A DNA stretch of 63,100 nt, counting the filler. It is 5 parts of 5 records of this genome, joined end to end, with 100 filler letters (N's around TTAATTAATTAA, not from the genome) between each part and the next. Parts side by side here need not be neighbours in the genome. Positions count along the whole stretch, not along the records: positions 31,769 to 44,423 come from SRR20825010_3570; 4 more parts are not named here. One strand, written 5' to 3'. Of the stretch, positions 1 through 63,100 are shown one piece after another. The notes beneath the pieces are model-generated. The model worked only from the letters and a program-made list of their open reading frames with translations, was not told where the DNA came from and did not search any database. The translations under genes and the position numbers were made by a program. How positions within the stretch are numbered: position 1 is the stretch's first letter; the number at the start of each line of letters is the position of its first letter.

Positions 1-1
1 C

Positions 2-769
2 CATTTGATCACATTTCACCCAACAGGCGGCACCATGTCATCCGAATGGTTTCACGATGCACCCTGGTTGGATTTTAATATGTTTCAATCGGGTCATAGA
101 AACTACGAACAGGATACGACTAGCGACTCGCATCGTTTTGGGCCGGACAATTGGAAATACGTTGAGGTGGATTACAATAAGGATCCGGCAAAGCCAACAC
201 TAGATGGCGAACCGTCCCATGAAGCCATTCCTCATGGTTTGCACGATTCTACGCAATTGTATTGGAACGATAGCGATTTGCGTCGTTCCGCTTATTGGTC
301 GGTTTTTGCTGGTGCTGCTGGTTTTACCTACGGTAGCAATGCAGTTATGCAGTTTCACAGCCCGAAAGACAATGGAGCTGGAACGTCTGATGTCAGCGAG
401 TTTTGGGATGAAGCACTTCAGCATCCGGGAGCCAGTCAGATGGTTTATTTGAAGAATTTGATGCTTTCCAAACCCTATTTTAATCGAGTTCCAGACCAGA
501 GTCTCGTACCACAAAATGGAGAGAAATACGAGTATGTGGTGGCTACAAGAGGAGATGGTTTTGCCATGATGTATACCTACACAGGCAAAGATTTCTTCTT
601 TGACCCAAGAAGTTTGCCGGGAAATGACTTCAAAGTAACCTGGTTCAACCCCAGAAATGGCGAATTTAATGAAGTGGGAAAAATGAAAAAACTAATGGTT
701 TTCACTGTAGAACCTCCCGGTGAGCCTGCCGATGGAAACGATTGGGTGCTTATCATCGAACGAATTTGA
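2..769 (+). CDS. GH140/DUF4038-like glycoside hydrolase with C-terminal collagen-binding-like domain, 5'-partial
   Basis: ITFHP..WLDFNMFQSGH, KPTLDGEPSHE, AYWSVFAGAAGFTYG and WFNPRNG..DWVL motifs; ORF open from the window edge. Confidence 0.75.
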   Translation, partial: HLITFHPTGGTMSSEWFHDAPWLDFNMFQSGHRNYEQDTTSDSHRFGPDNWKYVEVDYNKDPAKPTLDGEPSHEAIPHGLHDSTQLYWNDSDLRRSAYWSVFAGAAGFTYGSNAVMQFHSPKDNGAGTSDVSEFWDEALQHPGASQMVYLKNLMLSKPYFNRVPDQSLVPQNGEKYEYVVATRGDGFAMMYTYTGKDFFFDPRSLPGNDFKVTWFNPRNGEFNEVGKMKKLMVFTVEPPGEPADGNDWVLIIERI

Positions 770-949
770 TCAGCTATCTGACCTGTTTCTGTTTTTGAGT
801 TGTTATTTGCCTTTAGAGGCAAAAATTTATTCTTGGCACTGGGCGATTCATTGGAGAAACAGGGAAGATTAAGTTGGTGGCTAAGTCAGAAGGCTTGGCC
901 AGTAGCGAGGTATTGGTGAAAGCCAATTGAGTTTTAAATGCTGAGCGTC

Positions 950-969
950 ATTCCCATGCATATGGAAAT
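950..969. repeat. REP-like palindrome ATTCCC-N8-GGAAAT
   Basis: GTCATTCCCATGCATATGGAAATC; similar elements at 3075-3094 and 12898-12929. Confidence 0.45.
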
Positions 970-1092
970 CGCATCTTAAGCGTTTTTTAGTTATTCTAGT
1001 TGGCTTTCGCCGGACTTGTATTGCGGATCCCGAAAAACTAGCAGTTCAAGCAGAAGGCTTAACTTTATTGAAGTCTAAAAATTTATTTTGAT

Positions 1093-1977
1093 ATGTATGG
1101 TTTCATAATTGTACTTATAGTTAGCGTTTTCAATTGCTCACTCACTCCTAAGAATGATTCTGGAACCTATCTTTTGTATGAAAAATATCTGAAGATAAAT
1201 TCCATTGATGCTGAAACTGGTCTTGAATTTAACTGGCTCAGTCATTACCACTGTATCGAGGATTTATCTCTTTATACAATTGATTACGTCGATTTTTTCA
1301 GAGATAGTTTACTAGTAAAATTCGATAGCATTATCAGTATTGATACTGTTTTTAGAGCACACGGTACGGTTGAAATTAAGGACTTTCGAACTTCAATTAA
1401 GGGTGGCCTAATGAAAGGAGACGAGTATTTCGACGATTACTGTCGGGACATTTGGTTGTCCGAGACTGGGCTTTTTCATTTCATTGTGAAACCCTGCTTT
1501 GGGACAAGGACGGAAATTGAGTTCAATCCTAGGATAATTCGTGATGGCGTCTATCATCTTGAAGATTCTACGGATCTGGTTCATTACGGCATTCAAGCGA
1601 ACAACGTGCAGGAATTGTATGATGCCTCAGATTCAATAACATGGTTCCTAATTGAAATAACTCCGAAAATGTTTCCCAAGTCCAAGCATTTCAAAAGAGG
1701 TAATTATTGGACTAAGGTTTCTCCAGAGAATTTTGATGAAACAGGGAGAGTTGCGGAGGAATCATTTAAGAAATACACGCAAAATCCAGACATCAATCTA
1801 AAGCATGTGAGACCTTATACCCTCCACAATGATTACGGCATTTTTTCTGTCTTTGACAATATTTATGTACACGCAGGTGAGACTAAAGAGGAGCTTTCTT
1901 TTATCAGCTTTCCAATCGAGATTAGCCGTGGAACAAAACTTTACGAGAAGGTCAGTTTTAAAGAAGTGATATATTAA
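1093..1977 (+). CDS. Hypothetical protein, probable lipoprotein
   Basis: 294-aa ORF; hydrophobic N-terminus ending in VFNC. Confidence 0.6.
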   Translation: MYGFIIVLIVSVFNCSLTPKNDSGTYLLYEKYLKINSIDAETGLEFNWLSHYHCIEDLSLYTIDYVDFFRDSLLVKFDSIISIDTVFRAHGTVEIKDFRTSIKGGLMKGDEYFDDYCRDIWLSETGLFHFIVKPCFGTRTEIEFNPRIIRDGVYHLEDSTDLVHYGIQANNVQELYDASDSITWFLIEITPKMFPKSKHFKRGNYWTKVSPENFDETGRVAEESFKKYTQNPDINLKHVRPYTLHNDYGIFSVFDNIYVHAGETKEELSFISFPIEISRGTKLYEKVSFKEVIY

Positions 1978-2082
1978 CTTTCTCTCAGGTATAGGCATTT
2001 CCCACCCCAGAGTGATCTAAATTTCCGGGTCATGTCCTCAATACCAAAACTCTTTCAGAGCGCATAAAATCAACCTCATAAG

Positions 2083-2355
2083 CAGCTAAATTGACTCAGT
2101 AGACAGTAAAAACAATCTAAAATTCAGCTAAAACATCTTAGTAGTCAGTAAAAAGGTAAGATGAATCAGTATAAACAGCAAATGATTGAGTTAAAAGGTG
2201 CTAGCTGTCAGTAAAAACAACATGTAGTTCAGCTAATGCAACCTTTTACTCAGTAAAAACACATCTTCGTTCAGCAAAAAGGTACTCCGCTTCATGTTTG
2301 AGGTGGGGGTACCCACTTCGGAAGTACCCCTCTCTACTTCGGAAGTACCATGGCT
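2083..2355. repeat. Degenerate tandem array with a strict 21-bp period (about 13 units)
   Basis: CAG(T/C)WAA-type unit starts at 2083, 2104, 2125, 2146, 2167, (2188), 2209, 2230, 2251, 2272; ACTTCGGAAGTACC in the same phase at 2315 and 2336. Confidence 0.85.
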
Positions 2356-2480
2356 GGTCTCCCCGTCCACTTCAGAGTTAGGTCGATTCGGTAGTACTAT
2401 CACTTTTGTTTGCCGGCTTATGAAATGCTGAAACCTAGGAGCCCGGGAGACAATGCGGGAGAGAAGATGTTTAGCTGAGC

Positions 2481-2747
2481 TTACTCATAATGCGTCCACA
2501 TGCGGATAATCTTAACCGTTCTTTCCGCTTCCAGTACCTGATATACCAACCGATGTTGGATATTGATTCTGCGGGAATAGGCGCCAGTAAGATCACCTAT
2601 GAGTTTTTCATATGGAGGGTAGTCCTGAAAGGGATTTTGCTCCACCATTTTCAGGAGTTCGGTCACCTTTAATTTGAGCCCGGATGATGCGATTTTCTTT
2701 GCATCTTTCTGTGCTTGTTTAGTGAAAACCAGTTTATAACTCACCAC
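2481..2747 (-). CDS. yoeB: Txe/YoeB family toxin
   Basis: PPYEKLIGDLTGAYSRRINIQHRLVY..MWTHYE; overlaps the upstream antitoxin. Confidence 0.92.
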   Translation of the reverse strand: MVSYKLVFTKQAQKDAKKIASSGLKLKVTELLKMVEQNPFQDYPPYEKLIGDLTGAYSRRINIQHRLVYQVLEAERTVKIIRMWTHYE

Positions 2748-2983
2748 TCAAGCTTATCGGAAGTCTCGGAAAGCGGAGCTTTTAACCCTTCATGAATAGA
2801 CTCCCTCATGCCAGGGATGGATGTCAGGTAGAGCGTTTCCTGTATTGCCCGCCAGTCTTCTTCGCTGACCAATACAGCATTGTTTCGTTTGCCCGTGATC
2901 TGTATAGGCTCATGCGTTTCGGAAGCTTCATCCACTATTTTATAGATGTTTTTCCGTGCTTCTGTGATTGAGACATGTTTCAT
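2741..2983 (-). CDS. yefM: Phd/YefM family antitoxin
   Basis: SITEARKNIYKIVDE..PIQITGKRNNAVLVSEEDWRAIQETLYL. Confidence 0.92.
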   Translation of the reverse strand: MKHVSITEARKNIYKIVDEASETHEPIQITGKRNNAVLVSEEDWRAIQETLYLTSIPGMRESIHEGLKAPLSETSDKLEW

Positions 2984-2989
2984 TGTGTA

Positions 2990-3011
2990 AACGTACGCGA
3001 TTGCATACGTT
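2990..3011. promoter_or_regulatory. Inverted repeat, probable YefM operator
   Basis: AACGTAcgcgattgcaTACGTT, 6 nt upstream of the yefM start. Confidence 0.5.
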
Positions 3012-3316
3012 ATTCCAAAGCAAGAAGCTCCGGAATGATTCTTCTCTCATGAAATAGTTATCTATTTAAACCTCATTCCTGATTAGTATGGAATATTTGT
3101 GTTCCTGAATTAGATGCCAATCTAAAATCTTTCACCTTTATTGACACGAAGTAAAAAATAGAATAACCTCAACCCTCACTCTGAGAATGCGTTGCTCATT
3201 GGCATATTTTCAAAATCATTCTGGTCTATTAGTGATATGATAATGCGGGAGGTTATTTATTCATTTTTCAAACAATGAGAAGCTCATTTTCTCACATTTC
3301 CTTCAGAATTACGCCT

Positions 3317-3324
3317 TATTTTTG
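3317..3324 (+). promoter_or_regulatory. Bacteroidota -7 promoter element TAnnTTTG
   Basis: TATTTTTG ending 32 nt upstream of ATG 3357. Confidence 0.45.
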
Positions 3325-3356
3325 ACTTTCAAAGTCAAAACTCCTAGCTCGAATTA

Positions 3357-6080
3357 ATGAAGTATTTCCTTTTCACATTGCTGGTGATTTCTTCCAGTTT
3401 TCTTTTTGCTCAAAACCTAGTTGTCAATGGAGTTGTTCATGACGCACGGGAAAAAGCTACGGTACCTGGTGCTACAGTGATGCTCACCAACCCTGCCGAT
3501 ACCACTTTAATCAAGGGGACAGTTACAGATTTTGATGGTGCATTTCGCGTCGGTGAATTGAAGGCAGGTAGCTATTTGATCAAGATTAATTTCATTGGTT
3601 TCCAACCTCTTTTTAAGCAAATAGAAGCAAAGGAAAGTATTGATCTGGGAACCATGGAGTTGCTTGAAGATACCAAGGTGTTGGCTGCTGTTGAGGTAGT
3701 GGGGAAGCCCGTGGCAGCCATGCAAAAAGGAGACACCACGCAGTTTAGTGCCGGGGCGTATAAGACGGCTCCCGATGCATCGAGTCAGGATTTAATTGAA
3801 AAACTACCCGGAATCACGACAGTAGATGGAAAGCTTCAGGCTAATGGAGAAGACGTACAAGTGATTTTGGTGGACGGCAAGCCCTTTTTCGGTGGAGATG
3901 TAAACGCCGCGTTGCAGAACCTGCCGGCTGAGGTAATCGCCAGTATCCAGATTTTTGACAAAAGTAGCGACAAGGCAGCTTTGAGTGGTTTTGATGATGG
4001 CAATCAGCAGAAAACGATTAACATTATCACCAAACCCAACCGCAAGGTAGGACAGTTTGGCAAGTCTACAGTAGGTGTAGGAACGGGCAATGCCTATCAA
4101 GGGGCGGCCAGCATCAACTTTTTTAATGACGATCAACGAATTACCGTCACGGGATTGAGCAACAATACCAATCTCGTGAGCTATTCGGCGGATCCCAATG
4201 ATCTGGGAGACTCACGTGTCCAGAATGGATTGATCAAAACAAACAACATCGGGATCAATTTTAGTGACGATATAGGCGAAAAACTGGAGGTTCACGGAAA
4301 TTATCAGTTTTCACATCAAAACAGTCAGGAGACCAATCAATTGCTTCGGGACTATGCACTCGCTTCCGATTCGGGTCAGGTATATACAGAAGATAGATTG
4401 TTTGGCCGCACCACAACGAGGCATAACATTGGAATGAAGCTGGAGTATAAATTCAACGAAAATAATACCCTGCTGATGCGTCCAAACGCCTCTTTCCAAC
4501 ACATTGATACAGGTGTCGAATTCATGGGGCGAACGACATCTATGGCCAGTCCGATCAATAGTACGGACAACCAATCGGATGCGTTTAACAAGGATTACGA
4601 CTACAACAACAACCTCTTTTACAGTAGGAAATTTGACAAGCCGGGCAGAAGCCTTACAACCAGACTACATACCGGATGGCATTGGAATGAGGACAATTCC
4701 AATCGCTTTGCCACCAACACCTACTATAACAATGAAGACAGTGTGTCCATCATCGATCAGCAAACCAACCGGTTGAGAACCGGTATTTCATGGGAAACGC
4801 AGGCGTCTTACACGGAACCTATCGGCGAGCGTGGTTTGGTTGAGTTTGAATACCAGATCGGGGATCGGATTAATGATTCTGATCAGCTGACCTATTACGC
4901 CAACGATGAAGGTAACTATTTGAATGTGGATACGGCATTGAGCAACACGTTTGAGAATTCATACCTCAAGGAGCAATTTGAATTGGGGTATCAATATCGT
5001 TTTGAGCGAATGAAACTTCAGTTTGAAACACAATACCAAAAGGCTCAACTGAAAAACGATCAGGGGTTTCCTGTGGAAACGTATCAGCAACGTGTTTTTC
5101 GTAGTTGGTTGCCGTCTATGAGGATGGATTATCGGATGAACGAAAACCAACGGGTTTTGGTGGACTATCGGTCATCCACGAACGAACCTTCTACTAGTAA
5201 TCTGCAAGACGTTGTTGACGCCACAAATCCATTGCAACTGCGGGCGGGAAATCCTGATTTAAAGCAGAGTTTCAACAACCGGGTTCGGGCCCGTTTTTGG
5301 TCAAACAACATGGAAACAGGCAAGTCCTTTTTTGCTTTTGCGGAATCCATCGTGACTAGAAATTTAATTACCAATTCAACCTTTATTGCGGATGAAAAAA
5401 CAGAAGTAATAGACGGAATCGTACTGGAAGCAGGCTCCCAGCTCACCCGACCATCTAACATCAATGGCTATTATGGGTTGCGAACCTATTTGAGTTACGG
5501 TCAGCCGATTGAAGCTATCAAATCAAATATTCGTTTTAGCGGTGGGATCAATTATACCAGAAAACCCGGGCAGATCAACGATCAAATCAATTATTCCAAA
5601 TCAAATAACTACCGGATGGGGGTTTCCTTGTCAAGCAATATCAGTGAGAAAATTGATTTCAATTTATCCACACGATCGAGCTACAACACAGTTAACAATT
5701 CCCTTCGTCCCAATCTCAATAACAATTATTACAACCAGACCACCAGTGTTGAATACCGATGGGTGTTCCTTGACGGAATAGTATATCGGATGGACCTCAA
5801 GCATCAAATGAATACGGGGCTGTCTGCTGGCTATGACAACAGTTACACCTTGCTAAACATGAGCCTGGGCAAGAAGTTCTTGAAAAACAATCTGGCCGAG
5901 TTGAGTGTGAACGTGTATGATTTGCTGGAGCAAAACAACAATGCACGTCGCAATGTGTCGGAACTCTATGTAGAGGATCGCCAATCGACTGTGCTTCAGC
6001 GGTTCTTCATGCTCACGTTCACCTATAACATCCGTCACTTTAGCGCGGGGACTACTCAGGAAGATTTCGAGGATATTTGA
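3357..6080 (+). CDS. TonB-dependent-receptor-like outer membrane beta-barrel protein with N-terminal carboxypeptidase-regulatory-like domain
   Basis: Signal peptide; GTVTDFDGAF; KGDTTQFSA..DLIEKLPGIT; GNPDLKQSF; RFFMLTFTYN. Confidence 0.85.
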   Translation: MKYFLFTLLVISSSFLFAQNLVVNGVVHDAREKATVPGATVMLTNPADTTLIKGTVTDFDGAFRVGELKAGSYLIKINFIGFQPLFKQIEAKESIDLGTMELLEDTKVLAAVEVVGKPVAAMQKGDTTQFSAGAYKTAPDASSQDLIEKLPGITTVDGKLQANGEDVQVILVDGKPFFGGDVNAALQNLPAEVIASIQIFDKSSDKAALSGFDDGNQQKTINIITKPNRKVGQFGKSTVGVGTGNAYQGAASINFFNDDQRITVTGLSNNTNLVSYSADPNDLGDSRVQNGLIKTNNIGINFSDDIGEKLEVHGNYQFSHQNSQETNQLLRDYALASDSGQVYTEDRLFGRTTTRHNIGMKLEYKFNENNTLLMRPNASFQHIDTGVEFMGRTTSMASPINSTDNQSDAFNKDYDYNNNLFYSRKFDKPGRSLTTRLHTGWHWNEDNSNRFATNTYYNNEDSVSIIDQQTNRLRTGISWETQASYTEPIGERGLVEFEYQIGDRINDSDQLTYYANDEGNYLNVDTALSNTFENSYLKEQFELGYQYRFERMKLQFETQYQKAQLKNDQGFPVETYQQRVFRSWLPSMRMDYRMNENQRVLVDYRSSTNEPSTSNLQDVVDATNPLQLRAGNPDLKQSFNNRVRARFWSNNMETGKSFFAFAESIVTRNLITNSTFIADEKTEVIDGIVLEAGSQLTRPSNINGYYGLRTYLSYGQPIEAIKSNIRFSGGINYTRKPGQINDQINYSKSNNYRMGVSLSSNISEKIDFNLSTRSSYNTVNNSLRPNLNNNYYNQTTSVEYRWVFLDGIVYRMDLKHQMNTGLSAGYDNSYTLLNMSLGKKFLKNNLAELSVNVYDLLEQNNNARRNVSELYVEDRQSTVLQRFFMLTFTYNIRHFSAGTTQEDFEDI

Positions 6081-6211
6081 CAGGTACGACCCTTTTGAAC
6101 AAGTGATTTTGATCTGGAGCCTACATCATCTGGTTCTAAGGAAGGAAAAAAAAACACCCTCCAAACAAGTCGGAAGGTGCGGTTGGTAATGGCTCTGGTT
6201 GAGGGCCTTGT

Positions 6212-7804
6212 TTAATTTTTGTAAACCTGATCGCTGTTTATGTTATTTGAGTCTGAAGTATACCAGACCAAATCAGGATTACTTTGAGCATAGGTCTTGA
6301 AATTCGGATATGCATCGATGATTTGTGCTCCTTCTTTTGGGTAGTTCCATTCAATCGGAATTTCAATCACCCATGGCAGGTTGTCTTGAGTCAGGTAGTA
6401 GCGGTTGTTTTCCGGTTCAGAAGTATCATGTCCGGTCTGAAACATACTTACGTCAGCCCAGGGAGATGCCACTTTGCCAGGGCGATGAACCTCGCGACCT
6501 TCTTCGCCATTGATTCGTAAATATTCATCTGTCTCAAAATCATCGATGGATAGCGTTCGATCAAGAGTGGCTGTGATTTCGAAGGTGACAACCTCTGCCG
6601 AATCCCTGTCCGTTTGCGTATTTACAAAACCAACACTTCCAAACACATCTTTGATGGATGGGAATCGAACTTCGGTCCATTGACCGGAGCTTCGTGTGTT
6701 GTGGTTGAGGCTTTTGTTGCTGGTTACGTCCACAGTAGCTGTTTCGTTTATGTCAGTGAACCCAACACAAAAATCATTGCTAAACGAGGCTCCAATAGCC
6801 CGTAATCGAAATTTGTATGCTACTACGCTCACCTTGTCATTTGCATCAAGTGAAATCGTCCGGTTTATGGATACGATGAAGTCGTTGAAATCAAAGTCAC
6901 CCTTATAAGGCCACAAGTCTTCAAAGGCCAGGGTGTTATATTCTTCCTGAGCAGGATGATACACTTTCTTAGCTACAGCCGCATTGTCCGGATCAGCGTC
7001 TTGTGCATCTTCAATTCCGTCATTATCCGAATCTACAACCGCTGAATAATGAGGGTTTTCAACAAACCAACCCTTTTTATTGTCATCGTCATTGCATCCG
7101 GATTTAACCCAGACTCCAGCAATTTCCTTGGAGGTGTCGTAATTAAAATACCAATAATATTCATAATCATATACTGGTTTTTTCACTTCTTCCTCTGAGC
7201 CGTCAGCATATTGCAAAACCACTTTACTAATCTTAATACTGGAATAAGCCACCACATAATCGTCGGACCAGCTGATGTCCTCAGGGTAATACACTCCCAG
7301 TTCTTCGGGCAGACAATTATCTTTTCCATTTATCGCTGCTATCCTGCCATTGGAATGATTCGTTGTGTCGACCGTTGATTTGAAAGATTCCTGAGACAAG
7401 GTAAGTTTAAAGCCGCTTGGCCCACCAACTCCAAAAATCTTGATTCGATTTTTGTAGGTTGCCATTACAGACAGTTCAGTTACATGGAGGGGCAATAGGA
7501 GCTCTTTGTTGTAATAGCCTTTGAATTGATCACTAAAGAGGCTGCTCGCACCATTGAGAATACTTCCGTTGAGCACTTCTATATAAATAAGCTCGTTCTG
7601 TTTTTCAGGAAAGGTAATTTCAAGGTTCGAGCTGTAATAATTCTCATAATCAAAGCCATCCGGGACGATGAGCGCACTCATACCTTCCTTGGGTTCTGAG
7701 ATTCCATCCTCATTGACGATTCTCATGCATGAGCTCAAAAGAATAACTAGTCCAAAAAGGAATACTTGTAAGTGTGATGTCATTTGTTGCATTGCTTTAA
7801 TCAT
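6212..7804 (-). CDS. LruC/DUF4842-domain lipoprotein
   Basis: TLAFEDLWPYKGDFDFNDF, NLPWVIEIP..YPKEG motifs; DSDNDG calcium-binding-type repeat; LSSC lipobox; start moved to ATG 7804. Confidence 0.8.
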   Translation of the reverse strand: MIKAMQQMTSHLQVFLFGLVILLSSCMRIVNEDGISEPKEGMSALIVPDGFDYENYYSSNLEITFPEKQNELIYIEVLNGSILNGASSLFSDQFKGYYNKELLLPLHVTELSVMATYKNRIKIFGVGGPSGFKLTLSQESFKSTVDTTNHSNGRIAAINGKDNCLPEELGVYYPEDISWSDDYVVAYSSIKISKVVLQYADGSEEEVKKPVYDYEYYWYFNYDTSKEIAGVWVKSGCNDDDNKKGWFVENPHYSAVVDSDNDGIEDAQDADPDNAAVAKKVYHPAQEEYNTLAFEDLWPYKGDFDFNDFIVSINRTISLDANDKVSVVAYKFRLRAIGASFSNDFCVGFTDINETATVDVTSNKSLNHNTRSSGQWTEVRFPSIKDVFGSVGFVNTQTDRDSAEVVTFEITATLDRTLSIDDFETDEYLRINGEEGREVHRPGKVASPWADVSMFQTGHDTSEPENNRYYLTQDNLPWVIEIPIEWNYPKEGAQIIDAYPNFKTYAQSNPDLVWYTSDSNNINSDQVYKN

Positions 7805-8092
7805 TAAATAATGCTTCAAAACTCCGGACAAACGACTAGATCCGTTCTGTTTATTCGATGACTGGTAGCGATTGAGGGTTTTTGTGCAGCGTAAGCGATG
7901 TGCGTGTTGGAACCTACCCGGGAGCCACACTCTTGTTTTGGAGTTCTCTGATCAAGAAAGTCTATGCTTGGGCATGGATGAGTTCCGTCCTTGTTAAGAA
8001 AATCTACATCCTATACTTTCTCATCGCTTTTGTCAAGCTCTGTAGAAATTGTTCGGCTTTATGTGGCCGACTAGGGTATTTGAATTATTTCC

Positions 8093-8120
8093 CCAAATCC
8101 CAAATCCCAAATCCACAAGC
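8093..8120. repeat. Heptamer tandem repeat (CCAAATC)n
   Basis: 3 perfect units plus 1 degenerate; reverse complement of the tracts at 8720-8776. Confidence 0.8.
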
Positions 8121-8205
8121 CAAAACCCTCTTGCATTTACAACATATTTATCCCTTTTTACAGAATCAATTAACAGCAATGAAGAGGACGAACACTTTTT
8201 GATCC

Positions 8206-8721
8206 ATGACAGATTTAGAAACCATGTTTGCATCACGCATCTCGAAAGAAGCCATGATCGAAACTGTCAATGGAGATCGTGGAGGTTTTGAGGAGGCTGT
8301 TTACATTGCACTTTCATCCACTGCCCCACAATGCTGGCGGGCTGCCTGGATTCTGGGGCATTGCACAAAGAAAAATGACCTGCGACTTAGGCCCCATGCG
8401 GATACATTCATAGCCGCCATTGGGCACAAGCAAGATGGCCATCAGCGCGAATTGATCAAGATTCTTTTAAAAATAAAACTGAGCGAAGAGCAGGAGGGGA
8501 AGTTGTTTGATAGCTGCATGAACATCTGGGAGGCTGTAGGAAAAAGTCCTTCTGTGCGGTATTTTGCCTTTCTGTACCTCTCGGATGTGGCGATGAGGTT
8601 TCCGGAATTGAAGAATGAGATCAGCTTCCTCACACAGCAGGAATATTTGGAACCCCTCTCTCCGGGAATCCGCCGCAGTATTGACAAAAGAATCGCAAAG
8701 CTGTCTAGCCTTCTGGACTGA
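8206..8721 (+). CDS. Hypothetical alpha-helical (HEAT-like) protein
   Basis: 171-aa ORF; WRAAWIL..GKLFDSC..FPELKNEI pattern typical of Bacteroidota hypothetical proteins. Confidence 0.65.
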   Translation: MTDLETMFASRISKEAMIETVNGDRGGFEEAVYIALSSTAPQCWRAAWILGHCTKKNDLRLRPHADTFIAAIGHKQDGHQRELIKILLKIKLSEEQEGKLFDSCMNIWEAVGKSPSVRYFAFLYLSDVAMRFPELKNEISFLTQQEYLEPLSPGIRRSIDKRIAKLSSLLD

Positions 8722-8776
8722 TTTGGGATTTGGGAATGGGGGATTTGGGATTTGGGAATGGGAGATTTCGGATTTC
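8720..8776. repeat. Heptamer tract GATTTGG/GAATGGG/GATTTCG
   Basis: About 8 units seen directly after the stop codon. Confidence 0.85.
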
Positions 8777-8787
8777 TTTTGGGTTCT

Positions 8788-8954
8788 CTTCTAGCGCAAG
8801 CGTCCGCTTGTGATTTAAGTGAAAACTCTCAATTTCACGTACTCGCAAAGCGAACAACTGCCGGGATTTATGAATTTCGGATTTGGGAATGGGGGATTTC
8901 GGATTTGGGGATTTCGGATTTCGGATTTCTACTACGTAGAAAACAATAGGAAAA
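8788..8954 (+). repeat. ~170-bp composite direct repeat, copy 1 (REP-like palindrome, heptamer tract, conserved tail)
   Basis: CTTCTAGCGCAAGCGTCCGCTTGTG...CTACTACGTAGAAAACAATAGGAAAA; matches 9846-10027. Confidence 0.9.
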
Positions 8955-9038
8955 GTTTTAGATTAGGGGAATTGTAAAGCGGGTATGTGGCAAAAGGTAC
9001 ATATATCGGCATGTTATGTGTTCTTTTCTATAAAGACT

Positions 9039-9791
9039 ATGAGGAAAACTTTTCTATTTTGCATTCTATTAATTCTATCTCAGACTTTACTGCATTCACA
9101 GACAAGATATAAAAAGAAAAGAAGTAGAAATTCTATTGAGGGATTTGGAATTGAGTTACCAATTGGAATTATGAGTTCTTCAATAGATTTACCCTTACTT
9201 CTTCAAGGTCAAATTCCAGCCGTGGAAGGGGGAACAGGTATTGATTTTGGGTTAGGAGTTACATATGAAAACCATAAGAATTTAAATTTAAGAGCTGGGT
9301 TTCACGTTTGGAACTCTCCATTCAAACCAACGGTAAATACAAATAAGAACGATAAAAGAGATTTTGTTATTGAAGACGGTAAGCTAACTTATTACGGAAT
9401 GTACACAAGGATTGAATGGGGCAATCCATATTTTTTCATTGGAGCTGGTTTAGATTTTTCATTTGCAAATACCTATCAGGCAGATAGGATTTATTATGAA
9501 AACAATAATAAGACAGACCGTGAAAATAATTTTAGTAGTTCTGTGCTAACTGATAATTTCAATAACCAAGTTTATTTTAAAGCTAATGCTGGATTTAAAA
9601 TTCCATTTAAGAATTATATTATCAAACCCTATTTTGCCATCGGTGCGGCTTTCACATCTATTTATCCAACACCAGAGGTTAAAGAATGGAGTAATGGATT
9701 TTATACAATAGTTTATGACGATCCTCAAATAATTGATCTTCAATATATTCCAACTTTTAACTATGGAATTTCCGTAGAATATAAGTTCTAA
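9039..9791 (+). CDS. Outer membrane beta-barrel protein, AT-rich
   Basis: Signal peptide MRKTFLFCILLIL; amphipathic strands; C-terminal YGISVEYKF. Confidence 0.7.
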   Translation: MRKTFLFCILLILSQTLLHSQTRYKKKRSRNSIEGFGIELPIGIMSSSIDLPLLLQGQIPAVEGGTGIDFGLGVTYENHKNLNLRAGFHVWNSPFKPTVNTNKNDKRDFVIEDGKLTYYGMYTRIEWGNPYFFIGAGLDFSFANTYQADRIYYENNNKTDRENNFSSSVLTDNFNNQVYFKANAGFKIPFKNYIIKPYFAIGAAFTSIYPTPEVKEWSNGFYTIVYDDPQIIDLQYIPTFNYGISVEYKF

Positions 9792-9845
9792 AAACACATA
9801 ACAATATGTATAATGATGCGCTTGCGTGCTTTCTGCAAACTGCCC

Positions 9846-10027
9846 CTTCTAGCGCAAGCGTCCGCTGGTGCTTGAAGTGAATACTCTCAATTTCATGTTC
9901 TCGCAAAGAGAGCAACTGCTGGGATTTTTGGATTTCGGATTTGGGAATGGGGGATTGTGGATTTGGGAATGGGGGATTTCGGATTTCGGGATTTTAGTTT
10001 TCTACTACGCAGAAAACAATAGGAAAA
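9846..10027 (+). repeat. ~180-bp composite direct repeat, copy 2
   Basis: CTTCTAGCGCAAGCGTCCGCTGGTG...CTACTACGCAGAAAACAATAGGAAAA. Confidence 0.9.
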
Positions 10028-10050
10028 CTTATTTCAGGACGCCACACAAA

Positions 10051-10386
10051 CTACTGTGATAAAAGATACGATTACTGCTTGATGCAGATCAGAAAGTGTG
10101 CATTGCAAGGTAATTACTGCTTGGTGCAGATCGAAAAGTGTGTGATGCAATGTAAACACTGCGTATTGCAATCTGATAGATGTGTAATGCAGTGTAATTG
10201 CTGTGTTATGTATTAGAAATGGTGCGTTATGCAGAAAGAATACTGAGTTCTGCACTACAAAAAGTGTGTTCTGCACTAAAATGACTGGTTATTGAAAGAA
10301 AAAGAATGTGATTGGATAGCCAAATACTGTGTTATGAACTCGCATTTTTGCTTACAATGGAACAAAAACTGTGATGCTATTTGAAA
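10051..10386. repeat. Degenerate tandem array of 16 x 21-bp units; central units carry a TGY-N5-GCA palindrome
   Basis: TG at unit positions 5-6 in all 16 units; TGCA at positions 12-15 in 9 units; near-duplicated 42-mer at 10072-10113 and 10114-10155. Confidence 0.9.
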
Positions 10387-10434
10387 TAAAGTAGGTGCGA
10401 TGTATATTTAGTGAGGAAAAAACGGTTATTGGAC

Positions 10435-10776
10435 ATGTTGAAACTGAACCTCACCTACATGATGCGCCTAAGGGGAATATCCAGTCCCTATTCGTATATG
10501 AAAAAACTGGGCATGAGCCACGATGTAGCCCGGCGACTGGCCCTCAATCAGGCTGTGAGCCTGAATCTGAATCATTTTACCGCACTTTGCACGGCACTTT
10601 ATTGTACGCCAAACGACTTGCTTGAGTATACAGCCGGCAACATGCAGACGGATGCAAAGCATCCCTTGCACACCCTGAAACGTGACACGGCCAGTCTGGA
10701 AAGCATAGAGAAGCTGCGCAAACTAGCTCCCGATAAAATCAGTCAGCTCAAAGAATGGCTGGAGGGTTTGGAGTGA
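10435..10776 (+). CDS. XRE/Cro-C1 family helix-turn-helix protein
   Basis: LCTALYCTPNDLLEY motif; ATG 10435 preferred, GTG 10411 possible. Confidence 0.8.
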   Translation: MLKLNLTYMMRLRGISSPYSYMKKLGMSHDVARRLALNQAVSLNLNHFTALCTALYCTPNDLLEYTAGNMQTDAKHPLHTLKRDTASLESIEKLRKLAPDKISQLKEWLEGLE

Positions 10777-10816
10777 AGGAAAATATTTGAAATGGTATAA
10801 ATTACTGCATATCGCA

Positions 10817-11959
10817 ATGAGATATCTGATCCTCTTACTTCTACCTTTTTCACTTTTCAGCCAATCTGAAGAGGAGTTTCATTCAACTGAACAAGAGAAC
10901 TACTATAAGAGTCTGGATCGCGACTATTCATTCAACCCAACTCCAATCGACATTGCTTCCAAGAACTGGTTTGATCATGTTAGAATTGTTGAAACAACTG
11001 GGAACTACAAAGCTCCAGATGTCAACGAGAACATGATGGAGAAAATTGGTCGAGATATCGATTTGTTAGAGCCTGCAAAACTTCAAATGATAATCAGAGA
11101 GTCACAAATTGTTGCCCGTGCAGAACGAAACGGAACAACTGTAATCCTCTACATGGACTCCAAATTCGATGAATTTATGTGGGGTGAACCTGGCTACTGG
11201 ATCGAGCTTAACACAAATTGTGAGAGTAGATTCTACTACACTGGACTTACCAAAAACTATTTCTTCAACCTTTATAAAAGTGAACTCCCAGTGTGGAAGA
11301 ACGACTCAATTCTTCAATTCAGAGCTCTGAACGTTAGAATGACTAAACCCTTTATTCATCCAATTGAACCTCCAAAATATGAGACGCTCAGAGAGAACAT
11401 GATTATTGAACTTAACCTGAACCTAATCATGAGAGACTCAGATGGGGATGGTTTGACAGATGTTGTAGAAGATAAAATGATGACCAACCCAAAGTCTACT
11501 GACACGGATGAAGATGGTATCTCAGATTTGGATGATACTAACCCAAGATTCAAGAGCATTCGAACCAACAGAACATTGATGTTTGCTGGCCTTCTTGATG
11601 CCTACACAAATGACACGCTGAAAATCCATAATAACCAAATAATCAATCCAAAGAGACCATCACGAATTAATGAACTTGAACCAAGAATTTACCTCATAGT
11701 TTCAGATGATCCTGATGTTCAAAGAACTCCTTTTGATTATAACCAATACATCATTTTGTCAATCTCTGAATTCGAAGAATATCACAAGAAATATCCGGTT
11801 TCATTTAACGACATAACCATTTCACGAACATTCAAACTTGACAACTACCCTAACGCTTTTAAGATTTCAATATCCAGGAACATAGGAGGTGAAGAATACA
11901 TAGTAGTCGAACGAAAGAACGGATACGACATAACTATGTATTCAACTTGGATACATTAA
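10817..11959 (+). CDS. Secreted hypothetical protein with thrombospondin type 3-like calcium-binding repeats
   Basis: Signal peptide MRYLILLLLPFSLFS; DSDGDGLTD and DTDEDGISD. Confidence 0.65.
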   Translation: MRYLILLLLPFSLFSQSEEEFHSTEQENYYKSLDRDYSFNPTPIDIASKNWFDHVRIVETTGNYKAPDVNENMMEKIGRDIDLLEPAKLQMIIRESQIVARAERNGTTVILYMDSKFDEFMWGEPGYWIELNTNCESRFYYTGLTKNYFFNLYKSELPVWKNDSILQFRALNVRMTKPFIHPIEPPKYETLRENMIIELNLNLIMRDSDGDGLTDVVEDKMMTNPKSTDTDEDGISDLDDTNPRFKSIRTNRTLMFAGLLDAYTNDTLKIHNNQIINPKRPSRINELEPRIYLIVSDDPDVQRTPFDYNQYIILSISEFEEYHKKYPVSFNDITISRTFKLDNYPNAFKISISRNIGGEEYIVVERKNGYDITMYSTWIH

Positions 11960-12129
11960 CAGAGCTCGAACAAATGCTCTCGCGCAATCGGCTTTTCCGA
12001 GTGATTAATATTCTGAAAGCCTATGGCTTGAATAACAGGGTTTGAGAATGTCTCATTGGCTGTAGTGAATGCAGGCAGAATGCCTGATAAATAGAGGTCA
12101 CTGGGCAATGCCGAGCGACTACAAGAGAT

Positions 12130-12858
12130 ATGAATTTAGTTAATGACATGGTCGGTTCTGGAAGGCTTAAGCTATCATTTTGGACTAGTTTAAGTCACTA
12201 TTTTATTGTCATTTTTCTATTACTCATTCCCGCGTTTTCAACATTCTCCTTAATTGAATACTATTTCCTCGAATCCTATGACGGTATGCTTACACCACAT
12301 GAATTAATTAATGGATACTTAATGATTATACCTGCAGTTGTGTTTTTTTTCGTCCAAAAGAATCGATTAAAATTCAAGAAGTATGAAATCACAGCCTCGG
12401 AAGAGGAAATTGAGATGGCCTTAATGAAAACTGTCGATGAACTTAATTGGCGAATCGATGAGAAGTCAAAAGGTTTCATAAGGGTATTTCGTAGTTGGGA
12501 TTTCTCTGTAGGTTTTGGCGAAATGATAACTATAATACCAACTGAAAAATCCATATTAATCAATAGTATCTGTGACCCAAACAAAGTATCTGTGACCTCC
12601 TTTGGTATGAATAAAACCAACATACGAACCTTTGCTATCAATCTCTATAATCAAGTTAATGGGACATCAATTCTTAAACCAGAAGAAAAGACGAACAATT
12701 GGTCGTTAGGAAATATTATCTTCAGAATTTTTGCTTATCCCTTTTGCATTGGTCTGATTCTTTTTTCAATCTTCCAACTTTTCCCAAACGATGAAATAGG
12801 CCTGGGATTTTCGGCAATTCTAATTTCAGCATTCTATTTCTATACCGATTTAACTTGA
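12130..12858 (+). CDS. Hypothetical membrane protein
   Basis: 242 aa with several hydrophobic segments. Confidence 0.6.
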   Translation: MNLVNDMVGSGRLKLSFWTSLSHYFIVIFLLLIPAFSTFSLIEYYFLESYDGMLTPHELINGYLMIIPAVVFFFVQKNRLKFKKYEITASEEEIEMALMKTVDELNWRIDEKSKGFIRVFRSWDFSVGFGEMITIIPTEKSILINSICDPNKVSVTSFGMNKTNIRTFAINLYNQVNGTSILKPEEKTNNWSLGNIIFRIFAYPFCIGLILFSIFQLFPNDEIGLGFSAILISAFYFYTDLT

Positions 12859-12897
12859 AAAAACCAGCAAAGCCCAGCGACTACATCTTCAGGTGAG

Positions 12898-12929
12898 ATT
12901 CCTGATCTCCGCTTCGCTGCGTCAGGAAT
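12898..12929. repeat. REP-like palindrome
   Basis: ATTCCTGA-N16-TCAGGAAT perfect inverted repeat. Confidence 0.55.
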
Positions 12930-13140
12930 GAGGTCAATGCTTGAATGCATTGATCCGAATTACGTTTACCCCATTTCATTAAGGTTTATTGGTTTCGGGA
13001 GCGAGGTGCGTGGAGACGGGGGTTTATACATCATAACTACCAGTACCTCCCTTCGAAAGAAAATAATCATGCTTTAAGGCATGGCGGAGTGGAGGTGCTT
13101 GCTTTTATTTGCGCCTCCATTTCATTTGCCAGCCTTCTAA

Positions 13141-14064
13141 ATGACTCAAAACAAGCTTACAGGAATACATCCGGAAACCGCAGGTATTGCGTTAGGCATT
13201 TTTTCGGCTCTGGGCTGGAGTATGACCGGCATTTTTGTGAAACTGCTACCCGGTTTATCTCCCTGGATGATTGTATCGGCCCGGTGTTTTATCGCGTTTT
13301 TTATTGCCCTCATTTTTACGCTTTTCCGAGCCGGTAAGCGTCCTTTCTCAGAAATAAGCAACAAAGAAAACTGGCTGCTTGCCGTATTTATGATGTGGTA
13401 CTACGTCACGGCTGTGTCGGCGTATCAACTTACCAGCGTGGCAGAAGTGGCTATTTTGCTCAATACCTCGCCCATGTTTGCCATTGGTATCCGGATTTAT
13501 CGGGGAGGAGCAGTAGCCAGGAACGAATGGATAGGTACTGCCATCGGTCTGGCCGGTTTGTTGATCATTATGTTGCCGGAATTTTTTATTGGAAACGAAA
13601 TCAACTTTTCTCGGATCAGCGGAGGACTGTTGGCTCTGGTTAGTAGCTATCTCGTTACACTTTATGCGGTGCGCATCGAACATGCTTCTGCCAAAGGAAG
13701 GAAGGTGAGTATCTCGTCCATCACCTTACTTACCTACCTTTTTGGAGCTGTTTTTATGCTGATCTTCAGCCTGTTTTTTGATGGGATTGATGAGCTTGGT
13801 AAAATGACTGGAACGAAAGAGTTATTGTTGTTGCTGGGTCTTGGTGTTATTTCCACGCTGATTCCTTCTGTAAGTTTTGGGTTGGCAGCTAAAAAAATTA
13901 ACACGGTAAAACTCACAACGATCCGCTTGTTGATCCCTGTTTTTGCTTCGCTGCTGGCTTATATTATACTTGCTGAGAAACCAGTTTTTTGGGTGATCCC
14001 CGGTGGAGTGTTGATAATTGCAGGGGTTTTGATAGGAATGAGAAAAGAGGCACAGAACGATTGA
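13141..14064 (+). CDS. DMT/EamA family transporter
   Basis: About 10 TM segments; TSVAEVAILLNTSPMF; ILAEKP..GGVLIIAGV. Confidence 0.85.
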   Translation: MTQNKLTGIHPETAGIALGIFSALGWSMTGIFVKLLPGLSPWMIVSARCFIAFFIALIFTLFRAGKRPFSEISNKENWLLAVFMMWYYVTAVSAYQLTSVAEVAILLNTSPMFAIGIRIYRGGAVARNEWIGTAIGLAGLLIIMLPEFFIGNEINFSRISGGLLALVSSYLVTLYAVRIEHASAKGRKVSISSITLLTYLFGAVFMLIFSLFFDGIDELGKMTGTKELLLLLGLGVISTLIPSVSFGLAAKKINTVKLTTIRLLIPVFASLLAYIILAEKPVFWVIPGGVLIIAGVLIGMRKEAQND

Positions 14065-14286
14065 AAGCACGAATGAGTGTAGTCAATGTAAGCTCGCTTG
14101 CGGTTAACCAGCGATTCAAAAGGAGCATTTTTCGGATTATAATCCGCTGTTTAGAGACTATCTCTTACTAATGATTTTAAAAAGCGCAAAAACTGATATT
14201 TATTAGCTTGCTGCTTTGGATAAATTGATCTCTTTGAGGTTGCGAATGAACCATTCAATACCTTTAGATAGAAATAGATCATCGAG

Positions 14287-16704
14287 ATGTTAGTACCTGT
14301 GGAAGTCGAAACCAAATGTTATCACTGCGGAGATTCCTGCGAAAGCGATCCAATCGTTTTTGATGAGCAGGTTTTTTGCTGTCATGGGTGCAAGGCTGTC
14401 TACGAACTGATTCAGCAAAGCGACTTGACCAGCTACTATCAAGGTAAAGACTTAAAGGCTGCAAAAGTCAAAGATCAGGCCGCCATTGAGCGAAAATACG
14501 GTTTTCTGGATCAGCAGGAGGTGATCAGTAAATTGCTTCGATATCACGATGAGACCGTTTCTGTTGCTAAATTTTACCTTCCAGGTATTCACTGCAGTTC
14601 GTGCATATACCTGCTAGAGCATCTGCCGAAACTCGATGACAACATTCTTCGCTCCGAAGTGAATTTTATCCGAAAGGAAATCAACATCACCTTCAATAAT
14701 CAGCTTAGTTTAAAGGCACTTGTGATCACGTTGGCTTCTCTTGGGTATGAGCCCGCTATCAATCTGGAAAATGTAGAAGGGACTACAAAAACAGCAAAGA
14801 AATCGACTTTGGGAACCAAAATTGCCATAGCAGGTTTTTGCTTTGGAAACAGCATGCTGATCAGTTTGCCCGAATACCTGGATGCAGATTTTCAGCTGGA
14901 AACGGTTTTTAAATCCCTATTCGGTTGGATCAATCTTGGACTTGCTTTACCAGTCGTTTTATACGCCGCACAGGATTATTACAGGAGCGCATGGGCAGGT
15001 ATCAAACATCGTTTCCTGAATATTGATGTACCCATTACTTTAGGCATTCTCACCCTTTTCGTTCGTAGCGTTTATGAAATCACCGCCGGACAGGGAGTTG
15101 GTTTTATCGATTCGCTGAATGGGCTGGTGTTTTTTCTTTTGATTGGGAAATGGTATCAGGCCAAGACCTATCAGGCGCTTTCTTTTGAGCGTGATTACAA
15201 GTCCTATTTTCCGGTTTCGGTTACACGAATGCGCGATGGAAAAGAAGAAAATACCATGCTGAAATACTTGAAGGCCGGTGATGAAATCGTCCTACACAAT
15301 CTGGAACTGATTCCTGCAGATGGATTTATTGCTGGCGGTACCGCCAAAATCGATTACAGCTTTGTGACAGGGGAGGCGGAACCCGTTGCAAAGGCTGTGG
15401 GAGAAAAAGTATTTGCGGGGGGACGGCAGTTGGGCAGTCAATTAAACATCCTTCTTGAGCGGGAAGTGGTCAGTAGCGAGTTGGCGCAGCTTTGGAATGC
15501 CGAATTGCATGCTGAAAAGGAAACCAATAAATACGATGCGTTAATCGATCGGGTAAGTAAGTATTTCACCATCGTGATTCTGCTTCTTGCCACGTTTACC
15601 GGAGTTTATTGGGGATTGAACGATCCAGACAAAATGTGGAATGTCGTTGCAGCAGTACTGATCGTTGCATGTCCGTGTGCGCTGGCTTTGGCTCTGCCCT
15701 TTGGTTTGGGGCATGGCATGCGTCTGCTGGGGACAAAAGGATTGTACCTTAAAAATGCCCAGGTTATTGAGCGTATGGCCAAGATCAGGGAGATCGTTTT
15801 TGACAAGACCGGAACGTTGACGGGGAGTGATGCCAAGGGATTGCGATTTGAAGGGAATGCTCCTAGCGATTTTGAAGCTTCTTTGATTAAATCCGCTTGT
15901 GCCTGCTCCGCACATCCATTGAGTAAACACATCGCCCAGTCATTTGGCGATCACATCCTAAAATTGCCAGTTTCAAGTTTTGAAGAAGAAATTGGGAAGG
16001 GTTTCGCTGCGGTCGTTTCCGGTGTGGAAATCAAAGTGGGGTCCGCTTCCTGGGTTGATGTACCTCAATCAACTGACCGGCAGGAATCAAGTGTCTATGT
16101 GCGTATGGACAATGAATACAAAGGTTGCTTCAAAATCCACGCAAACTATCGTCCGTGTATTTTTGAGATGCTAGTTGATTTGAGAAAAGGATACCGATTG
16201 CATTTACTGTCGGGCGACAATTCGTCCGAGGAAAACAAACTAAAGCCGTATTTTGATCAATTGAATTTCAATCAAAAACCAAAAGACAAACTAACAGCCA
16301 TTCAGTCACTTTCACGCAACACGCTGATGATCGGTGATGGACTGAATGACGCGGGAGCGCTCAAACATGCCGCTGTGGGTTTTTCTGTTTGCGAAGACAT
16401 TCACCAGTTTAGTCCGGCCTGCGATGCATTAATGCAGGCTGATGCTGTCAAAGACACACCGGAAATGCTTCGCTTTTCAAAGGCAGTCATGCGCATCATT
16501 GTTGCAGCCCTGATCATTTCCTTTGCCTACAACATTGTTGGGCTTTCCTTTGCGATTACGGGCAATCTCACACCCGTTGTTTCCGCCATTCTGATGCCTG
16601 TAAGTTCTGTGACTGTAGTGGGCTTTATCACCTTGATGGTGAATTGGAGAGGCGGGAGGATTTTTAGAAAAGAAATAGATAAGGAGAATACCGACATCCC
16701 TTAA
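14287..16704 (+). CDS. ccoI: Heavy-metal P1B-type ATPase (CcoI/FixI)
   Basis: CYHCG..FCCHGC, HCSSC, TGE, CPC, DKTGT, GDGLND; linked to the cco genes. Confidence 0.9.
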   Translation: MLVPVEVETKCYHCGDSCESDPIVFDEQVFCCHGCKAVYELIQQSDLTSYYQGKDLKAAKVKDQAAIERKYGFLDQQEVISKLLRYHDETVSVAKFYLPGIHCSSCIYLLEHLPKLDDNILRSEVNFIRKEINITFNNQLSLKALVITLASLGYEPAINLENVEGTTKTAKKSTLGTKIAIAGFCFGNSMLISLPEYLDADFQLETVFKSLFGWINLGLALPVVLYAAQDYYRSAWAGIKHRFLNIDVPITLGILTLFVRSVYEITAGQGVGFIDSLNGLVFFLLIGKWYQAKTYQALSFERDYKSYFPVSVTRMRDGKEENTMLKYLKAGDEIVLHNLELIPADGFIAGGTAKIDYSFVTGEAEPVAKAVGEKVFAGGRQLGSQLNILLEREVVSSELAQLWNAELHAEKETNKYDALIDRVSKYFTIVILLLATFTGVYWGLNDPDKMWNVVAAVLIVACPCALALALPFGLGHGMRLLGTKGLYLKNAQVIERMAKIREIVFDKTGTLTGSDAKGLRFEGNAPSDFEASLIKSACACSAHPLSKHIAQSFGDHILKLPVSSFEEEIGKGFAAVVSGVEIKVGSASWVDVPQSTDRQESSVYVRMDNEYKGCFKIHANYRPCIFEMLVDLRKGYRLHLLSGDNSSEENKLKPYFDQLNFNQKPKDKLTAIQSLSRNTLMIGDGLNDAGALKHAAVGFSVCEDIHQFSPACDALMQADAVKDTPEMLRFSKAVMRIIVAALIISFAYNIVGLSFAITGNLTPVVSAILMPVSSVTVVGFITLMVNWRGGRIFRKEIDKENTDIP

Positions 16705-16764
16705 GGCGTGATGATATGCTGAGATAAAATTCTCGTTGATTGAAATAATAGCTATTTTAACAAA

Positions 16765-16959
16765 ATGAAAGGTGTAACTATCATCAAAGACGAGACACAC
16801 AATAAGCGATTTGTTCAAATCGATCTTGAGGAATTGGAACTTCATCAGGATGCTGTGGAGGATTTACTGGATGTCATCATTTCTGAAAGTCGAAAAAACG
16901 ACGATGAAATAAGCTGGGATGAGTTGAAAAAACAATTGAGCCAGACCGGTAGTGCATAA
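16765..16959 (+). CDS. Small acidic protein resembling an orphan type II antitoxin
   Basis: 64 aa; EDLLDVII..DDEISWDELKKQL tail; no toxin gene follows. Confidence 0.5.
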   Translation: MKGVTIIKDETHNKRFVQIDLEELELHQDAVEDLLDVIISESRKNDDEISWDELKKQLSQTGSA

Positions 16960-16969
16960 GCCAAAAAAC

Positions 16970-17542
16970 CTAACTCACCTTAAGATCATATTTCCCCAAT
17001 AATCCAATCAGGTTGTTATTTGAAAAATGGGCTTTTTTAATTTGGTTCACCTCAGGGTCGATGGAGAAATTATAGGCGGTGCTAAAATCAGCCTTTTCCA
17101 AATTGGTATTTTGGAACACGGATCCTGTGAGGTCACAGTCATCAAAGACAGAGGCACTTAAATCGCATTCGCTGAAATCCACCTCCTGTAAGCTGCATTT
17201 TTGAAAGCTGAGCTTCTTTAAACTCAAATTGTAAAACGACGAAAGGTTGAGCTGGCAGTTTTCAAAGCTGAACGACAGAAGAAAGGGATTGCAATCGTCG
17301 AAGTGCATGCCGAGCATTTTGCAACCTTTAAATTTTACATCCTGAAAGGAGGTTGACACGACTTTAGCTGTGCTTAGGTCACAATTTTCGAATACACATT
17401 CAATGAATTTAATCTCGTTCAGGTACGTATTTGCGAACGTGCAGTTTTTGAAAACACAGTTTTCATATTCTCCTTTCGCGAGTGGATTTTCACCATAGTT
17501 CTGTCCTGCAAACTCCTGATCTTCGATGTATTCTTTACTCAT
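16970..17542 (-). CDS. Pentapeptide repeat protein
   Basis: ENCVFKNCTF..ECDLSASVFDDCDLTGSVFQNTNLEKADF; ATG 17542. Confidence 0.9.
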   Translation of the reverse strand: MSKEYIEDQEFAGQNYGENPLAKGEYENCVFKNCTFANTYLNEIKFIECVFENCDLSTAKVVSTSFQDVKFKGCKMLGMHFDDCNPFLLSFSFENCQLNLSSFYNLSLKKLSFQKCSLQEVDFSECDLSASVFDDCDLTGSVFQNTNLEKADFSTAYNFSIDPEVNQIKKAHFSNNNLIGLLGKYDLKVS

Positions 17543-17670
17543 GTGGTTTTGATGTGTTTGGCAAAAATGAGCGGCTATCAAGTGCCGTTCCGCCGTTGTT
17601 GGAATTATCTAATAACAAATGCGAGAGTTTTACGGCTTACGATGTGTTTACTTCTACAGGTGAAGGTAAA

Positions 17671-17796
17671 TCACAGGTTAACCCAATTTTCAAGATTGAT
17701 TCCAGCAAGCCGTTCAAACTCCTTTGTGTTTTGGGTTACCATCGTCAGTTTGTTCGCAATTGCTGAAGACCCTATTAGTAGATCAAAATCACTTAT
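17671..17796 (-). pseudogene. vapC: VapC/PIN toxin, C-terminal remnant
   Basis: Manual translation ISDFDLLIGSSAIANKLTMVTQNTKEFERLAGINLENWVNL*; no N-terminal part. Confidence 0.8.
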
Positions 17797-18038
17797 TAAT
17801 ATCCCTCGATTTCACTATTTTGAGTTCTGGATTCTCTGATTTCATTGATCGTTTCCTCAGGTGTTTTGTTGTCTTCCCATGCTCCAAATAAATGATCAAT
17901 TCCTTTATTCGCTTTTTTTGGAGACTCAATTGAATCAGTTAACTGGACAATAAGCTTTTGTTTGGATTGGGTGTCTAAATTTTTAAGAAAGTCAAAATAC
18001 CGGGCTCTCGACTTATCGCTGATTTTCAATGTTGCCAT
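17796..18038 (-). CDS. Putative antitoxin of the deleted vapC
   Basis: 80 aa; LFGAWEDNKTPEETINEIRESR; stop codon overlaps the vapC remnant. Confidence 0.7.
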   Translation of the reverse strand: MATLKISDKSRARYFDFLKNLDTQSKQKLIVQLTDSIESPKKANKGIDHLFGAWEDNKTPEETINEIRESRTQNSEIEGY

Positions 18039-18113
18039 GATATAAAGTTAATTGATCTAATTCATTTTAAACGATTCAGGGCTGTTTTTAGAAATATCTG
18101 AAAATTTGGGAGA

Positions 18114-18143
18114 GTGTTTGTTGGAGATAACTCCAATAAAGGC
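18114..18143. repeat. 30-bp REP-like palindrome; identical copy at 18875-18904, inverted degenerate copy at 17592-17618
   Basis: GTGTTTGTTGGAGATAACTCCAATAAAGGC, both copies preceded by AATATCTGAAAATTTG. Confidence 0.85.
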
Positions 18144-18159
18144 AAGCATTGAGCATTTA

Positions 18160-18324
18160 TTACTTACTGGCTCTTCTTTTTCTGGCTCGTTCAGCTGCCT
18201 TTCTGAAAAATTCTATCTCCTCTTCCCGACTCATCGACGAAATTTTCTTTCCCAAATCCGTTCGAATCTTATGCTGTAATTCTACCGAGTCGAAATCCTT
18301 ACCTGTTTTAATGTCAGTTTTCAT
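18160..18324 (-). CDS. 54-aa partner (putative antitoxin) downstream of the PIN gene, absent from the ORF track
   Basis: MKTDIKTGKDFDSVELQHKIRTDLGKKISSMSREEEIEFFRKAAERARKRRASK*; start overlaps the PIN gene end. Confidence 0.65.
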   Translation of the reverse strand: MKTDIKTGKDFDSVELQHKIRTDLGKKISSMSREEEIEFFRKAAERARKRRASK

Positions 18325-18775
18325 ATTCCAAAAGTTCTCTGGGTGTTCGTATTTCTAATACGTTATACCCGTTTTTAAGATTTACTGCATTGTACAGTCT
18401 GATTTTATTCAAATTGACAATATGCTTAAAATTCCAGCTTGCTAGAATATTAATACCGTTCACTGTTGCGGTCGCTATATGGCGGCAATCTGTTAGGCTG
18501 GTTGGCCCCACAATACCTTCCGATTGATAAATATCTGCTAAATCAATCGCTTCTTCATTATAATCTGCCTCTAATCTCTTTCCGTCGGGAATCTGATCAA
18601 GAAAATTGCGGACATAATTTGGTGCATTTTCCAATTCGGCATCCAATAATGCAGAGGTCGCAATTCTATAAACGCCTTCATTGACAGATTTAAAAAAGAG
18701 CTTCGTCCAAAGTTCGAACTCTTTATCAAAAACTCCGCCAACTACCGAAGTGTCTATATACACCAGCTTAGTCAT
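18314..18775 (-). CDS. PIN-domain toxin
   Basis: VYIDTSVVGGVFDKEF; DCRHIATAT; SWNFKHIVN. Confidence 0.9.
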   Translation of the reverse strand: MTKLVYIDTSVVGGVFDKEFELWTKLFFKSVNEGVYRIATSALLDAELENAPNYVRNFLDQIPDGKRLEADYNEEAIDLADIYQSEGIVGPTSLTDCRHIATATVNGINILASWNFKHIVNLNKIRLYNAVNLKNGYNVLEIRTPRELLEYEN

Positions 18776-18956
18776 GTTTCAAATTTCACTAAAAGATGAG
18801 GGCTTTGCAACTTGAGCTGCTTGAGGCCTAAAAATACAGCAATATCTGAAAATTTGTAGTTTGTTTGTTGTAGCGTGTTTGTTGGAGATAACTCCAATAA
18901 AGGCCAGAGTAGGACACGAGGCAGTACCTCGCGCTGAGCGGGGGGAGCTACTCTGT

Positions 18957-19778
18957 CTAGTATTCACTCACCTCAATTTTGAACGGAATAATTTTCAAAA
19001 GTTTGTCAACATATTTTGGTAAAGTTTGTATTGTGAATTTCCGTTCTGAGGAATAATGACCAGTTGCTTGTATGTTGACTCCCTGATTTGTGAAATAAAA
19101 ACTAACTCTCTCCATTGAGTTGAGAGAGTCCTTATAAATGTGTTCAGGAATATAAATCGAGAATTGACTGATCTTAACTCCGTTATCATAAAGAGGGAAA
19201 CAACCACGTAACCCATCATTATTATAATTTTCAATATCATTTAATACATATTGATAATACAACGCGGTAGAATCGATTCCTGACTCTTTTAATGCATTAT
19301 ATCCAGCAGTTCTTCCGTTTAGTATGTTGGTTATTTGTGGTTTTAACCAAGGTGCTAAATCCACTTTGGAAAAAAGCGGAATCATTTGACGATAATAAGT
19401 TTTTGATGAGTCTAAATTATTGACTGATTCTAAATACCATCCCATAAAGAGCAGTGATGTAAATCTGTGCATGTAGTTAATGCTATCATGAGAAAGGACC
19501 TTATTACAAAAAATCATAGACTCTTTAAACTTATGGTCTTCCTGAAGTAAAAATAGCTTAGCTATTATTGCTGAGTAGTTAGTAGAGTCAATGTTGTATA
19601 GACTGTCAGCTAAGTTCTTTTCAAGTTTTTTGGCAATGCTACAGTCAGGTTCATGACAAGATCCGATTCGACCTAGCGAATCAAGCTTTTTAATTATTGA
19701 TTCAGTTACCGACGAATGATTTTGTTCGCAGGAGACAATCAAAAAAATTATGAATGACCAAAAGAATGAAGATTTCAT
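18957..19778 (-). CDS. Hypothetical AT-rich lipoprotein
   Basis: MKSSFFWSFIIFLIVSC lipobox-like N-terminus. Confidence 0.6.
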   Translation of the reverse strand: MKSSFFWSFIIFLIVSCEQNHSSVTESIIKKLDSLGRIGSCHEPDCSIAKKLEKNLADSLYNIDSTNYSAIIAKLFLLQEDHKFKESMIFCNKVLSHDSINYMHRFTSLLFMGWYLESVNNLDSSKTYYRQMIPLFSKVDLAPWLKPQITNILNGRTAGYNALKESGIDSTALYYQYVLNDIENYNNDGLRGCFPLYDNGVKISQFSIYIPEHIYKDSLNSMERVSFYFTNQGVNIQATGHYSSERKFTIQTLPKYVDKLLKIIPFKIEVSEY

Positions 19779-19853
19779 ATCCTACGTGGTGGATCGTTTG
19801 TCGCTACCACCACACAAATAAACACCATCACCCCCAAACCTCATCTCAAGAAC

Positions 19854-19867
19854 CTGACAAAAATCAG
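19854..19867. promoter_or_regulatory. Crp/Fnr-like box upstream of ccoS
   Basis: CTGACAAAAATCAG; similar CTGATATTTATTAG at 14193-14206 upstream of ccoI. Confidence 0.4.
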
Positions 19868-19931
19868 TTCGTCCATTGAAAACCCTCATGCCAGCGCCTG
19901 TAGAATCCTGATAATCTTGTAGCTTTAGATT

Positions 19932-20126
19932 ATGAGTGTGATCATTATACTTATTGGTTTTAGCCTATTGGTCGCCACGGGCTTCCTGATTGCCTTCCTA
20001 TGGGCGTCAAAATCCGGCCAGTACGACGATGATTACACGCCAGCAATCCGAATGCTATTTGATGACGAACCTAACTCCTCTAAAAATGTCAAACACGAAC
20101 CTCGCCAATCCGCCAAAGGAAAATAA
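19932..20126 (+). CDS. ccoS: cbb3 oxidase maturation protein
   Basis: FLWASKSGQYDDDYTPAIRML. Confidence 0.92.
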   Translation: MSVIIILIGFSLLVATGFLIAFLWASKSGQYDDDYTPAIRMLFDDEPNSSKNVKHEPRQSAKGK

Positions 20127-22251
20127 AGGATTGGACACCTTTTACTACGACAATTCCATCGTACGACTGTTTCTGATCGCCACAACCATCTTTGGTCTGG
20201 TGGGGATGTCGGTCGGACTGTTGGTGGCCTGTCAATTTGTTTGGCCCGAACTAAACTTCGGCATTCAGTACACCACTTTTGGTAGAATGCGCCCACTGCA
20301 TACCAATGCGGTGATTTTTGCTTTTGTGGGGAACGGGATTTTTGCCGGAGTTTATTATTCGCTCCAGCGACTCTGCAAAGCCAGAATGTTCAGCGACCTG
20401 CTGGGTAAAATCCACTTTTGGGGTTGGCAGTTGATTATCCTCGCTGCAGCTATTACATTGCCACTGGGGATCACTACCAGCAAGGAATACGCCGAACTTG
20501 AATGGCCCATTGACATTGCCATTGCCCTGATCTGGGTGGTTTTTGGTATCAATATGTTTGGCACCATCCTGAAGCGTAGGGAACGTCATCTCTATGTTGC
20601 GATCTGGTTCTACATCGCCACCTTCGTTACGGTCGCCATGCTTCATATTGTCAACTCATTCGCTCTTCCGGTTGGTCTTTTCAAAAGTTATTCCTGGTAC
20701 GCTGGCGTACAGGATGCGCTCGTGCAGTGGTGGTACGGTCACAATGCGGTGGCGTTTTTCTTAACTACGCCTTATTTGGGGTTGATGTATTACTTCATCC
20801 CGAAGGCCGCCAATCGTCCGGTTTATTCGTATCGTTTGTCCATCATTCACTTCTGGGCGCTGATCTTTATTTACATCTGGGCGGGCCCTCACCATTTGTT
20901 ATACAATTCATTGCCCAACTGGGCGCAATCGCTGGGAGTTGTTTTCTCGATCATGTTGATCGCTCCATCATGGGGCGGGATGCTCAATGGGCTGCTTACT
21001 TTGAGAGGTGCCTGGGACAGGGTTCGTGAAGATCCTATCCTGAAATTCATGGTTGTGGCGGTGACCTGCTACGGTATGGCCACTTTCGAAGGGCCAATGC
21101 TTTCGTTGAAAAACTTCAATGCCATTGCCCATTTTACGGATTGGATCGTAGCGCACGTTCACGTCGGTGGTCTAGGATGGAACGGGTTTATGACTTTTGC
21201 CATGCTTTATTTTATTATACCAAGGATATACGGTACAGAATTGTATTCCAAGAAATTGGCCAATATCCACTTCTGGATTGGTACCATGGGGATCATCTTC
21301 TATGCTGTTCCGATGTACTGGGCGGGTTTTGTGCAAAGCTTGATGTGGAAACAATTCTCTCCTGAAGGCACGTTGGTTTACAGCAACTTTTTGGAAACGG
21401 TGACGCAAATCATGCCGATGTACATGCTTCGTGCATTGGGCGGAACCATGTATTTGACAGGAGCCATCATCATGGTTGTCAACCTTTGGAAAACAGCTAA
21501 ATCTGGTAGCTTCATTAAGGACACAGAAGCGCAGGCTGCTCCGCTTATTAAGGAATACGTGCCTGCCAAGTCAGAGCATTGGCACAGAAGACTCTTTGAA
21601 TGGAGACCGATCAATTTGATGATCTTTAGTTTGGTTGCTGTTGCGATTGGGGGTATTGTGGAGATTGTACCGACGTTTTTGGTCAGCTCCAATGTGCCAA
21701 CCATAGCAAGCGTGAAACCATACACACCTCTGGAACTAAACGGACGCGATATCTACGTGAGGGAAGGCTGTTATACCTGCCATTCTCAGATGGTTCGACC
21801 GTTCCGATCCGAGACCGAGCGCTATGGCGAATATGCCAAGGCGGGTGAGTTTGTGTACGATCACCCGTTCCAATGGGGCTCGAAACGAACCGGCCCGGAT
21901 TTGCTCAGAATAGGGGGAAAATACCCGGATAGCTGGCATTTTTATCACATGCTCGACCCAACCAGTATGTCGCCGGGCTCTATCATGCCGAGCTATCCAT
22001 GGCTGTTTGAGCAAACCTGGGATAAAGAGCTGACCCCAGCCAAAATCAGAGCCATGCAAACATTGGGTGTTCCGTATGCTGATGGATTCGATGAATTGGC
22101 CGTAGAAGATGCAGAAAAGCAAGCGGATGCGATTGTTGCGAATCTGGCCCTGGAGGGAGTGAAAATGGTTCCTGATGCCGAAATAATTGCCTTGATCGCC
22201 TATCTGCAGCGCATGGGCACGGACATTAGAAATGGTGACAACTCAAACTGA
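20086..22251 (+). CDS. ccoN: Fused cbb3-type cytochrome c oxidase subunits I/II (CcoNO)
   Basis: GRMRPLHTNA, WWYGHNAV, WAGPHH, HVH, then GRDIYVREGCYTCHSQ; start placed at ATG 20086. Confidence 0.95.
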   Translation: MSNTNLANPPKENKGLDTFYYDNSIVRLFLIATTIFGLVGMSVGLLVACQFVWPELNFGIQYTTFGRMRPLHTNAVIFAFVGNGIFAGVYYSLQRLCKARMFSDLLGKIHFWGWQLIILAAAITLPLGITTSKEYAELEWPIDIAIALIWVVFGINMFGTILKRRERHLYVAIWFYIATFVTVAMLHIVNSFALPVGLFKSYSWYAGVQDALVQWWYGHNAVAFFLTTPYLGLMYYFIPKAANRPVYSYRLSIIHFWALIFIYIWAGPHHLLYNSLPNWAQSLGVVFSIMLIAPSWGGMLNGLLTLRGAWDRVREDPILKFMVVAVTCYGMATFEGPMLSLKNFNAIAHFTDWIVAHVHVGGLGWNGFMTFAMLYFIIPRIYGTELYSKKLANIHFWIGTMGIIFYAVPMYWAGFVQSLMWKQFSPEGTLVYSNFLETVTQIMPMYMLRALGGTMYLTGAIIMVVNLWKTAKSGSFIKDTEAQAAPLIKEYVPAKSEHWHRRLFEWRPINLMIFSLVAVAIGGIVEIVPTFLVSSNVPTIASVKPYTPLELNGRDIYVREGCYTCHSQMVRPFRSETERYGEYAKAGEFVYDHPFQWGSKRTGPDLLRIGGKYPDSWHFYHMLDPTSMSPGSIMPSYPWLFEQTWDKELTPAKIRAMQTLGVPYADGFDELAVEDAEKQADAIVANLALEGVKMVPDAEIIALIAYLQRMGTDIRNGDNSN

Positions 22252-22257
22252 TAGACC

Positions 22258-22449
22258 ATGCTGAAATTTGTAAAACATCATATGGAGACCATCGTCGGGA
22301 TAGAATTATTCCCGATGATTTCCCTCATCATCTTCTTCACCTTTTTTGTTGGCCTGTTCATCTACGTCATGCGATCCGACAAAAAGCGAATGGATGAAGT
22401 CTCAAGAATTCCTTTGACCTCAAAAGACAATGAACATGAATTATTATAA
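22258..22449 (+). CDS. ccoQ: cbb3 oxidase subunit CcoQ
   Basis: Small single-TM protein between ccoNO and ccoP. Confidence 0.85.
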   Translation: MLKFVKHHMETIVGIELFPMISLIIFFTFFVGLFIYVMRSDKKRMDEVSRIPLTSKDNEHELL

Positions 22450-23308
22450 ATCAATATCCGCGATGCTATTGCTTTTGGGCTCGCCTTTGTTATCCTCGGC
22501 ACAAGCTGTTGAATCATCAGGTGCTCCTTCGCAGTATCAGCTGGAAATAATCTTAGGCCTCTCGGCTGTCGTGCTGGTCATGGCGCTCGTAGCTTTATCT
22601 ACGGCACTTTATGCCCTGATGTCAATCGTCAATCTGAAAAAACAAGCCGAGTTAGGTGTTCAGGTGGAAACAGAAGGTTTTTGGACGAGATTATGGAAAA
22701 AAATGAACGATTCTGTTCCTATTGAAAAGGAAGATACGGTTATGACGGATCACACCTACGATGGTATCAGAGAATTGGATAACAAGCTTCCACCTTGGTG
22801 GCTTTATGGTTTTTACCTAACCATCGTTTTTGCAGTTGCCTATTTTGCCTACTACCATGTCTTCGATATGGGTGAACTTCAGGAGGCAGAGTATCAGACG
22901 GAAATGCAAACTGCTGAACGGGAAGTGGCTGCTTATCTGGCCTCCATGGACAATCTGATTGATGAATCATCGGTAACCTTTACTGGAGAAGAAGCCGATC
23001 TTAATGTGGGTAAGGAGCTTTTTGTTTCCAAATGTGCAGCCTGCCATGGACAAATGGGCGAGGGTGGCGTAGGGCCAAACCTTGCTGATCAATATTGGAT
23101 TCATGGGGGAGATGTAAAGTCCATTTTCAAAACCATAAAATATGGTGTGCCATCAAAAGGAATGATCTCCTGGAAGGCGCAGATGAGTCCAAAAGAAATC
23201 CAGCAGGTTTCCAGTTTCATCTATACACTTGAGGGTACCAATCCTCCCAATGCGAAAGAAGCGCAAGGGGATTTAGTTGAACGAGAAAGCGCAGACGCGG
23301 GATCTTGA
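22430..23308 (+). CDS. ccoP: cbb3 oxidase subunit III
   Basis: HTYDGIRELDNKLPPWW; CAACHG; GPNL. Confidence 0.92.
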   Translation: MNMNYYKSISAMLLLLGSPLLSSAQAVESSGAPSQYQLEIILGLSAVVLVMALVALSTALYALMSIVNLKKQAELGVQVETEGFWTRLWKKMNDSVPIEKEDTVMTDHTYDGIRELDNKLPPWWLYGFYLTIVFAVAYFAYYHVFDMGELQEAEYQTEMQTAEREVAAYLASMDNLIDESSVTFTGEEADLNVGKELFVSKCAACHGQMGEGGVGPNLADQYWIHGGDVKSIFKTIKYGVPSKGMISWKAQMSPKEIQQVSSFIYTLEGTNPPNAKEAQGDLVERESADAGS

Positions 23309-24735
23309 TGAAAACCGATTTATCAGAACTATATGAGGAGCAGCAAGCGGAGGAGTCGTATCGGGATCATATCTCCACGGTAGACGAATCCGGGAAACGC
23401 ATTTGGGTTTATCCCAAAAAATCAAAGGGGCGATTCACCAATTATAGGTTATTGGTGAGTATCGCCCTGTTGGTGATGCTTTTCTCCGGACCATTTATAA
23501 CCATAGGTGGTGAACCCCTGCTGTTGCTCAATATTCTGGAGCGAAAATTCGTGATTTTCGGTCAGGTGTTTTGGCCTCAGGATTTTTTTCTGGCTGTGAT
23601 TGGCATGATCACTTCGGTGGTTTTTATCGTTCTTTTTACTGTTGTTTTCGGACGAATTTTTTGTGGCTGGATTTGCCCGCAGACCATATTCATGGAATGG
23701 GTTTTTCGCCAGATTGAATATTGGATCGAAGGGGATTACATGAAGCAAAAGAAGCTGAACAAACAACCCTGGAATACCGAGAAGATAGTGAAGAAGTCAA
23801 GCAAGAATTTGATTTTCTTAATTATCAGTGCTTTGATCATGCATACGTTCCTAGCTTATATCATCGGAGTGAATGCGACTTGGAAATTGATTGCAAGTGG
23901 TCCGGCAGAAGAGCCGCTGGGCTTTGTAGCTATGGTGGTGCTCACAGGTTTGTTTTACGGTGTTTTTGGTTGGTTGCGTGAGCAGGTGTGCACGACCATT
24001 TGTCCTTATGGCCGGCTGCAGGGCGTGTTGCTGGACAGGCAAAGTATTGTGGTGGCATACGATCATGAACGAGGAGAAGACCGATCCAAATTTAGAAAAG
24101 ATGAAGATCGAGCAGCTGTCGGAAAGGGAGATTGCATCGACTGTGGGCAATGCGTTTATGTGTGTCCGACGGGCATTGACATCCGAAACGGCACGCAGCT
24201 CGAATGCATCAACTGCACGGCTTGTATAGATGCTTGCGATTCTGTGATGGATAAGATTTCCAAACCAAGAGGTTTGGTGCGCTATGCGTCGGAAGAAAAC
24301 ATTGCCGAGAAGAAAAGCTTTGTTTTCACGGGTCGGATGAAAGCGTATTCGGCTGTTTTGATTTTGCTGCTTGGTGTATTGGCGACCTTACTTATGTTCC
24401 GAACGGACATAGATACAACGATTCTCCGCACACCGGGTATGATGTATCAGGAGCGGGCTGATGGAAATATCACGAACCTCTATCAGGTGAAGCTGGTCAA
24501 TAAAACCAATAAGGACTTTCAAGTGAGATTAGAATTGGAGTCGCCGGCAGGTGCTTTGGAAATGATAGGAGAGGATATCAACATTCCCAAACAAGGTTTG
24601 GGCGAGGGGGCCTTCTTTCTTGTGATTGCCCCGGAAAACCTTGAGGGGGTAAGCACGAATGTGAAAATAGGAGTGTACAATGGTGAAGAACTCGTGGAAA
24701 TCGTTAAGACCCGCTTTTTAGGCCCGGTTAATTGA
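23308..24735 (+). CDS. ccoG: Cytochrome c oxidase accessory protein (4Fe-4S)
   Basis: FCGWICPQT; CIDCGQCVYVCPTGIDIR; CINCTACIDAC. Confidence 0.95.
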   Translation: MKTDLSELYEEQQAEESYRDHISTVDESGKRIWVYPKKSKGRFTNYRLLVSIALLVMLFSGPFITIGGEPLLLLNILERKFVIFGQVFWPQDFFLAVIGMITSVVFIVLFTVVFGRIFCGWICPQTIFMEWVFRQIEYWIEGDYMKQKKLNKQPWNTEKIVKKSSKNLIFLIISALIMHTFLAYIIGVNATWKLIASGPAEEPLGFVAMVVLTGLFYGVFGWLREQVCTTICPYGRLQGVLLDRQSIVVAYDHERGEDRSKFRKDEDRAAVGKGDCIDCGQCVYVCPTGIDIRNGTQLECINCTACIDACDSVMDKISKPRGLVRYASEENIAEKKSFVFTGRMKAYSAVLILLLGVLATLLMFRTDIDTTILRTPGMMYQERADGNITNLYQVKLVNKTNKDFQVRLELESPAGALEMIGEDINIPKQGLGEGAFFLVIAPENLEGVSTNVKIGVYNGEELVEIVKTRFLGPVN

Positions 24736-24765
24736 ATGAATGGCAATGAAATTAATTAAATCAAG

Positions 24766-25209
24766 ATGACTATGAAATGGGATTGGGGCAAAGGAATCGT
24801 AGTAGCGTTTATTCTGTTTTGCAGCTTTGTGGTAACCATCGTGGTGCTGGCTTTTCAGGAAGATTTTGATTTGGTTTCGGAAACCTACTATCAGGATGAG
24901 CTGACGTATCAGCAACGAATCGATGATCGGAGCAATCTTCGTGATTCGGGCTTAACCATCAGTTTGAGGCAGGAGGATGAACATGTCGTGATCAACTTTC
25001 CTGAATCTGAAAAGGAAGTCAGTGGCAGTATCCATTTCTACCATCCCTCAAAAGCTATTTTTGATAAAAAATTTCCCATTGCGCTGAACGAACTCAATGA
25101 GCAATTCATCGATAAGGGCGATCTGATCAAAGGTCGTTTCAAAGTGCAGGTAAGTTGGGATGCTGATGGCACTGGCTATTATCAGGAAGAAGAGGTCTTT
25201 TTGAGATGA
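24766..25209 (+). CDS. ccoH: FixH/CcoH family protein
   Basis: WGKGI..DLVSETYYQDELTYQ; position in the operon. Confidence 0.85.
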   Translation: MTMKWDWGKGIVVAFILFCSFVVTIVVLAFQEDFDLVSETYYQDELTYQQRIDDRSNLRDSGLTISLRQEDEHVVINFPESEKEVSGSIHFYHPSKAIFDKKFPIALNELNEQFIDKGDLIKGRFKVQVSWDADGTGYYQEEEVFLR

Positions 25210-25889
25210 TCAGCGCTTTCCTGATCGGCCTTATTGGGAGCGTTCATTGTGTTGGTATGTGCGGCCCGCTCATGATTTCTTTCACGGAAAAATCGGGTGT
25301 GAGAGCCGTAGGATCCTTCATTCTCTATCATTTTGGTCGTTTGTCAGTTTATGTGCTGGTAGGTGTTTTCTTTGGTTTGATTAGTTCCACCGTGCGTTTC
25401 TTTGCTGTGCAGCAATACCTTGCCATTGGATTGGGTGTTCTTATTTTAGTTTTTTTTGGTTTGCCCAAAATCAGGAACCGCTTCGAAGGCTGGTATTATC
25501 GATCCTCTTTTTACCAAAAGGCCAAGTCCAAACTGGTGACCTATTATGGAACCAGTTTCCGATGGCTGGCCGCAGGCCTGCTGAATGGCTTGCTGCCTTG
25601 TGGCCTGGTATATCTGGCTGCAGCCGGGGCGTTGCTAAGCAGGGATGTCGGATCAGCTTCTGTATACATGCTCGTATTTGGCCTGGGCACCTTACCGGCT
25701 CTTGCATCGCTGGGCTTGGTTCGTAGTTTTTTGCCCTCCTTTTTCAAGCGACTTTCCAATCTCACCACGCCCATAGCCCTGTTGTCAGGATTGATCCTCA
25801 TTCTCAGAGGGGTGATGATCCAATCACCCGACCTAAACCATCTCCTCCGACTGCAAATTTCGAATGCGGTGACGGCTTGTGGGTTTTAA
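25206..25889 (+). CDS. DsbD_2/TauE-like membrane protein
   Basis: GSVHCVGMCGP; NGLLPCGLVY; FGLGTLP. Confidence 0.88.
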   Translation: MISAFLIGLIGSVHCVGMCGPLMISFTEKSGVRAVGSFILYHFGRLSVYVLVGVFFGLISSTVRFFAVQQYLAIGLGVLILVFFGLPKIRNRFEGWYYRSSFYQKAKSKLVTYYGTSFRWLAAGLLNGLLPCGLVYLAAAGALLSRDVGSASVYMLVFGLGTLPALASLGLVRSFLPSFFKRLSNLTTPIALLSGLILILRGVMIQSPDLNHLLRLQISNAVTACGF

Positions 25890-25995
25890 TATTCAGTATT
25901 GGGTACCCCTTGGTTTCAAAATCCAATTTCAAACAATTCCTTTTCTCCAAACTAAACAGTTTGCTAAATGCAACTAAATATAGTTACTTTGGGTT

Positions 25996-26238
25996 GTGTC
26001 TAAGAAAGAGAAACTAATAAGCAGGTTTTTGACCATGCCAACTGATTTTCATTACGATGAGTTGGTGAAGCTTTTAGGGTACTTTGAGTTTATTGAGGTA
26101 CAGAAAGGAAAGACATCAGGATCGAGGGTTAAGTTCGAAAATAAACAAGGTGTGCCAATCATACTTCATAAACCGCATCCAAGCGGAATTATGAAACGGT
26201 ATCAGATGAAACAAATACAAGAAATTTTAGAGCTATGA
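25996..26238 (+). CDS. hicA: HicA family toxin
   Basis: GKTSGSRVKF..LHKPHP; AACTA-N4-TAGTT inverted repeat just upstream. Confidence 0.88.
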   Translation: MSKKEKLISRFLTMPTDFHYDELVKLLGYFEFIEVQKGKTSGSRVKFENKQGVPIILHKPHPSGIMKRYQMKQIQEILEL

Positions 26239-26576
26239 AATACTTGGAATACAAAGGTTATACAGGGAGTATCGAGTACAGTTCAGAAGATAATTTACTC
26301 TTTGGGAAAGTATTGGGAATCAGGGGATTGATCTCATATGAGGGAGAAACTGGTAAGATTCTGGAGGAAGATTTTCATGAAGCGGTGGACGTTTATTTGG
26401 CTGATTGCAAAGCAGGAGGGAAAGCTCCTGAAAAACCCTTCAAAGGCAGCTTCAATGTGAGAATATCAGCGACCTTGCATCAAAAAGCAGCTTTGATCGC
26501 GATGGAAAGCAAAACCTCATTAAATAATTTTGTGGCAGAAGCCATCCGATCCAGAGTTTCGAAAGAGCCTGTGTAA
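26235..26576 (+). CDS. hicB: HicB family antitoxin
   Basis: YKGYTGSIEYS..PEKPFKGSFNVRI..SLNNFV. Confidence 0.92.
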   Translation: MKYLEYKGYTGSIEYSSEDNLLFGKVLGIRGLISYEGETGKILEEDFHEAVDVYLADCKAGGKAPEKPFKGSFNVRISATLHQKAALIAMESKTSLNNFVAEAIRSRVSKEPV

Positions 26577-26643
26577 TCTATAGTTGATGCGAGTTTTTGT
26601 CTTGTTTCTTGAGCTATGGAGTCTGTTTTTATGAATCCCGCCA

Positions 26644-28437
26644 CTAATTATACACAATCAGGAAGTCCCTGATACTGGACTCGGCTCCAAGGTTCATTTT
26701 CTTCTTTAATCGATTGACGCTTTTATGAACGGATTCCAATTCCACGTTTGTTACCTGTGCAATATCCCTGTTGTCCATCCCTACCTTGATGTAGGCTGAC
26801 ATTTTAAGTTGGTTCAAGGTGAGGTCATGGAAATCTCGTTTGATTTTTTCAAAGAACCCGGGATACACCTGATCAAATCTATTGAGGAAGCTGTTCCATG
26901 AATCATCTTCCTTGAGGTTGGCCTGAATTAGCTTTTGGAGTTCTTTAAGATTGGGCGCTCTACCATTGGAAATGAGTGCTTTGTCAATACGTGTCAGCAC
27001 ATTGTTTTTTTCATTCGACTGCATAGCCAATAGTGCCAATTCCCGATCCTTTAATTCAATTTGCTGTTGAAGCAACTCCTTTTCTTTCTTCGATGATTCC
27101 TCCAGGTCATTGGATTGTTCCTGAATGATTTTGTTAACCTTTCTTAGTTTTTCGTTGCTTCTTGATTTGATTTGATTTTGCCTGAATAGCATATATGCGA
27201 TCACAATAGCCGCTAGTAATCCCACTAAGCTTATAATCCAGATAAAACGCTGATTGGCGATCTGTGATTTGAGTTTGATTTCTTCGTTTTGACGCTCAAG
27301 TTCCAGCACCTGCTTCTCCTTATCAAATTTCAACTCGGCATCTAAAAGTGTGAGTCGTTTGGTATTCTCTGCATTGAATAGTGAATCCTTGCTTGCATGG
27401 TAGATTTCTGCGAACTCAAAAGCGGAGTTCAATTGACCTAATTTCCGATAGGTATCAGAAAGATTCTTGGCTGCATCTAATGTGGCTTGGTGATTTTTAA
27501 CTTCCAAGGCATAACCTAAAGATTCCTTGAAAGCATTAATCGCAGCAGGAATAGCATTCATAGCCAGGTAAATTTCACCGATTTTATTGGTAGTAATCGC
27601 CAGATACACTCGATCCCGTGTCTCAAGACGAATTTCTTTGGCCTCCTTTAAATTCTCCATTGCCTCTGGTAAATTCCCATCGGCCACTTGCAAATCGCTC
27701 ATAGCTGTCAGGATTAATCCACGCATGCTACGACTGTTGTATTTCTCAGTAAGTTCCAAGCCTCGTTCATAGTACCATTTGGCGGAATCGTACTTTCCCA
27801 AATCAAAGTAGACTTGACCCAGATAGGCATAGGTGAAATCAAGTATTTCAAATTTCCCCAATGCGATTTTGAGTTTAGCGGCTTCCAATTGATGTTTTTT
27901 CGCTTCTTGCAATTCCCCCTGCTGGTAATACATATATCCCATATTGGTCAGCGCATACGTCAAGCGAAATTCATCACCCACCTTGGTGTAAAAATCAATA
28001 GCTCGTCGATAGTATTGGGTGGCAAGCGGCACATTACCTAGGGTGTAATAGACAGAAGCTAGCACGGTATATATGGAGCCTTCATGTCGGTTTTCGGGAA
28101 TTCCAAGTCCCCTGTGTAGGTAGTGAAGGGCACTGTCGTAGTTACTCCGACATTTGAACATGACCCCTACGTCATACAGGGTTCGCGCTTCAATTTTCGG
28201 GTCTCCTAACTTTCTGGATAAACGCAATGCTTGATGTCCATAAAAGAAGGCACTATCCGAAACCAACTCTGTGCAGTTGGCCGTAAGCTCACTGAGAATT
28301 TCCAGCCGCTTGCGGTCTTCCGTACTCCTATCTAGCTCCACCTTCAAGCTATCGATTCGGGGGCTCTGAGCTAAACAGGAGAATCCGCACAGCAGTAAAG
28401 CCGTGACAGCAAATGGGAGATATTTCATTCTCATCAT
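26644..28437 (-). CDS. Membrane-anchored TPR sensor with C-terminal LuxR-like HTH
   Basis: Signal peptide, TPR repeats, one TM, coiled coil, then LTLNQLKMSAYIKVGMDNRDIA..RLKKK. Confidence 0.8.
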   Translation of the reverse strand: MMRMKYLPFAVTALLLCGFSCLAQSPRIDSLKVELDRSTEDRKRLEILSELTANCTELVSDSAFFYGHQALRLSRKLGDPKIEARTLYDVGVMFKCRSNYDSALHYLHRGLGIPENRHEGSIYTVLASVYYTLGNVPLATQYYRRAIDFYTKVGDEFRLTYALTNMGYMYYQQGELQEAKKHQLEAAKLKIALGKFEILDFTYAYLGQVYFDLGKYDSAKWYYERGLELTEKYNSRSMRGLILTAMSDLQVADGNLPEAMENLKEAKEIRLETRDRVYLAITTNKIGEIYLAMNAIPAAINAFKESLGYALEVKNHQATLDAAKNLSDTYRKLGQLNSAFEFAEIYHASKDSLFNAENTKRLTLLDAELKFDKEKQVLELERQNEEIKLKSQIANQRFIWIISLVGLLAAIVIAYMLFRQNQIKSRSNEKLRKVNKIIQEQSNDLEESSKKEKELLQQQIELKDRELALLAMQSNEKNNVLTRIDKALISNGRAPNLKELQKLIQANLKEDDSWNSFLNRFDQVYPGFFEKIKRDFHDLTLNQLKMSAYIKVGMDNRDIAQVTNVELESVHKSVNRLKKKMNLGAESSIRDFLIVYN

Positions 28438-28667
28438 CTAAGTAATTTAAATTATTGCTCGATAATTTCATGAAATGTCAAACGTATCCAATAAGCTCCT
28501 GTCCTGTGCATTTTTCGAAAAATCGCCTTTTTTGATATGGAATGAGGGAAAATAAGAAATACTGTCCAGTAAATGTCACGTCGGCGGTCATGTAGATGTC
28601 ATGTGGCGAAAATCAATTCCCCTAACAAATAGGACGAATTTTGTATTCACGGATTTAATAAACAGAC

Positions 28668-31600
28668 ATGACACGACTCGCCTTAACTATACTTATTGGC
28701 ATGGCTTCATTGCTTGGCACATTGAAGTTGCAAGCTCAAGCCGATTATTCATCGACACGACTAATCATAAAATTGAAAGCAGATGTCCCAGTAACGATGC
28801 AGGGAAATGCCGTTACTTTTCCAGATGCCCCCAACAAGCAAAATCAAAGAAGAGGCCAAAAAGGAAATATCCAGCGACTGCTCCGGTCGACTCCCACCAA
28901 TGCACGAGGAAGGAGTGTGAATCAGGAGCCTCTTCTCTTGACATTCAATGAAACAATTGACATTCCTGCTAAAATGAAGGAACTGATGGCTACCGGATTG
29001 TATGAATATGTCGAGCCTGATTATGTTTCTACCATTGGAACGGACGTGGTGCCGAATGACCCGTTGTATAACCGTTTTCAATGGGGTCCTGATAACGACG
29101 GAAGCACTACCTATCCTGAAGGATTTCCAAACCGACCGGGTGCCGAAGCTGGTGCAGATATTAATATGGAGTCAGCATGGGGAATTGCTCAGGGGAATGC
29201 GATCATTACAGTTGCTGTAATTGATACGGGTATTAAATTGGATCATCCGGAATTTGCGGGAAGATGGTGGTCAGGGCCGAGCGGAGAGAAGGGTTATGAT
29301 TTTTTTAATGAAGATAGCGACCCTACAGACGACAATGGACACGGAACTCATGTGGCAGGCATCTTGGGTGCTACTGGTAACAATGCCAATCTCATGGCAG
29401 GAGTAGATTGGAATTGTAAATTGATGGCATTGAAAACCAGTGGAAGTGATGGAAATGGATTCGAATCACAATGGGTTGCGGCCATCTATTATGCTGTAGA
29501 CAATGGAGCGGACGTTATCAACATGTCACTTGGATCGTATGAGGTTACAAGTGCTGCTCAGGATGCTGTCGATTATGCCACTTCCGCAGGAGTGATCATC
29601 GTGGCTGCCGCAGGCAATGATGACACAGTTAATCCTTGGTATCCAGCCGGATTGAATGGTGTCATTGCAGTGGGAGCCATGAGCTATGATAACACCCGCG
29701 CTTCGTTCAGTAATTTTGGGAGTCATCTGTTTATTTCCGCTCCGGGAGTTTCCATTTATAGTCTTTCACACATAAATAATACAGAGTTGATTTCACTTTC
29801 TGGCACGTCTCAGGCGTCACCACTTGTGGCTGGAGTTGTATCAGTCATGAAGGGACTTGACCCTGCATTGTCAAACGAAGCTGTTAAAACAATTTTACGA
29901 TCAGCAACGCGGGATCAAATCGGTGATATCAATGATACGGAAGGCTGGGATCAATTCTTCGGGCATGGCCTTATCAATGCACATGATGCGTTGTTGTTTG
30001 TAAACCCGGGATATACCGCCAACGAAACCGTTTGTAACGGGTTTGTTTTTGATGAAAAAAACAGGACGGATTCAGGATTATACTTCGGTTCTTTCCTTGA
30101 TAAATTAGGAATGGACAGCACCGTACAATTGACTCTGACCATTCAGGGTGTAACCACTTATGAGACATTAAATATAGTCGAGTCGGTTTCGTATGAATTT
30201 TACGGTGAGACCTTAACGGCTAGCGGACAGTACACGGCAACCACCACGAATGGAGACGGTTGTGAGCATGAGGTAACACTCAATCTGACCATAAGCGGAG
30301 CGCTAGGTGCAAGTTGCGAAAATCCGTTGACCGCCTCTTTGGGGACCATTAGCGTGGATAATTCATCCGGGGATCAGTGGCATGCATTTACCGCAACTGA
30401 AAACGGAAAATTGATCGTCAGTACGTGCGGTTTGACGTCTGAAGACACGAACATTCGAGTGTATGATGATTGCAATGCTTCATTTCTGGTAAGTGGAGAT
30501 GATAATTGTTTAGGAGTGACAGCTCAAGCTACAGTGGAGCTGGCTGTATCCAATGGAACCACTTATCTGATAAACTTTCGGGATATTTACACTTCTGGAA
30601 CGTACAATGCTGATTTGTCCTTTCAGGAAGCTGTCCCAGGCCTTACTTGTTCGGAGGCAATTTTGGTTCAGTCGGGTACCCATCAGGCAGATAATTCTAC
30701 AGGAGGTGCATGGTTCAAATACAAATTTCCAGCAGAAGGATCTGTGAGCGTTCGAAATTGTGATGCAGGGCTGGATGTTGTACTTAATCATTATTCAGAT
30801 TGCGGCGCTTTTGTCGAGGAGTATGATGACAATGATGTACTTTGTACGGGTGAAGATTTAACAACTACAGGGCAGACTGACCAGCTGGTATTTTTTGAGT
30901 GGGGAGATGATCTTGAAGTTGGAATATTCAATTTCACGGTTGAATTCACTCCAACCGATCCTGCCTATTGTGACAGTTTTGTCAATGAGTTGACGCTGGA
31001 CATTACTGAGGAAGTTTCCTATGAATTTGATGGGCAAACACTGACCGAATCAGGACAATACACCGCCATGTTCTTAAGCTCCCACGAGTGCGATAGTACG
31101 GTGACGCTTAACTTGACCATAGGAAGCGGCGGGGAATGCGCTGGTGCGGATGTTACGACGCTGGCGACTACTGGAATTTATGAAGCCGACAACTCGACTG
31201 GCGATCATATTTTCAAATACGTGGCAGAAAAAACATGCAAACTGATCATTAGTTCGATTGGGATAAACAACGATCAAACATTGGATACCGAACTACATTT
31301 AAGTACAGATTGTGAAAATGTGGTCGGGATAAGCGATGATTTCAGCTTCAGCTTACAATCCAGGTTAAATCGGGATGTGACTATTGGAGACGTATACTAC
31401 ATCATTTGGAAAGCAACCAATACGAATGCGAGCTACAGCTTTCAAATTGGCTATAATGGAGAGGAGGAAACGTTCGCTTGCGACAAGCCTGCCCTTATTT
31501 CAGAAGGCAGTTATTATTCTCCACAAACTCTTGGTACCCAGTATTATCAATTCACCATGCCCTCCAATGGAAGCGCTCATTTTTATGTTGATAATGAAGC

Positions 31601-31668
31601 TACTTTGACAGTGTATGAAGATGCTAATTGCAGTGAGCTTGTTGTGAGTGAGTATAGCGAAGATGACT
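28668..31668 (+). CDS. S8 subtilisin-like serine protease with C-terminal repeats, 3'-partial
   Basis: Catalytic motifs VAVIDTG, HGTHVAG, AAAGN and SGTSQASP; truncated at the linker. Confidence 0.9.
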
Positions 31669-31768
31669 NNNNNNNNNNNNNNNNNNNNNNNNNNNNNNNN
31701 NNNNNNNNNNNNTTAATTAATTAANNNNNNNNNNNNNNNNNNNNNNNNNNNNNNNNNNNNNNNNNNNN
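31669..31768. other. Artificial contig linker
   Basis: N44-TTAATTAATTAA-N44, with stops in all six frames. Confidence 0.98.
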
Positions 31769-32042
31769 TTGGAAAAACAGGGTTATTCAGGGGCGACTGT
31801 GTAACCGTAATGTTTCGCTTTGACAGCTCTTCGACGATTCCTCGACTTGCATCCGGTTTGCTCATGTCCACCGTAATATGAATAATGGTGTTTTGAAAAT
31901 CAGGCATTTTCAGGATGGGTTCTCGAGAGCAGGATGAACCTCGAGAGGTGATAACTACGGTCCAACCATTTAATACAAAATATTGGACAAGAATTCGACC
32001 AAATTTGCCAGTCCCGCCTGTTAGTAAAACCACCTTTTTCAT
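31769..32042 (-). CDS. SDR family oxidoreductase, 3'-partial
   Basis: VVLLTGGTGKFG Rossmann motif. Confidence 0.8.
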
Positions 32043-32938
32043 GTCTGTAACCCGGCTTCTATGATCGACACCACTCGCTCGTTGAATGCATATGGGGAGC
32101 GGCAGGTTCGCGTCTGTATGCCTTCAATGAAGTCGACAAGTGCAGATTTGAATGCCGAGAACGAATCGGTGAATACCAAATCACACCAATTCGCTTCGCC
32201 GTGTACGCGAATGAAGATTGGGCTTGCAACCATTTTGCCCAGTGCTGCAAGGTCGGCTGTGATGCCTCCTGCAAAGTCTATTGCTAATCCGCTTCCGCGT
32301 TCGCCGATTGCTCGAGCGGTAGTTCGTACAGGGAGAGTAGACTCCCCAAGCAGGCAAAGTAACGGTTCGATCAGGTGGATCGAATATTTTTCCCAGCCAT
32401 TCGGTGTTACTGCCTGAATGTGTTTGATGTTGCCTATGCGCCTGTGATCCGCTTCACTCAGGACTAATTCCCTAGAATAGCGAAGTGCAGAGCAGGTGAA
32501 CAGCTGACCCTCGTAGCACTGATGCTTGTAGAGTCTTCGCAGTGCTTGCATGGACAGCGCAACAGGCTTGTCGATATACACTGGCACGCCAGCTTCAAGA
32601 AAAGGGCGGGCAAAACCAATGTGATGCTCTGCATCGTCTCGCGCCAGCAAAAGTGCGTCGATTTGTCCAATCATTTCCTTTGGGTCATCCACCACATTGG
32701 CAATCAGTGCTGCGTGTGCAATCGAATAAGACAACACCCGGTCTTGGGTCCAGATGTGGGTAACTTCGACACCAGAAATACGTGCTTCTGGCCAAGTTTG
32801 ATTGGCCAAATAGTGTGGAATGGAAGGGAATTTGCAACAGGCCATGTGTTCTGGGGAATAACCGTTGCAGATTGCCGCCCAGGAATAGGGATGTCCGTTC
32901 CCCTCCGACATCCCAATTAATCCAAGTTTGAGCACCAT
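32039..32938 (-). CDS. Gfo/Idh/MocA family oxidoreductase
   Basis: LGLIGMSEGNGHP; PVYIDKPVA; SALRYS. Confidence 0.75.
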   Translation of the reverse strand: MVLKLGLIGMSEGNGHPYSWAAICNGYSPEHMACCKFPSIPHYLANQTWPEARISGVEVTHIWTQDRVLSYSIAHAALIANVVDDPKEMIGQIDALLLARDDAEHHIGFARPFLEAGVPVYIDKPVALSMQALRRLYKHQCYEGQLFTCSALRYSRELVLSEADHRRIGNIKHIQAVTPNGWEKYSIHLIEPLLCLLGESTLPVRTTARAIGERGSGLAIDFAGGITADLAALGKMVASPIFIRVHGEANWCDLVFTDSFSAFKSALVDFIEGIQTRTCRSPYAFNERVVSIIEAGLQT

Positions 32939-33801
32939 TACTTTTTCCAGTTAACCGGTTCGACGAGCAATGGGTTGCTGCAAGCTAGCGCTGTGCAATC
33001 CACGGCAAGATCTGTTTTCCAAGCTTGAACCAGCTGATTGAAATGTTGCAGGTTGTCGACGCCGACCACAACCCGGGACACACCAGAATGTTGCCGAACG
33101 AACCCCATGCACAGGTCTAGTCGTGATTCGCCGCGCTCTTGCGCCAGTTTGTCCCACTGTTCCCAAAGCTTGTGCCATACATTAAAGCTCGCCGGGCGCA
33201 TCTGTGGCGGCATCAAAAGGAGGCCTTGCAGAAATACAGACCGCGTGTGCACCTCAACTCCTGCATTCATCAAGCGCTTCAGCCAGCCAGTATTTACCAG
33301 TCGCTGATCAAATATGTTGAGCGGGGCCTGAATCAGGTCTGGCGGCAATACATCAAGCAAGCGGGTCAGCTGTTCGGGTCCATAAATGGAATAGCCGATC
33401 TTTGCAACAAAACCTTCCGCTTTTGCTTCTGCCAATCCTGCCTTTATTCGTAGCCCTTCGGAATCAAGGAGATCGGACGCATCGTGCAGCAGCAACCCAC
33501 CCAGTTGTTTCACCCCAAGTTTTGCAAGAGAACGCTGAACATGATCCAAGACCCAACGCCGACCGTCTGTGCCCCCGTTTTTGAATGTAGGCACTTTGCT
33601 GACTATGTTCCAGCCGGACACGCCGATCTCGCCCAGAACCTGTTCACTTTCACCATAAGCACTTGCTGTGTCGAGGGTGTCCAATCCGGATTCCCATGCA
33701 GATTGGATAATGCGGCATGTCTCGTCCCGAGGTGTTTGCCCTGTGGAGTTCGCGATGCCGTAGTTAAGTCCGAATTGGGCGGTGCCCAGTGCCAATTTCA
33801 T
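32938..33801 (-). CDS. Aldo/keto reductase
   Basis: LALGTAQFG; LDTASAYGESE; RSVFLQG. Confidence 0.9.
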   Translation of the reverse strand: MKLALGTAQFGLNYGIANSTGQTPRDETCRIIQSAWESGLDTLDTASAYGESEQVLGEIGVSGWNIVSKVPTFKNGGTDGRRWVLDHVQRSLAKLGVKQLGGLLLHDASDLLDSEGLRIKAGLAEAKAEGFVAKIGYSIYGPEQLTRLLDVLPPDLIQAPLNIFDQRLVNTGWLKRLMNAGVEVHTRSVFLQGLLLMPPQMRPASFNVWHKLWEQWDKLAQERGESRLDLCMGFVRQHSGVSRVVVGVDNLQHFNQLVQAWKTDLAVDCTALACSNPLLVEPVNWKK

Positions 33802-35003
33802 TGACCAAGTGCCTTCCTGAGCGTCGCCACCACCCGGTCTTGTTGTTCATTATTCATTGCAGGATACATCGGAATGCTGATGGTTTCATGGTAGTAGCGT
33901 TCAGCTTCCGGGCAGTATCCTGCCTTGAAGCCCATGGCTTCATAGATCGGTTGCCGATATACCGGTATATAGTGAAGATTGACCAGAATGCCCTCGGCTC
34001 GCAGCACGTCGTAAACCTCCCGTTGCGTTTTGCTTGTTTTGTCTGCATTCAGTCGGATTGGGTAAAGGTGATAGCTTGAATGGCTGTCCGGATGTTGCCA
34101 CGGTGTTTTGACGGGCAGCTCAGCCAGCAAGAGGTTGTAGCGCTCGGCAAGCGCATGGCGTTTGGTGACAAACTCGTCCAGTCGCTTCATTTGGTTGAGG
34201 CCAAGCGCTGCCTGGATGTCTGTCATTCGATAGTTGAATCCAAGGTCGATTTGCTGGTAGTTCCAGATTTCTTGCTCGGGTCTTGGGCGCATTTCTTCAC
34301 TGGAGCTGGTGATCCCGTGGCTGCGCAGCAGGCGCAGGCGCCTGGCCAGCGAGGTGTTATTGGTGACTGCCACACCACCTTCGCCAGTCGTGATGATCTT
34401 CACTGGGTGGAAACTAAAGACGGTGATGTCGCTGTATATGGACCCACCAATGTGCCCTGTTTTGTATCGAGCACCAATTGCATGCGACGCATCTTCGATG
34501 ATTTTGAATCCATATTCCTTGCTGAGCGAATGAATGCCTTCCATGTCGCAGGACTGACCACACATGTGAACTGGAATGACCACCTTGGGCAGTCTATTGA
34601 GTTTCTTTGCAGCAGCTAACTTTGATGCCAAGCATTCCACATCCATGTTGTAGGTGCGAGAGTTAATGTCAACAAAATCGATAGTTGCTCCACAATAAAG
34701 CGCACAATTTGAGGATGCAACAAATGTTATAGGGGAAGTCCAAACAAAGTCTCCTTTGCCGACCCCAAGTGCTAAGCAGGCAGTGTGAAGCGCGCTGGTC
34801 GCACTATTCACTGCAATCGCATATTCACTTTTTACGTATTTAGCAATAGCTTGTTCAAACGCAGGCACCACAGGCCCTTGAGTAAGAAAGTCTGATTTCA
34901 GTACGGATATCACCGCTTCGATATCGCCTTGGTCGATGTCTTGCTTACCATAGGGGATCGAGTCTTTCACGTCAAAGCTAATTGTGGGTTTGGGGCTGCG
35001 CAT
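33798..35003 (-). CDS. pseC: PseC-type DegT/DnrJ sugar aminotransferase
   Basis: IPYGKQ..SDFLTQGP; EDASHAIG; FSFHPVKIITTGEGG; GFNYRMTDIQAALG. Confidence 0.85.
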   Translation of the reverse strand: MRSPKPTISFDVKDSIPYGKQDIDQGDIEAVISVLKSDFLTQGPVVPAFEQAIAKYVKSEYAIAVNSATSALHTACLALGVGKGDFVWTSPITFVASSNCALYCGATIDFVDINSRTYNMDVECLASKLAAAKKLNRLPKVVIPVHMCGQSCDMEGIHSLSKEYGFKIIEDASHAIGARYKTGHIGGSIYSDITVFSFHPVKIITTGEGGVAVTNNTSLARRLRLLRSHGITSSSEEMRPRPEQEIWNYQQIDLGFNYRMTDIQAALGLNQMKRLDEFVTKRHALAERYNLLLAELPVKTPWQHPDSHSSYHLYPIRLNADKTSKTQREVYDVLRAEGILVNLHYIPVYRQPIYEAMGFKAGYCPEAERYYHETISIPMYPAMNNEQQDRVVATLRKALGQ

Positions 35004-35006
35004 GTT

Positions 35007-36761
35007 TCAGATTTTCACTATGTCGTTGTAAGTTCCAGTGCGGCAAATTCGGCCACCCTCTAATTGTATGATGTTAGTGCAGTGTTTAAGTGTGCTGAGT
35101 CGATGGGCCACTATAAAGATGGTAAGTTCTTTATCTAGGTTTTCCAAGGACGACATAACGGCCTCCTCAGTTTTGTTATCTAATGCGCTAGTAGCCTCAT
35201 CGAAAATGATTACATCTGCTTTTTTGTACAGTGCGCGAGCAATTCCAATTCTTTGCCGTTGACCGCCAGAAATTCGAACGCCACGTTCTCCTATTTTGGT
35301 TTCGTATTGATCCGGCCAAGATTCAATGGTCTCACTGATTTGTGCTTTCTTAGCTGCATAGCGCACACGGTCGTGATCAATTAGCGATGGGGGAAATCCA
35401 AATGCAATATTCTCAGTTATGCTCGAATCCGACAGGAATATTGTTTGTGGTACGTGAGCAATAAGTGCTTGCCAATCCCTCAAATTGTTTTCGTCAATCG
35501 GTACTCCGTCTATTGCTAAGTTTCCTGTGGTTGGTGGGAGAAGTCCCATAAGAATGTCAAGAAAGGTACTTTTGCCACTTCCTGTCGTGCCTAATATTCC
35601 TATCCGACTTCCCTTTTGAATTTGTAGGGTTAATGTGCTTAGAGTAGTTGAGGGATTAGTGGTATATCGAAATGAAATGTTTTGTAGGGAAATTGTTTTG
35701 CTGAAATCAATTGGGTTCTTGGAAATAACTCCGGCAGAGGCGGGTGTCTTTTGATCAAGTAGAGCTAAAACATCACTCAGCGACATAATTGCCCCTTGAA
35801 TTGATGTTATGGACGAGAAGGCGTTTTGTAATACGGGAAGCAAGCGTTGGGCGCCCAGGGCGAACGCTCCTAGTAACGGAATTGCATCAGTCTTTGTCGT
35901 TGGGTCTTGTGTCATCCAAAATGCAACGGCAGCGATTGTGACCATTCCTAGTGTTTCGATTACATAGCGGGGGTATTGACTTATGAACTGATTTGTTTCC
36001 TGAGCATTCCGTAGTGCTTTGTCAGATTCTTTATAGATCTCGCAATAAACAACTTGTGAGCCGTCAATTAATATGTCGCGAATTCCCCCCAGCCCTTCTT
36101 GCATGGCTTTCACAACTCGGGTTGATTGCTCTGCAATGCAGTGTCCGGCAGCGTTAACCCGTTTGTGAGTGTTTTTTATAATTAAGGCATAAATTGATCC
36201 GAATAAACATAAAGTAATGATGCTGATTTGTGGATCTATAAATAATAACGCAGTGGAGATTACAGTCAAAATTATGACTGAACTTAGCAGTGTGAGGGAA
36301 GGGATAATAATTCCATAAATTACGGTCGTGGTTTTTGTGATTACCCCGGCTATGACCTCACTGCTGTTGCGTGTTATGTGCACGGAGTATGGTTGGAAAA
36401 GGGTTCGCCAGTAAATGTTTGCACTTAGGTCGGCCCCTATTGAAAACCCTAATTTTGTACTTATTTTAAGCAGTAATAATCTTATGCCGCCCGCAATAAT
36501 TGCGGCTGTTGCGAAAATAATTGAAAAGGGACCTATAAGTTGATTAGGTTGCTCTATTGATAAAATTCTTAGAAAAGGTTGAGCCTTTGGAAATGAGAAA
36601 AATTTCTCTGGTTCAATTAATATGCTTAGAAAAGGAATAACAGCCCCGATACTCACAACTTCTGCTATTGAGCATGTAATCATTAATCCAAATAAAAAAA
36701 TTAATTGTTTTCTCTTCGTCTGGTCTATGTGCCTCCAGAGTCTGAATAGATCTTGATTCAT
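35007..36761 (-). CDS. ABC exporter (fused TMD and NBD) of a glycan cluster
   Basis: GTTGSGKS; ISGGQRQR; IIFDEATSALD. Confidence 0.92.
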   Translation of the reverse strand: MNQDLFRLWRHIDQTKRKQLIFLFGLMITCSIAEVVSIGAVIPFLSILIEPEKFFSFPKAQPFLRILSIEQPNQLIGPFSIIFATAAIIAGGIRLLLLKISTKLGFSIGADLSANIYWRTLFQPYSVHITRNSSEVIAGVITKTTTVIYGIIIPSLTLLSSVIILTVISTALLFIDPQISIITLCLFGSIYALIIKNTHKRVNAAGHCIAEQSTRVVKAMQEGLGGIRDILIDGSQVVYCEIYKESDKALRNAQETNQFISQYPRYVIETLGMVTIAAVAFWMTQDPTTKTDAIPLLGAFALGAQRLLPVLQNAFSSITSIQGAIMSLSDVLALLDQKTPASAGVISKNPIDFSKTISLQNISFRYTTNPSTTLSTLTLQIQKGSRIGILGTTGSGKSTFLDILMGLLPPTTGNLAIDGVPIDENNLRDWQALIAHVPQTIFLSDSSITENIAFGFPPSLIDHDRVRYAAKKAQISETIESWPDQYETKIGERGVRISGGQRQRIGIARALYKKADVIIFDEATSALDNKTEEAVMSSLENLDKELTIFIVAHRLSTLKHCTNIIQLEGGRICRTGTYNDIVKI

Positions 36762-36882
36762 TTGATGGGATGAAAATCTTTAAAAATTTTATTTGGCCGA
36801 ATGCGTTTACGCAAATTTATTTGTAGTCTTGAAAATTCTCATGCTCGCATTTCTGATAATTATGGATCTCATTTCTACATCA

Positions 36883-37218
36883 CTACTTTATTTCAGATTT
36901 CAAAGCCTCAATCTCCGCCTTCAACGCCTCGTACTCTTCCATCTTTCGCCTCAGAAAAGCACTGGTCAGCTTTGCTTTCTCTGCAATACCCCTGGGTGTA
37001 AGTACATACACATACCCAAACTTGTTTTTGCTGTTGGCAAAGTTCTGCATTTTCACCAAGCCTTTTTCCGTCAGGGCTTTCAGGCAGTAGTTCAGCCCGC
37101 CCACGCTAACGCCTAGCTTTTCAGCCAGTTCACGTTGGGTAAGGTCGGGGTTTTCTTCCAGCAGCCGCATCACGCGGTAGTTGGTATCTTCCTGAATTTT
37201 GGCTTGGCGACTGGTCAT
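36883..37218 (-). CDS. EPS-associated MarR family regulator
   Basis: LTQRELAEKLGVSVGGLNYCL..YVYVLTPRGIAEK; ATG 37218. Confidence 0.92.
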   Translation of the reverse strand: MTSRQAKIQEDTNYRVMRLLEENPDLTQRELAEKLGVSVGGLNYCLKALTEKGLVKMQNFANSKNKFGYVYVLTPRGIAEKAKLTSAFLRRKMEEYEALKAEIEALKSEIK

Positions 37219-37233
37219 TTTTTGGGTTTTGGG

Positions 37234-37270
37234 CACGCTACCGCCCTGCTGTGTAACGGTCAGCATTCGC
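37234..37270 (-). promoter_or_regulatory. JUMPstart/ops element (RfaH-type antitermination)
   Basis: Minus strand TGCTG-accgttaca-CAGCA-g-GGCGGTAGCGTG; ops at 37234-37245. Confidence 0.85.
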
Positions 37271-37418
37271 AAGTAGAAAAGCTAGGATAACGAAGATTTG
37301 TTAAAGTTTGAACAATCCGGGTAGGTCTGGCCGAATATTTTCTGTGCCCCCGCATTTGCGGGGGGAATTACCGCACTGTCTGCCCTCAAGTTGATTGGCC
37401 AGCTACTTGGTGCCGTAA

Positions 37419-37437
37419 GTGAAGGTCGTCCCGCCGC
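37419..37437 (+). repeat. 19-bp direct repeat, second copy at 41739-41757
   Basis: GTGAAGGTCGTCCCGCCGC versus GTGAGGGTCGTCCCGCCGC. Confidence 0.85.
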
Positions 37438-37440
37438 GAC

Positions 37441-37767
37441 GTCTTGGATCGGCCGGCTTTTTCGCAGCCAAATGGACAACCCGTCTTGAAGCCGAGTGGA
37501 TCAGATCGCTTGAAAAGCAGCGGCCAGATTTGGTTGGAAAGCTTGAGGTGCGACGCGACTGTATGCGCGAGGCCGTTCCCGATTTCGGTTTTGACCGAAT
37601 ATGGGATTGAAGCTGTTGATCCAGTGGGGGCGATCACGGCTTTTAAACTGATGCGGGCGCGCCGCAAGAAGCCAAAATCAGACCCGGAAGACTTTGCATA
37701 TGCATTAGAGGTGGGAGGATTGCCAATGACTGCGGAAAGTATACGGCTGGCTGCGGAGTTGATTTGA
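37441..37767 (+). pseudogene. PIN-domain protein remnant with internal deletions and a frameshift
   Basis: AGFFAAKWTTRLEAEWIRSLEKQRPDL..MREAVPD in one frame, then FP..LTEYGIEAVDP..GLPMTA in the next frame. Confidence 0.65.
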
Positions 37768-37895
37768 TAGTGCTTGCATCACCATGCATGGCAAGGCGGC
37801 CTCCCCCCATCGAATGACCACTGAAGGCGTTTTTTGTCACCATGGCTACATGGTGCTAGCCTGCTTCATTCTTTGTAATGGGTTGGGCTTAAACC

Positions 37896-38372
37896 ATGCG
37901 CTGCATTTTGTTTGCCTTGGCACTGTTGTTGCCACTTGCCCCTGAACAGTCGGAGGCTTTTGTGTTCAAAAAAGTTGTGTACAGCTCGCCGGTGGAGGGC
38001 GCTATTCATTGGGGTGGGAAGCCCTTGCCCAACGTAACCATAACCCGTGAACTTTACAGCGGTGGTTTCAAGAACGACCGCTATGAAGACACGGCGCAAA
38101 CGAATTCGCAGGGTGCGTTCAATTTACCTGTGGTTGAGGAGAGGCGCTTGTTTCGGCCAGATTTGTTGTCGGCGAATCCGACAGTTTATCAGTCGATGAC
38201 GCTAATTTTTGATGGTCATAGATATGCTTTTTGGTCTCATTCCAAGCACAACTTCTTTGAGAGGAGTGAAGGAACGGGTGGTGTACTCATCATTGATTGT
38301 GACCTGTCCAAGCATGAAGACCACGACGATTTTCGTATTGTGAGATGTAAGCACAACGGGAGCGAAAGATGA
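37896..38372 (+). CDS. Secreted DUF6795-like protein, putative lipase-effector immunity protein
   Basis: Signal peptide; SPVEG..GKPLPNVTITR..TNSQGAFNLP; ATGA overlap with the lipase. Confidence 0.6.
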   Translation: MRCILFALALLLPLAPEQSEAFVFKKVVYSSPVEGAIHWGGKPLPNVTITRELYSGGFKNDRYEDTAQTNSQGAFNLPVVEERRLFRPDLLSANPTVYQSMTLIFDGHRYAFWSHSKHNFFERSEGTGGVLIIDCDLSKHEDHDDFRIVRCKHNGSER

Positions 38373-39282
38373 GGCCTTTAAGTCCCGCTCAAATTTATGG
38401 GTTCTCTGAAAAAACCTATGAGGCCAGAAAACTGAATAATCTTTTATTCAGAGAATTGTTGGGTAAAAATTTTCCATTCGTAAAGGTAAGCACAGCTCAA
38501 ATCATCACCGCCACTTCAGGCCTTGGCCTTCGCGCAAGCAGTGGTTTTGGTTTCATGGCCCAGCTCAATGGTGGGCGTTCAAAGGAAATTGTGATCGTTA
38601 CACGCGGTACCTCGACCGCAGCCGACTGGGCCACCGCCTTGGCGGTGCGCTGGCCAATTTGAATGCGGCAGCTTGCGCTGAACTGGGCATGAATTCATAC
38701 CTTTACAGCGTGGCAGCGCCACGGGTGGGCTTGGTGCCGTGTTACCCCTTTGTGCACGCCCCATATATTCGTGGTACGCACTTGCTCGATGGCGGTATGC
38801 TGAAAATCAACCCCATGCAGCACATGCTGGGAAATGGCTATAAGGCCATGATCAACAGCAGCTGGAAGCAACTAAAAAGCGCAAGCCAGGGCAAGCAACA
38901 GCAGTTGGAAAACTCCCTGCGCTTGGCAATGAACAAAGATGCAGGCTACTTCGAGCAGATTGCCAACATGCCGGGGGCCATGTTCTCGGGCAGGTTGTTG
39001 AATCGCGTGGGCGCGCAAAGTTTGCTAACAGTGAGCCACTACGGCACAGGGGCATTCACTGTGTTGGACCAGCTTGCCGAGCTGTTGGCTCGCTATGCGC
39101 AAGGCGGCTACAAAAGGGCCAAGGAAACTGTAGGTTTGCTCAATGCCGTAATGGCTTACCTGGGGCGAGCAGCCAATAGCGTGAAAGACGCAACGGTGGC
39201 CACCATACGCTGGGTATTTGCGCTTTTGCTGCAATCGGTCAACACCATGGCCAAAATGGCGCTAGAGCTTGTGGGGCGGTAG
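38369..39282 (+). pseudogene. Class 3 lipase (Tle-like) inactivated by internal deletions
   Basis: IVTRGT..DW, then a frameshift into LGGALA (GHS missing); APRVG joined directly to VPCYPFVHAP. Confidence 0.7.
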
Positions 39283-39296
39283 GTGTGTCCTACTGC

Positions 39297-39332
39297 ACCA
39301 CCAGCCGCGCAATCGCCTGCGGGGCTGGTGGT
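39297..39332. terminator. Hairpin between convergent genes
   Basis: ACCACCAGCC...GGCTGGTGGT. Confidence 0.55.
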
Positions 39333-39367
39333 ATTAAAGTTTTTTCAAGCAGATGTGGCTCGGTGCT

Positions 39368-40231
39368 TCAATGCTCAGTGGCACCCTGAAATCCATTCCG
39401 AAAGGCATCAATCGAATCCAGGCAGAAATCAATTGGATTGATTTTTCCAGCTTGGGATTCCGACATGTGCTGTGCCATCAGCAGCTTACTATTTGAGTCG
39501 GAAAGGAGATCAATCACATCCCGAGCATTCTTTGGGCTACTAATTAACGCAGTGTCATGACCGAGCATCCACGCACTAACCAAGTCGTGATCTTTGTAAA
39601 TTTCCAGCTGATTAGAAAACTCATCGAACAGGCGCTCGAAATTTCCAGCCCATTGATATTGTTTGCATATGGTGATTAAGTCGATGGCGTCTTTACCATG
39701 GGTACTTTTTCCCCGATCTTTCCAAGCCATAATTTTCAACAAAGCAATGGCAGGCAAGCTGGCCACCTTCACAACTACACCCGCTTTTAGCTCAATGCTT
39801 ACCGTGGATTGCAATGCATCAAGAAAGCCGGCAACGCTCATAATGACCTGCATGTCAGGGGGCCACGCCAAGCGATCGAACTTATCCTGGACACCGCCAA
39901 TCGGAATTAGATCAATAGAATAGAAATCTTCGGGTGAAGGCGTTTTTTTTCGAAGGCGATGCATGTTGCCCTCAATCGCAATGAAAGCATGTTGTTCACA
40001 CAACATCTTTTTCACCACTTCAAAGCTTTCCCAGTTCTCTACAACAACGGCGAAATCAACATCTCGACTGGCTCTGGAAACAGGTCGACCATAAACCTTT
40101 TCCAGCAAAATGATTCGAGCCATGGCACCAACCATGAATACTTCAACATTCATCTCGTTTGCAGCGCAAACGATGTGTTCAATCACATCCGTTTCGCTGG
40201 GCGTCAGCGGAATCTTCAAGTGCAATATCAT
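39368..40231 (-). CDS. abiEii: AbiEii-type nucleotidyltransferase toxin (type IV TA)
   Basis: FMVGAMAR..RASRDVDFAV; LLKIMAWKDR..KDAID. Confidence 0.8.
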   Translation of the reverse strand: MILHLKIPLTPSETDVIEHIVCAANEMNVEVFMVGAMARIILLEKVYGRPVSRASRDVDFAVVVENWESFEVVKKMLCEQHAFIAIEGNMHRLRKKTPSPEDFYSIDLIPIGGVQDKFDRLAWPPDMQVIMSVAGFLDALQSTVSIELKAGVVVKVASLPAIALLKIMAWKDRGKSTHGKDAIDLITICKQYQWAGNFERLFDEFSNQLEIYKDHDLVSAWMLGHDTALISSPKNARDVIDLLSDSNSKLLMAQHMSESQAGKINPIDFCLDSIDAFRNGFQGATEH

Positions 40232-41262
40232 GACAAGTATTTTTTGAAAAGTAGGTCTGCCGCTTCCAAGTTTCTTGGGTCAAAGCTGCCTAACAAATCG
40301 GCGTACACCAGCAATGGCGGGCACACTGTAGTGCCTGTAAGTGGCCAAAAGGCCTCGAGCAGTTCAACATTACCTTGAGGATCTCGCAACAAGCGATGAT
40401 CACGAATTAACTTCTGTGCGTTGCTTTTCGCGGTATCGGCTGTCAAATAGATGGTGCAGCTACCGGGTCGCAAGTATCCCGTCAAGCGATCGGCCGCCAC
40501 TTCGCCACCCCAAACTCCATCGTAATTCGGAAGGTCGACGTTTTCCCACCAATTCGGCTGCTCTGAGCGATAGCGCCCCAGCAATAATTTGGAGCGCAAG
40601 CGTGTATCGAAATTGACCACCCATTCGTTCTGGAGGCTTTGAGTATTCAACAATTGCCGCCCCAACTTCTTGCTTGCCTTTATATAGCCACGTTCAGTCA
40701 AGTCGCTGAATACAGCACTTACAGTGCCCAATGAAACACCTGTCGATTTGGCAATTTCCCGGAATGGTTTTTGTATAAATTCCGCTTGGGTTAACAAAAC
40801 AAACACCAGGCGCAATGCACTGGAAGTCACCACGCCAGATGACGATGGCTTAAGCAAACTGGCAATACCTTGTGTTAAAGGGTCGGTACGCCCTTCTATA
40901 TAAACGACTAATCCAGGTGCTTGCAAAAAAGCATTGCCATGTGTGTCTAGAAACTGAATACCCATGCTCCGGCACTCGCGTGCCATTTCAGGCGTCATTT
41001 TTCGTGTCACAACAATTTCGCCTGGATGTTGAAGTTCTTTTCCAGTCCGAAGTGCAGCTACTGCACTGCGCCGATCAATATTCTTGAATAAAACCCCGAA
41101 GTCATATGTTTTTTGCTCTACGGTGATTCGAACAATTTGACCCGCGCCTTTTCTGGAGCGAAGCACGGCCTTCAAACCCGTTGATTCCTTTAAGGCATCA
41201 AGAGCGTGTTCCAACAGCAAAACTTGCTGGGCGTCGGTGGCTGGATCAAAAGTGGGCTTCAT
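40228..41262 (-). CDS. abiEi: AbiEi family antitoxin (type IV TA)
   Basis: FLDTHGNAFL; wHTH REIAKSTGVSLGTVS; WGGEVAA; PLLVYADL; start placed at ATG 41262. Confidence 0.8.
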   Translation of the reverse strand: MKPTFDPATDAQQVLLLEHALDALKESTGLKAVLRSRKGAGQIVRITVEQKTYDFGVLFKNIDRRSAVAALRTGKELQHPGEIVVTRKMTPEMARECRSMGIQFLDTHGNAFLQAPGLVVYIEGRTDPLTQGIASLLKPSSSGVVTSSALRLVFVLLTQAEFIQKPFREIAKSTGVSLGTVSAVFSDLTERGYIKASKKLGRQLLNTQSLQNEWVVNFDTRLRSKLLLGRYRSEQPNWWENVDLPNYDGVWGGEVAADRLTGYLRPGSCTIYLTADTAKSNAQKLIRDHRLLRDPQGNVELLEAFWPLTGTTVCPPLLVYADLLGSFDPRNLEAADLLFKKYLS

Positions 41263-41278
41263 GTTCAATAAATTCAGC

Positions 41279-41297
41279 TGTTCGCGTAACGTGAACA
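41279..41297. promoter_or_regulatory. Inverted repeat, probable AbiEi operator
   Basis: TGTTCGCG-TAA-CGTGAACA, with extra TGTTCA/TGAACA half-sites nearby. Confidence 0.5.
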
Positions 41298-41325
41298 TAC
41301 AATAATAATGAACAAATTTCAACTG

Positions 41326-41730
41326 CTAGTCCGCATGAGCTACACAAGATTCCTCGCTACTTTCGTAAGCGCGTTTCGTGTTTTCGTCATTCACCCAAGC
41401 CAGAACAATTATTTTAGCTGCCGCGTGGTAACGAAAAAACAGGCGGTATTGTTGAAAAAATTTGGCTCTGAACCAGTGTTTGCGATCCTCCCCCAAGGTG
41501 CCCCCTTGGCGATACTCGGGCTTTGAAGGGTCTTGCGGAATAATGTTGAAAGCCAGGTTAACAATGGCGGCCAGCCGTTTGCTGGCGTTTTTCTTGCTGT
41601 ACCCTTCGGGGTCTTTTTGTTTAAGCGCTTGAACTTGTTGCTCCAGGCTTTCAAGTTGGGCAATGAACAGGGGGTGTGCAAAAACTGTCCAGCCATGGAT
41701 TGCCAATGCAAGTGCATTACCCCGATCCAT
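41326..41730 (-). pseudogene. yhaV: YhaV-family toxin, apparently C-terminally truncated, with no prlF
   Basis: GWTVFAHPLF; WFRAKFFQQYRLFFRY; AWVNDENTKRAYES, then an abrupt unrelated tail. Confidence 0.7.
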
Positions 41731-41877
41731 GCAGCACTGTGAGGGTCGTCCCGCCGCACCACCATGGCGGTAAGGTCTAACTGTTTTTCAGAATTACCTA
41801 TAAAAAATAATCAAAATTCATGCGATGTAAATGTTTTTCATGGCATACTGATTTTTGGCTATTGGTAATCAAAATTC

Positions 41878-43425
41878 ATGAAATCAGCTATTTATAATTG
41901 TTTTTCAGAAAGAATAAGCGTTTTTCAGGAGTTTCCGCTTCTGCCGCAGGGGAGCACCTTGGCCGGTTACTCTGCTTTGATTCAAGCGCATGGCCTGAAA
42001 GTACCCGCCCCCGACTCACTTTGTGCAATTAGCCCAAAACATGAAGTGACGAATAAAGGTGGTTGGCAGCTATACACCCCCAGGTACACACCTGGGGACA
42101 CCTTACAAGCGCACCTTACCTTTGCCCTGAAGTACGAAGGATTGAACCTGCATGTTTTGCATGCCCTGTTCAGCGCGATTAAGCCTGATGAAATTACCAG
42201 AATTGTTCAATCGGAACCGACTGGTTCGTACAGTCGGCGAATTTGGTTTCTGTACGAATGGTTAACAGGGAGCAAGCTGCCACTTGATGATGTAGCTACC
42301 GGTAACTTTGTTGAGCTGATCAATAGCAAACTTCAATACCCAGGGCCTGCCAGGGATTCAAAACGCCACCGTGTACGCAATAACCTGCCGGGCACGCAGG
42401 CATTCTGCCCGTTGGTACGGCGAACAGAAACGCTTGATGAACTGATTACCCAGAATTTGTCTTCTGTGGCTTCTCGGCAAATGGGCAAAACACACGGGGA
42501 TTTGTTGTCTCGCGCTGCGGCTTTCCTTCTTTTGAAAGATTCGAAAGCTTCTTATCACATTGAGGGCGAATCCCCGCCGCACAATCGGCTTGAACGTTGG
42601 GGCAAGGTGATAGGGCGTGCCGGGCAACGCAAGCTAAGTATCGAGGAATTGGAGTTCTTGCAGGATGAGGTAATACCGGATCAGCGATTCATAACACCTG
42701 GCTTAAGAAACGAAGGGGGGTTTATTGGTGCGCACGACCGCATCACAGGCATGCCGCTGCCAGACCATATTTCAGCAAACCCCAAAGATCTTGATTCTTT
42801 AATGGGTGGAATGATCGAGACCTACGCGCTTTTGCTGAACAGCGAATACAACCCCGTACTAACAGCCGCGCTGATTGCATTTGGTTTTGTGTTTATTCAT
42901 CCGTTTGAAGATGGCAATGGTCGTATTCATCGATATTTGATTCACCATGTTTTGGCTGAAACAGGCTTTGTGCCCAAGGGGCTGGTTTTTCCGGTTTCAG
43001 CTGTAATTCTTGAGCGTATCGAGGCGTACAAAAAAATACTGGAGCATTTTTCAAAGCGACGGCTGGGTTTGATCGACTGGCGCCCCTCGGTGAAGAACAA
43101 TGTTGAGGTGTTAAATGACACCCGAGACTTGTATCGGTTTTTTGATGCAACAAAGCAGGCTGAGTTTCTGTTTGAGTGTGTGGCCGAGACTGTGAACATA
43201 ACCTTGCCTGCCGAGGTTGATTATTTGCAGAAGTACGATCAGCTGAATTCCTTCATCAAAAATTTTCTGGACATGCCCGACAACAAAGTAGATTTGTTAA
43301 TTCGCTTTCTTGTTCAGAACGGTGGGCGCTTGCCCAAACGCGCAATCGGCAAGGAGTTTTCCGGGCTGACAGAAAATGAACGCCAGGCAATTGAGGCGCG
43401 TTATTTGGAAATTTACTCGGGTTGA
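41878..43425 (+). CDS. Fic family protein
   Basis: HPFEDGNGRIHR Fic motif. Confidence 0.92.
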   Translation: MKSAIYNCFSERISVFQEFPLLPQGSTLAGYSALIQAHGLKVPAPDSLCAISPKHEVTNKGGWQLYTPRYTPGDTLQAHLTFALKYEGLNLHVLHALFSAIKPDEITRIVQSEPTGSYSRRIWFLYEWLTGSKLPLDDVATGNFVELINSKLQYPGPARDSKRHRVRNNLPGTQAFCPLVRRTETLDELITQNLSSVASRQMGKTHGDLLSRAAAFLLLKDSKASYHIEGESPPHNRLERWGKVIGRAGQRKLSIEELEFLQDEVIPDQRFITPGLRNEGGFIGAHDRITGMPLPDHISANPKDLDSLMGGMIETYALLLNSEYNPVLTAALIAFGFVFIHPFEDGNGRIHRYLIHHVLAETGFVPKGLVFPVSAVILERIEAYKKILEHFSKRRLGLIDWRPSVKNNVEVLNDTRDLYRFFDATKQAEFLFECVAETVNITLPAEVDYLQKYDQLNSFIKNFLDMPDNKVDLLIRFLVQNGGRLPKRAIGKEFSGLTENERQAIEARYLEIYSG

Positions 43426-43466
43426 GAAAATAATTGCAGGCGTTTACTGAAGTGCCTCGGCTTCTG

Positions 43467-44162
43467 TTACAGGCCTCGACGCTGGCAGTACTTGGTCAAG
43501 CTCATCACCTCCCTGCGTACAGTACTGGTTTTGCGCATCACATTGGCCGTGGTCGGGCACAATAAATTGCCTACTTCGAAAATGCGCTTGTGAGCATCAA
43601 GCAAATCAAGATGAAAGATAGGCTCATGATGGGCAACTCGGTTTCGTAGCTGCCTCAGTTTTTCCAATTGCTGATTAAAAGTGGCCCGCTTGGGGGCCTT
43701 ACGTGGGGCAAATGCCTTATGCAGGCAGGGCACCCAAAGCTTGTGTTCCAACTTTGAGTCGGTCAGTTGCAGCCAGAACCCGAAGGTTAGTTCAGCGATC
43801 ACCTTGCCGGGTGGAAGTGCTTGGTTCTTGGCCCAATGCCTACCTGCATCTTTTTGGGCTTTCAGTAAAATGGCATGGCAGCGACCATTAACCAGAGCAA
43901 GAAACGAAACCTCCTTGAACCACTCGGAGCCGAATTTGGCCTCCAGCGCTTGATCAAACTTGTTGCGCAGTCCTACTTCGATGTAGTGCAGGTCAGTCAT
44001 TACGGCTGCACTTATCTTGGTGTTGAAAACATAGAGGCGCAGGGCCTGCTGTAAATTGTTTTTGGAGGCATGCAGGTATTTGCTGAGGCGAGGACGAGTC
44101 AGGGTGCCAGCCATGTGGCTGAGGCTGCAGGCGTCTAGCGCCGGGAACTTCATACTCGTCAC
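43467..44162 (-). CDS. Abi_2 (AbiD/AbiF-like) HEPN-domain protein
   Basis: RLSKY..ALRLY; IEVGLRN; ELTFGFW; LRNRVAHHEPI (RxxxxH); AAGGA RBS 7 nt before GTG. Confidence 0.85.
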   Translation of the reverse strand: MTSMKFPALDACSLSHMAGTLTRPRLSKYLHASKNNLQQALRLYVFNTKISAAVMTDLHYIEVGLRNKFDQALEAKFGSEWFKEVSFLALVNGRCHAILLKAQKDAGRHWAKNQALPPGKVIAELTFGFWLQLTDSKLEHKLWVPCLHKAFAPRKAPKRATFNQQLEKLRQLRNRVAHHEPIFHLDLLDAHKRIFEVGNLLCPTTANVMRKTSTVRREVMSLTKYCQRRGL

Positions 44163-44199
44163 GTTCTAATCCTTAGTTTCTGTTTGTTATTGCCCGGAC

Positions 44200-44228
44200 T
44201 TGCTCAAAGATGGGGGATGGGGTAACAT
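44200..44228 (+). promoter_or_regulatory. Sigma70 promoter driving the candidate sRNA
   Basis: TTGCTC-17 nt-TAACAT. Confidence 0.6.
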
Positions 44229-44234
44229 TAAGTC

Positions 44235-44291
44235 AAAGCAAGCCCTCGGTGTGACCTCTGCGTAAGCATGCCCCCGGGGGCATCGTTTTTT
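44235..44291 (+). ncRNA. Candidate structured small RNA, possible Abi_2 antitoxin
   Basis: GCCCTCGG/CCGGGGGC stem, inner UGC-GUAA-GCA hairpin, U6 tail, no ORF, promoter directly upstream. Confidence 0.55.
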
Positions 44292-44423
44292 CAAATTCCC
44301 CGAATACATCGCCCCACATTACTAATTCCCCCACGTGTTTCAATCCGAAGCAGCATGTTCAAGCTGTGGTTTGGGTAATTATACTTCTGAGCACATCCCC
44401 ACAGCTTCCACAGTAGAGGTACC

Positions 44424-44523
44424 NNNNNNNNNNNNNNNNNNNNNNNNNNNNNNNNNNNNNNNNNNNNTTAATTAATTAANNNNNNNNNNNNNNNNNNNNN
44501 NNNNNNNNNNNNNNNNNNNNNNN
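44424..44523. other. Artificial contig linker
   Basis: N44-TTAATTAATTAA-N44. Confidence 0.98.
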
Positions 44524-44581
44524 TGCAAGTCATTGAAGACGCTACGTCACCTTTGTGTCCACGCGTGGACACCCGCACGGA

Positions 44582-44803
44582 TCACCCCTTGCGGATCGTC
44601 CAGATGATGGCCTTGCCCGCCTCTTCATGCCCCTCCAGATCATGCCCCGCCTCGGCACAGAAATGCGGCACATCCACCACGGCGGCAGGGTCGTCCGTGT
44701 GCAGGATCAACACCTCGCCAGAGGCCAGCCCCTGCAGCCTTTTGCGGGCCTTCAGGACAGGAAGCGGGCACAGCAGCCCGAGCGCGTCAAGTTCATGGGT
44801 CAT
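44582..44803 (-). CDS. TusA/SirA family sulfurtransferase
   Basis: LDALGLLCPLPVLKA. Confidence 0.9.
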   Translation of the reverse strand: MTHELDALGLLCPLPVLKARKRLQGLASGEVLILHTDDPAAVVDVPHFCAEAGHDLEGHEEAGKAIIWTIRKG

Positions 44804-44912
44804 GGTCCGGATGTAGACCCTTGCCCCGCCAAAGAAAAGCGCGACCGCAGCGCACGCGGATGTGACACAGCTGCGAGGTGACGCCGCCCGTGCTTTCGCC
44901 TAAGACCCGAAT

Positions 44913-45665
44913 ATGTTCGGAATCGAAATCATAGACGCATCGCTCTTGCCCGCCATGTTCGTGGCGCTGTTGGCCGGGGTCATCTCTTTTCTCAGCCCCT
45001 GTGTGCTGCCGGTGGTGCCGCCCTATCTGGCCTACATGAGCGGCGTCTCCGTGACCGATCTTGGCACCCGCGACGGTGGCCGGAACAAGGCGATGCTGCC
45101 CGCCGTCTTCTTTGTGCTGGGGCTGTCCACTGTCTTTCTCTTGATGGGCTTTGCTGCCTCCGCCGTCGGGATCGCCTTTCTTCAGTATCAGGACTGGCTG
45201 AACACCGCCGCCGGGATCGTCGTGATGATCTTTGGCGCGCATTTTGTCGGCGTCTACCGCATTGGTTTTCTGGACCGTGAGGCACGGCTGGATGCGGGGG
45301 ATCAGGGCGGGTCGGCCTTTGGCGCGTATATTCTGGGCCTTGCATTTGCTTTCGGCTGGACGCCCTGCATCGGCCCGCAACTGGGCGCGATCCTCAGCCT
45401 TGCCGCGTCCGAGGCGTCGGTGGCGCGTGGAACATTGTTGCTGGCGGTCTATGCCGTGGGGCTGGGGGTGCCGTTCCTGCTGGTCGCGGCCTTCTTGCCG
45501 CGCCTGACCGGGGTCATGGGCTGGATGAAACGGCACATGGAACAGATCGAGCGCGCCATGGGCCTGCTATTGTGGACCATTGGCCTGCTGATGCTGACGG
45601 GCGGATTTTCGTCGCTGTCCTTCTGGCTGTTAGAGACCTTTCCGGCGTTAGCCGCTCTGGGTTGA
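44913..45665 (+). CDS. ccdA: Cytochrome c biogenesis protein CcdA
   Basis: SFLSPCVLP; FGWTPCIGP. Confidence 0.92.
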   Translation: MFGIEIIDASLLPAMFVALLAGVISFLSPCVLPVVPPYLAYMSGVSVTDLGTRDGGRNKAMLPAVFFVLGLSTVFLLMGFAASAVGIAFLQYQDWLNTAAGIVVMIFGAHFVGVYRIGFLDREARLDAGDQGGSAFGAYILGLAFAFGWTPCIGPQLGAILSLAASEASVARGTLLLAVYAVGLGVPFLLVAAFLPRLTGVMGWMKRHMEQIERAMGLLLWTIGLLMLTGGFSSLSFWLLETFPALAALG

Positions 45666-45872
45666 TCTGCGGTCAGCGCCGCTCGTGCAGCGCCGCCAAG
45701 GGGGAAATGCGCGCGGCCAGCCAGGCGGGATAATACGCCGCGGTCGGGCCGACAAGACAGGCTCAGCCTGTCGCCAGCACGACAGTTCCTGCAGGAACTG
45801 CGCACGCCCGGACGCCGCCTTACTCTTGCCGAAAATCCAGCGTACCCTGATCGCAACAAAGAGGTGCGAAAG

Positions 45873-47138
45873 ATGGGCACTGGACAGACTGAAAAACCGC
45901 AGGACGTGTCACGGCGCAGGGTGTTCTACATCCCCGGCTATGATCCGATTCATCCCCGCCGCTACCGCGAACTTTACCGCAAGGAGGGCGCGGCTCAGGC
46001 GCAGGTGTCCGGCTATCAGATCGACCTCAGCCCCAAGCAGACGGGTGGTCTGTATGGCTGGCACGTCGTCAGCGCGATGGACGGGCAGGCAGTCACGGCG
46101 GATATTGAGGTTCTGGTCTGGTCCGACATCGTGCGCAACAGCATGTCCACCTCGATCCCCGCGACCTATGCGCAACTGGTCCGCACCGCCTGGGAGTACA
46201 TTGCCACCGGCGCGCTGCGACGGTTGATGCTGCTGCGCAAGGGGCCGGTGATTGCGGCGCTCTATCCGATCGGGATGCTGCTGTTGCAACTGACCCTTGC
46301 GCTGTTGCTGGGTTGGGCCGGGTTTGTCGTTATCAACCGGCTTGCGGCGGCTCTCTCGGAATGGCTTGGGGTGGGTCTTGGGGCGGCGGCGACGGTTGCG
46401 GGCCTTGTGGTCTGGGCGGTCACCACCTGGGCTCTGCTGCGCTGGTTCAAGAAGAAGGACGGCAAGATTTTTGCCTACTACCTGATGCACGATTATGCCT
46501 ATTCCGCCCGCTATCACGGTGCCAATCCGCCAGAGTTAGAGGCGCGGATGGCGGATTTTGGTGAGATTATTGCCAAGGCGTTGACCGATGATGTGGATGA
46601 GGTGCTGGTGGTGGGGCATTCGTCCGGCGCTCATCTGGCGGTGTCGATCCTTGCCGACCTGATCCGCGCGGGTCGCGTTCCGGCGAACGGGCCGAAACTG
46701 GCCTTTCTTAGTCTGGGGCAGGTGGTGCCAATGGTGTCCTTCTTGCGCGGCGCGCATCGTTTGCGCGCCGATCTGCGATATTTGAGTGCGCAAGACGCGC
46801 TGACATGGGTCGATGTGACTGCACCGGGCGATGGCTGTGCCTTTGCGTTATGCGATCCGGTGGCTGTCTCTGGCGTGGCACCCGCCGACAAACGCTGGCC
46901 ATTGGTGTTTTCGGCGCAGTTCACCCGGTCCCTGTCCCCCGAACGCTGGAAGGCGCTGCGGTGGAAGTTCTTTCGCCTGCATTTCCAGTATCTCTGCGCC
47001 TTTGATCGGCCGCTGGACTATGACTATTTTCGCATCACCGCCGGGCCGCTGTCGTTGGCCACCCGCTATGCGGACCGCCCACCATCAAACAGCCGGATTG
47101 ACGTGCCGGTGTCAAAATACACGAGCATTGCGGCATGA
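45873..47138 (+). CDS. Membrane-anchored alpha/beta-hydrolase-like protein
   Basis: RRVFYIPGYDP; two TM segments; VVGHSSG; ATGA overlap with the P450. Confidence 0.7.
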   Translation: MGTGQTEKPQDVSRRRVFYIPGYDPIHPRRYRELYRKEGAAQAQVSGYQIDLSPKQTGGLYGWHVVSAMDGQAVTADIEVLVWSDIVRNSMSTSIPATYAQLVRTAWEYIATGALRRLMLLRKGPVIAALYPIGMLLLQLTLALLLGWAGFVVINRLAAALSEWLGVGLGAAATVAGLVVWAVTTWALLRWFKKKDGKIFAYYLMHDYAYSARYHGANPPELEARMADFGEIIAKALTDDVDEVLVVGHSSGAHLAVSILADLIRAGRVPANGPKLAFLSLGQVVPMVSFLRGAHRLRADLRYLSAQDALTWVDVTAPGDGCAFALCDPVAVSGVAPADKRWPLVFSAQFTRSLSPERWKALRWKFFRLHFQYLCAFDRPLDYDYFRITAGPLSLATRYADRPPSNSRIDVPVSKYTSIAA

Positions 47139-48484
47139 TCCCTCCGAAACCGGCGGTGCGGCCTGATCGGGTTTCGCTGTGGCGCTATGTCAAACTGTTC
47201 AGGCAGGACATTCTGTCGGCGCAACCCGCGCGGCTGTACCGCGCCAAGATGGCAGAATTCCGCACGCCGTTTTTTCGGTCCTTCCTGCTCAACCAGCCCG
47301 ATCTGGTGAAGACTGTCCTGAAGGAGCGCCCGATGGATTTCCCCAAATCGGGCCGCATCAGCGAAGGGTTGCGCCCGCTGCTGGGCAATTCGGTGTTCCT
47401 ATCCAATGGCGCCGCATGGCAGCGGCAGCGGCGGATCATCGACCCCGCCTTTGAGGGCGGACGCCTGCGCGAAACCTATCCTGCGATGTGGGCGGCGGCG
47501 CAATCGGCGCTGGACCGGCTGGCGACCAAGGCAGGACAGGACGTCGAGGTTGAAGAGATCGCCAGCCATGCGGCGGCGGACGTGATCTTTCGCACGCTGT
47601 TTTCCATCCCGATCGAGGATGAGACGGCACAAGAGGTGTTTCACGAATTTCGCGCCTATCAGCGCACGCAGCCGATTCTGAACCTGGCCGCCTTTCTGCC
47701 GGTCCCGCGCTGGATGCCCCGTTTCTTTCGCCGGGACACCAAGGCGGCGGCACGGCGCATCCGGACCCTGATCACCCGGCTGACAGAGGCGCGTCTTGCC
47801 GCAATTGACGCAGGCACCGCGCCTGACGATCTGGCCACCAAGATCATGACCACACGCGACCCTGAAACGGGGCAAAGGTTTACTGCCGAGGAAATGGTCG
47901 ATCAGGTCGCGATCTTTTTCCTTGCGGGTCATGAAACCAGCGCCTCGGCGCTTGGCTGGGCCTTGTACCTGATGGCAACGCATCCGGAATGGCAGGACAA
48001 AGTGGCGACTGAGGCGCAGGCGCTCCGAAGCTGCGCGTTTTCCGACATCTCTAAACTGCGGATCAGCCGAGATGTGTTCCGCGAGACGTTGCGGCTATAC
48101 CCGCCGGTGCCGATGATGGTGCGTGAGGCGACATGCCCGGAACGGTTCCGCGATCGTGACATCCCCAAGGGGTCACAGATGGTGCTCAGCCCGTGGCATC
48201 TGCACCGGCATGAGGGGCTGTGGGACAACCCGGACGGGTTTGACCCCGGACGCTGGCAGACCGAGAACGGCAAGACCTGCGGGCGCGAGGCCTATATGCC
48301 GTTCTCTGCCGGGCCGCGGGTCTGCACGGGGGCGGGATTCGCCATGGTCGAAGGGGTGCTGCTGTTGTCGCTGCTGCTGCGCGACCTGCGCGTCACGCCG
48401 GTGGCGGGTAAGGTGCCGGTGCCGGAGGCGCATCTGACAGTGCGCGCCCGCGACGGGATCTGGTTGAGGATCGACCGGCGGTGA
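47135..48484 (+). CDS. Cytochrome P450
   Basis: AGHETS; ETLRLYPP; PFSAGPRVCTG. Confidence 0.95.
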   Translation: MIPPKPAVRPDRVSLWRYVKLFRQDILSAQPARLYRAKMAEFRTPFFRSFLLNQPDLVKTVLKERPMDFPKSGRISEGLRPLLGNSVFLSNGAAWQRQRRIIDPAFEGGRLRETYPAMWAAAQSALDRLATKAGQDVEVEEIASHAAADVIFRTLFSIPIEDETAQEVFHEFRAYQRTQPILNLAAFLPVPRWMPRFFRRDTKAAARRIRTLITRLTEARLAAIDAGTAPDDLATKIMTTRDPETGQRFTAEEMVDQVAIFFLAGHETSASALGWALYLMATHPEWQDKVATEAQALRSCAFSDISKLRISRDVFRETLRLYPPVPMMVREATCPERFRDRDIPKGSQMVLSPWHLHRHEGLWDNPDGFDPGRWQTENGKTCGREAYMPFSAGPRVCTGAGFAMVEGVLLLSLLLRDLRVTPVAGKVPVPEAHLTVRARDGIWLRIDRR

Positions 48485-48613
48485 TCCGTTTTTTGCCGAG
48501 CACTCTCCTCCACGTCACAGTTAGCGTTATCAGGTCAGACGCCCACTATACCGGTCCGGCCCCCTGCGGTATCGACAGTGCAAAAGCCTTTCATCTCATC
48601 ATACGAGGGTCTC

Positions 48614-49516
48614 ATGGGACAGGACGTAGCCACATTTTCCAAACAAGCCGACCAGATGCGCACGGGCGGTGGTTTTATCGCAGCATTGGACCAATCCGGC
48701 GGCTCTACACCCAAGGCGCTGCGGCTCTACGGTGTAGCCGAGGACAGCTACGATGGCGAAGACGCCATGTACGCCGAAATCCACGAGATGCGCTCTCGCA
48801 TCATCACCGCGCCGGATTTCACCAACGCCAAGGTGCTGGGCGCAATCCTGTTTGAACGCACCATGCGCGCCGAGGTTGACGGTAAACCCACCGCTCAGGC
48901 GCTGTGGAACGACAGGGGCATCGTGCCCTTTCTCAAGATCGACAAGGGTCTGGAAGACAAGGCAGACGGCGTGCAGATGATGAAGCCGATCCCGGGCATC
49001 GAGGAGACCCTCAAAGAGGCCGCGGCATTTGGCATCTTCGGCACCAAGGAACGCTCTGTCATCCATGAGGCCAACGCGGCGGGCATCAAGGCGGTTGTGG
49101 CGCAACAGTTTGAACTGGGTATGACCGTCCTCGCGGCGGGTCTTGTCCCGATCCTAGAACCTGAGGTCGACATTCATTCGACGACCAAGTCCGAGGCCGA
49201 AACCATCTTGAAGGCCGAAATTGCAGCGCAGCTGGACCAGCTGGCCGAGGGGCAGGATGTGATGCTCAAGCTGACCATCCCGACCGAGGACGGACTATAC
49301 AACGATCTGGCGGATCATCCGCGCGTGATCCGGGTTGTGGCGCTCTCGGGCGGGTATTCCACCGATGAGGCCTGCGAACGTCTGGCGCGCCAGCCCAAGA
49401 TGATTGCTTCTTTCAGCCGCGCGCTGACCGAAGGGTTGAGCAAGCAGATGTCGGATGCGGATTTCAACGCGGCCTTGGGGGCCAACATTGACAAGATCTA
49501 TCGCGCGTCGATCTGA
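48614..49516 (+). CDS. fda: Class I fructose-bisphosphate aldolase
   Basis: GFIAALDQSGGSTPKAL; GTKERS; ALSGGY; ASFSRAL. Confidence 0.9.
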   Translation: MGQDVATFSKQADQMRTGGGFIAALDQSGGSTPKALRLYGVAEDSYDGEDAMYAEIHEMRSRIITAPDFTNAKVLGAILFERTMRAEVDGKPTAQALWNDRGIVPFLKIDKGLEDKADGVQMMKPIPGIEETLKEAAAFGIFGTKERSVIHEANAAGIKAVVAQQFELGMTVLAAGLVPILEPEVDIHSTTKSEAETILKAEIAAQLDQLAEGQDVMLKLTIPTEDGLYNDLADHPRVIRVVALSGGYSTDEACERLARQPKMIASFSRALTEGLSKQMSDADFNAALGANIDKIYRASI

Positions 49517-49544
49517 CTCGCCCCTTTTCGTTGATCACAGATCT

Positions 49545-49580
49545 AGCCCCGTTTCCTGTCCGGAAGCGGGGCTTTTTGTT
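49545..49580 (+). terminator. Rho-independent terminator
   Basis: AGCCCCGTTTCC-loop-GGAAGCGGGGCT followed by a T-run. Confidence 0.8.
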
Positions 49581-49787
49581 GTTTCATTGGGCGGGGTGCA
49601 GAAACTTTCATGCCATTTCAATGCCTTGATCCGAAGTGGTGGTTTTCCTCACTGATGCGGCCAAGGATCGGCGGCTATCTTGCGTCTCAGTTACGAAGTT
49701 CGGGGCAAAGAAGGCAATCAAGCCGCTCACCGGATGGACCAAGACCCGTTTTTCCCAGATCGTCCTCATTTTCCAAGGAACAGACCC

Positions 49788-50255
49788 ATGAAAACCTTTG
49801 CCAAAATCGCATTCGCCGCCCTCGCGCTGACCGCAACCGGCGCTGTCGCCGATCAGGGCGACAAGATCACCGCAATGGGCTATGGCCCGACCCAACAGCA
49901 CGCCAAGATCGTGACCATCCAGACCTGGACCACGGCGGCGCATGATTCATACGGTTATGCCGACTGGAACACCGCCTATATCGGTCACATGGAATGCGTG
50001 CAGACCTACGCCACCGCGACCCAGAAATATTCTACGTTGTCGCGTGAAGTCATCAAGATCGGTGGCGACCAGAGCGCGCCGTGGTCCTGCATCGTGAGCG
50101 GCTATCAGGACGTCAAGACCAGCTACTATGGCGGCTATGACGGCGGCTATAAGAAGAACACTGGCCACACAGGCGGGTACACAGGCGGCTACACAGGTGG
50201 CCATACCGGCGGGTATACTGGTGGCTACTCTGGCGGCACGACCAACAAATACTGA
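49788..50255 (+). CDS. Secreted hypothetical protein with a Gly/Tyr-rich (TGGY)n tail
   Basis: AAGGA RBS; signal peptide MKTFAKIAFAALALTATGAVA; 12-bp coding repeats at about 50160-50237. Confidence 0.7.
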   Translation: MKTFAKIAFAALALTATGAVADQGDKITAMGYGPTQQHAKIVTIQTWTTAAHDSYGYADWNTAYIGHMECVQTYATATQKYSTLSREVIKIGGDQSAPWSCIVSGYQDVKTSYYGGYDGGYKKNTGHTGGYTGGYTGGHTGGYTGGYSGGTTNKY

Positions 50256-50318
50256 TTTCGGGCTGTCCCAACCGCGGCGCATCCCCACGTCCCACCCATT
50301 GCCGCGTCAGTCCCGATA

Positions 50319-50350
50319 GACCCCGGTGCCCGCTCCCAGCGCCGGGGTCA
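50319..50350. terminator. Hairpin between convergent genes
   Basis: GACCCCGGTGC...GCGCCGGGGTC. Confidence 0.55.
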
Positions 50351-50368
50351 CTTGCGTGTCAAACCCGT

Positions 50369-51028
50369 CTATCCTGCCTGTTTACGCCAATCGGCGAGCG
50401 TCTTGCCCGGTTCATCGACAAAAAGGCCGGGCAGGGGCGTAAGCTTGTCGATCCTGTCGATCCGCAGGCTGAGAAACCGCGCTTCTGTTTCGTTCCAGCC
50501 GACACAGGTCCAGATTCGGCCAAAGTAATCCAGATGCAGAGGGCGCAGCACATGCACCGCCTCGCGGGTCTCTATCCGCAGCCTTTGCCGCGCGCGGATC
50601 GCGGCGCGGATGGCCGGCATATGAACAAAGCCGCGCGCTGCCTCGGCAAATCGGTCGGTGGCAAATCCGAATGGTGCAGGGGCGGGCCCGGAATCTTCTG
50701 GCAGGACCGCTTCTATTTTGGCGGCGAGGCTGCGAGCGCTGGCGGCCTGCTCGGGCAGGGTCGATGCGCCCAGTGCGGCAAGGGCCAGATGCAGCGCCTC
50801 AAGTTCCTCTTCGGTCAGGTTCAACGGGGGCAGGGTGATGGCCGCCTGAACGGTGTAGCCATAGCCGCGCGCGCCCTCGACCGGGACACCGGACGCGGCC
50901 AAAGTTTCCATGTCGCGGTAGATCGTGCGCACGGACACACCAAGATCCTGCGCCATCGCCTCGGCGGTGTGCAGTTTTCCGTCGCGCAGGCGTTGCGTCA
51001 GGGCATACAGCCGGTCTTTACGGTTCAT
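50369..51028 (-). CDS. YafY-like HTH-WYL transcriptional regulator
   Basis: LGVSVRTIYRDMETL..GARGYGY; WTCVGW..LRIDRI. Confidence 0.9.
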   Translation of the reverse strand: MNRKDRLYALTQRLRDGKLHTAEAMAQDLGVSVRTIYRDMETLAASGVPVEGARGYGYTVQAAITLPPLNLTEEELEALHLALAALGASTLPEQAASARSLAAKIEAVLPEDSGPAPAPFGFATDRFAEAARGFVHMPAIRAAIRARQRLRIETREAVHVLRPLHLDYFGRIWTCVGWNETEARFLSLRIDRIDKLTPLPGLFVDEPGKTLADWRKQAG

Positions 51029-51219
51029 CTCGCACCTTTTTTCGGCATCCGTGCGTAGACCATACTGACAAAAACCTGACAACTGACAAGGTCATGACAA
51101 AACGAGTGGCCAATCGCGGCGCTTTGGTGCTTTTCCGGGGGCAGGAGACTCTATAGACAACGGCAGTGGCATAGATACGCGGCCCCGGACGGGATGCCGC
51201 TGACGTTAGGAGAGACATC

Positions 51220-51441
51220 ATGGGTATCGGAAACATCGGCCTTCCCGGCCTTCTGCTGATCGCAGTTGTCGTGCTGGTCCTGTTTGGTCGCGGCAAGATC
51301 TCTTCGCTGATGGGCGAAGTGGGCAAAGGCATCACCGCCTTCAAGAAAGGCGTGAGTGAAAGCACCGAAGAACTGGAAGAACAGAAAAAGGCCGATGAGG
51401 CCAAGGACGTCACCCCGGAAGACGAGAAAGACAAGGCGTAA
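51220..51441 (+). CDS. tatA: Twin-arginine translocase TatA
   Basis: LVLFGRGKISSLMGEVGKGITAFKKG. Confidence 0.95.
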   Translation: MGIGNIGLPGLLLIAVVVLVLFGRGKISSLMGEVGKGITAFKKGVSESTEELEEQKKADEAKDVTPEDEKDKA

Positions 51442-51447
51442 GCTGTT

Positions 51448-51942
51448 ATGTTCGATCTTGGCTTTGCCGAACTGCTGGTGATCGGCATCGTTGCGCTGAT
51501 CGTTGTCGGGCCCAAGGACCTGCCGGTGCTCTTTCGCAACGTGGGTCGTTTCATGGGCAAGGCGCGCGGAATGGCGCGCGAATTCAGCCGTGCGATGAAT
51601 GACGCGGCGGATGAAACTGGCGTGCGTGATGTCGCCAAGACGTTCAAATCGGCCACCAACCCTGTCAGCAGCGCGATGGACGGCGTCAAGGATGCCGCCA
51701 AATCCATGACCAATTTCGACCCTGACAGCGAAACTGGCAAGCTGGCCAAGGAACGCGAAGACGCCCGCAAAAAGATCGAGGCCGGCGCAGCCCGCAAAGC
51801 GGCAGAGCGCAAGGCGCGTGAGGCGCAAGAAGCCCTGCGCAAGGCGGATGAGCTTGAGGCGTCGATGCAGGCGGCCCCAGAGGACGCCGCCCCAAAACCG
51901 GCGGCCGAAGGGCCCGCCGCTGAAGGAAATGACAAGGCATGA
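51448..51942 (+). CDS. tatB: TatB
   Basis: [26 protein letters not shown]. Confidence 0.95.
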
Positions 51943-52907
51943 GTGACGCGCAAGATGAGATCGAGGACAGCTCGGCCCCGCTGATCGAGCATCTGGCCGA
52001 ACTGCGCACGCGGTTGATCCGCTCCGTGCTGGCATTGCTGGCCGGGATTTGCGTGCTGTTCATTCCGATCAGCGGCGATTTCCTCGCCGAACATATCCTG
52101 CAATTCCTGCTTGTCCCGATCGAAAACACGCTGCGCGCATTGGGCGACCCGTCGCCGACGTTGCAATACACCAGCCCGCAGGAATACCTCTTTGTGGTGT
52201 TCCGCATCTCGATGGTGTTTGGCTTTGCGCTGGCGTTCCCGGTCATTGCCTTTCAGATGTGGCGGTTTGTGGCTCCGGGTCTCTACAAAAAGGAAAAGAA
52301 CGCCTTTTTGCCCTTCATCATCGCATCGCCGGTGATGTTCCTGCTCGGTGCAAGCTTTGCCCATTTTGTGGTGACACCGCTGGCGATGGCGTTTTTCCTT
52401 GGCTTTGCCGACGCACCGTCGATCTTTGCCGATCTGCTATCGGGCAGTGTGGACGTGCCCGATGCGACGGCAATTGTTGTGCCAGAGACAGTGCAGGGGC
52501 TGCGCATAACCTTTTTCGGCAAGGTGAACGAAAGCCTGAGCACCTCACTGGTGTTCATCATGGCCTTTGGCCTGTGTTTCCAACTGCCGGTTCTGCTGAC
52601 GCTTATGGGCAAGGCCGGGCTGGTTTCTGCCGAGGGGCTGGGCAGCGTGCGCAAATACGCCATGGTGGCCATCCTAGTGCTGGCGGCGGTGGTGACGCCG
52701 CCGGATGTGGTCACGCAGCTGATCCTGTTTGTCGTGGTTTACGGACTGTACGAAGTGTCGATCTTCCTTGTGGGCCGAGTCGAGAAAAAACGCGAGGCCG
52801 AGTTGCGCGCGCAGGGGTTGTGGTTCGAAGAAGAGCCTGACACCGAAAACGATCCGCTGATGGATGAGTTCGACGAGGACGAGGACGACGAAGAGGCGCG
52901 GCGATGA
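51939..52907 (+). CDS. tatC: TatC
   Basis: [28 protein letters not shown]. Confidence 0.95.
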
Positions 52908-53479
52908 GCGGAAAATCTGTAGGACCAAAAGCCACCGCGCTGAAACGTATCGCCGCGGCGCTGGAGCGGATGTCGCCCGCGCCGCAAGCGGCCCCCGACT
53001 TTGAGGGAGCAGAGGCCTTTGTCTGGCATGTCGATCCCGACAGGTTGGTGCCGGTGCCGCAGGTCAATCGCGTTGCACTGGATTTGCTGATTGGCATTGA
53101 CCGCGCGCGCGACACACTGGTGGACAACACGCTGCAGTTTGCACGCGGACATGCCGCAAACAACGCCCTGCTTTGGGGCGCCCGCGGCATGGGGAAATCC
53201 AGCATCGTCAAGGCGGTCCATGCCGACGTGCGCGCGCAGGGACACGACCTGAAACTGGTGGAACTGCAACGCGAGGATCTGGGATCTGTCGGGCGGCTGC
53301 TATCGGTTCTACGCGCTGCGCCGCTGCGATTTGTGCTGTTCTGCGATGATCTTTCGTTCAGCCATGACGATGAACACTACAAGAGCCTCAAGGCGGTTCT
53401 GGATGGTGGCATCGAGGGACGGCCAGAGAACGTGCTGTTCTATGCCACGTCAAACCGCCGCCACCTGATGCCGCGCGAC
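52904..53479 (+). CDS. DUF815 AAA+ ATPase, 3'-partial
   Basis: LLWGARGMGKSS; FCDDLSF; YATSNRRHLMPR. Confidence 0.9.
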
Positions 53480-53579
53480 NNNNNNNNNNNNNNNNNNNNN
53501 NNNNNNNNNNNNNNNNNNNNNNNTTAATTAATTAANNNNNNNNNNNNNNNNNNNNNNNNNNNNNNNNNNNNNNNNNNNN
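53480..53579. other. Artificial contig linker
   Basis: N44-TTAATTAATTAA-N44. Confidence 0.98.
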
Positions 53580-53955
53580 CGGGCTCGACTGGAAGGCGAT
53601 GGGGCTGACGCCGCGCGACATGGATTTCACCGAGGCCCGCAACGGCGCGGCGCGCGATATCGCGCTCGCCATCGGGGTGCCGCCAATGATGCTGGGGATC
53701 CCCGGCGACAACACCTACTCCAATTACCAGGAGGCGAACCGCGCTTTCTATCGGCTGACGGTTCTGCCGCTGATTGCCCGCACCGCGGCTTCGCTCACGG
53801 CCTGGCTTGCGCCGGTTTATGGCGCGGCGCTGAAGCTTGAGGTCGACCTCGATCAGGTGTCCGCCCTTTCGGCGGAGCGCGATGCGCTCTGGGCCAGAGT
53901 GTCCGGCGCCGATTTTCTTTCCGACGAGGAGAAGCGCGAAGCCGTCGGTTATTAG
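53580..53955 (+). CDS. HK97-type portal protein (g3), 5'-partial
   Basis: LDWKAMGLTPRDMDF..GVPPMMLGIPGDNTYSNYQEANRAF. Confidence 0.9.
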
Positions 53956-53987
53956 CGCCTCCCGGCGCCTTCTTTTAAGGAGTGGAT

Positions 53988-54674
53988 ATGGGCGAGAACA
54001 CCATGCTGGCCGACGAATTGAAATATGCCGACCTGTCGCTGACGGATCTTGCGGGCGATGGATCGTTTTCGGGTTATGCGAGCCTGTTCGGCGAGATCGA
54101 TCTGGGCAAGGACATGATCGAGCGCGGGGCATTTTCGCGCTCGCTTCAAAAGCGCGGCGCGGGCGGCGTGCGGATGCTGTTCCAGCACGATCCGTGCGAA
54201 CCGATCGGGACGTGGACCAAGATCCGCGAGGACGGGCGCGGGCTTCATGTCGAGGGCATGCTTTCGGCCGATGTGGCCCGTGCCCGCGAGGTGCACGCAC
54301 TGATGAAGGCGGGCGGGCTCGACGGACTTTCCATTGGCTTCCAGACGGTCAGGGCGAGGACGGATGCGAAGTCCGGCGTCCGCCGGGTGCTGGAGGCGGA
54401 TCTGTGGGAGATATCGATCGTCACCTTTCCGATGCTGCCGTCCGCGCGGATCGCCAATGTGAAGCAGGCGGGCGATATCTTTCCGACAATCAGAGAATTC
54501 GAGCGATGGCTGACGCGGGATGCCGGCCTCTCCCGAAAGGCGGCGCGCCGGCTTCTGGCCGGCGGCTATGACGCGCTTATTGGCAGGCAGGATGCGGCCA
54601 TGAGTGCAGACGGGGCGGATGACGACCGGCTTCTGGGTCTGCTGCGGCAGGCAAGCCGGATGATGACGCCCTGA
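53988..54674 (+). CDS. HK97 prohead protease (g4)
   Basis: FSGYASLF; MLFQHDP; GLSIGF; LWEISIVTFPM. Confidence 0.92.
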   Translation: MGENTMLADELKYADLSLTDLAGDGSFSGYASLFGEIDLGKDMIERGAFSRSLQKRGAGGVRMLFQHDPCEPIGTWTKIREDGRGLHVEGMLSADVARAREVHALMKAGGLDGLSIGFQTVRARTDAKSGVRRVLEADLWEISIVTFPMLPSARIANVKQAGDIFPTIREFERWLTRDAGLSRKAARRLLAGGYDALIGRQDAAMSADGADDDRLLGLLRQASRMMTP

Positions 54675-54745
54675 CACCCATCGACGGGCCGGACGCCCCA
54701 GGCATGGCGGCCCTATTCCAACGACAATTGCGAGAGGACACGATT

Positions 54746-55984
54746 GTGACCACGTCTCAGATGAAGGTTGCGCCCGAGATCAAGAGCGCGCCGATCAACC
54801 AGGCTTTCGAAGACTTCATGTCGAGCTTCGAGGCCTTCAAGGAAACCAATGACCGTCGGCTCGGCGAAATCGAGAGCAAGATGGGCGAGGACACGGTAAC
54901 CCGTGACAAGGTCGAGCGCATCAACCGCGCCATGGACGCCCAGTCGCGGCTGATCGACGAGATGCAGCTCAAGAAGGCCCGCCCTTCGCTTGGTCGTTCA
55001 AACAGCCTGGCCGCGAGCGAGCACAAGGCGGCGTTCGAGAACTATATCCGCCGCGGCGACGAGCATGGGCTGCGCGCCCTTGAAGCCAAGGCGATCTCGA
55101 CGACGGAAAGCGATGGCGGCTATCTGGTGCCCGATGAAACCGACACCGAAATCGGCCGCCGGCTGACGGCGGTTTCGCCGATCCGCCAACTGGCGACGGT
55201 GCGGCAGGTTTCGGGGGCGGTGCTGAAGAAGCCGTTCATCGCCTCGGGCTTTACCGCTGGATGGGTGGGCGAGATTGCCGACCGCGACCAGACCGCGACG
55301 CCGGATATTTCCGAACTCTCCTTCCCGACAATGGAGCTTTACGCCATGCCGGCGGCGAGCGCTTCGCTGCTGGATGATGCGGCGGTCGACGTCGAAAGCT
55401 GGATCGCCAGCGAAATCGACATCGCCTTCGCCGAACAGGAGAGCGCTGCCTTCATCAATGGCAATACGGCGACCATGCCGAAGGGGTTTCTGAGCTACAC
55501 CAATGTGGCCGAGAGTGCCTGGGAATGGGGCAAGATCGGGTATGTCGCGACGGGTGCGGAGGGTGCGTTCAAGGCTGCTGACCCTTCCGACACGCTGATC
55601 GAGACGATCTATTCGCTGAAGGCGGCGCATCGCCAGAATGCCCAATTCGTGATGAACCGGAAGACCCAAGGGACGATCCGCAAGTTCAAGGACGATGACG
55701 GCAATTATCTGTGGCAGCCGCCGGCCGGCCTTGGCCAGTCCGCCTCGATCATGGGGTTCCCGGTGACGGAAGCCGAGGACATGCCGGATATCGGCATCGA
55801 CGAGACCGCGATCGCCTTTGGCGATTTTGCCGCCGGCTATCTGGTGGTCGACCGCACCGGCGTTCGGGTTCTGCGCGATCCCTATTCGGCCAAGCCCTAT
55901 GTGCTGTTCTACACCACCAAGCGCGTTGGCGGCGGGGTGCAGAACTTCGAGGCGATCAAGCTGATCAAGTTCGGCGAGGCGTAA
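54746..55984 (+). CDS. HK97-fold major capsid protein (g5)
   Basis: DGGYLVP; LRDPYSAKPYVLFYTTKRVGGGV; GTG start after GAGGA. Confidence 0.93.
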   Translation: MTTSQMKVAPEIKSAPINQAFEDFMSSFEAFKETNDRRLGEIESKMGEDTVTRDKVERINRAMDAQSRLIDEMQLKKARPSLGRSNSLAASEHKAAFENYIRRGDEHGLRALEAKAISTTESDGGYLVPDETDTEIGRRLTAVSPIRQLATVRQVSGAVLKKPFIASGFTAGWVGEIADRDQTATPDISELSFPTMELYAMPAASASLLDDAAVDVESWIASEIDIAFAEQESAAFINGNTATMPKGFLSYTNVAESAWEWGKIGYVATGAEGAFKAADPSDTLIETIYSLKAAHRQNAQFVMNRKTQGTIRKFKDDDGNYLWQPPAGLGQSASIMGFPVTEAEDMPDIGIDETAIAFGDFAAGYLVVDRTGVRVLRDPYSAKPYVLFYTTKRVGGGVQNFEAIKLIKFGEA

Positions 55985-55996
55985 GCACCAAAAGAA

Positions 55997-56024
55997 CCGG
56001 CTTCGGCGGTTTCGCCGAAGCCGG
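55997..56024. other. Perfect 12-bp-stem hairpin after the capsid gene
   Basis: CCGGCTTCGGCG-GTTT-CGCCGAAGCCGG. Confidence 0.7.
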
Positions 56025-56080
56025 ATGACCGGCAGGTTTGCCATTTCCCGAACCAGGAAAGAGCGAGCGATGCCTGATTG

Positions 56081-56110
56081 GCCCCGGCGCTTGCGTCGGG
56101 GTTTTTCGTT
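56081..56110 (+). terminator. Rho-independent terminator between the capsid and connector genes
   Basis: CCCCGGCGC-loop-GCGTCGGGG followed by TTTTT. Confidence 0.65.
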
Positions 56111-56128
56111 GCCAGAGGATTTCGGACA

Positions 56129-56695
56129 ATGAGCTATGCCCTGATAACGCCGCCTGCGGAAGAGCCGGTGAGCCTGAGCGAGGCCAAGGCGTTCATGCGC
56201 CTTGATGGCAGCGAGGAAGATGAGTTCGTGGTCGCGCTGATCGTGGCCGCACGGGAATACCTCGAAAGCGTCAGCGGGCTTGCGCTGGTGACGCAGACCT
56301 GGCGGCTTTACCGCGACACATGGCCGGCAAGCGGCATGATTTCGCTGGCGCATGGGCCGGTCCAGACCGTCGACGCGGTGACGGCCTATGATGGCGATGG
56401 CGAGGCGACCGTGATTGCGCTCGACGGAGCGCGGCTCGATGGCCGGGCGCGGCCCGCGCGTTTCTACCTGCCCGGCATGGGCGGATGGCGGGCCGGCGTC
56501 AACGGTATCGAAGTGGAGTTTACGGCGGGTTTCGGGGCGGCATCGGCGGTGCCGGAGGCCGCCAGACAGGCGCTCCTGCGCCATGTGGCGCACATGTTCG
56601 TGTTCCGGGGCGCAGTCGGCCCCGACCAGCAGCCGGCCGGAGTACCCGATGGTTATGACCGGCTGATCGCGCCGCTCAAGGCATGGAGGCTTTGA
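56129..56695 (+). CDS. Head-tail connector (g6)
   Basis: PPAEEPVSLSEAKAFMRLD; GIEVEFTAGFG. Confidence 0.88.
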   Translation: MSYALITPPAEEPVSLSEAKAFMRLDGSEEDEFVVALIVAAREYLESVSGLALVTQTWRLYRDTWPASGMISLAHGPVQTVDAVTAYDGDGEATVIALDGARLDGRARPARFYLPGMGGWRAGVNGIEVEFTAGFGAASAVPEAARQALLRHVAHMFVFRGAVGPDQQPAGVPDGYDRLIAPLKAWRL

Positions 56696-57024
56696 TGCGC
56701 ACGTTTGATCCGGGAGCGTTTTCGGCCCGTCTCGATCTGATGGCGCCCACGTTCATCCCGGACGGGCAGGGCGGAGCGACGGAGATCTGGTCCGAGGTCG
56801 CAAAGCTCTGGGCGCGGATCGAGCCGGTCACGATTGCTTTCGATGAGGAAGCCAATGGCGAGGTCTTTCGCCTGACGCATGAGATCTGGATGCGGGCGCG
56901 GTCGGATCTGGCACCGGGGATGCGGCTGCAGCGCGGCGGGCGGGTATTCAAGGTCAATGGCTGGCGCGATCCCGATGAGACGGGGCGATACCTGGTCTGC
57001 CGGTGCGAGGAGATTACGCCATGA
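56695..57024 (+). CDS. Head closure protein (g7)
   Basis: PDGQGG..W..LWARIEP..DPDETGRYL. Confidence 0.85.
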   Translation: MRTFDPGAFSARLDLMAPTFIPDGQGGATEIWSEVAKLWARIEPVTIAFDEEANGEVFRLTHEIWMRARSDLAPGMRLQRGGRVFKVNGWRDPDETGRYLVCRCEEITP

Positions 57025-57428
57025 GTTCACCTGAAAACGCGCTGCTTTCGGCGATCCATGCGACGCTTTCAGACGACGGAACGCTGACAGGGCTCATCGG
57101 TCCGAATGCGATTTTCGATCGGTTGCTCAAGCGGCCGCAACTGCCCGCAATCGTGTTCGGAGAGTGCGTCACCACCGATCTCTCGACGGTGGATGGAAAG
57201 CTGTTCGAGCATGCGCTGAATATCGAAATCTGGTCGGAGGCGCATGGGCGCAAGACGCTGCAGGAGATCGAGGAGCGCGTGAAGGCGCTGCTCGACGATG
57301 CGGCGCTTTCGCTTAGCGGCGCGGCGCTCATCAATTTCGTTCATCGCTCGACCAGAGTGAAGCGGGTGGCGCGAACGGGCTATTTCCTCGCCGAGATGCG
57401 CTTTCGCGCTGTGACCGAACCGGCGTGA
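57021..57428 (+). CDS. DUF3168 tail completion protein (g8)
   Basis: Position in the cluster; EHALNIEIWS; MRFRAVTE. Confidence 0.85.
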   Translation: MSSPENALLSAIHATLSDDGTLTGLIGPNAIFDRLLKRPQLPAIVFGECVTTDLSTVDGKLFEHALNIEIWSEAHGRKTLQEIEERVKALLDDAALSLSGAALINFVHRSTRVKRVARTGYFLAEMRFRAVTEPA

Positions 57429-57462
57429 GCCACCAATTTTCAGACAGACAACGGAGAGTTCC

Positions 57463-57873
57463 ATGACTGCCCAGAAAGGCAAGGATCTGCTTTTGAAGCT
57501 GCACAATGGCAGCGCCTATGAAACCGTCGCCGGCCTCAGGTCGCGGCGGTTGTCGTTCAACGCCGAGACGGTGGATATCACCGATTCCGAAAGCGCCGGT
57601 CGCTGGCGCGAACTGCTGGCCGGCGCAGGCGTTCAGCGGGCCTCAATGACGGCTTCCGGTATCTTCAAGGATCAGGCATCCGACGAGACGGTGCGGGCGG
57701 CGTTTTTCGCCGCAGCCCTGGTGGAGGCGCAGATTGTCATCCCGGGGTTCGGTATTGTTGCCGGGCCGTTCCAGATCTCCGCGCTCGAATATAACGGCCA
57801 GCACAATGGCGAGGTCCAGTTCGAGATCGCTCTGGAATCCGGCGGAGCGGTGAGCTTCGGAGCGGCGGTTTGA
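57463..57873 (+). CDS. TP901-1-type major tail protein (g9)
   Basis: AQKGKDLLLK..GRWRELLAGAG. Confidence 0.92.
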   Translation: MTAQKGKDLLLKLHNGSAYETVAGLRSRRLSFNAETVDITDSESAGRWRELLAGAGVQRASMTASGIFKDQASDETVRAAFFAAALVEAQIVIPGFGIVAGPFQISALEYNGQHNGEVQFEIALESGGAVSFGAAV

Positions 57874-58232
57874 TGCGCGGCTCCGGCAGCGGGCGGGCCA
57901 ACCGCCATCGCGGCGAGGTGGAGGCGGAGTTCGATGGCGAGCGGCGGATCCTGTGCCTCACGCTCGGAGCGCTCGCGGAACTGGAAACCGCGTTTGCGGC
58001 GGATGGGCTTGGCGATCTTGGCAAGCGCCTTGCCTCCGGTGGGCTGAAGGCGCGCGATCTGATCGCGATCATCGGTGCCGGACTGCGCGGCGGCGGCAAT
58101 GCGATCGATGACGAGGATGTGGCCGCGATGGGCATGGAAGGCGGGGTTGCCGCTTATGCGGGCCTTGTCGGGGAGCTTCTGACCGTCACGTTTACAGGAG
58201 GGGATGCCGCAAAGAACGCGGACCCTTCCTAG
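57873..58232 (+). CDS. GTA tail assembly chaperone (g10)
   Basis: ANRHRGEV..LCLTLGALAELE. Confidence 0.88.
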   Translation: MRGSGSGRANRHRGEVEAEFDGERRILCLTLGALAELETAFAADGLGDLGKRLASGGLKARDLIAIIGAGLRGGGNAIDDEDVAAMGMEGGVAAYAGLVGELLTVTFTGGDAAKNADPS

Positions 58233-58441
58233 CCGCGGCGGCGGAGCCTGCCATCGCCGAACCGTTCCCCTGGCGAGCGGCGATCCATACCGGGCTCTGC
58301 ACGCTGCGGCTTCCTCCCGACATGTTCTGGGCGCTGTCGCCGATGGAGTTCGCTGCGATGGCGGGCGCGTTTGCGCCGGCCGAGGGCTTTCCGACGCGGG
58401 CAGCGCTTGATGAACTGATGACCCGCTTTCCCGACAGATGA
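58223..58441 (+). CDS. rcc01693-family chaperone extension (g10.1), in the -1 frame with no start codon of its own
   Basis: Manual translation PFPWRAAIHTGLCTLRLPPDMFWALSPMEF..LDELMTRFPDR*. Confidence 0.8.
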   Translation, partial: PFLAAAAEPAIAEPFPWRAAIHTGLCTLRLPPDMFWALSPMEFAAMAGAFAPAEGFPTRAALDELMTRFPDR

Positions 58442-58450
58442 GGACGTTTC

Positions 58451-59029
58451 ATGGAGATTGACGAGACGAGTATCGATGGCGCGCGTGAGAGCGCCAGCGC
58501 GCTTCACGATGTGCTGCTCGATCTGGAAACGCAATCCGATCGGTTTGCGGGCGCTCTTACCACGGCGCTGAAGGATGCAACGCTTGGCGGCAAGGGATTG
58601 CAGACGGTGCTGGGCGATCTGGGGCGGCGGCTGAACGACCTGGCGCTGAACGCGGCCCTGAAGCCGCTCGAAGGCGTGATCTCGAGCCAGCTCGGCTCGC
58701 TGACCGAGGGGCTGGTGCAGGTCGTTGCCCATGCCAAGGGTGGGGTGCCCGGCAGGATCACGCCGTTTGCTGCCGGCGGTGTCGTTTCGACGCCGACCTA
58801 TTTCGGAATGAATGGCGGCCTGGGGTTGATGGGCGAGGCCGGTAGCGAGGCGATCCTGCCATTGAAGCGGGGCGCCGACGGCTCGCTTGGCGTTGCCGCC
58901 GGCAGTGGCGGCGGCGCGCGGATTGTCTTCAACGTCTCGACGCCGGACGCCGAGAGCTTCCGCAAGAGCGAAGGACAGATTTCGGCGATGCTGGCGCGGG
59001 CGGTGCGCTCCGGCCAGCGCAACATCTGA
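58451..59029 (+). CDS. Short tail tape measure protein (g11)
   Basis: FAAGGVVSTPTYF..GLMGEAGSEAILPLKRG. Confidence 0.9.
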   Translation: MEIDETSIDGARESASALHDVLLDLETQSDRFAGALTTALKDATLGGKGLQTVLGDLGRRLNDLALNAALKPLEGVISSQLGSLTEGLVQVVAHAKGGVPGRITPFAAGGVVSTPTYFGMNGGLGLMGEAGSEAILPLKRGADGSLGVAAGSGGGARIVFNVSTPDAESFRKSEGQISAMLARAVRSGQRNI

Positions 59030-59039
59030 GGAGGACGCC

Positions 59040-59669
59040 ATGAGCGCGAGCTTTCATGAGGTGCGGTTTCCGCTGCGCCTGTCACTTTCGGTGAGCGGCG
59101 GGCCGGTGCGGCGCACTGATATCGTCAATCTTTCCAACGGCCATGAGGCGCGCAACCAGCGCTGGCGTGATTCGCGGCGGGCCTATGACGCGGGCTCGGC
59201 CGTGCGTTCGGTGGCCGATCTTTACGAGCTCATGGCATTTTTCGAGGCGCGGGGCGGCCAGCTTTATGGGTTCCGGTTTCGCGATCCCGTCGATTTCAAA
59301 TCCTGCGGACCGCTTGCCGAACCATCCGCCGGTGACCAGTGGATCGCGACCGGGGACGGCGCGACGGCAAGTTTTCAGTTGATCAAGACCTATGGCGATG
59401 GGGCGGCGTCTTGGACGAGGACGATCCAGAAGCCGGTGTCCGAGAGCTTGAAGGTCTCGGTGGATGGCGTTGCGATTTCAGGGTTTTCCGTCGATGCGGC
59501 GAGCGGTGTGGTCACGCTTTCTAGTCCACCTGCGAATGGCGCGGCGATCTTCGCGGGCTACGAGTTCGATGTGCCTGTGCGCTTCGATATCGATCGCATC
59601 GATATCAACATGAAGGCATTCAATGCGGGCAGCGTGCCATCGGTGCCGCTGGTGGAGGTCAAGCCATGA
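59040..59669 (+). CDS. DUF2460 distal tail protein (g12)
   Basis: FHEVRFP; FFEARGGQLYGFRFRDP; FDVPVRFD. Confidence 0.92.
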   Translation: MSASFHEVRFPLRLSLSVSGGPVRRTDIVNLSNGHEARNQRWRDSRRAYDAGSAVRSVADLYELMAFFEARGGQLYGFRFRDPVDFKSCGPLAEPSAGDQWIATGDGATASFQLIKTYGDGAASWTRTIQKPVSESLKVSVDGVAISGFSVDAASGVVTLSSPPANGAAIFAGYEFDVPVRFDIDRIDINMKAFNAGSVPSVPLVEVKP

Positions 59670-59720
59670 GAGACATCGAAGCGGGCCTGCTGGCCCATCT
59701 TGCCGGAGATGCCACCACGG
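59666..59720 (+). CDS. DUF2163 hub protein (g13), N-terminal fragment
   Basis: MRDIEAGLLAHLAGDATT; ATGA overlap; cut by the linker. Confidence 0.7.
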
Positions 59721-59820
59721 NNNNNNNNNNNNNNNNNNNNNNNNNNNNNNNNNNNNNNNNNNNNTTAATTAATTAANNNNNNNNNNNNNNNNNNNNNNNN
59801 NNNNNNNNNNNNNNNNNNNN
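59721..59820. other. Artificial contig linker
   Basis: N44-TTAATTAATTAA-N44. Confidence 0.98.
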
Positions 59821-59878
59821 ATCGAAGCCAACCGCGCCACCGCGATCTGATCGCCAAAGCATTCTTATTTACGCGAAC

Positions 59879-59910
59879 AAAACGCCGCCCTTCATCCGGG
59901 CGGCGTTTTT
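59879..59910. terminator. Bidirectional Rho-independent terminator
   Basis: AAAACGCCGCCC-loop-GGGCGGCGTTTTT. Confidence 0.85.
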
Positions 59911-59981
59911 ACTTACCAACAGTCGTGACCCGCAAAGCATCAAAATCAACAGCAATCTCTTTGAGTTATGATGATACGCAA

Positions 59982-61721
59982 TTAGCCACCCCAACCGTCA
60001 AAATTGGCATCCTCAGATCTCGGCAACGGATCAGCTAACGGCGCTCGGATCAGGGTCGGCATTTGTATGCTACCGCCGAAAGCCATCGCCGTTCGTCTCG
60101 GCAAGCCAGATATTCGTTTGACATCTCTCCGATCAGCCCATTCGCTTGCCGATTGTATCGTCGCTAGATCTTTCTCAGAAGAAAGACGAAATGAAATCCA
60201 ATTATTGCATTGCGACAGAACAGTGGGAGAAACCTCAGATGGGCGTTGAGTGCTTAGCCATAGAGCCAACCCAAATTTGCGGCCTTCCTTAGCCAACCTT
60301 TCATACGCTAGCGAATTTGTAGAAGCCTCGTCACCGCTGCCCATGGGCCTCAGATAATGATGAGCTTCTTCCAAAACCAGCAGCGTTGGAATTTTGTTCT
60401 CTTGCCCTCTCTGAAAAAGTTCATAGGCATACATTTCCAACAGTGCCCCCAAAATGAAGGGCATCAAATCCTGCGAGACACGCTTCAGGTCAACAATGTG
60501 TACGCGCCAATTCTCTCTCGGAGCTCCAAATATTTTCGTTATCAATGCTCTGGATTCATCCGACCAACGCAAACGATTTCCTGTGGGATCTCCTCCTTGG
60601 ACATTAACAACATCGCAGAACATTTCGTCCTCAATGCATCTGTTTATGCGGGTAACCAGAGGCTGCACATTGTTGTAGTTAAATGCGTTGCGCTCAAATC
60701 CACCTCTATTGCTTGTGCCGATTGAGTAGCTATCCGCAACCAGTGCAGAAAGTGCTTTCATGTGAGGCCACTGACCAGCATCTCTCGCCTGATTGTTCCT
60801 AAGCGCATTAATCCTGATCTGTGCTTCAGCAGCTCCCTGTTGCCGACAATCATCAAACAAAACCGGTTGCGCATCATCCACCAAGCCAGCCCCACCATGC
60901 TGGGGAAACCAACGAACCTTATTAAGGTTATCCAACGCGAAATTCAGTGCAGGACGTTGTGTTTTATCACTTGGCATTAAGAGCTTGTGCAGACCATGCC
61001 GACCCAATGCGTAATATGGAATCTTAATCGAATTCGCTTCTTCCCCACCCAGTTGGGTCACCCGAATCCAATCATCTTCATACTCGTCTGAATTAAATGC
61101 GTCCGAATATTCCCCATTGATATCGAAGATTACTACACGCGCATCTTCCAATTTTACAATCTGTTGAAGTATAGCGGCAGTAAAGCAGCTTTTTCCCTGC
61201 CCAGAACTACCTAAAACAGCAACATGGCGACTGATGAAATCTTGTAAACCGATGTGCAAGGATCCTCCGCCCCTCAGGTCATCTCCAAGGTGAATTGGCT
61301 TACTATCATTGGCGACGTTTCCGAGCACTGCACTTAGTTCTTCTGGCACAAGCGGGTAGGCCTCTGCTCCGAGTGCCGGGGTACTGAGTGAATCAGAAAT
61401 AAAACTTAATGCACCAGTTTCTCTAATGAGCCTACCAACAACAACGCCCTGTAAATGTCGCAAGGGTTCGGCTACATCATACTTGTTTCCACTTGCCGCT
61501 CGATGCACTTCTCTGGGTTCCGCAAAACTTACTGACAGCACCCGCACCACGAGCAAATTGCTACCTGCTTCAATCGAAATCAGGCTTCCTACTTCCGTGA
61601 CAACTGAAATTCCATAGCCATGTGATGCTAGACTTCCCCGATGCTTGTCCAATAGATTGAGAGTAACTTCATTCCCATCCACTTGAACAACGTAACCAAT
61701 GGGCAAACGAGACTTGGGCAT
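59982..61721 (-). CDS. herA: HerA/FtsK-family ATPase of a SIR2-HerA defence system
   Basis: N-terminal HAS-barrel-like region; Walker A GSSGQGKS; LEEAHHY; KEGRKFG; STQRPSE. Confidence 0.92.
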   Translation of the reverse strand: MPKSRLPIGYVVQVDGNEVTLNLLDKHRGSLASHGYGISVVTEVGSLISIEAGSNLLVVRVLSVSFAEPREVHRAASGNKYDVAEPLRHLQGVVVGRLIRETGALSFISDSLSTPALGAEAYPLVPEELSAVLGNVANDSKPIHLGDDLRGGGSLHIGLQDFISRHVAVLGSSGQGKSCFTAAILQQIVKLEDARVVIFDINGEYSDAFNSDEYEDDWIRVTQLGGEEANSIKIPYYALGRHGLHKLLMPSDKTQRPALNFALDNLNKVRWFPQHGGAGLVDDAQPVLFDDCRQQGAAEAQIRINALRNNQARDAGQWPHMKALSALVADSYSIGTSNRGGFERNAFNYNNVQPLVTRINRCIEDEMFCDVVNVQGGDPTGNRLRWSDESRALITKIFGAPRENWRVHIVDLKRVSQDLMPFILGALLEMYAYELFQRGQENKIPTLLVLEEAHHYLRPMGSGDEASTNSLAYERLAKEGRKFGLALWLSTQRPSEVSPTVLSQCNNWISFRLSSEKDLATIQSASEWADRRDVKRISGLPRRTAMAFGGSIQMPTLIRAPLADPLPRSEDANFDGWGG

Positions 61722-62956
61722 TAAACTTGCCCCCTGTCATCTTCGATGTCCTTAATAGCTCGACGTAACCCAATCAAATTTTCATCATAAATGGTCGGCT
61801 CGGGTAGATGACTAGCGAAACTAGTGAAATATGCCTCTGGCTGCCCGCCAACAACGGTAATTCGTGGATTTTTCAGCTCAAGAAGTTTTTTGAATGAACG
61901 AGGTAAACCGTTCTGATCTAACCGTTCAAATTCTGGCAAATAGACAACAAGTTGAAGTGTCGGATTCAGCAGAGCTGACAAAAGGAGCCGATTGATATGT
62001 TCATCACCAAAGCCGTAACCGTTTATCACTAAGCTTGTTTGCGATTGAGCTAGAAACTCGGCAAACCTGCGAAACATTTCGCCCAAGACAAACCCGGTCG
62101 TTTGCATGTATTTGGCTGCACTTGGCAGCACCATAAAGCCTAGCTCCTCCTCGTCAGCATTTAAAAAACTTTCGATGCTTGACCAAGCATGTGGAGCTGC
62201 CAGTTCTATCAGAGTTCGATCAGGCAACTCTTTCCACGTTAGCGAACCATGCAATTTGGCAAGATAGATATTGTAAACTCCGAATCTGGCCTCCCCCATA
62301 GCCTGCCTGTTACGATATGCGAGATCAAAGCTCTGAGGAGAGAATTGACGGCTATGCAATCCGACAAATCCGTTAATTACAGACATATCAACAGACTCCG
62401 CTGCCCATTCCACAGCCAGATCATAGTTGGTAGTAAAAACCCAAGGGGCAGATTGTCCGGGCTGACGTGCAGAGACGAATTTCTGCAACACTGTTCGGTG
62501 ATCTGCTAGGTTCCTTTTTTCCAGTGATCCTCCACGATCACCCCACCAATCAACATCCAGTTTTGCTGCCTCTACAATTTCACGAAAAAGGTTGGAACGA
62601 ACAGAAACAGCATCACGTTGCTTGTCATCGTCGACCCGTTTCCATTCAGCGATCGAAATTGCAAGAGTATCTAGCAACGTCTCCACGTTCGGAACTTCCA
62701 GCTGCACCTCTCCGACAGCTTCAACGACTATCTCTTCTTCGGTCACAAAACCTTGCTCAAATAGCCATCGAGCATCCGCATATCTATTTCTGAGAAAATT
62801 CGTCCATAACTGAGCAACGGTATTTCCCCCTGCACCCACAGAAGCCCCAGCCCCGACAAGAAGACCAACATTCTCAAGCCTTAAAATGGAAGCTAAGTGA
62901 GCTTTGAGTTCTCGCTCATCTCTAAGCTGCTCACCACCCCGATATGCCACAAACAT
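61721..62956 (-). CDS. sir2: SIR2-family NADase of a SIR2-HerA defence system
   Basis: GAGAS; FTTNYD; KLHGSLTW; GYGFGDEHIN; TAATG coupling to herA. Confidence 0.92.
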   Translation of the reverse strand: MFVAYRGGEQLRDERELKAHLASILRLENVGLLVGAGASVGAGGNTVAQLWTNFLRNRYADARWLFEQGFVTEEEIVVEAVGEVQLEVPNVETLLDTLAISIAEWKRVDDDKQRDAVSVRSNLFREIVEAAKLDVDWWGDRGGSLEKRNLADHRTVLQKFVSARQPGQSAPWVFTTNYDLAVEWAAESVDMSVINGFVGLHSRQFSPQSFDLAYRNRQAMGEARFGVYNIYLAKLHGSLTWKELPDRTLIELAAPHAWSSIESFLNADEEELGFMVLPSAAKYMQTTGFVLGEMFRRFAEFLAQSQTSLVINGYGFGDEHINRLLLSALLNPTLQLVVYLPEFERLDQNGLPRSFKKLLELKNPRITVVGGQPEAYFTSFASHLPEPTIYDENLIGLRRAIKDIEDDRGQV

Positions 62957-63100
62957 AAATCACCCGTTGACAGTGTATCTCTACAGAAGAGCACTACCAT
63001 ATACTGTTTCCCTAATATCGACCATAAATCTAGCCCAACAGTCATAGATGCGAACACCGCTTATGCGGACCACAATCCTTAAACTATCTAAGCAGCGCCT

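Follow-up and report, generated by a model that had tools for sequence, protein, structure and literature searches.

On balance, we think it somewhat probable that a rigidly phased array of 21-bp repeats and the small gene that it precedes make up a self-contained autoregulatory unit, which would belong to an undescribed Bacteroidota subfamily of HTH_26 proteins and would act by cooperative self-repression. From the sequence data set out below we infer that the HTH protein binds the array, the state in which it oligomerizes there and its repression of the gene. The unit lies in the first contig (1-31668) of the window, by which we mean the whole stretch of 63,100 nucleotides that was analysed, consisting of five contigs joined through artificial N-linkers at 31669-31768, 44424-44523, 53480-53579, and 59721-59820. 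The contigs are taken to come from different organisms because of these linkers and because the GC content of the window climbs to about 0.62 past 45 kb. The one close relative of the HTH protein with a named source comes from a Reichenbachiella assembly, which makes Cytophagales the probable origin of the sequence.

The array occupies positions 10051-10386 of the + strand and is built of 16 degenerate 21-bp units in a rigid register, with the core ACTGTGTT followed by ATGCA. The preliminary description had reported sixteen units in a single register, TG at unit positions 5-6, one 42-bp duplication, and an array end 48 nt before the start codon of the HTH gene, and it proves accurate on each of these points: TG is found in 16/16 units, the 42-bp higher-order duplication is located at 10071-10154 (+ strand, 83% identity), and 48 nt separate the array from the ATG at 10435, which is also the aligned start of the gene. 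Unit position 21 is A in 15/16 units. Identity at lag 21 is 0.502 within the array against a shuffle mean of 0.273 (sd 0.025, maximum 0.356, 2000 shuffles), making it the top lag-21 stretch within the entire window, and identities at lags 42, 63, and 84 are 0.51-0.55. A single block is conserved in each unit, and the spacer columns are scrambled.

A CRISPR array, already discounted earlier, is rejected, as there is no constant repeat with unique spacers, the entire 21-bp unit is degenerate, and the window has no Rfam match. A structured RNA is rejected on fold z-scores of -2.1 and -1.2 and on an Rfam search that gave zero matches for the window and for 20 loci. A live or decayed gene for a heptad-repeat protein, the alternative previously considered, is almost certainly the wrong explanation. 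As had been noted, stops interrupt the + frame in which a Cys recurs every 7 residues, and the 80-aa minus-strand ORF does exist, at 10034-10276; this ORF, and the occasional reading of arrays by gene callers as heptads at a protein's N-terminus (P0105, P0108), are what such a gene has in its favor. It fails across the family, where the comparison of codon-position with DNA-level conservation that had been suggested gave no coding signature in 79 arrays (<85% protein identity), a result that largely refutes it. Column conservation lacks 3-periodicity in these arrays (global p 0.97; window p 0.25), a stop-free frame is present in 35/79 against 32.4 expected, the synonymous share of 0.231 vs 0.216 indicates no bias (p 0.43), and a frame stays open from the array into the gene in 3/79. 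Array peptides are, moreover, unrelated from locus to locus, and the candidate, which would require an open frame biased in codon position and in synonymous changes, is rejected.

The emphasis formerly placed on phased palindromes finds no support. TGY-N5-GCA is indeed present in 8/16 window units, and TGC-N5-GCA in 4/16, yet the unit profile is no more self-complementary than column shuffles (p 0.31). Across the same 79 arrays, p<0.05 was reached in just 2, which rules out a palindromic operator as the family rule and sets these arrays apart from the dyad symmetry of a classical XRE operator. Information is concentrated in a single block per unit across the arrays, in which neither half-period sub-repeats of 10/11 bp nor two information peaks per unit were found.

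The gene (10435-10776, + strand) encodes a 113-aa protein of the Cro/C1 type (HTH_26), an assignment that draws on Pfam, alignment, a structural model, and fold matches. The Pfam HTH_26 match has an E-value of 5.4e-9 and 36.6 bits vs a curated cut-off of 22, and Atlas clusters of the family are 98-100% HTH_26; NCBIfam gave a single weak match among 52 family members, and models of defence systems gave no match among 4 proteins. The protein is laid out as an XRE-like domain (residues 1-66), an HPL motif, and a C-terminal helical pair, and the AlphaFold model (pLDDT 89.9) has the XRE domain at 1-66 followed by two C-terminal helices. In a fold search with this protein the top rows were XRE domains such as Stl, with Z up to 7.3; the best match (Z 7.3) has an rmsd of 1.9 over 64 residues, and the matches cover residues 1-84 only. 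The modeled structure supports an XRE fold with high confidence. The AlphaFold helix at residues 29-36, encoded by 10519-10542 on the + strand, is predicted to be the recognition helix by its likeness to XRE repressors, with its residues mapped onto 434 repressor. The family comprises 536 clusters at 50% identity (E up to 1e-10), with as many as 10 matches in a single genome, and is patchily distributed, being present in 12/251, 34/201, 7/301, 6/151, and 11/101 sampled genomes. Tandem two-domain fusions also occur within it (P0046, P0084, P0109, P0127).

At its downstream end the array runs into a promoter-like site (10380-10410, + strand) consisting of TTTG, 19 bp, and TATATTTA. The TTTG at 10380-10383 sits inside the last array unit, and we take it, in role and spacing, to be the upstream promoter element. 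The TATATTTA at 10403-10410 has one mismatch to TAnnTTTG, the Bacteroidetes promoter motif (PMC6414381). Exact TAnnTTTG is found at -70..-10 in 31/134 family loci vs 5.9 in shuffles. On these letters, the last array unit overlaps a promoter-like site of the Bacteroidota type.

Arrays of this period accompany the family as a whole. The 600 bp upstream of each gene were scored by lag-21/42 identity against block shuffles, with a z of at least 6 counted as an array; L004, L005, L017, L232, and exact duplicates were dropped, leaving 205 loci, of which 149 are family members, and the upstream count was restricted to the 144 family loci whose flank spans 300 bp or more. This search of HTH homologues by autocorrelation, which had been proposed with the original observation, identified 21-bp arrays upstream in 88/144 loci, so the array is a family trait. 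They were found downstream in 1/135 loci, and upstream of other XRE genes in 0/51, a control set in which near-identical phage copies are numerous and Bacteroidota probably scarce. When the 134 loci below 95% identity are considered, arrays are present at 82/97 loci outside two fixed-helix clades, at 0/14 loci of the TPTTATK clade, and at 3/23 of the VPFTAHK clade, in which the best period is still 21 in 18/23. The two clades join with an SH-aLRT of 96 in a quick tree, and their helix is conserved, with a pair identity of 0.88 vs 0.76 at other exposed sites. The median array has 10 strong units, and strong profile matches in and around the 79 arrays are in phase in 581/581 cases. Motifs vary widely from locus to locus, even between paralogs of one genome. 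L197 and L200, family loci that lack a 21-bp array, have high scores at periods 40 and 20 instead.

Repeats of this kind could also be neutral or selfish and have no reader, having arisen through repeated 21-bp duplication and unequal exchange adjacent to mobile small genes. We consider this improbable. The 42-bp higher-order copies, nearly perfect and young arrays such as that of L198 (score 0.99), and the persistence of an array beside a pseudogene in the genome G539 would all fit such an origin, which nevertheless does not account for one conserved block per unit between scrambled spacer columns, for zero out-of-phase units among 581, for a fixed position upstream rather than downstream, or for the same period across unrelated motifs.

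Array motif and recognition helix covary to a modest degree. The sample consisted of 24 non-overlapping pairs of 50-95% identity, and for a set of 11 recognition positions, picked after the per-column table had been inspected, motif similarity gave a partial r of 0.52 (p 0.012) once the rest of the protein was corrected for. The corresponding value for the rest of the protein, corrected for the helix, is 0.20 (p 0.35), and that for other exposed positions is -0.14; of 2000 column sets drawn at random, 0.9% reached 0.52. A column set fixed before any result gave 0.48 (p 0.02), and the plain helix 29-36 gave 0.57. Sliding windows of covariation peak at residues 25-44, with N-terminal windows reaching an r of 0.33. 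Counting against a helix-specific signal are the values for all pairs (helix 0.155 vs rest of protein 0.189) and for distant pairs (0.069 vs 0.074), the pair L108/L116, which combines a motif similarity of 0.94 with a helix identity of just 0.64, and the G539 pseudogene, which has an internal deletion and carries an L094-type Phe together with an L091-type motif. In array-bearing pairs, helix positions change no faster than other exposed positions (0.72 vs 0.73). The nearest array-bearing kin of the window protein, L100, has 63% identity and the same phase; between the two, ACTGTGTT in the first half of the unit is kept and the second half is changed, and the recognition helices differ by D30N and R33S. 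Overall, the covariation of motif and helix is real yet modest, in a small sample of sequences.

In the mechanism that we favor, each unit would be bound by one protomer or by an asymmetric dimer of the HTH protein. Since 21 bp corresponds to two helical turns, the bound proteins would line up on one face of the DNA and touch each other, probably through their C-terminal helices. The resulting chain would spread onto the promoter and repress the protein's own gene, and a divergent gene, where present, would come under its control as well. A large number of weak sites would provide both a steep switch and buffering of the protein, and a joint drift of helix and motif would allow up to 10 paralogs per genome to avoid cross-talk.

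Several known systems resemble parts of this arrangement. BldC of Streptomyces is a small regulator with a MerR-like fold that assembles into a cooperative head-to-tail chain on degenerate direct repeats, whose number varies, and is able to extend over a promoter; its sites are of 9 bp, 2-4 repeats were tested, and its regulon is genome-wide (PMC5859096). The putative HTH chain on degenerate direct repeats over a promoter would be analogous, but differs in that the window protein has an XRE profile and fold rather than the MerR-like winged fold, in the 21-bp step, in the number of units (about 10-16), in having a private motif per paralog, and in that no regulon was seen in G539 for the HTH paralogs. 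With SaPI Stl, CylR2, SinR, and EspR the protein shares an N-terminal Cro/C1 domain followed by a C-terminal helical part. Multi-site autoregulation occurs in XRE/Cro repressors, the classical members of which bind a few palindromes as two-fold dimers, whereas arrays of the window type are long, are palindromic in just 2/79, and have no mobile element or antirepressor gene attached. Direct repeats with 21-bp periodicity are described for the AraC family as taxon-specific promoter motifs, including that of Bacteroides RhaR, in one study (PMC3870299). The 21-bp direct-repeat step at promoters is common to both; the AraC-type systems differ in that they involve another protein family, have a direct repeat instead of a long array, and control a metabolic regulon. 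No description of HTH-linked 21-bp arrays such as these was found in the full-text literature, covered as main texts and mostly from papers outside subscription.

In plasmid centromere and iteron arrays (omega/parS, ParR/parC, TubR/tubC, pSK1 Par), phased repeats lie upstream of a gene, are bound by its product, and are part of its autoregulation. Here, by contrast, the array is accompanied by neither a motor or initiator gene nor a plasmid match, and the chromosomal copies are many and dispersed. The iteron and centromere readings offered previously are left without partner genes and without plasmid or phage matches: no NTPase or Rep gene of the kind seen in partition and iteron systems was found as a recurring neighbor among 134 loci, and no recurring NTPase, Rep, integrase, or transposase was present in neighbor clusters of at least 3 members at these loci, as judged from sequences. 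A tblastn search with a single protein query found nothing among 72,556 plasmids and 50,697 phages, collections in which Bacteroidota elements are possibly thin, and matches in IMG/VR score as generic XRE and have no arrays. We also consider it very improbable that, more broadly, the unit is what remains of a mobile element, be it a centromere, an iteron, or a transposon end, for which the HTH protein serves as adaptor. The patchy spread (12/251, 34/201, and 7/301 genomes), the up to 10 copies per genome among varied and mutually unrelated neighbors (134 loci), and the swapping of flanking genes in relatives would be expected of such a remnant; the missing partner genes, the plasmid, phage, and IMG/VR results, the lack of a mirror array downstream (1/135), and the lack of an empty site in related strains speak against it.

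The neighbors of the window unit are a gene for an OMP-like barrel and an unnamed gene. Four runs of related strains were compared, two of them with identical tables and so possibly one data set, and none held an empty site for the array-plus-gene unit. In related-strain contigs, 10116-10798, comprising part of the array and the gene, aligned with 34 differences and zero gaps. One related-strain record joins 8909 to 10047, skipping 8909-10047, and in a related contig the gene behind the HTH gene (10781-11988) is swapped for 1850 other letters. Likeness between the window and L100 begins near 10056, and together with the related-strain junction this places the approximate 5' edge of the unit, which carries no strand, at 10047-10056. 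The OMP-like gene (8985-9791) is absent in related strains, so that the locus behaves like a cassette slot. This gene is flanked by 22-bp GATTTGGGAATGGG arrays, which form part of a segment duplicated at 8690-8960 and 9790-10030 (142 bp, 88%).

The operator reading first proposed for the array is supported by the upstream arrays of the family, by the helix-motif covariation, and by the family-wide failure of the heptad alternative, but it does not extend to all 21-bp arrays, which also occur without an HTH gene. When 2.35 Mb of sampled DNA was scanned for intergenic arrays at periods 10-40, period 21 accounted for 20/29 matches, of which just 6/20 are at HTH loci, even though two regions were chosen for containing them; a few of the remaining period-21 matches are 7-mer or perfect tandem repeats. 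The same contig of the window contains a second such array, of a different motif (TCAGTAAAAA core), between convergent genes at 2077-2286, followed by a further 21-bp-phased block (ACTTCGGAAGTACC) at 2300-2400. No HTH remnant was found at 2077-2286, and the array adjoins a Phd/YefM antitoxin and YoeB toxin pair (2481-2983, - strand).

The largest recurring neighbor cluster of HTH loci is a family of ~300 aa, present at 12 loci and divergent at 10. Its members combine a helical bundle with a beta-sandwich and lack an HTH domain; 9 proteins gave no Pfam match, and there was no PDB match at E<=0.001. Up to 10 copies occur per genome, in 27/201 genomes, and the loci considered here are L072, L074, L077-L080, L082, L011, L012, L014, L091, and L394-L405. 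From genomes without an HTH match in the 201-genome survey, 12 upstream regions were taken, 2 of them shortened by contig ends. A 21-bp array with other motifs lies upstream in 7/10 loci, and the 1.1 kb fetched upstream contained an HTH gene in 0/10. A deep profile found no family HTH in six of the seven such genomes (G309 left out), most of which are of unknown completeness. As period-21 arrays thus occur in genomes with no detected HTH gene, the period is a wider trait than the HTH family, and the HTH protein cannot read all such arrays; another reader may exist besides it. Separately, the contig G263:C1 carries dispersed palindromic 21-bp arrays with a AATTGCAATT core in about 20 places, and no family HTH was found in G263.

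A tentative alternative, which we hold to be possible though rather unlikely, takes the array as a member of a wider Bacteroidota class of promoter-side 21-bp platforms, read by another factor for which the period matters more than the sequence. In that case the HTH gene would be one of several passenger families, and the link between motif and helix would reflect shared descent. The results of the period scan and the helical-bundle loci with arrays agree with this, as do the two motif blocks at the divergent loci L012 and L014 and the weak all-pairs covariation. It leaves unexplained, however, why motifs are locus-specific within one genome, why the fixed-helix clade lacks arrays (0/14), and why the pair signal is focused on residues 25-44.

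The 4.6-Mb genome G539 speaks for the autoregulatory unit: two multi-unit patterns match HTH loci only, one of these being the pseudogene, and perfect sites lie inside arrays in 17/17 cases for one motif and 9/9 for another. One-mismatch sites outside arrays number 5 (control 0) and 2 (control 5), and this single-site search with two motifs gave no clear trans regulon in G539.

Should this interpretation hold, the family would be a large one in which each gene has its binding site spelled out next to it at least ten times, supplying ready protein-motif pairs from which an HTH recognition code could be learned and orthogonal switches for Bacteroidota built. The unit would also present an XRE protein acting as a direct-repeat chain, not as a dimer on palindromes, and provide a first entry point for tests on the 21-bp intergenic arrays that are frequent, yet unexplained, in Bacteroidota. 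A bolder extension, which we regard as unlikely, is that Bacteroidota possess an unrecognised form of addressing, in which small genes that move horizontally each carry a private 21-bp array as a tag. The HTH family would then consist of hundreds of orthogonal readers polymerising on one DNA face at a two-turn step, and the second, unrelated helical-bundle family of the same architecture would be a new kind of DNA reader.

A conserved element of ~110 bp was also observed behind several HTH copies of G539 and elsewhere in that genome (G539:C1, e.g. 384675-384707). It has no Rfam match and occurs in 9 places, 2 of them at HTH loci; being mostly away from HTH loci, it is regarded as a separate repeat.

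Follow-up and report, generated by a model that had tools for sequence, protein, structure and literature searches.

AbiF-type HEPN ribonucleases with their small RNAs have been proposed as ancestors of Cas13 and are among the commonest single-gene phage defences. The locus described here raises the question whether a short structured unit lying back to back with an Abi_2 gene encodes an RNA partner of the gene product and, if so, whether this partner is of the known kind. The window, by which we mean the whole stretch of DNA that was analysed (63,100 nucleotides), consists of five contigs joined via N linkers. The module is located in the part that covers positions 31,769-44,423, obtained from SRR20825010_3570, with the RNA element 130 nt from the contig end (44423).

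The Abi_2 protein and its relation to AbiF

The protein component is encoded on the minus strand:

43467..44162, minus strand: abi_2 gene, encoding a compact Abi_2/HEPN protein of 231 amino acids, with a GTG start codon and the sequence AAGGA 7 nt upstream

The initial annotation had described the gene product as an Abi_2 HEPN nuclease with an intact RxxxxH motif, and profile, alignment and fold comparisons bear this out. Pfam profile PF07751 (Abi_2) matches the protein over profile positions 26-183 of 184 with a score of 40.7 bits, well above the cutoff of 25.6 (E 4e-10). The HEPN R-x4-H motif is present as RNRVAH (R173-H178), and residues R173, N174, R175, A177, H178 and H179 are invariant in 44 aligned Abi_2 homologues. 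Among known defence proteins, the best PADLOC match is PD-T4-5 (4.5e-13), and AbiD is matched at 1e-9. Neither the protein nor the 44-sequence profile matched any sequence in the PDB at E <= 1 or at E <= 10, and AbiF was found by fold search only. For the AF2 model (pLDDT 94.4) the best Foldseek match is 8vz6_A, which is PbAbiF with its ncRNA (probability 1.00, TMq 0.60, E 1.9e-3); it is the sole convincing fold match in the PDB, the next matches having E > 0.3. The structural alignment with PbAbiF shows 14% sequence identity, and hhalign aligns the RxxxxH motif of the Abi_2 protein with that of AbiF. The 231-amino-acid protein is a genuine Abi_2 HEPN protein related to AbiF, with a length that compares to 287 amino acids for phiC2 AbiF and 297 for PbAbiF.

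The Abi_2 protein is predicted to act as a homodimer. The homodimer prediction, made without the alignment, has a score of 0.80, whereas the best of three controls scores 0.00. Of 30 proteins solved as same-chain pairs, 21 reached the mark applied here, while none of 23 solved as single chains did. At least 96% of contacts are shared between the dimer runs, and the partner pLDDT is at least 88. Since a like dimer, 8VZ6, has already been solved, passing this mark may reflect likeness rather than provide independent evidence.

A conserved unit directly upstream of abi

Between the abi start codon and the end of the upstream unit, the following elements were assigned; both ends of the RNA are predicted:

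44163..44199, minus strand: abi 5' leader, with the Shine-Dalgarno sequence AAGGA and a CA-rich block (homologue consensus GAACAACAAG)
44200..44205, plus strand: -35 box TTGCTC of the small-RNA promoter, 37 nt from the abi GTG, with a 17-nt spacer to the -10 box
44223..44228, plus strand: -10 box TAACAT of the small-RNA promoter
44235..44291, plus strand: predicted small RNA of 57 nt, whose predicted start is an A 7 nt downstream of the -10 box and which includes the U-tract up to its last base
44242..44249, plus strand: 5' strand GCCCUCGG of the 8-bp outer stem, pairing with 44274-44281 in the RNAalifold consensus
44242-44249 and 44274-44281, plus strand: outer-stem strands GCCCTCGG and CCGGGGGC, respectively, as present in the window
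44251..44253, plus strand: middle helix of 3 bp (GUG), pairing with 44269-44271 (UGC)
44254..44258, plus strand: bulge ACCUC of 5 nt, invariant in 6/6 sequences and unpaired in the consensus fold
44259..44268, plus strand: apical hairpin UGC-GUAA-GCA, with loops GUAA, GCGA, GAAA, GCAA and GUCA across homologues
44268..44283, plus strand: 16-nt palindrome ATGCCCCCGGGGGCAT, an alternative terminator hairpin that is mutually exclusive with the outer stem
44286..44291, plus strand: U-tract T6, with a T-run in 6/6 loci (T6 in three, CTTTTC in three)

By sequence and folding alone, the small-RNA features of the window are unremarkable and do not exceed chance. The small-RNA promoter matches 7 of 12 consensus bases in the window, with 3 of 6 matched in the -35 box in five of six loci, and the promoter scan did not call it in the window, L002 or L006. 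A separate abi promoter was likewise called in none of the four loci scanned (window, L002, L003 and L006). The terminator was called on the plus strand in all four of these loci; the scan at the window's own locus found 4 terminator-like sites, against 1.2 +/- 1.1 in shuffles. The small RNA of the window folds with -19.7 kcal/mol (z = -1.35), a value equalled by 18 of 200 shuffles. What lifts the element above chance is its conservation beside homologous genes.

The upstream regions of six close homologues with usable flanks were compared (67-83% protein identity); L001 and L005 are 99% identical, so that these represent five independent loci. In all six, the abi gene is preceded by a 59-nt block together with a TAnnAT -10 box and a -35 box at 17 bp. 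The block has a mean column identity of 94% (alignment A6), begins at the predicted start site and ends at the U-tract, in agreement with the short unit ending in U6 that had been noted at 44286-44291. Mean identity of the small RNA is 0.895, as compared to 0.51 at synonymous third positions of identical codons. The sigma70-like promoter TTGCTC-17-TAACAT, reported earlier on the strand opposite to abi and 37 nt upstream of it, is present there, and its boxes are kept in the homologues. The -35 box is identical in five of six loci; in L003 a 20-nt insertion brings in TTGACC as -35 box with the spacing still at 17 bp, and this TTGACC-type promoter is the sole promoter-like site in 400 nt (0.0 expected in shuffles). 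The -10 boxes of the homologues read TACTAT, TAGGAT, TAGTAT and TATTAT, with T1, A2, A5 and T6 fixed and the middle positions varying freely. The CA-rich block of the abi leader is also kept (alignments A2 and A4).

The block was found only in association with abi. Model R1, applied to the block, gives 84-91 bits in 6/6 loci and finds a single copy; these loci span five different genomic contexts. Searching 72,556 plasmids gave two with the block, each directly beside an abi gene, whereas no copies were detected in 50,697 phage records and neither copies nor DNA similarity in E. coli genomes. The R1 model also found nothing upstream of the distant homologues L008-L011 (33-38% identity). Compared in this way, the upstream unit behaves like an opposite-strand small RNA gene, a view that the pattern of conservation supports.

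In L001/L005 and L006, genes for serine recombinases are found next to the module. L007, the copy on an Aromatoleum plasmid, lacks everything before residue 77, has unrelated upstream DNA and no RNA block, and was set aside as an uninformative remnant; the Fic gene beside it is unrelated to the Fic gene of the window. An antisense terminator-like hairpin upstream of an Acetobacter gene was considered as an analogous RNA and rejected, because the segment is widespread in Acetobacter plasmids and hence not abi-specific.

Two readings without a functional RNA were considered. According to the first, the conserved region encodes a small protein on the abi sense strand, where an ORF of 40 amino acids (44187-44309) is open in four of five independent loci. 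Over the approximately 17 shared codons the third positions are invariant; a hypervariable spot coincides with positions 1-2 of one codon (Y/R/F/D/C), three more single changes occur at first or second positions, and in L002 the ORF is without a start codon. Variation at positions 1-2 and never at the third is the opposite of coding selection, and the small-protein reading was rejected. According to the second, the promoter boxes are incidental, and the hairpin and T-run act as a terminator, as an insulator or, at the border of a mobile cassette, as a DNA palindrome to which a protein binds. In its favour, a palindrome followed by a T-run is what a terminator typically looks like, the block lies at the border of the conserved cassette, and recombinase genes lie beside the module in L001/L005 and L006. 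However, the recombinases do not all lie on one side of the module, and in L002 and L003 its surroundings showed none. Moreover, some 35 nt before the terminator are invariant, unpaired bases included, whereas a terminator needs the stem and T-run alone. The terminator points away from the upstream genes and therefore cannot end these, and its sole possible feed is the conserved promoter. We consider it very improbable that the block is without a dedicated RNA function.

Folding and strand of the predicted RNA

In the consensus fold, the outer stem is paired in 100% of cells, with a C-to-U change in the window that retains a G-U pair, and the middle helix shows two G-U to G-C changes, one in L003 and one in L001/L005. 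All three stem substitutions are G-U/G-C exchanges on the plus strand. The apical loops all conform to GNNA, and four of the five distinct loops to GNRA. The alternative terminator hairpin is paired in 97.5% of cells; in L001/L005 one substitution breaks one of its pairs on the RNA strand. Of the two mutually exclusive folds proposed in the initial annotation, both can form and their elements lie where they had been placed, but covariation backs neither: none of the 14 pairs has changed in both bases, in a comparison of low power (five distinct sequences, 94% identity). The invariant ACCUC bulge may be a site of protein contact. The anti-Shine-Dalgarno end of 16S rRNA also contains this string, although an identity over 5 nt is weak evidence.

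Promoter, U-tract, GNNA loops and G-U/G-C substitutions all agree and point to transcription directed away from abi. The opposite assignment would make the functional RNA a hairpin in the abi 5' leader or a co-directional upstream ncRNA, which would be an analogue, though divergent, of the abiF motif. That motif is a 37-nt hairpin with a GC-rich outer stem of 6 bp, an inner stem of 3 bp and a 3' internal loop of 6 nt, located upstream and on the same strand as the gene, and the systems described are all co-directional. The consensus fold is also slightly better on the abi sense strand (-24.0 kcal/mol, 15 pairs) than on the plus strand (-21.7 kcal/mol), and two of the three stem substitutions fall at unpaired positions of the sense fold. 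On the other hand, 87% of cells are paired in the mirrored fold of the other strand as compared to 100% on the plus strand, the substitution in the window would be a C-A mismatch, and the loops would read UNNC, for which we know of no stable class. Furthermore, conservation ends at the A-run, beyond which the upstream sequences are different genes, so that no conserved promoter could make the abi-sense strand, and the TAnnAT box with its -35 box at 17 bp faces the opposite way. The abiF covariance model matched neither strand at E <= 10. An RNA on the abi strand is unlikely in view of these findings.

A further possibility accepts a real small RNA on the plus strand but assigns it to the control of expression instead of protein activity: its promoter would occlude a weak abi promoter, or the transcript would be antisense to longer abi transcripts, keeping abi expression low in a type I-like or antisense manner. 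In the type I pairs tisB/istR-1, zorO/orzO and shoB/ohsC, a divergent sRNA lies directly upstream with own promoters; the toxins of the tisB/istR-1 type are small membrane peptides, and the sRNA matches the toxin mRNA over 18-21 nt. The present module resembles these pairs in having a predicted small RNA gene directly upstream of the putative toxin gene, divergent and with its own promoter. Consistent with control of expression are the distance of just 37 nt between the -35 box of the RNA and the abi start codon, combined with an abi promoter that remained uncalled in 4/4 loci scanned, a candidate abi promoter on the sense strand (-35 TTGAYN, 18 bp, CAT(C/T)TT), and TTGAC-like hexamers at the RNA start site in five of six loci (alignment A2). 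In L001, L003, L005 and L006, the gene upstream runs in the same direction as abi and stops 10-20 nt short of the RNA 3' end, and read-through transcripts would thus carry the exact complement of the RNA.

Yet the candidate abi -10 box is poor and missing from L002 and L003, a direct repeat between the RNA gene and abi was not found, and conservation of the whole hairpin, the bulge and the loop closing bases is unexplained by mere occlusion. Duplexes of the RNA with the abi leader and the first 150 nt are no better than those of shuffled RNAs, with 4-24 of 30 shuffles equal across the six loci. Complementarity with this region thus does not exceed chance, though read-through abi transcripts may still overlap. 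The toxin candidate, unlike those of type I systems, is a soluble helical HEPN protein of 231 amino acids rather than a small hydrophobic peptide. Control of expression appears rather doubtful to us, if worth keeping in mind.

Comparison with known systems and proposed role

Rfam scans yielded no genuine match to any family in a 1425-nt region, its 76-nt core or nine related loci. For the abiF motif RF03085 (gathering threshold 37 bits) in particular, there was no match at E <= 10 on either strand of the region or of the core, and none in the nine loci; the phiC2 copy, which served as positive control, was found with 37.6 bits. The phiC2 motif is located 75 nt upstream of the gene and on the gene's own strand. 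The 57-nt RNA is not the Rfam abiF motif, and the comparison proposed in the initial annotation yielded no relationship.

The known RNA partners also differ in layout. In the published accounts, as far as available, RCd22, the RNA antitoxin of C. difficile AbiF_Cd, starts 168 nt upstream and is co-transcribed with abiF from the same strand, and PbAbiF has the RNA antitoxin AbiFr. In these sources, the RNA partners of AbiF (RCd22, AbiFr) and of AbiV are encoded upstream of the gene and share its strand, and the RNA antitoxins of HEPN Abi proteins described in the literature found are all co-directional with the gene. Because the known AbiF and AbiV partners are upstream on the gene's strand, the divergent layout is unlike anything found in print, and the earlier statement that it was not recognised as described stands with respect to the literature searched. 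To our knowledge, the only RNA partner of Abi_2 proteins so far is the co-directional abiF motif, mainly from Bacillota with one example from Prevotellaceae.

Similar to the AbiF systems with an ncRNA (PbAbiF-AbiFr, PDB 8VZ6, and AbiF_Cd-RCd22), the module combines the Pfam Abi_2 family, the RxxxxH motif, the fold and a predicted dimer with a short structured and conserved RNA directly upstream that is more conserved than the gene. For the lactococcal AbiD/F systems, too, the available account describes an upstream RNA more conserved than the gene (PMC13064643). Unlike in AbiF systems, the RNA lies on the opposite strand with its own predicted promoter and terminator, and has one hairpin instead of two motifs. 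The best PADLOC match, PD-T4-5, is a plasmid-borne Abi_2 defence gene of E. coli that, according to PMC9519451, is distantly related to AbiF/D and protects by abortive infection; the available part of that description presents it as a single gene without mention of an RNA partner (PMC9519451), unlike the module described here.

In its proposed logic, the module would resemble ToxIN, AbiQ, CptIN, TenpIN and AbiV-abiV2, where an RNase toxin is checked by a small abundant cis RNA and freed on phage infection. The RNAs of these systems are encoded upstream on the toxin's strand; those of the ToxIN type are tandem repeats that are processed by the toxin. According to the accounts available, the AbiQ antitoxin is a repeated non-coding RNA as well, and abiV2 lies upstream of its gene. 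Tandem Repeats Finder returned 0 rows at a minimum score of 30 for positions 43400-44423. Unlike in type III toxin-antitoxin systems, the RNA is single-copy, divergent and equipped with its own promoter, and is not part of the toxin operon behind a terminator.

Taken together, the reading of the initial annotation is supported in part. The predicted RNA is probably a partner of a new type for the Abi_2 phage-defence toxins, and likely their antitoxin. We envisage the module as two-part and mobile. One part would be the 231-amino-acid Abi_2/HEPN ribonuclease, a predicted homodimer as in AbiF. The other would be an RNA of ca. 57 nt, made from its own sigma-70-type promoter, heading away from abi and ending at its own intrinsic terminator. 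This RNA would fold into one long imperfect GC-rich hairpin with the invariant ACCUC bulge and a GNRA-type cap, and could alternatively form the short terminator hairpin. By analogy with AbiF, on which the assignment as a type III-like antitoxin is based, the abundant RNA would be produced in the cell, bind the Abi_2 dimer and keep an otherwise toxic RNase silent; a phage infection that halts transcription in the host or causes the RNA to be destroyed would release the RNase, which would then arrest the cell (abortive infection). For a compact Abi_2/HEPN RNase with a divergent RNA of this size, the antitoxin is the most likely of the roles considered, although we rate it at slightly below an even chance.

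Somewhat more tentatively still, the module may define an undescribed subclass, in which a compact proteobacterial Abi_2 RNase is neutralised by a stand-alone, divergent, single-hairpin RNA unrelated to the abiF motif. Such a pair could be an independent solution, or else have diverged very far from the RNA-protein pairing in which Cas13 is proposed to have its origin. In this subclass, overlapping back-to-back promoters would tie the output of toxin and antitoxin to each other, and the ACCUC bulge might occupy the HEPN site as a pseudo-substrate.

For annotation, tools for the detection of defence genes would report an Abi_2 gene by itself and overlook the second component. If the antitoxin role is true, it would account for some "single-gene" Abi_2 systems that may resist cloning, or lack activity when their flank is missing, and the module would provide an RNA-protein pair of ca. 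0.9 kb for studying how HEPN RNases recognise structured RNA. The existence of another RNA partner, unrelated to the first and in a different gene layout, would mean that control of Abi_2 toxins by RNA extends beyond the abiF motif.

Conservation of an element upstream of abi

The abi gene in the window is preceded by a conserved element, the features of which coincide exactly with the promoter, stem, hairpin, palindrome and T6 tract placed there by the initial annotation.

Features of the abi module in the window
43467-44162, minus strand: abi gene, 231 aa, GTG start, AAGGA 7 nt upstream
44200-44205, plus strand: -35 box TTGCTC, 37 nt from the abi start codon
44223-44228, plus strand: -10 box TAACAT, 17-nt spacer after TTGCTC
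44242-44249 with 44274-44281, plus strand: outer stem, 8-bp GC; 5' strand (44242-44249) GCCCTCGG
44251-44253 with 44269-44271, plus strand: 3-bp helix
44254-44258, plus strand: invariant 5-nt bulge ACCUC
44259-44268, plus strand: hairpin TGC-GTAA-GCA, a 3-bp stem with GNRA cap
44268-44283, plus strand: palindrome ATGCCCCCGGGGGCAT
44286-44291, plus strand: T6

By itself, without comparison, the element is unremarkable. Its promoter has 7 of 12 consensus bases and is absent from the list of the scan tool; its terminator is listed, but among four such sites per 1.4 kb where 1.2 are expected, and the RNA fold (-19.7 kcal/mol, z = -1.35) is equalled by 18 of 200 shuffles. A genome scan yielded four loci and plasmid searches two more with close homologues, giving a comparison of the window, Chitiniphilus, Aquaspirillum, a gammaproteobacterial MAG, a Comamonas plasmid and a Xanthomonas oryzae plasmid (63-84% protein identity). 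Alignment of upstream DNA, proposed in the initial annotation as a check, showed that the element precedes abi in every one of the six loci where the close homologue is full-length and the upstream DNA usable; these count as five independent loci since the Chitiniphilus and Comamonas DNA is 99% identical. A seventh locus, Robbsia, has a flank of only 10 nt and was left out of the count. Mean identity is 0.895 in the 59-nt core as compared to 0.51 at third positions of identical codons of abi. The similarity starts only at the A/T-run and the upstream genes vary by locus (resolvase, ArdC-like protein, HTH protein, unknown ORFs), so that the module consists of the element and abi. The block is found in only 2 of 72,556 plasmids, adjoining an abi gene in both, and no copy was found in the phage collection or in E. 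coli genomes. When the window and 11 loci, four of them with distant homologues and one with a truncated copy, were searched with a covariance model of the six sequences, no further copy was detected.

A CA-rich block (consensus GAACAACAAG) in the abi leader, window 44163-44199, is also kept in all six loci. It lies between the -35 box of the RNA and the Shine-Dalgarno sequence and could be a translation enhancer or a piece of the abi promoter region.

Additionally, a 99% identical cassette is found on the Chitiniphilus chromosome scaffold (L001, 2601-4957) and the Comamonas plasmid (L005, 3271-5957), which suggests recent transfer. It comprises, in this order, a resolvase, the small RNA, abi, a 279-284-aa protein without family match and a Rap1a/Tai-type immunity protein; the last two genes are missing from the other loci. 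Plasmid 2 of Aromatoleum aromaticum EbN1 (L007, 3001-3464) harbors an unannotated abi remnant in two pieces (residues 77-231, 65% identity) that has neither the 5' part nor the RNA block. Between two divergent genes of an Acetobacter plasmid (L008, 1396-1421), a strong terminator-like hairpin is oriented away from a distant Abi_2 gene; as it marks the edge of a segment common to many Acetobacter plasmids, it is not abi-specific.

Fold, strand and identity of the predicted RNA

Judged from these sequence signals, the predicted RNA extends from ca. 44235 to 44291 (57 nt). The palindrome also allows a 5-6-bp terminator hairpin beside the U-tract, exclusive of the outer stem; each of the two mutually exclusive folds of the initial annotation is a real possibility, with neither favoured by the data. 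The covariation analysis suggested there found none of 14 pairs changed on both sides among the five independent sequences and proves neither fold.

Four observations (promoter, terminator, loop and substitutions) speak for the strand directed away from abi as the RNA strand. The -35 box TTGCTC is spaced 17 bp from the -10 box, which reads TAACAT, TACTAT, TAGGAT, TAGTAT or TATTAT across loci, with T1, A2, A5 and T6 fixed and the middle free; the 6-7 nt that follow are variable, and the predicted start is where invariance sets in. In the MAG locus (L003, ca. 2905-2945; columns 37-56 of nucleotide alignment A4) the RNA promoter carries a 20-nt insertion forming an inverted repeat, AGGAGGGAGG...CCTCCCTCCT. 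Here the old -35 box is degraded to TTCCAC and a new TTGACC is supplied at exactly 17 bp, and this is the sole promoter-like site in the 400 nt scanned (0.0 expected). A T-run follows the palindrome on the RNA strand in 6/6 loci, the other strand being without one, and a terminator was called in all four loci scanned. The apical loops (GUAA, GCGA, GAAA, GCAA, GUCA) are always G..A, and would be U..C on the other strand. Each of the three substitutions in the stems is a G-U/G-C exchange on the RNA strand, where 100% of the cells are paired versus 87% when the fold is mirrored on the opposite strand. Against this, the consensus fold of the other strand is more stable in a slightly shifted register (-24.0 versus -21.7 kcal/mol); it places two of the three changes at unpaired positions. 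In L001 and L005 the short terminator hairpin of the RNA strand loses its outermost pair to one change.

The element is not the Rfam abiF motif, with which the initial annotation had suggested a comparison: neither strand gave an Rfam match at E <= 10, a search confined to 76 nt included, and nine related loci gave none either. In phiC2 the same tool recovered RF03085 (37.6 bits), on the strand of abiF and 75 nt upstream of that gene. A repeat array was likewise ruled out. A sense-strand ORF of 40-60 aa does cross the block (window 44187-44309, minus strand, with counterparts in L001, L003, L005 and L006, the latter another locus with a close homologue), is open in four of the five independent loci, and in L001, L005 and L006 its closing TGA overlaps the abi GTG. 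Over the shared ca. 17 codons of the conserved core, third positions never vary and one codon is radically altered at positions 1-2; this substitution pattern and the missing start codon in a further locus, L002, speak against a protein-coding block. No complementarity was detectable between the RNA and the leader or early coding part of abi.

The Abi_2 protein and its surroundings

The 231-aa protein belongs to the Pfam family Abi_2 (40.7 bits, cutoff 25.6), its best PADLOC models being PD-T4-5 and AbiD. There are 255 homologues of similar length at E <= 0.001, mainly from metagenomes, and across 44 aligned homologues R173, N174, R175, A177, H178, H179 and E180 are invariant, as are E62, R66 and N67. 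No PDB chain matched by sequence. The predicted structure (pLDDT 94.4, high confidence) has a single convincing neighbour, PbAbiF with its ncRNA (8vz6_A; prob 1.00, TMq 0.60, 14% identity), all remaining matches having E > 0.3. Profile comparison with AbiF of phage phiC2 is weak (prob 7.9%, E 0.0044), with the HEPN motifs of both lining up. The protein is predicted to form a homodimer: the score was 0.80 as compared to 0.00 for the best of three controls. Of proteins with a solved structure, 21 of 30 that are pairs of one chain reached the mark used, as did 0 of 23 that are single chains. Because a similar dimer has already been solved, the prediction reflects likeness and is not independent proof. 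Prediction runs agreed in at least 96% of contacts (pLDDT at least 88).

The second contig (31769-44423, 48% G+C) carries the module, with the element 130 nt from the contig end; the module closes a small toxin-antitoxin/defence cluster (39368-43425).

Cluster preceding the abi module
39368-40231, minus strand: AbiEii
40228-41322, minus strand: AbiEi-like protein, 364 aa, N-terminal half without assignment
41326-41730, minus strand: YhaV-type toxin
41878-43425, plus strand: Fic protein, 515 aa

The 148 nt upstream of yhaV contain no visible ORF for a PrlF/AbrB-type antitoxin. The five contigs (G+C 0.43, 0.48, 0.61, 0.64 and 0.47) are joined by linkers of the form N44-TTAATTAATTAA-N44 at 31669-31768, 44424-44523, 53480-53579 and 59721-59820; the flanks of a linker are therefore not genomic neighbours and may stem from different organisms.

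Possible functions of the RNA

RNA-controlled Abi_2/AbiF systems are already known. The toxic AbiF_Cd is neutralised by RCd22 in cis as well as in trans; RCd22 binds it directly and is co-transcribed, starting 168 nt upstream (bioRxiv 10.1101/2025.04.15.648962). PbAbiF is a dimer with one ncRNA per monomer, and bulged nucleotides of this RNA inhibit the RNase (review PMC12737573). Also described are a conserved upstream sequence required by lactococcal AbiD/F genes (PMC13064643), an upstream ncRNA used by AbiV (bioRxiv 10.1101/2024.05.05.592566) and abortive-infection defence conferred by PD-T4-5 (PMC9519451). The present case differs in three respects: the RNA has no relation to the abiF motif, it appears to be a stand-alone divergent transcription unit, and the protein is compact. 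In the literature searched, which includes few subscription journals, no Abi_2 protein was described with an RNA partner encoded divergently from it; this is not proof of absence.

The main rival explanation is that the RNA controls abi expression. No abi promoter is recognisable, the -35 box of the RNA is only 37 nt from the abi start codon, and TTGAC-like hexamers occur at the RNA start site in 5/6 loci, so that the two promoters may overlap back to back; alternatively, the RNA could as an antisense meet read-through from co-directional upstream genes. By analogy with the known systems, the most likely role of the RNA is that of an antitoxin, which would bind the Abi_2 dimer through its invariant bulge and loop; once replenishment of the RNA stopped, the system would be released.
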